This document shows, one piece after another, positions 1 to 26,466 of a DNA stretch of 26,466 nucleotides. Where the stretch lies: positions 1-26,466 of the IMG/VR virus record IMGVR_UViG_3300031519_000184. The stretch is one strand, 5' to 3'. Each line of letters begins with the position of its first letter. The first letter of the stretch is position 1. The position numbers were made by a program, and so were the translations under genes. The notes under the pieces were generated by a model, which was given only the letters and a program-made list of their open reading frames with translations, had not been told where the DNA came from and did no database searches. Origin of the DNA: a virus. Lineage: Duplodnaviria > Caudoviricetes.

Positions 1-31
1 TTCTCGAAGATTTATTGAAGGATAAAATTTA

Positions 32-205
32 ATGAGACATCTTATTGAAGAAACTGATATGGATATTGTTCTTGATGCTCTTGATTCTTTACATGAAGAC
101 ATGAGATGGAATAATAAGAATGGGAATAATGTCGCTCCTTATTCTTATAATTTAAAAGAAGTAGAAAGACTATACTATAGATTTACAAAGGATTTTGAAG
201 AATGA
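32..205 (+). CDS. hypothetical protein (57 aa, MRHLIEETDMDIVLDALDSL...)
   Basis: ATG at 32 overlaps the TAA of an upstream partial ORF; the stop overlaps the next start (ATGA at 202-205). Translated by eye; absent from the ORF track. Confidence 0.65.
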   Translation: MRHLIEETDMDIVLDALDSLHEDMRWNNKNGNNVAPYSYNLKEVERLYYRFTKDFEE

Positions 206-477
206 TTATATCCTTAGAAGCATGGGCTAAAGTAGAACCTAGCAAGGTTAGGTTTTTATTAATTAGCGATAATAATGAGATAGAACAGGATTATGAACAG
301 ACTGATAGTGAACCTCAATATATTAGTGGTGACGAATACTTAAAGTTAAATGAAGAAGAACAAAACAATTATATTTTAGAGTGTGCCAACGAAGTATTTT
401 CTCAAGCATTGCAAAGATTAGGTGGTGCTGTAGATGGAGAATTACGTTATAAATTTTTTAAAGAAGAGGGGGACTAA
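202..477 (+). CDS. hypothetical acidic phage protein
   Basis: ORF track; ATGA coupling with the upstream gene. Confidence 0.7.
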   Translation: MIISLEAWAKVEPSKVRFLLISDNNEIEQDYEQTDSEPQYISGDEYLKLNEEEQNNYILECANEVFSQALQRLGGAVDGELRYKFFKEEGD

Positions 478-479
478 TA

Positions 480-977
480 ATGGGTAGTGATATTTATACA
501 GAAAGTGCTGTAGCTGTTGAGATGGTAGACTTTCTTCGTAGGAATGCAATTAAAAAGAAAGCCTGTAGAGAATTAATTACAAACATCTTTTCACATAATA
601 ATTATATAGATAAAGACGCTGCTGCCAATATGATTAAAAGCAGAGATGGATTCATTGACACATTTATTGCTGAACTTAGTATGGAGCAAGGCGAATACTC
701 ATCTGGTTATGAAAATGATCGTGAACGTAATGCTATTATGATCAGAACATTTTGCGAACATACAGGTGTTGATGCTGATGATTTGCCTGAATGGAATATG
801 AGAATATTTGACAACAACAGAGAAACTGGTTATGATATAATGACTGATGTTCTATATATCATGTTTAATTCTTGTGATCTTTTTGAAACAAAGATGACTA
901 AATTAGGGCAAGAACTTGCCAAGACTTTAGAAATGGAATTTATTATTGAAACTACTTGGACTATACATTCTTATTAA
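480..977 (+). CDS. hypothetical phage protein
   Basis: 165-aa ORF with GAGGGGG SD-like sequence upstream; tightly packed. Confidence 0.75.
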   Translation: MGSDIYTESAVAVEMVDFLRRNAIKKKACRELITNIFSHNNYIDKDAAANMIKSRDGFIDTFIAELSMEQGEYSSGYENDRERNAIMIRTFCEHTGVDADDLPEWNMRIFDNNRETGYDIMTDVLYIMFNSCDLFETKMTKLGQELAKTLEMEFIIETTWTIHSY

Positions 978-988
978 TAGGAGATTAA

Positions 989-1186
989 ATGACAACAACT
1001 GCTAATTTTACTTCCGAAGTTTTTGCTTATATAGAGCAAAATTATAGTAAAGCATTGCTTAGACAAGTTAAGCAAAAGAAAAACAATCAAACTGTCGATA
1101 GAATATTGGCAGACTGTTTACAGAAACAATACGAAGTGAGTAGAACTGCTAATAAAATTATTGCTATGTTAAGGCTAAATCCATGA
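989..1186 (+). CDS. hypothetical protein, probable paralog of 1183..1434
   Basis: AGGAG SD upstream; shares an F-x2-[ED]-V-[FY]-x-Y-I-x3-Y pattern with the next ORF. Confidence 0.7.
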   Translation: MTTTANFTSEVFAYIEQNYSKALLRQVKQKKNNQTVDRILADCLQKQYEVSRTANKIIAMLRLNP

Positions 1187-1434
1187 ATGAAAAAAGAAAG
1201 AAAGAAATAAAAGCAGCAAAACTTAGAGCGATACAGCATTGTTTCTATATGGATGTTTATTCTTACATTGCCGCAGAATATACTCCAAGAACTGCTAGGC
1301 TTTTTACTAACAGTCCCATATCTGGTACTCTTGTTGATTTAATTAATGAGTATTACTGGGGAGGCAATACTATACCATTTGTAGCTGGGCAGATTGCAGA
1401 TTTATTAAAAAGTAAGTATAAGAAAAAGAAATGA
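1183..1434 (+). CDS. hypothetical protein, probable paralog of 989..1186
   Basis: ATGA overlap with the upstream ORF; shared motif. Confidence 0.7.
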   Translation: MNEKRKKEIKAAKLRAIQHCFYMDVYSYIAAEYTPRTARLFTNSPISGTLVDLINEYYWGGNTIPFVAGQIADLLKSKYKKKK

Positions 1435-1514
1435 CAGAATTTTTTATCTTTATAGTATTATTAATAGCAATAGAAGTAGTTGCACATCATTATTTTGATA
1501 GATATGACAGATAG
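1431..1514 (+). CDS. small membrane peptide (27 aa, MTEFFIFIVLLIAIEVVAHHYFDRYDR)
   Basis: ATGA overlap with the previous stop; one hydrophobic helix. Confidence 0.5.
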   Translation: MTEFFIFIVLLIAIEVVAHHYFDRYDR

Positions 1515-1532
1515 GTGTAAATAAAAGTATCA
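1511..1532 (+). promoter_or_regulatory. putative second-class (phage-type) promoter motif ATAGGTGTAA-N7-TATCA
   Basis: Same motif with identical spacing at 18361-18382; GGTGTA core also at 8391 and 18608, all at gene boundaries or intergenic. Confidence 0.45.
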
Positions 1533-2065
1533 TGCTATTTAAATCTCTCCATATCACAGGTTTTATTATGATACTTATAACTGTTTTTCGCACTTTATTT
1601 TATCAAATCTTTTTACTATTTATAGGAATATCAATCGGCTTTATTGTAAACGCAGAATGGGTTGGTTGGAAGTATCCTATCGTTCAAAATTCTATATGCA
1701 ATACATTTTACCCGATTGATTTTGAAGACGAAGGTGTTCTACAATGGCTTTATGGTCGCGGTAGATTAAAAATATTCGGAGTAATGGGTAAATATCGAGA
1801 TGTACAAATTATTGAAGAGGCGATGTGTGCAGAAGAATGGTACTGGGTCAAGTTTTCCTGCACAGATAAAAATGGAAATAAAATAATAAAGATAGAAAAT
1901 ATTAGAATCAGATGGAAACCTTGGGAGTATTATTATGAAGATGAAGCTAGGGTTCCAATGAGTACTGATGATGTGGAAAAATATCTAAAGGAAGGAACAC
2001 TAAATAGCCGAGATACTAATAGGGCTTTCAGACTCAGGGACGAGATGAGAGACATGGGAAAATAG
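1532..2065 (+). CDS. N-terminally membrane-anchored hypothetical protein
   Basis: Hydrophobic N-terminal segment followed by a soluble domain. Confidence 0.7.
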   Translation: MLFKSLHITGFIMILITVFRTLFYQIFLLFIGISIGFIVNAEWVGWKYPIVQNSICNTFYPIDFEDEGVLQWLYGRGRLKIFGVMGKYRDVQIIEEAMCAEEWYWVKFSCTDKNGNKIIKIENIRIRWKPWEYYYEDEARVPMSTDDVEKYLKEGTLNSRDTNRAFRLRDEMRDMGK

Positions 2066-2096
2066 TAAGACTAATATTTAAAAGAAAGGGAATGTT

Positions 2097-2378
2097 ATGA
2101 GGACATTTTTATTTTTAGCGGTTGCATTATGGGGTTCAATAGGTTATACTGGTGAGTGGGTAACAAGTGTACCTGTTGCACCACCAATGGCGGTAACAAC
2201 TCCCATTCCTGCTGTAACATATATAGTACCACAACCAACTTTAATTTATGGTTGGACTCCGTACTATTATAATGTGCCAGTTATTACAGAAAGACGTTGT
2301 TGGTTTTTAAGAAAAGAAAGACAGATTACTTACATACCACAGGTGCAATGGTATTATCAACCTTTGTATATTAGATAA
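2097..2378 (+). CDS. secreted Pro/Tyr/Val-rich hypothetical protein
   Basis: Signal-peptide-like N-terminus (MRTFLFLAVALWG); PV/PY-rich low-complexity body. Confidence 0.65.
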   Translation: MRTFLFLAVALWGSIGYTGEWVTSVPVAPPMAVTTPIPAVTYIVPQPTLIYGWTPYYYNVPVITERRCWFLRKERQITYIPQVQWYYQPLYIR

Positions 2379-2461
2379 TGGATATTGTAAATATTTTAGA
2401 AGTTACAATAGCAATCATATTAGGCAATTCTATAGTTAAAATGTTATGGAGAAGATTATGA
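2378..2461 (+). CDS. small membrane peptide (27 aa, MDIVNILEVTIAIILGNSIVKMLWRRL)
   Basis: TAATG overlap with the upstream stop; hydrophobic helix with basic C-terminus. Confidence 0.5.
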   Translation: MDIVNILEVTIAIILGNSIVKMLWRRL

Positions 2462-2574
2462 TAAATGAAGAGACAGTTGACAAAGATAATTCTTCTGATA
2501 CTATAAATATACCTGCACATCAACAAGAATTTACTTTTACTTATATTAATTCGGAGGATAATTTAAATGAATAG
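2458..2574 (+). CDS. small hypothetical protein (38 aa)
   Basis: ATGA overlap; fills the gap to the next gene. Confidence 0.35.
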   Translation: MINEETVDKDNSSDTINIPAHQQEFTFTYINSEDNLNE

Positions 2575-2779
2575 ATTCGCTAGAGCATTAAAGGCTAAAT
2601 ATCAGGCGCAAATTGAAGCATCTTTAGCAGTTTTGGATTTATATTTTAAGAACTCTGTAGGTGTTGGAGAACATCCAGATATTTTAGATGTTCTTGATGA
2701 ACAAATCGGAAAACTAGATACTGCCAGATCAAAATTAGTAGCTTTATCAGCACTGTTTCCAGAACCACCGGAAGAATAA
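2567..2779 (+). CDS. conserved small phage helical-hairpin protein
   Basis: GGAGG SD; N.VG[VI]GEHPDI motif that I recall from large aquatic myoviruses. Confidence 0.75.
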   Translation: MNRFARALKAKYQAQIEASLAVLDLYFKNSVGVGEHPDILDVLDEQIGKLDTARSKLVALSALFPEPPEE

Positions 2780-2782
2780 TTC

Positions 2783-2810
2783 TTGACAAAGACTTCGTTT
2801 GTGCTATACT
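2783..2810 (+). promoter_or_regulatory. sigma70-type promoter
   Basis: TTGACA-16 bp-TATACT with an extended TG; intergenic, followed by TTGGAGG SD. Confidence 0.6.
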
Positions 2811-2829
2811 TACTTTTGGAGGACTTGAT

Positions 2830-3168
2830 ATGATTAATAAGTATTTAAATTTTGTAGAAGAATGGTGTGAAATATTAGAGAGTAAAGCATTTGCTCGTCA
2901 GCATGGTAAATGGTCTAAAGAGAAACCGACTACATTCTTTCATTTTAAGATTAATAAGAAGTATACTAAGATTATCCAGACAGATCATGGTAATGATAGC
3001 GTACACGCATTTCTTGAAAATGAAACCCTAGATATTTACAAGGCAGCAACTTGGAACGCTCCTGCTAAAGATGCTAGATATAATCTGAAAAGAGATTTCA
3101 ACAGCATACTAGAAGTATGTGAGCCTAATGGTGGTTATTTATATAAGGGAAAGAAGGTCTATGTCTAG
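2830..3168 (+). CDS. conserved hypothetical phage protein
   Basis: SVHAF...DIYKAATWNAPAK.ARYNL motif that I recall from T4-like aquatic phages. Confidence 0.75.
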   Translation: MINKYLNFVEEWCEILESKAFARQHGKWSKEKPTTFFHFKINKKYTKIIQTDHGNDSVHAFLENETLDIYKAATWNAPAKDARYNLKRDFNSILEVCEPNGGYLYKGKKVYV

Positions 3169-3388
3169 GTTATCTGATAAAGATAGAGCAGAACTGTCTT
3201 ATCTCAATGTCAGAAATGACATAGAAGAGTTGGTCGATAGAGTTGGGTATGAAAATATATTAAAACATATGATAGATCATTTAGATCATATTGATGATAT
3301 TAATAATACTAAGAGCATGTACTTATTCCAAGTCATTTCCTCATTAGAAAAAGTGCTTGAAGTTTATCCAAGGTTAGATCATGTCTGA
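3161..3388 (+). CDS. hypothetical protein
   Basis: More likely start is ATG at 3161 (MSRLSDKD) after AGAAGG, rather than 3119. Confidence 0.7.
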   Translation: MSRLSDKDRAELSYLNVRNDIEELVDRVGYENILKHMIDHLDHIDDINNTKSMYLFQVISSLEKVLEVYPRLDHV

Positions 3389-3668
3389 AGAATATAAACA
3401 AATGAGTAAGAAGGATAAGCTACCTTTAAAGTATGCTTGTGTTCAGGCAGATATTAAACAACATATCTCTCAGGTACTTGATGGTATAGGTAATTCTCAT
3501 GAGATTAGAGGGCATATAGATGATCTTTATAAATTAATAGAGCATCAAATGCTTATGCAACTAAAACAAGAATCCCAGATGACTGCGATTAAACACTTGG
3601 AAACATGGAAAAGATATGACAAAAGTTTAGATAGCTATGATCCTGAAAGTAGAAGTTATAAGAAATGA
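3381..3668 (+). CDS. hypothetical protein
   Basis: ORF track; overlaps both neighbours. Confidence 0.7.
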   Translation: MSEEYKQMSKKDKLPLKYACVQADIKQHISQVLDGIGNSHEIRGHIDDLYKLIEHQMLMQLKQESQMTAIKHLETWKRYDKSLDSYDPESRSYKK

Positions 3669-3928
3669 ATTGGACTAATATAAAGAGGTGGGCTAAGGAT
3701 AAGGGATATAAAGTTGACAGAGAGAAATCTGGTGACGAAGCCAATCCTTATAATTATGAGTGGAAATTATTGGATGATCCTGCAAGACACGGTACTACAA
3801 ATAGCTTGAGTAAAATGGCTATGGCTATTTACAATGACATAACTGATAACAAACATTTAGCACATCAAGAAAGATATAGACAAGAACAAATACAGAAAGA
3901 AATAGATTATGAAAGATCATCTTGGTGA
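3665..3928 (+). CDS. hypothetical protein
   Basis: ORF track; ATGA coupling. Confidence 0.7.
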   Translation: MNWTNIKRWAKDKGYKVDREKSGDEANPYNYEWKLLDDPARHGTTNSLSKMAMAIYNDITDNKHLAHQERYRQEQIQKEIDYERSSW

Positions 3929-4079
3929 TGATAAGCCAATTAAAAAACAATCAATAACAATGACTACTATTTTTGGTAAAGCTATAGAAGCAGTTGTCGC
4001 TTATATTGTATTGTTTTTCTTTAGGCCAGTATGGGATAGATTAGTAAAGTGGTGGAATAAAAATGACAAAAATTCATAG
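3909..4079 (+). CDS. small membrane protein (56 aa)
   Basis: MKDHLGDD...AIEAVVAYIVLFFFRPVWDRLVKWW; one TM segment; fills the gap before thyX. Confidence 0.55.
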   Translation: MKDHLGDDKPIKKQSITMTTIFGKAIEAVVAYIVLFFFRPVWDRLVKWWNKNDKNS

Positions 4080-4719
4080 TGCTAAATTACTTAATGCTAC
4101 TCCAGATGCGGAAAAGAATGTAGCATATTGTGCCAGAGTGTCTAACCCAAACAATCAAGATAACAGTAGTATTGCCGGTTTACTTAGTTATTGTATTAAA
4201 CATAAGCACTGGTCTATCTTTGAGATGGCATTTATGACTGTTGAGATTAATACTAATAGAGGTATAGCTGCACAGATATTAAGACATAGAAGTTTTACCT
4301 TTCAAGAATTTAGCCAAAGATATGCAGACACAAATGATCTCGGCAACGATATACCATTACCAGATTTAAGATCGCAGGATCATAAGAACAGACAAAATAG
4401 TATAGATGATCTTGATGACGAGAAACAAGCAATGTATAACATGCAAATGAGAGAACTGTTTGCTAAATCAAAAGCATTATATGATAGTATGCTAGCAGAA
4501 GGTGTTGCAAAAGAATGTGCTAGATTTGTATTACCACTAGCAACTCCTACTAGATTATATATGAGTGGTAGTATTCGTAGTTGGATTCATTATATAGATT
4601 TAAGAAGTGCTAATGGTACTCAGAAAGAACATCAGGATATTGCTATAAGTTGTAAAGATATTTTCTGTAATCAATTTCCAATTATTTCGGTTGCATTAGG
4701 ATGGGCAAATGATAAATAA
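4063..4719 (+). CDS. thyX: flavin-dependent thymidylate synthase
   Basis: ThyX signature RHRSFTFQEFSQRY, plus HWSIFE, AKECARFVLP and RSWIHYIDLR...TQKEH. Confidence 0.97.
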   Translation: MTKIHSAKLLNATPDAEKNVAYCARVSNPNNQDNSSIAGLLSYCIKHKHWSIFEMAFMTVEINTNRGIAAQILRHRSFTFQEFSQRYADTNDLGNDIPLPDLRSQDHKNRQNSIDDLDDEKQAMYNMQMRELFAKSKALYDSMLAEGVAKECARFVLPLATPTRLYMSGSIRSWIHYIDLRSANGTQKEHQDIAISCKDIFCNQFPIISVALGWANDK

Positions 4720-4855
4720 TTTATTACATTTTTTAGGTTTGTGTCCATGTTCACATTCTCATTTTGATTTAATGGATGTGTTTCTAATATTTCCATTCCT
4801 ATTCTTTACCATAAAATCAGCAGCATATCACTTTGTGTCTTTCTTTAAAGTTTAG
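4709..4855 (+). CDS. small membrane protein (48 aa, HFLGLCPCSHSHFDL...)
   Basis: Overlaps the thyX end; His/Cys-rich N-terminus followed by a hydrophobic helix. Confidence 0.5.
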   Translation: MINNLLHFLGLCPCSHSHFDLMDVFLIFPFLFFTIKSAAYHFVSFFKV

Positions 4856-4856
4856 C

Positions 4857-4885
4857 TTGACAGTTGCCGATAGATATATTATAAT
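4857..4885 (+). promoter_or_regulatory. sigma70-type promoter with GCCGATA box (uvsE)
   Basis: TTGACA-17 bp-TATAAT, perfect consensus. Confidence 0.8.
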
Positions 4886-4906
4886 CATTTGGAAGAGGTA
4901 ACAATT

Positions 4907-5815
4907 ATGAAATTTGGACTATGCTGTATTTCTCTCGATCTTAAAGAACTAGGTTATAGCTTTCAAACTATGACTTACAAGCGTTTCTCATCACTTCCAC
5001 GCGAAGAGGCACTAGATATTCTAGGCTCTCGTATACTCAATAATATGCAGGTTACTCATGCCCACATTAGCTACTGTGCAGACAATGGTTATACTTATAG
5101 GATCAGTAGTGATCTATTTCCTCTTATTACCTATCGTCTTGCTAATATTACTCTTGCTGATGTTCCTCAATACAATGACATCGTTCAAGAAATAGCGGCA
5201 ATTAAACAAACTATAGAAGATACACAGGTTAGGGTATCTTGTCATCCTAGTGAGTTTAATGTTCTTGCATCCACTAATACTGATGCTGTTGACAGAACCA
5301 TTACAGAACTTAATTTTTACTCAGACTTCCTTGACAAACTAGGTTGTCCTGCCAATTATAATTGTCCGATGAATTTACATATAAACAATCGTCAGGGAAG
5401 TAACGATGAAGTTGTGGAAAGGTTTATACAGAATTTCAATAGACTTAGCTATAATTGTCGTAATCGTATTGTTATCGAAAACGATGATAAACTTAATTGC
5501 TGGTCTGTAAAACAACTATTAACAGATTTTTATCCTAAAACTAAAATACCAATTACGTTTGATTATCTGCATCACAAATGTCATCCAGATGGATGGACAG
5601 AACAACAAGCTATTAGATTTTGTTGTCTAACATGGGGCTATATAAAACCTTTGTTTCATTACAGCGAATCTGCACAGGGAAACAATCCACGCAAACATGC
5701 AGATTATGCAGAAAATGATTTCTATACTTATGAGGATTTAGACTACGATGTAGATATGGAATTAAAAATGAAAGACAAAGCAATCGCTAAATATATGGAA
5801 GGTGTATCAATATGA
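4907..5815 (+). CDS. uvsE: UV DNA damage endonuclease (UVDE)
   Basis: GLCC N-terminus, YRISSDLFP, RVSCHP, IVIENDDK, PITFDYLHH, PLFHYSES, RKHADY, DMELKMKD; start at ATG 4907 after GAGG. Confidence 0.95.
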   Translation: MKFGLCCISLDLKELGYSFQTMTYKRFSSLPREEALDILGSRILNNMQVTHAHISYCADNGYTYRISSDLFPLITYRLANITLADVPQYNDIVQEIAAIKQTIEDTQVRVSCHPSEFNVLASTNTDAVDRTITELNFYSDFLDKLGCPANYNCPMNLHINNRQGSNDEVVERFIQNFNRLSYNCRNRIVIENDDKLNCWSVKQLLTDFYPKTKIPITFDYLHHKCHPDGWTEQQAIRFCCLTWGYIKPLFHYSESAQGNNPRKHADYAENDFYTYEDLDYDVDMELKMKDKAIAKYMEGVSI

Positions 5816-5958
5816 GTGGATGGTTAATTGTATTAACAGGTGTGATATATTTATATGTAAGTATTGAACAAGTGTTAAAAGGTAATCCCGGTATGGGAAT
5901 TGCTTATTTTGGATATGCTTTCTCTAATATCGGATTATATCTATTAGCAACTAAATAG
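5812..5958 (+). CDS. small two-TM phage membrane protein (48 aa)
   Basis: MSGWLIVLTGVIYLYVSIEQVLKGNPGMGIAYFGYAFSNIGLY; ATGA overlap with uvsE. Confidence 0.7.
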   Translation: MSGWLIVLTGVIYLYVSIEQVLKGNPGMGIAYFGYAFSNIGLYLLATK

Positions 5959-5967
5959 GAGATAGTT

Positions 5968-6162
5968 ATGGAAGAACCACAAAAATTTTCTCTATCTACA
6001 GGACTACCAGTAGATAAAAATAAAGAAGTTAAACATTATCCTCTTGACAAGAATGAGGACAGTGCAGAACAAGCATTTCTTAATTTTATACAGAAGGCTA
6101 AAGAAAGTAAAAATAAATATAATCTTTGGCTAGAAGAAAAAGAATCTAAAGATTCTACTTGA
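5968..6162 (+). CDS. hypothetical protein
   Basis: AGGAG SD; ORF track. Confidence 0.65.
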   Translation: MEEPQKFSLSTGLPVDKNKEVKHYPLDKNEDSAEQAFLNFIQKAKESKNKYNLWLEEKESKDST

Positions 6163-6187
6163 CAACTGCCGATAAATATGATATACT
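6159..6187 (+). promoter_or_regulatory. sigma70-type promoter with GCCGATA box
   Basis: TTGACA-17 bp-TATACT. Confidence 0.75.
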
Positions 6188-6221
6188 GGTAGTATCAGTT
6201 TATTTCACAGGAGACTAGATT

Positions 6222-6626
6222 ATGCCTAAAGGTAAAAAGACTTGCGAGAAGTGTGGACACCAATGTGGCCCAAGAGCATACATGTGTTTAGAATGCCAAC
6301 ATCCTTTCATGTTTGCTGTTCAGAGCAAAGAAAGAAAAACCACTCGAATGATTAGGAAGTTCGATTGGAAAGAATTAGAAAAGGGTGATAGAATTAAAGC
6401 CACAGGAGGCCCATACTCTGTAGTAGATGGGGAGTTTATTCCTATGGGATGTAGAGGTAAGTTTACAGTAATCCATACTGATAAGAATGGAATTGTTGCT
6501 TACGGTTCAAAAGAAGGTGGATTCTGTCATATTTGGATGGGAGAAGATAAACAATGTGCCTTAACGGGAGTGTGGAGAACAAAACATAGGCTAGCTAAAC
6601 TACAACCTAAAAAGATTAAAGTGTGA
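6222..6626 (+). CDS. zinc-ribbon protein with a beta-rich C-terminal domain
   Basis: CEKC...CLEC N-terminal Zn ribbon; CAGGAG SD. Confidence 0.7.
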   Translation: MPKGKKTCEKCGHQCGPRAYMCLECQHPFMFAVQSKERKTTRMIRKFDWKELEKGDRIKATGGPYSVVDGEFIPMGCRGKFTVIHTDKNGIVAYGSKEGGFCHIWMGEDKQCALTGVWRTKHRLAKLQPKKIKV

Positions 6627-7009
6627 TAATGAAAAAAAATGAAGAATATATTATTACAGATACAGAAGAATTTGTACAGCTAATGAGAGATACTGCTGCG
6701 TCTAGTCTTGCCGAAGAATATCTAGGTAAGATTAAAACATATTCAGATAAAGATTTAGATGGCATTGTGACTTTAAATCAAGTAGAATCAATTATCTCTG
6801 AAAAAAGCATAGAGATTGATGAAGAATCAAAATATATTATTGATGCAGATATTTTTGAAGATATCTTTGATGAAGTAAGAAATCTTATATATCAATCAGC
6901 AATGTCTCAACTTGCCGCTAAAGGATACATAGAGTGTGCATGGGATGACAAAAAAAACAAAATGATTTTTTGGGTTGACAAAGAAAAGGATCAAACTTAT
7001 AATAAGTAA
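6623..7009 (+). CDS. hypothetical acidic protein
   Basis: ORF track; GTG/ATG starts near 6623-6629. Confidence 0.7.
   Translation: MIMKKNEEYIITDTEEFVQLMRDTAASSLAEEYLGKIKTYSDKDLDGIVTLNQVESIISEKSIEIDEESKYIIDADIFEDIFDEVRNLIYQSAMSQLAAKGYIECAWDDKKNKMIFWVDKEKDQTYNK
6975..7003 (+). promoter_or_regulatory. sigma70-type promoter
   Basis: TTGACA-17 bp-TATAAT, perfect consensus in the 3' end of the upstream gene. Confidence 0.7.
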
Positions 7010-7075
7010 GATTTTTGTTTAGTGGTGACAAGAATCTTTTGTTTTTAAGGATACCACAATTTAAAGAGGTGTTGA

Positions 7076-7288
7076 ATGACGAAGCAAGATAAGGTTTTGA
7101 ATTATCTAACTAGAGGTAAGACTCTTAGCCAAGATAGTGCTTTTAGTATGTTTGAGGTAGGTAATCTTCGTGCCACTATTAGTGACATCAAGCCTACTCT
7201 CAAAAAGAGTGGTCTTACAGTAGTTCGTTCTACTGGTAGACAGGGTGAGACTCGCTATGGTGCAACTGCTACCAAGAAGCGTAGGTAA
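7076..7288 (+). CDS. small winged-helix DNA-binding protein
   Basis: KVLNYLTRGKTLS...A...F.V.NLRATISDIK...G wHTH pattern; basic C-terminus; GAGG SD. Confidence 0.7.
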   Translation: MTKQDKVLNYLTRGKTLSQDSAFSMFEVGNLRATISDIKPTLKKSGLTVVRSTGRQGETRYGATATKKRR

Positions 7289-7365
7289 ATAAAGTATTTC
7301 GGTGGCCCAGTTAAAGCCATTTAGGGTGTGTCTAATATATTATTATTAAAAAGGATATAGATAGT

Positions 7366-7551
7366 ATGGCTTCCTATCCCACTGAAATTCATCCAGCTAC
7401 TTATGTGCTATGGTTTTTATTAATGGCGAGTATTGCTACTAATTTTGTTCAACAATCACAAATAAAAAGACTTGACAAACAATTAGCACCTGTTATAATT
7501 AGACAGAACATTGAAGTATTTACACAACCTTTAGAGGACAGAATAATATAA
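7366..7551 (+). CDS. small membrane protein
   Basis: One TM segment (YVLWFLLMASIATNFV); AAGGA SD. Confidence 0.6.
   Translation: MASYPTEIHPATYVLWFLLMASIATNFVQQSQIKRLDKQLAPVIIRQNIEVFTQPLEDRII
7472..7499 (+). promoter_or_regulatory. sigma70-type promoter upstream of the ncRNA and tmRNA
   Basis: TTGACA-16 bp-TATAAT with an extended TG. Confidence 0.6.
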
Positions 7552-7587
7552 TACAAAACATATAGTGGGGATAGCCTCCTTGCTATA

Positions 7588-7753
7588 GGATGGTGGCTGA
7601 AAATGTGGTAGCCAGTATGAGATCACAACAGCACACGAGGCTCAGGAGGACGGGCAAGTGCCATACAGTCTTGAGATAGTGGTTCAAAGTAGGGAAATCT
7701 GACATATCATACCCTGAAACTTTGGAGGTAATAAAATAAATCCTCCCCATCCA
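7588..7753 (+). ncRNA. candidate tRNA-like structured RNA of unknown class
   Basis: Terminal stem GGATGG(7588-93)/CCATCC(7747-52) plus A; D-like hairpin TGGCTG/TAGCCA; T-like stem GGAGG/CCTCC abutting the terminal stem; internal hairpins; no + strand ORF. Confidence 0.55.
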
Positions 7754-7765
7754 ATAATACAAACC

Positions 7766-8105
7766 GGGGGCGTACTGGTTTCGACAGGTGAATAGAAGTA
7801 TAGATCGCATCGACTGGTTGATCTAAAGGCCAGTTTAAAAATAGATCAGATTTTAATTGCCGATACTTCTGTATTAGCACTCGCCGCTTAGGTGAGAGGG
7901 GTTGTATAAACCTTTTTACCCAATTATGCTGACTCCGATAATCGGATAGGGTTGTCCTACCTGAATTAAGACGGTCGATTAGTGTATTCACTATGACGCA
8001 GGAAAGACTGATAGTTTTGTCTGTAGTATTAATAACAACAGAATAACGATGTAGAAGTTTATGTGGAATTTACACTGGACAGGGGTTCGACTCCCCTCGC
8101 CTCCA
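7766..8105 (+). ncRNA. ssrA: tmRNA (one-piece), tag peptide (A)ADTSVLALAA
   Basis: 5' GGGGGCGTACTGGTTTCGAC; 3' GGACAGGGGTTCGACTCCCCTCGCCTCCA. Acceptor stem GGGGGCG/CGCCTCC has the G3:U alanine determinant. Helix 2 CAGGTGAAT/ATTTACACTG and GCATCG/CGATGT. Tag ORF 7859-7891 ends ALAA-TAG. CCA not encoded. Confidence 0.95.
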
Positions 8106-8108
8106 CTT

Positions 8109-8390
8109 ATGAAAATTAAAGTAATCCTATTATCGTTCCTGTTGCTTTTAAATGCTGTAGAAAAAGTTCGGCATAATCAGGTACTTAGATTTTTAATAGA
8201 TGGCAGACCAAAGCAGATAATATATTTTCATAGTACATTTATGTTTACACATATTGAAGTTGAAGTTGTTAAACCAGAGATAAGAAAAGATTGTGCCGCT
8301 TTTGAATGTATGAACATATATATATTTTGTGAAAATTTTAATTTACATCACACAATTCATTGGAGATATATAAAATTTATTGAAACATAA
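8109..8390 (+). CDS. hypothetical protein with signal peptide or TM anchor
   Basis: Start reassigned to ATG 8109 (MKIKVILLSFLLLL), after the tmRNA end. Confidence 0.55.
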   Translation: MKIKVILLSFLLLLNAVEKVRHNQVLRFLIDGRPKQIIYFHSTFMFTHIEVEVVKPEIRKDCAAFECMNIYIFCENFNLHHTIHWRYIKFIET

Positions 8391-8440
8391 GGTGTATAGT
8401 AATAGTGTTGCAGCATCACTATAACTTGGAGAGACATCTA

Positions 8441-8716
8441 ATGTTCAAAAAAATTAAATTACATTTGGAACAGAATGATATGACATATTGGGAACACTTT
8501 AGATTCGCTTCAGGTTATGGTATTGGTTGTATCTATCACGGTATACTATTAATAATTCATTCTATAATACCTTCATATTTTTCTACCGCAGGTGCTAATC
8601 TAGCTAACTTATTGAATAAAGTTTTTACAGACCAGAATGAATATCTTAGTTTGAAACATAGAGTAGAAGCATTTAAAAAGATAGTATATTATTATCGTTC
8701 AAAAGAATTAAAGTAA
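8441..8716 (+). CDS. DUF6356-like membrane protein
   Basis: HL...MTYWEHFRFA...G...IIHSIIP..F pattern; start ATG 8441 after TTGGAG. Confidence 0.7.
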   Translation: MFKKIKLHLEQNDMTYWEHFRFASGYGIGCIYHGILLIIHSIIPSYFSTAGANLANLLNKVFTDQNEYLSLKHRVEAFKKIVYYYRSKELK

Positions 8717-8958
8717 TGAGCAAAGACACAGAATTAAAAATTTTAAAATTAGAATTAAAACAACAAGAAATTGTAGAAAAAAATCTATCAAAAAAAATAC
8801 AAAGATATGAACATGCTAATAAATTAGTAAGAAATACTATAGCACAACAGGATATAGACGATCTAAAGACAGAACAAGAGACTGCACAACTGCAAAAAGA
8901 AATTTTGTCATCCAAAATAGAATCTATACAAGAACTATTTACGGGAGAGTCTGATTAA
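8716..8958 (+). CDS. coiled-coil hypothetical protein
   Basis: Heptad-like L/I periodicity; TAATG coupling. Confidence 0.65.
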   Translation: MSKDTELKILKLELKQQEIVEKNLSKKIQRYEHANKLVRNTIAQQDIDDLKTEQETAQLQKEILSSKIESIQELFTGESD

Positions 8959-8973
8959 TAAGTAAGGATTAAA

Positions 8974-9501
8974 ATGCTAGGACTAATTATACTGGACATA
9001 GATGGAGTATTAACAAATGGTAAAAAATACTATGGTTTAGATGGTATGCCATTTGCTAAAACTTATTGTGATAAAGATTTTACTGCTATTAAAAGATTAA
9101 GAGCATCAGGTATAGACGTATGCTTTCTATCTGGTGATAAAAAAGTAAATGAAAATATGGCAAAGAATAGGAACATAGATTTCTATGCAGCAAGACAGGG
9201 AGACAATAAGAAATCTTTTTTACCTACATTAGAAACTGTTTACCACGTAAAAAAAACAGATATATTATATGTAGGAGATGATTTATTCGATAAAGATATT
9301 ATGCTAGAAGTAGGGCATAGGTATTGTCCACAAGATGCTTGTCCAGATATTGTTGACATTTGTGGAAAATATAATATAATACCTACGGACGGAGGTAATA
9401 ATGTAGTCTGTCAGTTGTATAATATACTGCATGAGCGAGCATTAGTACCAGACTGTAGTATGAATGATATAGAAAAACTAGATAGTAAAGAGATTTTTTA
9501 A
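8974..9501 (+). CDS. KdsC/YrbI-family HAD sugar-phosphate phosphatase
   Basis: Motif I DIDGVLT, motif II LSGD, motif IV YVGDDLFD, CPQDA and GG near the C-terminus, as in KDO8P phosphatases. Confidence 0.85.
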   Translation: MLGLIILDIDGVLTNGKKYYGLDGMPFAKTYCDKDFTAIKRLRASGIDVCFLSGDKKVNENMAKNRNIDFYAARQGDNKKSFLPTLETVYHVKKTDILYVGDDLFDKDIMLEVGHRYCPQDACPDIVDICGKYNIIPTDGGNNVVCQLYNILHERALVPDCSMNDIEKLDSKEIF

Positions 9502-10223
9502 TGTCGGATTGTATATTACTGACTCATCAGTTTATAAAAGATGGTGAAGATTGGAAATACGATGTGTTTGATTTCTGTATCAGCCATTTTAGAAACAATA
9601 ATCCTGATACCTATATTATACTTACGGGTCATGGTAAAATTCCTAGTCAAAAAACATTAGATACTGCTGATTGGTTTTATTGGGATGTTAATATTGTAGA
9701 GGGTGAAATAGATGTAGGCCATCCTAAGTTAGTTACAAAAGGATTGGAACATGCTAGAAATAAAAAATTTAACAATGTTTTTAAAAACAGATTAGATTCT
9801 GTAAATTTAATTGAAAACATCTGCGACTACTGTAGTGTGAGTCTTAGAAAGAATCACAAACTATTACTTAACACACACTATTCACCAGATCAATATACTC
9901 TTATGGATTTATTAAATTATGGCGATGTAAAAGACTTGATAGATTTATATAAACAACCTTGGGGTGTTGCATGGTTTCATGATGGTACAGGATCAGTTGC
10001 TAGAAATTATCTACAACATATTATGAGTAAACAACCAGAATTTCCTTTTAATAAAAAAGCATGGGAGTATGATGTAAACTTATATAATATGTTTTTATCT
10101 CCTGAACAACTATGCTGGGTTGATTTAAGAAAGAATTTTGCCTGCTTAAAAGATAAAACAGTAAGAGATAATTTAAACAATAATGATTTTAATAAATGTA
10201 AACATTTGTGTTGGAGTCATTAA
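9501..10223 (+). CDS. putative glycosyltransferase-like (WavE-like) protein
   Basis: Rossmann-like start (ILLTH; YIILTGHG); TKGL...FKNRLDS resembles the WavE-type K.R.D motif; glycan-cluster context. Confidence 0.4.
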   Translation: MSDCILLTHQFIKDGEDWKYDVFDFCISHFRNNNPDTYIILTGHGKIPSQKTLDTADWFYWDVNIVEGEIDVGHPKLVTKGLEHARNKKFNNVFKNRLDSVNLIENICDYCSVSLRKNHKLLLNTHYSPDQYTLMDLLNYGDVKDLIDLYKQPWGVAWFHDGTGSVARNYLQHIMSKQPEFPFNKKAWEYDVNLYNMFLSPEQLCWVDLRKNFACLKDKTVRDNLNNNDFNKCKHLCWSH

Positions 10224-10834
10224 TGCCATTCATTAACAATACTCACAAATTTATTTTTATTGGTAATGCAAGATGTGGCAGCACAACCATGTATACTAAG
10301 CTAGGCAATATTTTTGCTGATGATGATATTGTTTGGGAAGATGGTAGAGATGCAAAGCCTTGGTTGTATCACATGGGCATAGAAGATACCATTGACAGAT
10401 TTTCTTTTGCTAAAGATTATACTAAGTTTTGTTTTGTAAGAAATCCTTGGTCGAGATTTTTATCTGGATACAGAGAATTTATTAAACCTGTTCACCATGA
10501 ATGGAGTTCTTCTATATTAAAGTATAAAACTTTTGATGATTTCTGTTTAGGATTTACAAACGATTCTATTAGTAAGGATATTCATTTCAAGCCTTTATAT
10601 AATCAAATGACTATTGATGGACAGAAATTTATGGATTACGTTGGTAGATTTGAGAACATGAACGAAGACTTTAGTAAAATACTATATCAGATTACTGGCA
10701 ATAATTATACACTAGACATACATTTAAATAATACAGCATCATCGAACTATGCGTCACACTACTGCAAAAAATCAAGACAAATGATTGAAGATTTTTATAG
10801 CACTGATATACTTCTTTTAGATTATAGGTTCTAA
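10223..10834 (+). CDS. sulfotransferase family 2 (HNK-1/chondroitin-4-O-type)
   Basis: 5'-PSB FIFIGNARCGSTT, 3'-PB FVRNPWSRFLSGY, HFKP and DYVGRFENMNEDF; start ATG 10223. Confidence 0.88.
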   Translation: MPFINNTHKFIFIGNARCGSTTMYTKLGNIFADDDIVWEDGRDAKPWLYHMGIEDTIDRFSFAKDYTKFCFVRNPWSRFLSGYREFIKPVHHEWSSSILKYKTFDDFCLGFTNDSISKDIHFKPLYNQMTIDGQKFMDYVGRFENMNEDFSKILYQITGNNYTLDIHLNNTASSNYASHYCKKSRQMIEDFYSTDILLLDYRF

Positions 10835-10835
10835 T

Positions 10836-11510
10836 ATGTTCGATGTTTCTTTATATGGACACATAACAATGGATACTATTATATCCAAAAATAGCAAAGA
10901 TTGTACTGTTGGTTCTATAGGCAATTTATGGAAAATGTTTTCTATAATTAATCCGAGTTTAAAAATTAATATAGAGGCTACTGATTTTGGAGAGGCACTA
11001 ATCTTAGTTGATAAAAAGAGTTTAAGAAGATCAAGTGTAGCCAACCTAAGTATTCACAATAGAAAACCTACAATAGTAAAATCTAAATGGCATCACATCT
11101 TATATATAAATGAGTTGACTGATCCTTCTTTTGTCACTACTATAAGTAGCGGAATTATATCAGTAGATTTTTGTAGAGGCAAACAACTAAAAAATTTAGA
11201 TATATTATCTAATGTAGACTTTGTGTTTATATCTGATGAAGATGTTTTCATGGATTTAAATGAAATGTCTAAAATGGTCAGACAAGGCGTGATATTGCAT
11301 AAGGCAGGAGGTAGTGAGTATTATTTTGATGGAGAAAAAAGACTAGAACGTAAAGCAGACATTGTTGATGATGTTAGTGTATTAGGTTGCGGAGATATGT
11401 TTGCTTCATTATTTATCAACAACGAATTATTGCGTTCGGATACGGGAGTATCTTTAGAACTATCTCACAAGTATATGACACAATATTTAAAAGAGGCAAA
11501 GGATGACTAA
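10836..11510 (+). CDS. PfkB/ribokinase-family carbohydrate kinase
   Basis: N-terminal YGHITMDTI; C-terminal signature DVSVLGCGDMFAS. Confidence 0.8.
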   Translation: MFDVSLYGHITMDTIISKNSKDCTVGSIGNLWKMFSIINPSLKINIEATDFGEALILVDKKSLRRSSVANLSIHNRKPTIVKSKWHHILYINELTDPSFVTTISSGIISVDFCRGKQLKNLDILSNVDFVFISDEDVFMDLNEMSKMVRQGVILHKAGGSEYYFDGEKRLERKADIVDDVSVLGCGDMFASLFINNELLRSDTGVSLELSHKYMTQYLKEAKDD

Positions 11511-12663
11511 GAAATATAATTTACTTTTACCTATAGCAGGTAAGGCACAAAGGTTTATTGACCAAGGGTATACAATGCCTAAACCTTTAATTATGGTAAA
11601 GGATAAGCATGTTATCGACATGGCAGTAGGCTCTATTGATATTACTGATTGTAATTTAATTTTCGCAGTAAGGCTCGACCATATTAATAATTTCTCTATT
11701 GATGCAATACTCAAACAGAAATTTGGCGAAGATATTAAAATTGTAGTAATTGATAAAGTAACAGATGGAAGTATATCAACCTGTTTACTAGCAGAAGATT
11801 TAATTAATAATGATACTCCTTTGATTATATATACTCCAGATGTATATTTCCAAGACCAGTTTGATCCAAATAGTATTGATTCTGAATTAGATGGTTTTAT
11901 TTTAACCTTTAAGGCTAATAGCCCAGCACATAGTTATGTATCATTAGATGAAAACAATTTAGCTTTACGAACAGCAGAAAAAGAAGTTATCAGTTCCAAT
12001 GCGGCAGTAGGTGTTTACTATTATAAAACAGGTAAGATGTTTGTAGAGTATGCAAAAGAAACACTTGATAAAAATATCAGAACTAATGGAGAGTTCTATA
12101 TCTGTCCTATGTACAACCTAATGATTAGGGATGCAAAGAAGGTGTCCATACAAACAGTAAAAAAAATGCACGTTTTAGGTACTCCACCTGAATTAGAGTT
12201 TTTTGTTAATCATGTAATACCTAAATTCGGAGATAAGCCTATAGCATTAGCATCAGACCATTCCGGCTATGAAATAAAAGAATCCGCTAAAAAAGTATTA
12301 GCAAATAACAATATTCCATATATTGATTTTGGTACATATACAAATAAGAATTGTGATTATAATGAATATATACAAGCAGCAATCCGTTCACTACAGAATA
12401 ATGATTGTGATTTTGGTATCGGATTCTGTAGAACTGGACAAGGTGTTAATATATTAACTAATAGTATTAATGAAATTAGATGTGCATTAGTAAGAGATGA
12501 TTATACAGCAGAGTATGCTATCAGCCATAACTGTGCCAACTTTTTTGCTGTTCCATCAAAGTATATAACAGAAGATGCTCTTGACAGTATGGTAAAGATT
12601 TGGAAAACAACTACGTTTGATGGTGGACGACACATGACTAGAATGAAAAAGACTATAGGATAA
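11503..12663 (+). CDS. fusion of a sugar-phosphate nucleotidyltransferase and an RpiB/LacAB sugar-phosphate isomerase
   Basis: N-terminal PIAGKAQRF..GY.MPKPLI, AEKEVIS, NGEFYICPMYN, LGTPPEL; C-terminal IALASDHSG, DFGT...DY, FCRTGQGV, HNCAN, FDGGRH..R. Confidence 0.9.
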   Translation: MTKKYNLLLPIAGKAQRFIDQGYTMPKPLIMVKDKHVIDMAVGSIDITDCNLIFAVRLDHINNFSIDAILKQKFGEDIKIVVIDKVTDGSISTCLLAEDLINNDTPLIIYTPDVYFQDQFDPNSIDSELDGFILTFKANSPAHSYVSLDENNLALRTAEKEVISSNAAVGVYYYKTGKMFVEYAKETLDKNIRTNGEFYICPMYNLMIRDAKKVSIQTVKKMHVLGTPPELEFFVNHVIPKFGDKPIALASDHSGYEIKESAKKVLANNNIPYIDFGTYTNKNCDYNEYIQAAIRSLQNNDCDFGIGFCRTGQGVNILTNSINEIRCALVRDDYTAEYAISHNCANFFAVPSKYITEDALDSMVKIWKTTTFDGGRHMTRMKKTIG

Positions 12664-12665
12664 TT

Positions 12666-13112
12666 ATGTTCTTTATTTCTCATAGAGGCAATCTGCAAGG
12701 TGCTGAACAGCACAGAGAAAATACAGAAAGACAAATAGTTAGATGTATTAATCTAGGATTTGATGTAGAGATTGATCTATGGTATTTAAATAATACTTAT
12801 TGGTTAGGACATGATGAACCATCTTATAAAATATCCAGAGACTTCTTATTTAGAAATAAAGATAAGCTGTGGTGTCATGCTAAAAACCATAAAGCATTGT
12901 TTAATTTACTGAAAGATAATCTGCATTGTTTTTGGCATGATAATGATGCTTATACCTTAACATCTAAATCAATTATATGGGCATATCCTGGGTCTAAATT
13001 AAATAATAGATGTATTTGTGTAATGCCAGAAAAATCTACTCCTAAAAAACTTAACAAAGTTTTAGGTATCTGTAGTGATAACATCATAAAGTATAAGGAT
13101 TTAATCTTATGA
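12666..13112 (+). CDS. GDPD/PI-PLC-like phosphodiesterase-fold protein
   Basis: ISHRGN...EN...GFDVEIDLW...LGHD...LWCHAKN...FWH; this family is commonly next to NTP transferases in glycan clusters. Confidence 0.75.
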   Translation: MFFISHRGNLQGAEQHRENTERQIVRCINLGFDVEIDLWYLNNTYWLGHDEPSYKISRDFLFRNKDKLWCHAKNHKALFNLLKDNLHCFWHDNDAYTLTSKSIIWAYPGSKLNNRCICVMPEKSTPKKLNKVLGICSDNIIKYKDLIL

Positions 13113-13759
13113 AGAAAATTGCTATGATGTATTCTGGTTTGCCTATAGCTAACAAAGAATATTTACAAAATCATGTAGATCATATCTATCAGTATTATGA
13201 TTGTGATATATTCATGTCTCTGTGGAGAAGATCAGATGAAGATGATGAGATTATTGAAAAGGTAAAAGAGTATTATAAACCTAAAGTTTTACAGGTAGAG
13301 GACTCCAATCAAGCTAAAGTATTTTTTGATAATATTAAAAAACAATTAACAACAGTACATCCTGATACACAAGTAAAAGGTGCTGGTAATACCTTGTCTA
13401 TGCACTATAAAATATTTATGTGCTTTGGTTTAGTTCCTCCTGAATATGATATTGTAGTTAAAAACAGAACCGATGTTACATTACATAGTAAATTAAATTT
13501 AGATATAGAACCTCATGATACTATTAAGATACCATCAGGAGGAGATCATAGAGATGGAGTTAATGACGTACTAGCTTTTGGGCCTTATGATTTAATGAGG
13601 GGATACTGCGGTACATTTTTAAATGCTCCTTTTGCTGCTATCGCAAAAGACTATGTGTATCATCCAGAGAACCTTTTAAAATTACAATTATCTTTATTTG
13701 ATATATCTGTAACAAGATTTCCATACCTGCTTACTCTAAGAGGATGGAATTATAATTAA
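13109..13759 (+). CDS. putative glycosyltransferase-like protein
   Basis: KIAMMYSG...DIFMSLW...SMHYKI...YDIVVKNRTD...NDVLAFG...HPENLL pattern, typical of phage and capsule GT-like proteins. Confidence 0.6.
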   Translation: MKKIAMMYSGLPIANKEYLQNHVDHIYQYYDCDIFMSLWRRSDEDDEIIEKVKEYYKPKVLQVEDSNQAKVFFDNIKKQLTTVHPDTQVKGAGNTLSMHYKIFMCFGLVPPEYDIVVKNRTDVTLHSKLNLDIEPHDTIKIPSGGDHRDGVNDVLAFGPYDLMRGYCGTFLNAPFAAIAKDYVYHPENLLKLQLSLFDISVTRFPYLLTLRGWNYN

Positions 13760-13763
13760 AGAC

Positions 13764-13792
13764 TTGACACTGTGATGACGATAATGTATACT
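13764..13792 (+). promoter_or_regulatory. sigma70-type promoter with GACGATA box (DNA ligase)
   Basis: TTGACA-17 bp-TATACT. Confidence 0.75.
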
Positions 13793-13829
13793 GTAAGGAA
13801 CAGTAATCACAGGACACAAGGATATACAA

Positions 13830-15176
13830 ATGGACGATAAATTCCCACAAGGATGCAGAACTGCTACATTACACGCTATAGCTATGATGGTTGAACTGCG
13901 TAACAACAGTGGTACTATAGCCAAGCAGGAAATCATTGCCAAGTATTGTAAAGCAGGTAAAGAGGAAGATAACGGATTTCAGCTACATGCTAGAAACGTA
14001 TTGAATCTAGCACACAATGACTATCTTATGTATGGCTTAACAAGTAACCAAGTTAAAAAACGACCAGACTTATTTTTCGGAGATTGTGAGGCAGGTTACG
14101 GTCTATGCCAACTGTTTAACGATTTAACTCTTCGTAGATACACAGGACATGATGCTATCAGAATTGTTAATACTTATATCAATAAATTCCCTGAACAAGA
14201 AGAACTTGTCTATTGTATCTTAGATAAAGACCTAAAGACTAAGGTTGGTGTTAAACTTATTAATAAAGTTATCCCCGACTTTATTCCAGAGTTCAGTGTC
14301 GCTCTTGCAGAAAAGTATCAACCTAAATTAGTGGAGTGGGAAGATGAGTGGTTTGTATCTCGTAAACTTGATGGGGTTAGATGTTTGGCTATTGTCGATC
14401 ATTTTGGTAATACTACTTTCTACTCCAGAACGGGCAAAGAATTTACTACCTTGGGTGTTGTTGCCGATGGGATTACAAGTCTTGGTTTATCTAATGTTGT
14501 GTTTGACGGAGAACTTTGTCTGATTGATGAAGATGGTAACGAAGACTTTCAAGGTATTATGAAGCAACTTCGTAAGAAAGATCATACTATTAAGAACCCA
14601 TCTTACAAAATCTTTGATATGATGACCCAAGATGAATTTAAATCTAAGAAGAGTGAACATAATCTATATCAGAGATATAAAGAACTATTGTTTACTATGG
14701 AAGATAATGAATGTCCCTGCCTGTCTGCATTAGAAATGGAGATAGTAGATGATGATGAACACTTTCAACAGTGGGTATCTAAAGCAGATGATGATGGTTG
14801 GGAAGGTGTTATGCTCCGTAAGAATGTAGCATACAAAGGTAAACGTAGTAAAGATTTATTAAAGGTAAAAACCTTCTATGATGCTGAGTATAAAGTACTC
14901 GATACAGAAATGGGTATGTTCCCTCTGACATTAAATGGCAAAGAGTGTGAAGAAGAAATGCTATCATGTGTTTATATTAAACATAAAGATCATACTGTTA
15001 GAGTTGGTAGTGGATTCTCTATAGAGCAACGACAGGACTTTTATAAAAATCCTGATGCTATCTTAGGTAAGATTATAACAGTGCAATATTTTGAAGAGAC
15101 TAAGAATCAGGAAGGGGGTATAAGTCTTAGATTTCCTACTTTCAAAATATTACATGGTGATGCGAGATTAGTATGA
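13830..15176 (+). CDS. ATP-dependent DNA ligase
   Basis: Motif I KLDGVR, SRTGK, FDGEL, IFD, EGVMLR, LLKVK, VGSG and LRFP. Confidence 0.96.
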   Translation: MDDKFPQGCRTATLHAIAMMVELRNNSGTIAKQEIIAKYCKAGKEEDNGFQLHARNVLNLAHNDYLMYGLTSNQVKKRPDLFFGDCEAGYGLCQLFNDLTLRRYTGHDAIRIVNTYINKFPEQEELVYCILDKDLKTKVGVKLINKVIPDFIPEFSVALAEKYQPKLVEWEDEWFVSRKLDGVRCLAIVDHFGNTTFYSRTGKEFTTLGVVADGITSLGLSNVVFDGELCLIDEDGNEDFQGIMKQLRKKDHTIKNPSYKIFDMMTQDEFKSKKSEHNLYQRYKELLFTMEDNECPCLSALEMEIVDDDEHFQQWVSKADDDGWEGVMLRKNVAYKGKRSKDLLKVKTFYDAEYKVLDTEMGMFPLTLNGKECEEEMLSCVYIKHKDHTVRVGSGFSIEQRQDFYKNPDAILGKIITVQYFEETKNQEGGISLRFPTFKILHGDARLV

Positions 15177-16552
15177 CACATATTAATAAACATGGATGGT
15201 GGTTTAATATTGATGAGCAAGATCATAAGCATGATGAATTATTAAAACAATCATTACTAGATTTTTTCAAAAAAGAAAACGCAACAAGTGTTGTAGATTT
15301 TGGTTGTGGTAGAGGTTATTATGCTAAATTTTTAAATGATAATAATATATCTACTGATTGCTATGATGGCAGTCCAGATACTAAAACTAAAACAGATGGC
15401 ATGTGTGATGTCATTGATCTTGCCATAGACTTTAATTTAGATAAACAATATGATTGGGTATTATCTTTAGAGGTTGGAGAGCATATCCCTGTAAAATACT
15501 TTGATACTTTTATTAATAACCTATGCAAACATTGTGATGAGGGTATTGTTTTAAGCTGGGCTATAAAAGACCAAGACGGTTTAGGCCATGTTAACTGTAG
15601 ATCAAACGAATATATTAAAAATCAATTAGCAGAATTAGGCTATATCAATGATGTTGATGCTGAAAATAAACTTAGAAAAAATACTACGCACGAATGGTTT
15701 TACAATACTATTATGGTATTTAGAAAAATATCAGACATAATTAAATTTTATAAAGTTTTTACAGTAGATAAAGATTTTGATGAGGTTGTATATCAAAAGA
15801 AGTATCCAGAAGCAAAAGACTTTTATCAACCATTATGTGAAAAGAATGGAATAGACGACAAACACAGATTGTATTTCCATTGGTATAGATATAAAAAAAA
15901 TCAACTTACAATAACTAAACCTGTTTTTAATAACTATAATCTGCCCAAGCTATCATTACTTGTTGGTATTAAAAATAGATTTAATCAATTAAAAGTAAGT
16001 GTACAATCTTGGCTAAATCAAAAAGCTATTAATGAAATACTGATAGTTGATTGGGACTCAAACGACTTAGATATTAATTATTTAAAATCTTTAAGTAACA
16101 AAATTAAAGTAGTACAATATCAAAACAAACCAAACTATCATATATCTAAAGTTATTAATGAATGTATTAAGCATACAGACTGTGAACACATTATTAAAGC
16201 AGATGTAGACTACATATTTAATCCCTATTATCAATTAGATGAATGGCTTGACATTAATTGGGATACAGAATTTATGACGGGATCATCTAAATGGACAGAC
16301 ACTACAAATCTAGGATTTTTAAAATATTTAAATGGATTACTAATTTGCAAGAAAAAACATATATTAGATGTTGGCATGTATGACGAAAGTTATACTAATT
16401 ATGGTGGAGAAGATTCTGATTTATATAATAGGCTACAACAAAAAAGATTAACAAGAAAATTTATGCCTTTCACAGATAATATAATTCCTGTATATCATAA
16501 TCCTCATACTGATTATAAGAGGGTAGAATTTTATAAAAATAAAAGTATATGA
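15173..16552 (+). CDS. fusion of a class I SAM methyltransferase and a GT2/GT7-like glycosyltransferase
   Basis: VVDFGCGRGYY, LSLEVGEHIP, QDGLGHVN; C-terminal KNRF, ILIVDWDS, IKADVD, GMYDE...YGGEDSDLYNRL. Confidence 0.85.
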   Translation: MTHINKHGWWFNIDEQDHKHDELLKQSLLDFFKKENATSVVDFGCGRGYYAKFLNDNNISTDCYDGSPDTKTKTDGMCDVIDLAIDFNLDKQYDWVLSLEVGEHIPVKYFDTFINNLCKHCDEGIVLSWAIKDQDGLGHVNCRSNEYIKNQLAELGYINDVDAENKLRKNTTHEWFYNTIMVFRKISDIIKFYKVFTVDKDFDEVVYQKKYPEAKDFYQPLCEKNGIDDKHRLYFHWYRYKKNQLTITKPVFNNYNLPKLSLLVGIKNRFNQLKVSVQSWLNQKAINEILIVDWDSNDLDINYLKSLSNKIKVVQYQNKPNYHISKVINECIKHTDCEHIIKADVDYIFNPYYQLDEWLDINWDTEFMTGSSKWTDTTNLGFLKYLNGLLICKKKHILDVGMYDESYTNYGGEDSDLYNRLQQKRLTRKFMPFTDNIIPVYHNPHTDYKRVEFYKNKSI

Positions 16553-17373
16553 GCAGTAAAAACATTTTAATATTAGCTGAACCAAGAACAGGCAGTGCTT
16601 TATTGTGTCGTATTATTTCTAGTAATACAAACACTATAAATATAGCTGAGTTTTTTGGTAGTGGATACGCACATATTTCTCAGCATTTACATAGACTATC
16701 TGAATATGTGGATCAAAAATATATACTAGGTATAAATGATTATAGAGATATGCTACACAAACTATCTATCTCTACTTTACCAAATCAAATTAACAAATTT
16801 GTAGATGTAAATAGTTTAAAGTTATTCTTACAATTTAAGAAACAAAATATATGTTTAAAGATTTTTAATTCACATTTCTTTCAACAAAATATAGACACTG
16901 AAGAACTACTTGATATGTTCGATGCAGTAGTTTTACTTTACAGATATAATTTACTAGATGCTTTTATTAGCTTACAAAGAGCATTGGACACAGATATATG
17001 GAACAGCTTGAATAAAAATTTCGATAAAAATAAAATCCATAAGATACAATGGGACACAACAGAATATAACAGATACTATAAAAGACAAACGAATGTTTAT
17101 AGTAAACACTTAACTCTATTTGACAAAGTGAACAAACCTAAATGTATTTTAGCATACGAAGATATATCCTCTGCTAGAAACAAATATTTATATATACAAA
17201 ATCTTTTATTTGATAATCATATTCATCATACTATTCCTATAAAAGACAAAGACCCAATAGAGAAACAATCTATATCTAATATGTCTATAGCAGATAACTT
17301 TATCAATCCTACCGATTTTCTCCAAGACTATAAACATATACAACACAAACTATACAATACAGTTTTAGAATAA
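16549..17373 (+). CDS. Stf0-like sulfotransferase
   Basis: ILILAEPRTGSALL PAPS-binding loop; LYRYNLLDAFISLQRA; LAYEDI. Confidence 0.75.
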   Translation: MSSKNILILAEPRTGSALLCRIISSNTNTINIAEFFGSGYAHISQHLHRLSEYVDQKYILGINDYRDMLHKLSISTLPNQINKFVDVNSLKLFLQFKKQNICLKIFNSHFFQQNIDTEELLDMFDAVVLLYRYNLLDAFISLQRALDTDIWNSLNKNFDKNKIHKIQWDTTEYNRYYKRQTNVYSKHLTLFDKVNKPKCILAYEDISSARNKYLYIQNLLFDNHIHHTIPIKDKDPIEKQSISNMSIADNFINPTDFLQDYKHIQHKLYNTVLE

Positions 17374-17387
17374 TTCAAGTTAACCAC

Positions 17388-17416
17388 TTGACAAGACGAT
17401 AACAATAGTATAGAAT
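17388..17416 (+). promoter_or_regulatory. sigma70-type promoter with GACGATA box
   Basis: TTGACA-17 bp-TAGAAT. Confidence 0.75.
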
Positions 17417-17453
17417 TGATAGTATCGCTTTTGGAAACCTTTTGGAGACTGTT

Positions 17454-18158
17454 ATGGTAATTGCATTAGAAACTAAACCTGAGAAAAAAACTACGTATTG
17501 TCGCTCTAAAGCAGACGACTTCTTTAAGACATTTCCTGTAGAAAAAGTAGAAGCATATAAGGAGTATTGGGAAAGTGTACGACCACAAAATCACGGTGAT
17601 ATTTTTAGGCGTTATCTGTTTGCTTATTGCTCTGTTCATACAAGTTGGCAGGGGAATTGCCGTGGCTATGAAGCCATCAAGCAATATGAAGAATGGATTG
17701 ATGACAAAGAAAAACTCCTAGATAAATTAGCCAATTCAGGAGTAGGTCTACATAATAATCGTACAAAATACATCTGGGATTTTGCAACACAATTCTGGGC
17801 TAAACCTACTGACTTTTATTTGACAACAAAAAAGTATCATGTTAAAAAACGTGATGAAATTGTTGATCGAGTTACTGGTCTTGGTATGGCTAAAGTTTCT
17901 TTTGCATTAGAAATGATTCATCCAAACTTCGCTAGAGTTTTATGTGGTGACGTACATCAATTAAGACTTTACGACATGGAACATTTAACATATAATAAAA
18001 GCAAACAAGGTGTATCAAAATATAAAAGAATGGAGCAACATTGGAGTGTTAATTGTGGTAAACTTAAAGTACCACCTTATATTGCTCGTTGTGTTTATTG
18101 GGATGCCTTACAAGAAAAAGAAGATAGCCGTTACTGGTCTTATGTTCTGGAGGTTTAA
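17454..18158 (+). CDS. HhH-GPD superfamily DNA glycosylase/lyase-like protein (Ogg2/EndoIII-like)
   Basis: HhH VTGLGMAKVSFAL followed by LCGDVHQLR, similar to the Ogg IKGIGYKEASHFL...IIDRHILR pattern; start ATG 17454 after TTGGAG. Confidence 0.65.
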   Translation: MVIALETKPEKKTTYCRSKADDFFKTFPVEKVEAYKEYWESVRPQNHGDIFRRYLFAYCSVHTSWQGNCRGYEAIKQYEEWIDDKEKLLDKLANSGVGLHNNRTKYIWDFATQFWAKPTDFYLTTKKYHVKKRDEIVDRVTGLGMAKVSFALEMIHPNFARVLCGDVHQLRLYDMEHLTYNKSKQGVSKYKRMEQHWSVNCGKLKVPPYIARCVYWDALQEKEDSRYWSYVLEV

Positions 18159-18263
18159 ATGAGTCAAAACGGAAAAGGTGATAAAAATAGACCTAAAAAT
18201 ATATCATACAATACATGGTCAGAAAATTATGATAAGATATTTAGAAAGCAAAATAAAAAATGA
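18159..18263 (+). CDS. small conserved phage peptide (34 aa, MSQNGKGDKNRP...NYDKIF)
   Basis: GGAGG SD; GKG..RP...W/Y D.IF motif that I recall from aquatic phages. Confidence 0.65.
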   Translation: MSQNGKGDKNRPKNISYNTWSENYDKIFRKQNKK

Positions 18264-18364
18264 ATCATACTCTATTAGAAGTATTAAGCGTATGGTGGAT
18301 AGTAGTAGTAATAGATTTAAGTGTAGTATGGTTTTTTCTTAGAATGACTAAAGATAAGAAATAG
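18260..18364 (+). CDS. small membrane peptide (34 aa)
   Basis: ATGA overlap; hydrophobic core with a basic tail. Confidence 0.5.
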   Translation: MNHTLLEVLSVWWIVVVIDLSVVWFFLRMTKDKK

Positions 18365-18407
18365 GTGTAATAAATAATATCACTCTTTTATACTTGGAGG
18401 TATTATT

Positions 18408-18584
18408 ATGATTATGCGTAACGCCTACTATATTGATGACAGTAAAAAAAATAAAACTTTAACAATCCTCGGCAGGATATGTTATGCTCGTATCTCTATG
18501 CAAAAGATGCAAGATATTTTAGATCAGGAAATAGAATTAAATAAACAATTACTAAATGAGTATAAGGAACGTGAAATATGTTAG
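18408..18584 (+). CDS. hypothetical protein (58 aa)
   Basis: TTGGAGG SD; downstream of a GGTGTA motif. Confidence 0.6.
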   Translation: MIMRNAYYIDDSKKNKTLTILGRICYARISMQKMQDILDQEIELNKQLLNEYKEREIC

Positions 18585-18665
18585 AACTAGAACTGATACC
18601 AGTAGTCGGTGTATATATGGTTAGATTAATATATGGACATAATACTAACATGATTACAACTGATT

Positions 18666-19319
18666 ATGAATTTACCATTGGTGAAAAAATATCTGACTCC
18701 GAATAGTATATTAGATATTGGGGCTAATATAGGTCAGTTTTATCTTGCTGCTAAACAAACTTTTCCGAACGCATTTATATTTTCAGTAGAAGGAAATATA
18801 TTATGTGAGAAGCATCTAAGTAAAAACAATCCTAATTATCTCATTAGATTATTAGATTCAGAGATTAGATATAGACACTTGTGGTTAAATAGATCAGCAT
18901 GTCTATCAACCGGATCATCATATTATAAAGAACTATCCGAACATTTTGACTTTGACAATGCTAAATCTTTTGCTATAAAAACTGACACATTAGATGATAC
19001 ATTTCCTTATCAAAATTTTGACTTAATTAAATTAGACACTCAAGGTTCAGAATTAGATATATTAAAAGGTGGTATCAATCTAGTACAAAGAAGTAAAGCC
19101 ATCATTTTAGAAGTATCTCATCAACCCTATAATCAAGATGCTCCTTTGACACATGAAGTAATAGAGTATATGACCGATATTAATTTTTTACTTAAAGAAA
19201 CTTTAGATACAAATGCCGCCCCCAAACAACAATTAGCACACGGCAAAACTTTTCAATCTGATTATTTATTCCTTAACGAATGGTGGTACAATTATTATGA
19301 GCAACTTATACAAAAATAA
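18666..19319 (+). CDS. FkbM-family methyltransferase
   Basis: ILDIGANIGQF, TLDD, LIKLDTQGSELDILKG and IILEVS. Confidence 0.9.
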   Translation: MNLPLVKKYLTPNSILDIGANIGQFYLAAKQTFPNAFIFSVEGNILCEKHLSKNNPNYLIRLLDSEIRYRHLWLNRSACLSTGSSYYKELSEHFDFDNAKSFAIKTDTLDDTFPYQNFDLIKLDTQGSELDILKGGINLVQRSKAIILEVSHQPYNQDAPLTHEVIEYMTDINFLLKETLDTNAAPKQQLAHGKTFQSDYLFLNEWWYNYYEQLIQK

Positions 19320-19482
19320 AGAAGACGGTATGTTCTTTGGTGTTTGTGCGGGTATTTCCGATTACACAGGCATTGATGTGACTATTATAAGATTACTTAC
19401 ATTATTTGGTGCTATAGCTACTGGTAGTATTATCTTCTGGGTATACCTACTTTTAGGCATATTACTACCTAAGAAATCATAA
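19297..19482 (+). CDS. PspC domain-containing protein
   Basis: LYK...D.MFFGVCAGISDYTGIDVTIIRLL...Y.LL.ILLP matches the PspC domain pattern. Confidence 0.88.
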   Translation: MSNLYKNKEDGMFFGVCAGISDYTGIDVTIIRLLTLFGAIATGSIIFWVYLLLGILLPKKS

Positions 19483-19486
19483 ACTG

Positions 19487-19567
19487 ACGTAAGTTGTTGA
19501 TAGGTAAGGACTTACGTGATTTCGTAATTGATATTTCACGTAAGTCTATATCTGACAAGTACTTACG
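19487..19567. repeat. two tandem palindromic units ACGTAAGT-N15-ACTTACG (51-bp period)
   Basis: ACGTAAGT 19487-94 with ACTTACGT 19510-17; ACGTAAGT 19538-45 with ACTTACG 19561-67. The inner arms form the inverted repeat GACTTACGTGA/TCACGTAAGTC. Confidence 0.85.
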
Positions 19568-19596
19568 CAATATAATGAAAAGTTTTAAAGTAATGC

Positions 19597-19625
19597 TTGA
19601 CAAAGGACGATAAGAATAGTAGAAT
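19597..19625 (+). promoter_or_regulatory. sigma70-type promoter with GACGATA box
   Basis: TTGACA-17 bp-TAGAAT. Confidence 0.75.
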
Positions 19626-19678
19626 AAAGAAACAACAAGTGTTGTGTTTTTGATTTATAAACTTGGAGGACAATTAAT

Positions 19679-19963
19679 ATGACAGAAGCAGTACTATCAC
19701 ACAAGCAAACGAGAGTTCGCTGTAGTGATGAGCAATTTCTTGAAGCAGTTTTTTCTAGCAAGACTTATGCAGAAATAGCTGAAAAGACAGGACAAAAAGT
19801 AGCATCCACTATGGCTAGATATAGCAGAACTAAAAAGGCTTTATCATCAAAGGGTGTTGATCTTCCTGAGATGGAACGTAAGAAGCCTAATAGAACTATT
19901 GATAGCGTAGCTAATATGGCGGCTATTGTAGAAAGACTGAAGGCTCATCATACTAATACTTAA
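19679..19963 (+). CDS. HTH-like DNA-binding protein
   Basis: KTYAEIAEKTGQKVASTMARYSR helix-turn-helix pattern; TTGGAGG SD. Confidence 0.65.
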   Translation: MTEAVLSHKQTRVRCSDEQFLEAVFSSKTYAEIAEKTGQKVASTMARYSRTKKALSSKGVDLPEMERKKPNRTIDSVANMAAIVERLKAHHTNT

Positions 19964-19973
19964 TATAAGTATT

Positions 19974-20046
19974 GGGAGTGTAGCCCAAAGGCAGAGGCAC
20001 TGGACTTAAAATCCATACAGTGTGGGTTCGACTCCCGCCACTCCTA
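19974..20046 (+). tRNA. tRNA-Leu (anticodon UAA), short variable loop
   Basis: Acceptor GGGAGTG/CACTCCT plus A73; anticodon arm TGGA-CTTAAAA-TCCA; T arm GTGGG-TTCGACT-CCCGC; CCA not encoded. Confidence 0.92.
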
Positions 20047-20080
20047 TTGTTGTGTTTTACCTTAACTAGAAAGATAGATA

Positions 20081-20242
20081 ATGAATAGTAAGAGTTACTT
20101 TATTGTAGCCGCGTTTGCCAGTTTTGTTTTGAGTGTTTCACTCTGGTTTTTAGGAGATCAGTCTATTGCCAAGGATCAGGCTATTTTTGTAGGTTTATGG
20201 GTTCCTAGCATCCTTTCGCTAGGAGGATATTTTAATGGATGA
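20081..20242 (+). CDS. small two-TM membrane protein (53 aa)
   Basis: ...SFVLSVSLWF...AIFVGLWVPSILSLG, resembling a bacterial small-membrane-protein motif. Confidence 0.7.
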   Translation: MNSKSYFIVAAFASFVLSVSLWFLGDQSIAKDQAIFVGLWVPSILSLGGYFNG

Positions 20243-20441
20243 TTTCGCACTCTTTGTGTGCGGCATTGTGGTTACGCTCGTCGGTGGGATGGGCGTAATC
20301 ACTTCTCAAGTTTTTCTAGGATATTTTAAATATTTAGAAACTGAAAGACTTAGGCAATTAAAGAAAGCCCAAGCACAAATATTAGAACTACAACAAAAAC
20401 AACAGGAGCAACAAAATGAGCAGATCAAACAGGCTATGTAA
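20235..20441 (+). CDS. membrane-anchored protein with a Q-rich coiled tail
   Basis: AGGAGG SD; N-terminal TM segment. Confidence 0.7.
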   Translation: MDDFALFVCGIVVTLVGGMGVITSQVFLGYFKYLETERLRQLKKAQAQILELQQKQQEQQNEQIKQAM

Positions 20442-20736
20442 TGCTTTTGCATTAAATACAAACGATAAATCTGTCATTAAGGGTTTTGAAATCACTACCT
20501 GTAGAGAAATGAATGACTATAATGGAGGGACTGTTATAGAACAGTTGAAAACAGCGGAAGATTTTTTAGATACTGATGAGTTTGGTTTAGATGATCCATT
20601 CTATAGAGTGTTTGCCGTATACAAAAAAGATTATCATAAAACAAGAAGAGCCATAGGAGATTATTACGACATTAAAGAAGCAATGACATTTATTGAAGAA
20701 TTGACAGGTAATCCTGTTCATATATATTCTTACTAA
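20416..20736 (+). CDS. hypothetical protein
   Basis: CAGGAG SD; ORF track. Confidence 0.7.
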   Translation: MSRSNRLCNAFALNTNDKSVIKGFEITTCREMNDYNGGTVIEQLKTAEDFLDTDEFGLDDPFYRVFAVYKKDYHKTRRAIGDYYDIKEAMTFIEELTGNPVHIYSY

Positions 20737-20840
20737 GCTAACAAACTTCTAACATGCCGGAATGGTTTCAAAGGGTATAATAGAGAATCAAGGCTAACTG
20801 TAGCCTCTCGCCAAACTTCCCCACATAAGAGGAATTTATA

Positions 20841-21806
20841 ATGAAAAATCGTAAAGGTTTTACTCTCATCGAATTACTGGTAGTTATTGCAATCATTGGA
20901 GTTTTAGTTGGTCTTTTATTACCCGCTGTTCAGTCTGCAAGAGAAGCGGCACGAAGAATGTCATGTGCCAATAATTTAAAACAACAAGGTTTAGCGGCAC
21001 ATACAAGCATGGATTCACAAAGATACTTTCCTGCTGCTTCTTGGACAGTTGACTCTGCTGGTAAATCTAACACAGGCAATCGTTCAGGCACAGAACATAG
21101 TTGGAGAGCCTCATTACTATCACAAATGGAGCAAAGAGCAATAGCAGATCAATATGATTTTAGTAAAAATTGGTGGGAACAAAATGCTACAGTACTAGGT
21201 GCAAACCTATCTGTATTTAAATGCCCTTCTGCTTTATCTCCTGCCGGTGGTTATGCTAGTGTGGATGGGCCTACTAGAGATGATGACAGTGCTGCTACAA
21301 CCATGAATCCTAATAATCTTGGATATACAGACTATGAAACCTTTACAGGTATTAAAAGTAAAGTATTTCCTGCTGCTTCTGATATTTATGCAGCAAAAGA
21401 TAGAAATGAAGGTTGTTTAATTAAAGACGCAGTAACTAGAGATGCTCATATTAGAGATGGGTTTTCTAACACTTTATTAATTGTAGAGTGCGGAAGTAGA
21501 CCCGATACTTATAAAGCTGATACTAATAATGGTGCAACTCCTACTGGTGCTACTAATCAGTGTATCGGATGGGCAGATAGTGTTGGGCCATTTAAGTTAG
21601 ATGGTATGGATAGTAATGGAGATAAGTGTAAGAATTGTGCTGGTAATATTCCTTTTGGAGTTACTAATAATGGTGAAGCGTTTAGTTTTCATCCCGGCAT
21701 TATGAATGCTTGTTATGCTGATGGTTCAGTCAGAACTATTAATGATAATGTAGATTTATCTGTATTTGCTGCTTTACTTACCAGAGCAGGTGGAGAGACT
21801 AATTAA
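20841..21806 (+). CDS. DUF1559 prepilin-type N-methylation / H-X9-DG domain protein (planctomycete-type)
   Basis: KG|FTLIELLVVIAIIGVLVGLLLPAVQSAREAARRMSCANNLKQ.GLA.H; IRDGFSNTLLIVE; FSFHPGIMNACYADGSVR (H-X9-DG); C-terminal LLTRAGGE. Confidence 0.96.
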   Translation: MKNRKGFTLIELLVVIAIIGVLVGLLLPAVQSAREAARRMSCANNLKQQGLAAHTSMDSQRYFPAASWTVDSAGKSNTGNRSGTEHSWRASLLSQMEQRAIADQYDFSKNWWEQNATVLGANLSVFKCPSALSPAGGYASVDGPTRDDDSAATTMNPNNLGYTDYETFTGIKSKVFPAASDIYAAKDRNEGCLIKDAVTRDAHIRDGFSNTLLIVECGSRPDTYKADTNNGATPTGATNQCIGWADSVGPFKLDGMDSNGDKCKNCAGNIPFGVTNNGEAFSFHPGIMNACYADGSVRTINDNVDLSVFAALLTRAGGETN

Positions 21807-21984
21807 AAATAAAAGTTGGATTATTATTGTTGGGTTGATCTTTTTATATCTGGTAATGCTTTGCTATCCAAAACAGGAAGCATTATCAGACTATGAGAAA
21901 ACAAAAATTTGGAAACTTAGGGATTTCTATTTGGTCTATAAAATGTGGACTGATGAGGAATACAGGAATGTAAATGGTAAATAA
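21790..21984 (+). CDS. small membrane protein
   Basis: Probable GTG start at 21790; TM segment WIIIVGLIFLYLVMLC. Start uncertain. Confidence 0.5.
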   Translation: MERLIKNKSWIIIVGLIFLYLVMLCYPKQEALSDYEKTKIWKLRDFYLVYKMWTDEEYRNVNGK

Positions 21985-22534
21985 CGATTATTTGGCTGAT
22001 ACATCTTATATAGATGATTCTGGTAGCTATTGTGATTTTTTACCTATCAAGGGTGAAGATGATCTAGGGTTTAAAAGTTTTAAACTAAAAAGCAGAGCAG
22101 ATGATACTTATAAAATACAGAAAAAATTAGCTAAGTTCAATTTAGCCCCACAGATCATCACAGAGGTCTGTAAAATTCCATACTCTTATGACCCTGAACT
22201 TTTAAAATACTGGATTCCAGACACTACTACGACCTCTTGGGGATATATTACAGAGAAGGCTACCATGTTAGATATTGATGATATGCCTTATGATAAGTTG
22301 CAAAATCTTGTAGATAAAATCAAACAAAAAGCAGGATTAAAGTTTTGGGATTGCCATTGGACAAATATTGGCTATATTAAAGATAGGCTAGTATGTATAG
22401 ACACAGGAAAAGAAAGTTTTACCCCATATTGTAATGCTTGGGGCTTTCTTGAGCCGGGGCCAAAATGTCCCTATTGTAATGATTATCAGTGTTATTGTTC
22501 TACTAATTATGAGGATGAATTATGCCATATATAA
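21974..22534 (+). CDS. minimal protein-kinase-like fold protein
   Basis: GFKSF (beta3 Lys), LAPQ, YITE, catalytic-loop-like DCHWTNIG, metal-binding-like VCIDTG; Cys-rich tail CPYC...CYC. Confidence 0.65.
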   Translation: MVNNDYLADTSYIDDSGSYCDFLPIKGEDDLGFKSFKLKSRADDTYKIQKKLAKFNLAPQIITEVCKIPYSYDPELLKYWIPDTTTTSWGYITEKATMLDIDDMPYDKLQNLVDKIKQKAGLKFWDCHWTNIGYIKDRLVCIDTGKESFTPYCNAWGFLEPGPKCPYCNDYQCYCSTNYEDELCHI

Positions 22535-22818
22535 ATGAAAGCGCAAGATTAGAATTAGATAATTGTATTGAGAATATGGTTGAGTGCTTAACACATGGAA
22601 ATGATGTGAGTAATGAGGAGTTTATTGTCTTGTTAGGAGAAATTAATTATTGTTTTAGCAGAATACTTGCTAAAAGTATGGGTCAAATTTCATATAGTAA
22701 AATTGCTATGATTACTGGTGTATTAGAGAATGTCAAGCAAGAATTTTATCGTCGTATTGCTACTTCCTATGAAGAGAAAAAGATCATAGAAAATGGTGAT
22801 ATTAAAGAGTACAGGTAA
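22522..22818 (+). CDS. DUF6899-like conserved phage protein
   Basis: MPYI...R...GEINY...GVLENVKQEFYRR.A..YE.KKI.ENGDI. Confidence 0.75.
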   Translation: MPYINESARLELDNCIENMVECLTHGNDVSNEEFIVLLGEINYCFSRILAKSMGQISYSKIAMITGVLENVKQEFYRRIATSYEEKKIIENGDIKEYR

Positions 22819-22821
22819 TAT

Positions 22822-23145
22822 ATGCCCATATCCGAATATTCTAAATTAAGTAAACAACTATCTGATAATAGTAAACAACTATCTATCTTACAAAAAGATA
22901 ATAGAGAACTAAAAAGAATAATTAAAAATCTTGAAAAAAAGATTAATTTAGTTTTAGATAAAATCCAAGACTTTGAAGTAGTGTTTGATGCTGCTGAACT
23001 AATAGAAGACCAAATAGAAAAACAAGACAAAGACAAAAATAAATATAATACTGAATGGAATCCCTATGATGATGAGGATTTCGAGCCAGAAAATTATGAA
23101 AATTATGACGAGGATGATGATGATGATGTTGTCACCGGATACTGA
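22822..23145 (+). CDS. coiled-coil protein with an acidic tail
   Basis: ORF track; D/E-rich C-terminus. Confidence 0.7.
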   Translation: MPISEYSKLSKQLSDNSKQLSILQKDNRELKRIIKNLEKKINLVLDKIQDFEVVFDAAELIEDQIEKQDKDKNKYNTEWNPYDDEDFEPENYENYDEDDDDDVVTGY

Positions 23146-23236
23146 TTGGTTTGATGATTACGATGATGAGGATTTAGAATATCCTTTTCTACCTACCATG
23201 TTCAGATAGAATATGGACTCCAACTTTAATTAATGC

Positions 23237-23265
23237 TTGACACAAGAGATAGCCGATGTTATACT
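23237..23265 (+). promoter_or_regulatory. sigma70-type promoter with GCCGAT box (rIIA-rIIB)
   Basis: TTGACA-17 bp-TATACT with an extended TG. Confidence 0.75.
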
Positions 23266-23307
23266 TAGGCTATCACAGGACAAGAACTTTTTTTTGGAGA
23301 CTAATAG

Positions 23308-25953
23308 ATGAAACTCGCAGATCGTACAGTTGAAATTCATTCAAATGGTGTTGACAGTAGCAATCAGTTTAGCATTGCTCAGACAAGTAAGATGTTTAAG
23401 ATTTTGTCAGACTCATTGTATTCTGACAAGGTTATGGCAGTTATTCGTGAACTGTCTACAAATGCTAATGACGCTCACGTTGCATCAGGTAACAGGAACC
23501 CTTTCAAGGTCAGTCTACCCACACAAGCCAACCCTAACTTTACGGTAAGAGATTATGGTACTGGATTATCTCAAGAAGATATGGAAGAACTGTATACAAC
23601 TTACGGTGCTAGTAACAAAAATGATAGTAATGATTTTACTGGGTGTCTTGGACTTGGTTCTAAGAGTCCTTTCGCTTATACTAAGAGTTTTTCCACTACT
23701 TCTTATCACAACGGTCAAGCGTATGCTTATATTGCTGCTATGGATGAAGGTGGTGTTCCTAGTCTGAGTTTGTTTGGAGTCACTAATACTGACGAGCCTA
23801 ATGGTCTTGAAATTAGTTTTGCAGTAAAGCAAAGTGACTTCCAAGAGTTTACTGAAAAGTCTAAGAGAATCTTTCATTACTTTAAGACTAAACCAATTAT
23901 GGAAGGTGGTACTTGTAAACTTCTTAATAATCATACTTATTCTCATACTAATACTATTGTAGAAGGGACTAACTGGCGTGTTGGTAGAATATCTGATAAT
24001 GATGACAAGTATCCTAGTACATATAACAGTCCCGGTGCTGGCATTGTGGCTATCATGGGCAATATTGCGTACCCAGTAGATTCCGATAAGATTATCGGCA
24101 AAGAAGAACAAGAACAAAAGAGTGATGCTATTCAACGATGGAATAGAGCATTCAAGAAAGCTGATGTAGACAACTGGACTAATCTAGTCAAAGAGATATT
24201 AAACTCTGGGTTATATCTTGAGATCACCTGCGATATTGGTGAACTAGAGATGGATGTTAGTAGAGAAGGTCTACAGTATACTAAGGGTGTTATTAAAACT
24301 CTGAGAGAAAAGACCCAAGATATTTATCTACAACTCAAGAGCAATATGTCAACAAAGGTTGAAGAGTGTGACAATCTTATAGATGCTTACCAAACATATT
24401 ATAAGCTGGCTGATATTGCTGGTGGATATACTGCTGGTGCAGAATGGATTGATACCGAAGGGAAGAAACATGATCTGTCTGCTGGTGAAGACCTAGATTA
24501 TAAATTGGGTAAACATAAGCAGTTGTATGTTATTAATTATCGTACCGCTAGTCATCGCTCCAAGAGGATGTTGTACCTTACAGATAAAATCCATCATGAG
24601 ACTCTACAGGGTAAATCATCAAACTATTGGGAGAAGACTCGCAAGACTAATCCCTTAGCCTTCTTTGTCTGTGACACTAGAAGTCCTGAGACTGCTAAGA
24701 AGATTGTGATTAAATATTGTAATCAGAATGATTGTATGGCGTATCTTATGATTGACACTCAAAATCCAGAAGAAGATTCTGGTGAGGGTTTCGCTAAACT
24801 TATTAAAGATATTGGTGGAGAAGAAAACGTCAAGAATATTTCTGAATACCGTAGTCTGCTACAATCTAGCACCAAGGGAAGAACTGGCACTGGTGCTGGT
24901 ATGATTAGTAAGGACGAAATCTTTTTATTAAAAAGTTCTAAAGATTATGATAAGAAAGAGTGTTCTGATCTTAGTGGCAATAATCTTAATGACTCTAGCT
25001 TTCTTAGTGAATTAAGTGATAGCCTAGTAGAAGGACTAGAAGATGCTGAACAAGTAATCTATGTTCCTATTACTAGATATTCTTCTGTCAGTCCTTATCC
25101 CGGCCTTCATAAGATTCATAATCTAGCGACTAAGGACAATGTATTAGGTAGTATTTTGTTTAGCAGATATAACGTCTACGCTATCAAACAAAGTTCAGTA
25201 GCTAAATTACAAAAGCAGGGAATAAACCTAGTATCTTTTAATGAATGGTTTAAAAGCAAGGCTGCAAAAATGTCTAAGAAATTAAGAGAAGAAGTAGGTA
25301 AGTACGATGCAGTCATTAATCACTGTAACAAAGAATATTCTACCGCAGACTTTAAGAAGCAAAGAAGTTGGAGTCATCAGCCAGAGCATTCAGATAGAGT
25401 TCTAATGGCTAATCTTTTAAATATCTATGGGCTTGACTACAAAGATTATATTAAAGATGAGACAGTCATTCAGGCTATGGATCAGTGGCTACTGATTTAC
25501 TACTTTGCTCAAGTTGCAAATAGTGAATACTTTAACCTCAGAGTGTTTAGTAGACAAAGACTTGAACAGCATGTAAATAACATAGCAGGTGAATATAATA
25601 TCACAGAAGATGCAAAAGATATTAATACTAAGATTCTTAAACTAAACAATATGCTCTTTGAATTTAAGAAACTGTATGGTTACGAAGAGTTGCCATCTGG
25701 TAAGAAATCACTTAGTCAGGAAATCATCAAGACCTTGCCTAAAATGGATAGTCTTAGAAAAATTCTTAAAGGTGCTATTGACAAGTCTCCGATACTAAAG
25801 TATATTATGAGTGGTAACGACGACTTGGATATTGAGAAAATCAAGGACAGTGATCCTACAAATATTCATAACAATGGTTACTATGGTAGAGACAAATGGT
25901 TTGATAATATTGCTCTCATCGGTTTGAGAGAAACAATAGGAAATTTGGTTTAG
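23308..25953 (+). CDS. rIIA: rIIA-like protein (GHKL ATPase N-terminus)
   Basis: FKILSDSLYSDKVMAVIRELSTNANDAH, VRDYGTGLS, GCLGLGSKSPFAYT, IMGNIAYP, GELEMDVSREGLQY; followed by rIIB. Confidence 0.9.
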   Translation: MKLADRTVEIHSNGVDSSNQFSIAQTSKMFKILSDSLYSDKVMAVIRELSTNANDAHVASGNRNPFKVSLPTQANPNFTVRDYGTGLSQEDMEELYTTYGASNKNDSNDFTGCLGLGSKSPFAYTKSFSTTSYHNGQAYAYIAAMDEGGVPSLSLFGVTNTDEPNGLEISFAVKQSDFQEFTEKSKRIFHYFKTKPIMEGGTCKLLNNHTYSHTNTIVEGTNWRVGRISDNDDKYPSTYNSPGAGIVAIMGNIAYPVDSDKIIGKEEQEQKSDAIQRWNRAFKKADVDNWTNLVKEILNSGLYLEITCDIGELEMDVSREGLQYTKGVIKTLREKTQDIYLQLKSNMSTKVEECDNLIDAYQTYYKLADIAGGYTAGAEWIDTEGKKHDLSAGEDLDYKLGKHKQLYVINYRTASHRSKRMLYLTDKIHHETLQGKSSNYWEKTRKTNPLAFFVCDTRSPETAKKIVIKYCNQNDCMAYLMIDTQNPEEDSGEGFAKLIKDIGGEENVKNISEYRSLLQSSTKGRTGTGAGMISKDEIFLLKSSKDYDKKECSDLSGNNLNDSSFLSELSDSLVEGLEDAEQVIYVPITRYSSVSPYPGLHKIHNLATKDNVLGSILFSRYNVYAIKQSSVAKLQKQGINLVSFNEWFKSKAAKMSKKLREEVGKYDAVINHCNKEYSTADFKKQRSWSHQPEHSDRVLMANLLNIYGLDYKDYIKDETVIQAMDQWLLIYYFAQVANSEYFNLRVFSRQRLEQHVNNIAGEYNITEDAKDINTKILKLNNMLFEFKKLYGYEELPSGKKSLSQEIIKTLPKMDSLRKILKGAIDKSPILKYIMSGNDDLDIEKIKDSDPTNIHNNGYYGRDKWFDNIALIGLRETIGNLV

Positions 25954-25977
25954 GTTTTATTTCACAGGAGTTTGATT

Positions 25978-26466
25978 ATGAGTGTTCCTTTTATGTGGGT
26001 TGACGGCAATTTAACGGTGATCTTAAAGAATAAGGCTCACCAAGTAATTCCAGATCATACTAATTACAAGTTGATTCTGGAAGCACTACCAACAGCAACA
26101 GAAGATGAGTTGCTAGAATTGGTAGACATTGAGAAAGCTGTTGCTACTTTTAGTGACGGGCAAGTATCAATCGTAAATGGCAAGGTGATGTTCGAGGGCG
26201 AAGAGGTTCACGGCAGCATCAGTAAGAGAATTATAGAATTTATGAGCAAAGGTTTGCCTTTTCAGCCTCTTGTAAAGTTCTTGGAAAATCTTATGGACAA
26301 TCCAAGTATGCAGAGTCAGCAAGAACTGTATGACTTCTTGGAGCATGAGAACCTTCCTATCACTGAAGATGGATGCTTCCTTGCATACAAGGCAGTTAGT
26401 AAAGACTTTAAAGATAAGTGGAGAGGAACATTTAATAACAGTGTTGGTCAAGTCTGCGAAATGCGT
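25978..26466 (+). CDS. rIIB: rIIB-like protein (partial, runs off the window)
   Basis: In-frame translation MSVPFMWVDG...PLVKFLENLMDNPS...ELYDFLEHENLPITEDGCFLAYKAV..D.KD...GTFNNSVGQVCEMR matches rIIB motifs; CAGGAG SD. Confidence 0.9.
   Translation, partial: MSVPFMWVDGNLTVILKNKAHQVIPDHTNYKLILEALPTATEDELLELVDIEKAVATFSDGQVSIVNGKVMFEGEEVHGSISKRIIEFMSKGLPFQPLVKFLENLMDNPSMQSQQELYDFLEHENLPITEDGCFLAYKAVSKDFKDKWRGTFNNSVGQVCEMR

Follow-up and report, generated by a model that had tools for sequence, protein, structure and literature searches.

What is the non-coding segment that stands directly in front of the tmRNA gene in this phage DNA, and does it belong to a kind of RNA that is already known? 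The segment (7561-7753, plus strand) lies in a window of 26,466 nt, a term by which we mean the whole stretch of DNA that was analysed, and its 3' end falls 12 nt before the tmRNA, whose start at 7766 is given by both ARAGORN and Rfam. The first-pass annotation had read it as a structured RNA, conceivably of a new class, built on a tRNA-like scaffold and cut from a transcript common with the tmRNA. The motifs behind this reading are all where it had placed them: a hairpin at 7561-7587, GGATGG at 7588-93 facing CCATCC at 7747-52, TGGCTG and TAGCCA delimiting 7594-7614, GGAGG at 7724-28 facing CCTCC at 7742-46 across a 13-nt A/U loop, and GTATGA at 7615-20 complementary to TCATAC at 7707-12. The segment is also richer in GC than its surroundings, as had been noticed (45.6% versus 32.7% for the whole window). 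The features of the locus are the following.

7076-7288, plus strand: upstream gene of 70 aa (MTKQDK...NLRATISDIKP), present in 21 related loci.
7366-7551, plus strand: small ORF of 61 aa, its protein conserved in relatives, its 3' part containing the promoter-like site.
7472-7499, plus strand: sigma-70-type promoter-like site, TTGACA-16-TATAAT, 12 of 12 consensus positions, with a TG extension.
7561-7753, plus strand: the flagged RNA element, 193 nt, non-coding.
7754-7765, plus strand: spacer of 12 nt before the tmRNA 5' end.
7766-8106 (ARAGORN) or 7766-8108 (Rfam), plus strand: one-piece tmRNA with the tag ADTSVLALAA, RF00023 at 105.6 bits.

Viral contigs were scanned for the first 20 bases of the tmRNA, which gave 42 loci. 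The element stands directly upstream of the tmRNA in eight of them. It is absent from seven more, the L003 group, where the tmRNA follows directly on the small ORF and the promoter-like sequence that this ORF carries; as a consequence, the element can be regarded as an insertion/deletion unit within the tmRNA leader. Homologues of the 61-aa ORF, whose protein has no Pfam match, occur in L173 and, by eye, in the seven loci of the L003 group. Further copies of the element came from a scan with the 14-mer GACGGGCAAGTGCC (about 12 of 120 loci with a related RNA, the remainder mostly chance matches), from the neighbourhood of upstream-gene homologues, and from a search pattern built on the terminal hairpin P6. 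Across the related contigs the element is 85-100% conserved while its flanks diverge or differ outright, and it occurs as one intact unit at several different genomic positions.

Taken as a single sequence, the element folds with a minimum free energy of -59.9 kcal/mol (z = -2.08), a stability equalled by 5 of 200 shuffles. This is only moderately unusual, and thermodynamics alone is thus insufficient to establish a structured RNA. The comparison of homologues is more informative. The structure tested on the alignment of 10 distinct homologues, named A1, has ten helices and one pseudoknot; it comprises 56 pairs, and 97.8% of the alignment cells are paired. Sixteen of the 56 pairs are altered on both sides, a number reached by 0 of 500 shuffles and set against 0-2 in slid controls, even if the covariation rests on few independent events because the aligned sequences are close relatives with an effective number of 0.97. 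The helices, with pair counts taken on A1, are listed here.

7561-7571 with 7577-7587, plus strand: hairpin P1, 5-nt loop, 11 pairs, 5 with changes on both sides, 96.4% paired.
7588-7593 with 7747-7752, plus strand: closing stem P2 (the former "acceptor"), 6 pairs, 100% paired, 2 compensatory.
7596-7597 with 7631-7632 and 7605-7609 with 7622-7626, plus strand: P3, with a CUGAAAA internal loop; pair 36-72 covaries.
7616-7620 with 7707-7711, plus strand: pseudoknot between the P3 loop and the P5 loop, 5 pairs, 100% paired, 2 compensatory.
7634-7636 with 7679-7681, 7641-7647 with 7669-7675 and 7653-7655 with 7660-7662, plus strand: P4, one bulged hairpin.
7686-7690 with 7719-7723 and 7691-7694 with 7712-7715, plus strand: two-part hairpin P5, P5a 89.6% and P5b 97.5% paired.
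7724-7746, plus strand: terminal hairpin P6 (the former "T-like" hairpin), GGAGG/CCTCC, 13-nt A/U loop, invariant in 10 of 10.

Three of the five pairs of P3b are compensatory, the covarying pairs of the pseudoknot have the compositions CG:6/UA:4 and UA:9/AU:1, and P5a shows a recurrent G-A mismatch at pair 129-160. Conservation in related phages, the check that the first-pass annotation had asked for, thus upholds most of its stems: the closing stem, the invariant T-like hairpin, the middle stems and the pseudoknot all stand, and with them the claim of a conserved non-coding structured RNA, whereas the D-like hairpin does not survive. In L325, the outermost P2 pair is by eye swapped from G-C to A-U.

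The identity of this RNA was sought in Rfam. No family matches the element at the gathering threshold; the best non-tmRNA family by E-value is manA, RF01745, with 21.5 bits and E 0.0015 in a 401-nt search, and the alignment lays the full model (1-192) on 7570-7756. Seven relative loci were scanned as well; the same family is listed for five of them with scores of 16.8-24.9 bits, L080 and L018 being the exceptions, and in L173 there is no manA match at E <= 1. All these scores, that of the element included, are far under the manA gathering threshold of 55.2 bits; in a search of the window's whole record with RF01745, using a pre-filter stricter than that of cmscan, nothing was found at E <= 10. 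The Rfam check that had been proposed therefore gave a double answer, no family above threshold and manA at the top below it. Searches with blastn were of no help in this respect, because BLAST is too insensitive for this RNA: 7450-7770 has no match in 50,697 phage records, and the manA of S-CREM1, used as a query, recovers only itself.

The link can be made in the opposite direction. R1 is a covariance model built from the element's own family of reduced RNAs, and it matches the RNA of L072 with 43.3 bits (E 6.7e-13) in an alignment that skips the region with the 14-mer by which L072 had been fetched; the Rfam manA model scores the same RNA at 71.1 bits. Synteny also ties the two together: the gene ahead of the L072 manA RNA is homologous to the 70-aa gene that lies upstream of the element in the window (43% identity, E 2e-15). 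R1 was also run on the P6-pattern set of 29 loci, where it gives full-length matches to eight non-reduced loci, six of them distinct: L318 (58.8 bits with R1, 73.4 with Rfam manA), L331 (39.2 and 88.2), L324 (34.6 and 83.6), L315 (31.0 and 88.1), L329 (17.8 and 60.3) and L327, a sub-threshold manA of 38.8 bits. The other two, L310 and L320, have R1 scores identical to that of L072, and L310 is on the contig of L072. Together, L072 and five of these make six distinct RNAs that were found by R1 (E 1e-18 to 8e-5) and are above the manA threshold. Among 15 P6-pattern loci without a full-length R1 match, four have local matches of at most 7.1 bits and 11 have none, and 14 of the 15, scanned with Rfam, show no manA at E <= 0.01.

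Published manA coordinates of cyanophages (Table S7, PMC9964418) offered a second set of accepted members. With filters off, R1 lands on them in four of five loci, weakly: it is the top match in S-SSM7 (14.9 bits, E 2.4e-4), P-SSM2 (E 0.026) and S-CREM1 (E 0.059), it falls on the coordinates in P-SSM4 with E 7.7, and in P-HM1 it misses the manA RNA; with default filters the manA of S-CREM1 is not found. A joint alignment of reduced and canonical RNAs (A2) has 33 of 51 pairs altered on both sides, reached by 0 of 500 shuffles and set against 8-15 in slid controls, in an alignment fitted to the model and with P6 fixed by the search pattern.

The architecture agrees with these results. The element shares with manA the marine phage setting and the order of helices, namely 5' hairpin, closing stem, hairpin with the GUGNCUGAA loop, central domain, two-part hairpin and terminal hairpin. 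P1 has its counterpart in the manA model's 5' hairpin and P2, which encloses the core, in the model's closing stem; both covary and align. The GUGNCUGAA of the P3 internal loop agrees with the manA consensus, in which the hairpin carries a GUGNCUGAA(U/A)AA internal loop; the element has GGUGGCUGAAAAU at 7592-7604. The two-part hairpin P5 is followed by the terminal hairpin P6, which adjoins and stacks on the closing stem and aligns to the terminal GGUA..AAUCC hairpin of manA, and P6 and P2 are placed at the 3' end of the model with high posterior probability. The element also differs from manA: its P1 is longer (11 bp); it shows a covarying P3-loop/P5-loop pseudoknot, which may or may not be the 'pseudoknot?' of the 2010 figure; and the central three-hairpin junction is cut to a single bulged hairpin at 7641-7675. 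In the Rfam alignment most of the central domain appears as a deletion, and the full junction is seen in L163 and L072.

Homology to accepted manA members can hence be traced by three routes, the R1 matches, the common upstream gene and the joint covariation, and on these sequence comparisons we conclude that the element is related to the manA RNA class (RF01745) and reduced in size. The suggestion of a new class is abandoned, since relatives above threshold and synteny tie the RNA to a described family. Because the 55.2-bit threshold is not reached and the three-hairpin junction is lacking, it is to be called a reduced manA variant and not a plain member.

How, then, is such an RNA made? The site at 7472-7499, which the first-pass annotation had rightly recognized as having a sigma70 consensus, presumably acts as a promoter, and L010 carries the same promoter-like site. 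A terminator scan of 7000-8600 found none. Six marine metatranscriptome runs contain the stretch and four were examined by contig mapping; each of the four has contigs, from a close variant, that span the junction between element and tmRNA (X12 7349-8042, X8 7609-7884, X9 7581-7884, X11 7581-7848). These are assembled contigs, from which neither RNA ends nor strand nor levels can be read, and RNA libraries can hold DNA; their break points near 7578-7609 are not taken as RNA ends. No contig of the four runs covers 8116-8300, and this missing cover beyond 8116 hints, if weakly, at RNA as the source of the signal. The tmRNA is complete alone, with the RF00023 model 1-374 aligned on 7766-8108, and cleavage by RNase P at the tmRNA 5' end is an established step of tmRNA maturation. 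The idea that the element might be part of a permuted or two-piece tmRNA was also considered and rejected, given the complete one-piece tmRNA and permuted-tmRNA matches over the relatives' junctions of 17.5-26.3 bits against a threshold of 47.

We regard it as probable that the element is a pseudoknotted manA-type RNA, transcribed from the promoter at 7472-7499 in a precursor common with the tmRNA and freed by RNase P. Transcription would start near 7506 and would place the element inside a tmRNA leader of about 260 nt, so that one precursor from the sigma-70-type promoter would hold both RNAs. A cut by RNase P at 7765/7766 would then release the element as a separate stable RNA, which would act on its own and might possibly self-assemble, by analogy with what a preprint reports for manA RNAs. 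The earlier proposal of co-transcription and RNase P release remains plausible in the light of the consensus promoter and of the contigs from RNA libraries that bridge the junction.

The genomic settings of relatives bear directly on this scheme. In L325, a near-identical RNA (235 bits) stands behind a different gene, with TTGACT-17-TATAAT upstream (by eye) and a long hairpin plus T-run after it, and ARAGORN finds no tmRNA in this 1,427-nt locus. In L080, the element precedes a phosphoribosyltransferase (PRTase) ORF by about 10 nt, followed by an IMPDH/GMP-reductase ORF. In L173 and L176, a small Cys/His-rich ORF comes after it, at about 19 nt in L173; the L173 ORF has no Pfam match and an HNH-like look by eye. 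The arrangement in L325, with a promoter-like site and a terminator-like hairpin, and the varied neighbours across relatives argue for an RNA that stands as an independent unit.

The same settings are the ground of the main rival, a cis-acting, riboswitch-like leader that would control the amount or maturation of the downstream RNA, perhaps by binding a ligand. The element is always on the same strand as the next gene and near it, the manA of P-SSM2 lies 16 nt before purL, and Weinberg et al. 2010 (PMC2864571) originally classed manA as a candidate riboswitch that precedes genes for nucleotide synthesis, among others. There is also a precedent, again as far as the available part of the report extends, in the glnA riboswitch joined to the two-piece tmRNA of phage Melnitz and of pelagimyophages (Buchholz et al. 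2022, PMC9004378). In L010 and L036, the hairpin of L325 sits between element and tmRNA and is followed by a U-run, as in a transcriptional expression platform; a hairpin plus U-run after the element is present only in L010, L036 and L325. In the MFE structure, however, the hairpin of L010 folds independently of the element, and in L325 the RNA simply ends in such a terminator-like hairpin in a locus where no tmRNA was found. A possible antiterminator, noticed by eye, in which CCCAUC of P2 would pair with GGUGGG in the hairpin of L010, was set aside as only six bp long and limited to one lineage.

Further points weigh against a leader of this type. The downstream partners are mutually unrelated (a tmRNA, a PRTase with an IMPDH/GMP-reductase ORF, a Cys/His-rich ORF) and share no theme, and manA has no known ligand. 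Moreover, the 0-12 nt that separate these RNAs from a following tRNA or tmRNA leave no room for an expression platform. Zero distances are found in canonical manA: in S-CREM1 (OP535465 10215-10429) it lies between tRNA-Leu and tRNA-Asn, and its 3' end is at 0 nt from the tRNA-Asn, as that of S-SSM7 (GU071098 151363-151563) is from tRNA-Gly. The canonical 14-mer set comprises 120 loci, 106 of them with an nhmmer manA match, and 94 of these 106 have at least 100 nt downstream; a same-strand tRNA follows manA at 0-15 nt in 6 of these 94 sampled viral loci, whose contigs may be redundant, and precedes it by 6-8 nt in two further loci of the set. A manA RNA abutting a tRNA is thus a recurrent minority arrangement. 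On balance, we hold regulation in cis to be unlikely, though it is the main rival, and a stand-alone RNA released by RNase P to be the most likely account.

A much weaker position is left to the reading as a mimic of tRNA, tmRNA or Y RNA, in which an acceptor/T-arm scaffold would make the RNA a decoy for anticodon nucleases or a partner in ribosome rescue. P2 (6 bp) does sit directly on P6 (5 bp) with an unpaired A after it, as in an acceptor/T minihelix, and the neighbour is a tmRNA; P2 and P6 are, in fact, standard manA helices. The D-like hairpin fails the test of covariation, since 6 of 10 A1 sequences break its pair 36-52 and 2 of 10 break its pair 35-53, neither being restored by compensation, and its bases covary with other partners: base 36 (G/A) goes instead with base 72 (C/U), as AU:6 and GC:4. 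The element is without a T-loop consensus, an anticodon arm or an encoded CCA, and the structured P1 lies directly 5' of the supposed acceptor stem. ARAGORN finds nothing in the element, and no tRNA, Y RNA or YrlA family matches it at E <= 10. The tRNA scaffold of the first-pass annotation is accordingly given up, and mimicry of this sort is highly improbable.

The role as a sponge for a CsrA/RsmA-type protein, raised from the six GGA triplets in 193 nt, deserves scarcely any credence, since shuffles hold 4.0 +/- 1.7 and 18% of them reach six, and five of the six triplets are inside covarying stems and not in hairpin loops. Equally remote is a spacer structured by chance, or a short coding stretch on either strand, with no RNA function, for which the modest single-sequence z and some minus-strand ORFs of 57-75 aa overlapping the element could be cited, against the covariation of A1 and A2, the conservation of the element between diverging flanks, its recurrence intact at different positions, and one-base indels among homologues at A1 columns 125, 139 and 160, which would shift any frame and, with the compensatory substitutions within stems, exclude coding on either strand.

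If the RNA is such an independent unit, its neighbours suggest what may set its ends. Besides the RNase P sites and the terminator-like hairpin of L325, there are Pistol ribozymes, which precede the manA-like RNAs of L094 and L327. We put forward, tentatively and as a possibility that goes well beyond this locus, that manA-class RNAs, which have figured as riboswitch candidates for 16 years, are stand-alone phage RNA genes whose ends are set by a neighbouring RNase P site, a Pistol ribozyme or their own terminator. The trimmed form would then be a minimal core, linked to an island of translation and rescue RNAs, and might form RNA-only particles during infection.

Some known systems help to place the arrangement. 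Phage T4 has, within its tRNA gene cluster, two small stable RNAs of unknown function, C and D, which are not tRNAs; they share a transcript with tRNA-type genes and mature through the enzymes that process tRNAs, and their likeness to the present case would be one of arrangement only. The manA RNAs of S-CREM1 and S-SSM7 resemble the element in that their 3' end adjoins the start of an RNase P substrate (at 0 nt there, at 12 nt here), and differ from it in being full-size RNAs, with 96.6 bits here and 122.8 bits in Table S7 (PMC9964418). The glnA case of Melnitz and the pelagimyophages, in the available text of that report (PMC9004378), likewise joins a marine phage tmRNA gene to a marine RNA motif described in 2010, but there the tmRNA is permuted and carries glnA, a different motif, in its 3' domain, and here the tmRNA is in one piece and the RNA is in the 5' leader. 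Unlike the manA described before a protein gene, moreover, the element precedes a tmRNA. According to the accessible part of a 2026 preprint (bioRxiv 10.64898/2026.07.01.735769), manA RNAs form pentamer-based octamers, decamers and a 60-mer via kissing loops, and the assembly variants differ in peripheral helices. By analogy, the element may self-assemble likewise if the manA core is kept; the peripheral hairpins that it has lost may, on the other hand, be the contact-makers of those assemblies.

Searches of the openly accessible literature on manA and on tmRNA with pelagimyophage gave no account of a manA-type RNA in front of a tmRNA. What is new here is the reduced architecture, the placement in a tmRNA leader, and the set of arrangements bearing on what manA RNAs are. 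The class has been a widespread orphan RNA of marine phages since 2010, and RNA-only cages are reported for it in the available part of the preprint. The element provides a natural minimal form, without two of the three junction hairpins, and since this form is under the Rfam threshold, current annotation misses it; the graded forms leading up to canonical manA can help to broaden the family model and to pick out the core helices. The fusion to tmRNA, the promoter-RNA-terminator unit and the tRNA and Pistol neighbours make the question of riboswitch versus stand-alone RNA directly testable. The locus also shows that phage tmRNA genes can bear a structured passenger RNA in their leader.

Two observations concern the surroundings of the element. 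In ten syntenic loci (L169, L172, L174, L177, L178 and L180-L184) a search with R1 gave no copy at E <= 10; by Rfam scan, most of the syntenic loci examined have a tmRNA, some with an abiF RNA or tRNAs instead. The window's 70-aa upstream protein has no Pfam match, and its homologue in L072 resembles a winged-HTH family (HTH_39) weakly and below threshold, at E 4.8e-4.

The locus between the conserved upstream gene, which is a 70-aa ORF, and the tmRNA works like an island of genes for small RNAs. In three relatives, which are without a manA-type RNA, the site holds an abiF RNA (RF03085; 38.3 bits against a threshold of 37), and tRNAs occupy the abiF position in two others (L172 and L182).

L178:3232-3268, abiF RNA, downstream of the conserved gene and ahead of the tmRNA
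L179:3232-3268, abiF RNA in the same interval
L183:202-238, abiF RNA in the same interval

Pistol self-cleaving ribozymes, scored against a threshold of 34.5 bits, lie beside manA-like RNAs at two related loci; R1 is the covariance model built from the element's own family.

L094:1311-1365, Pistol ribozyme (43.3 bits), same strand as the manA-like RNA about 50 nt downstream
L094:1418-1629, manA-like RNA (R1 34.6 bits; no Rfam manA match at E <= 1)
L327:321-387, Pistol ribozyme (58.6 bits), same strand as the manA-like RNA about 170 nt downstream
L327:553-733, manA-like RNA (R1 42.4 bits; Rfam manA 38.8 bits)

At two loci the reduced element has directly 3' of it a long hairpin with a T-run behind it; one of the two versions has a G-C pair in the stem where the other has A-U.

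L325:736-805, long hairpin, then T-run; no tmRNA was found in this locus by ARAGORN
L010:1421-1482, long hairpin, then T-run

The T-run is separated from the tmRNA start by 3 nt in L010 and L036. T-rich runs (e.g. TTTATTTTTT) also follow immediately, in the first bases past position 733, the canonical manA RNAs of L331, L324 and L315 (83.6-88.2 bits), whose closing stem and U-run may themselves end transcription; in L331 a TTGACA box lies past this run.

Published manA coordinates are overlapped in three cyanophage records by GenBank CDSs annotated as 'hypothetical protein', which are probably spurious ORF calls on the RNA gene.

P-SSM4 164884-165057 (L186), CDS
P-HM1 112705-112881 (L188), CDS
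S-SSM7 151441-151572 (L187), CDS

In the marine metatranscriptomes, RNA-library contigs stop at the tmRNA 3' end (window 8099-8107): sequencing-adapter letters come right after 8106 in X8 and right after 8099 in X9, and contigs from none of the four RNA runs cover 8116-8300. The segment at window 7891-7994, in the tmRNA pseudoknot region, is variable among related phage tmRNAs; one variant in contigs of runs X11 and X12 replaces 102 nt of it with about 100 other letters.

Genes around (window 4063-5815 and 13830-15176) include ThyX, the UV-endonuclease UvdE, glycosyltransferases, a sulfotransferase and an ATP-dependent DNA ligase that is only 31-35% identical to those of the nearest isolate phages; the window phage is therefore without a close cultured relative. 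Two further features lie downstream.

19973-20047, tRNA-Leu (56.7 bits; anticodon TAA); the tmRNA lies about 12 kb upstream
20841-21806, protein of 321 aa that carries DUF1559 (SBP_bac_10, E 1.6e-43) and, at its N terminus, a prepilin-type methylation motif

The pairing of this motif with DUF1559 is typical of Planctomycetota and Verrucomicrobiota, and its presence in the 321-aa protein may hint at the host.
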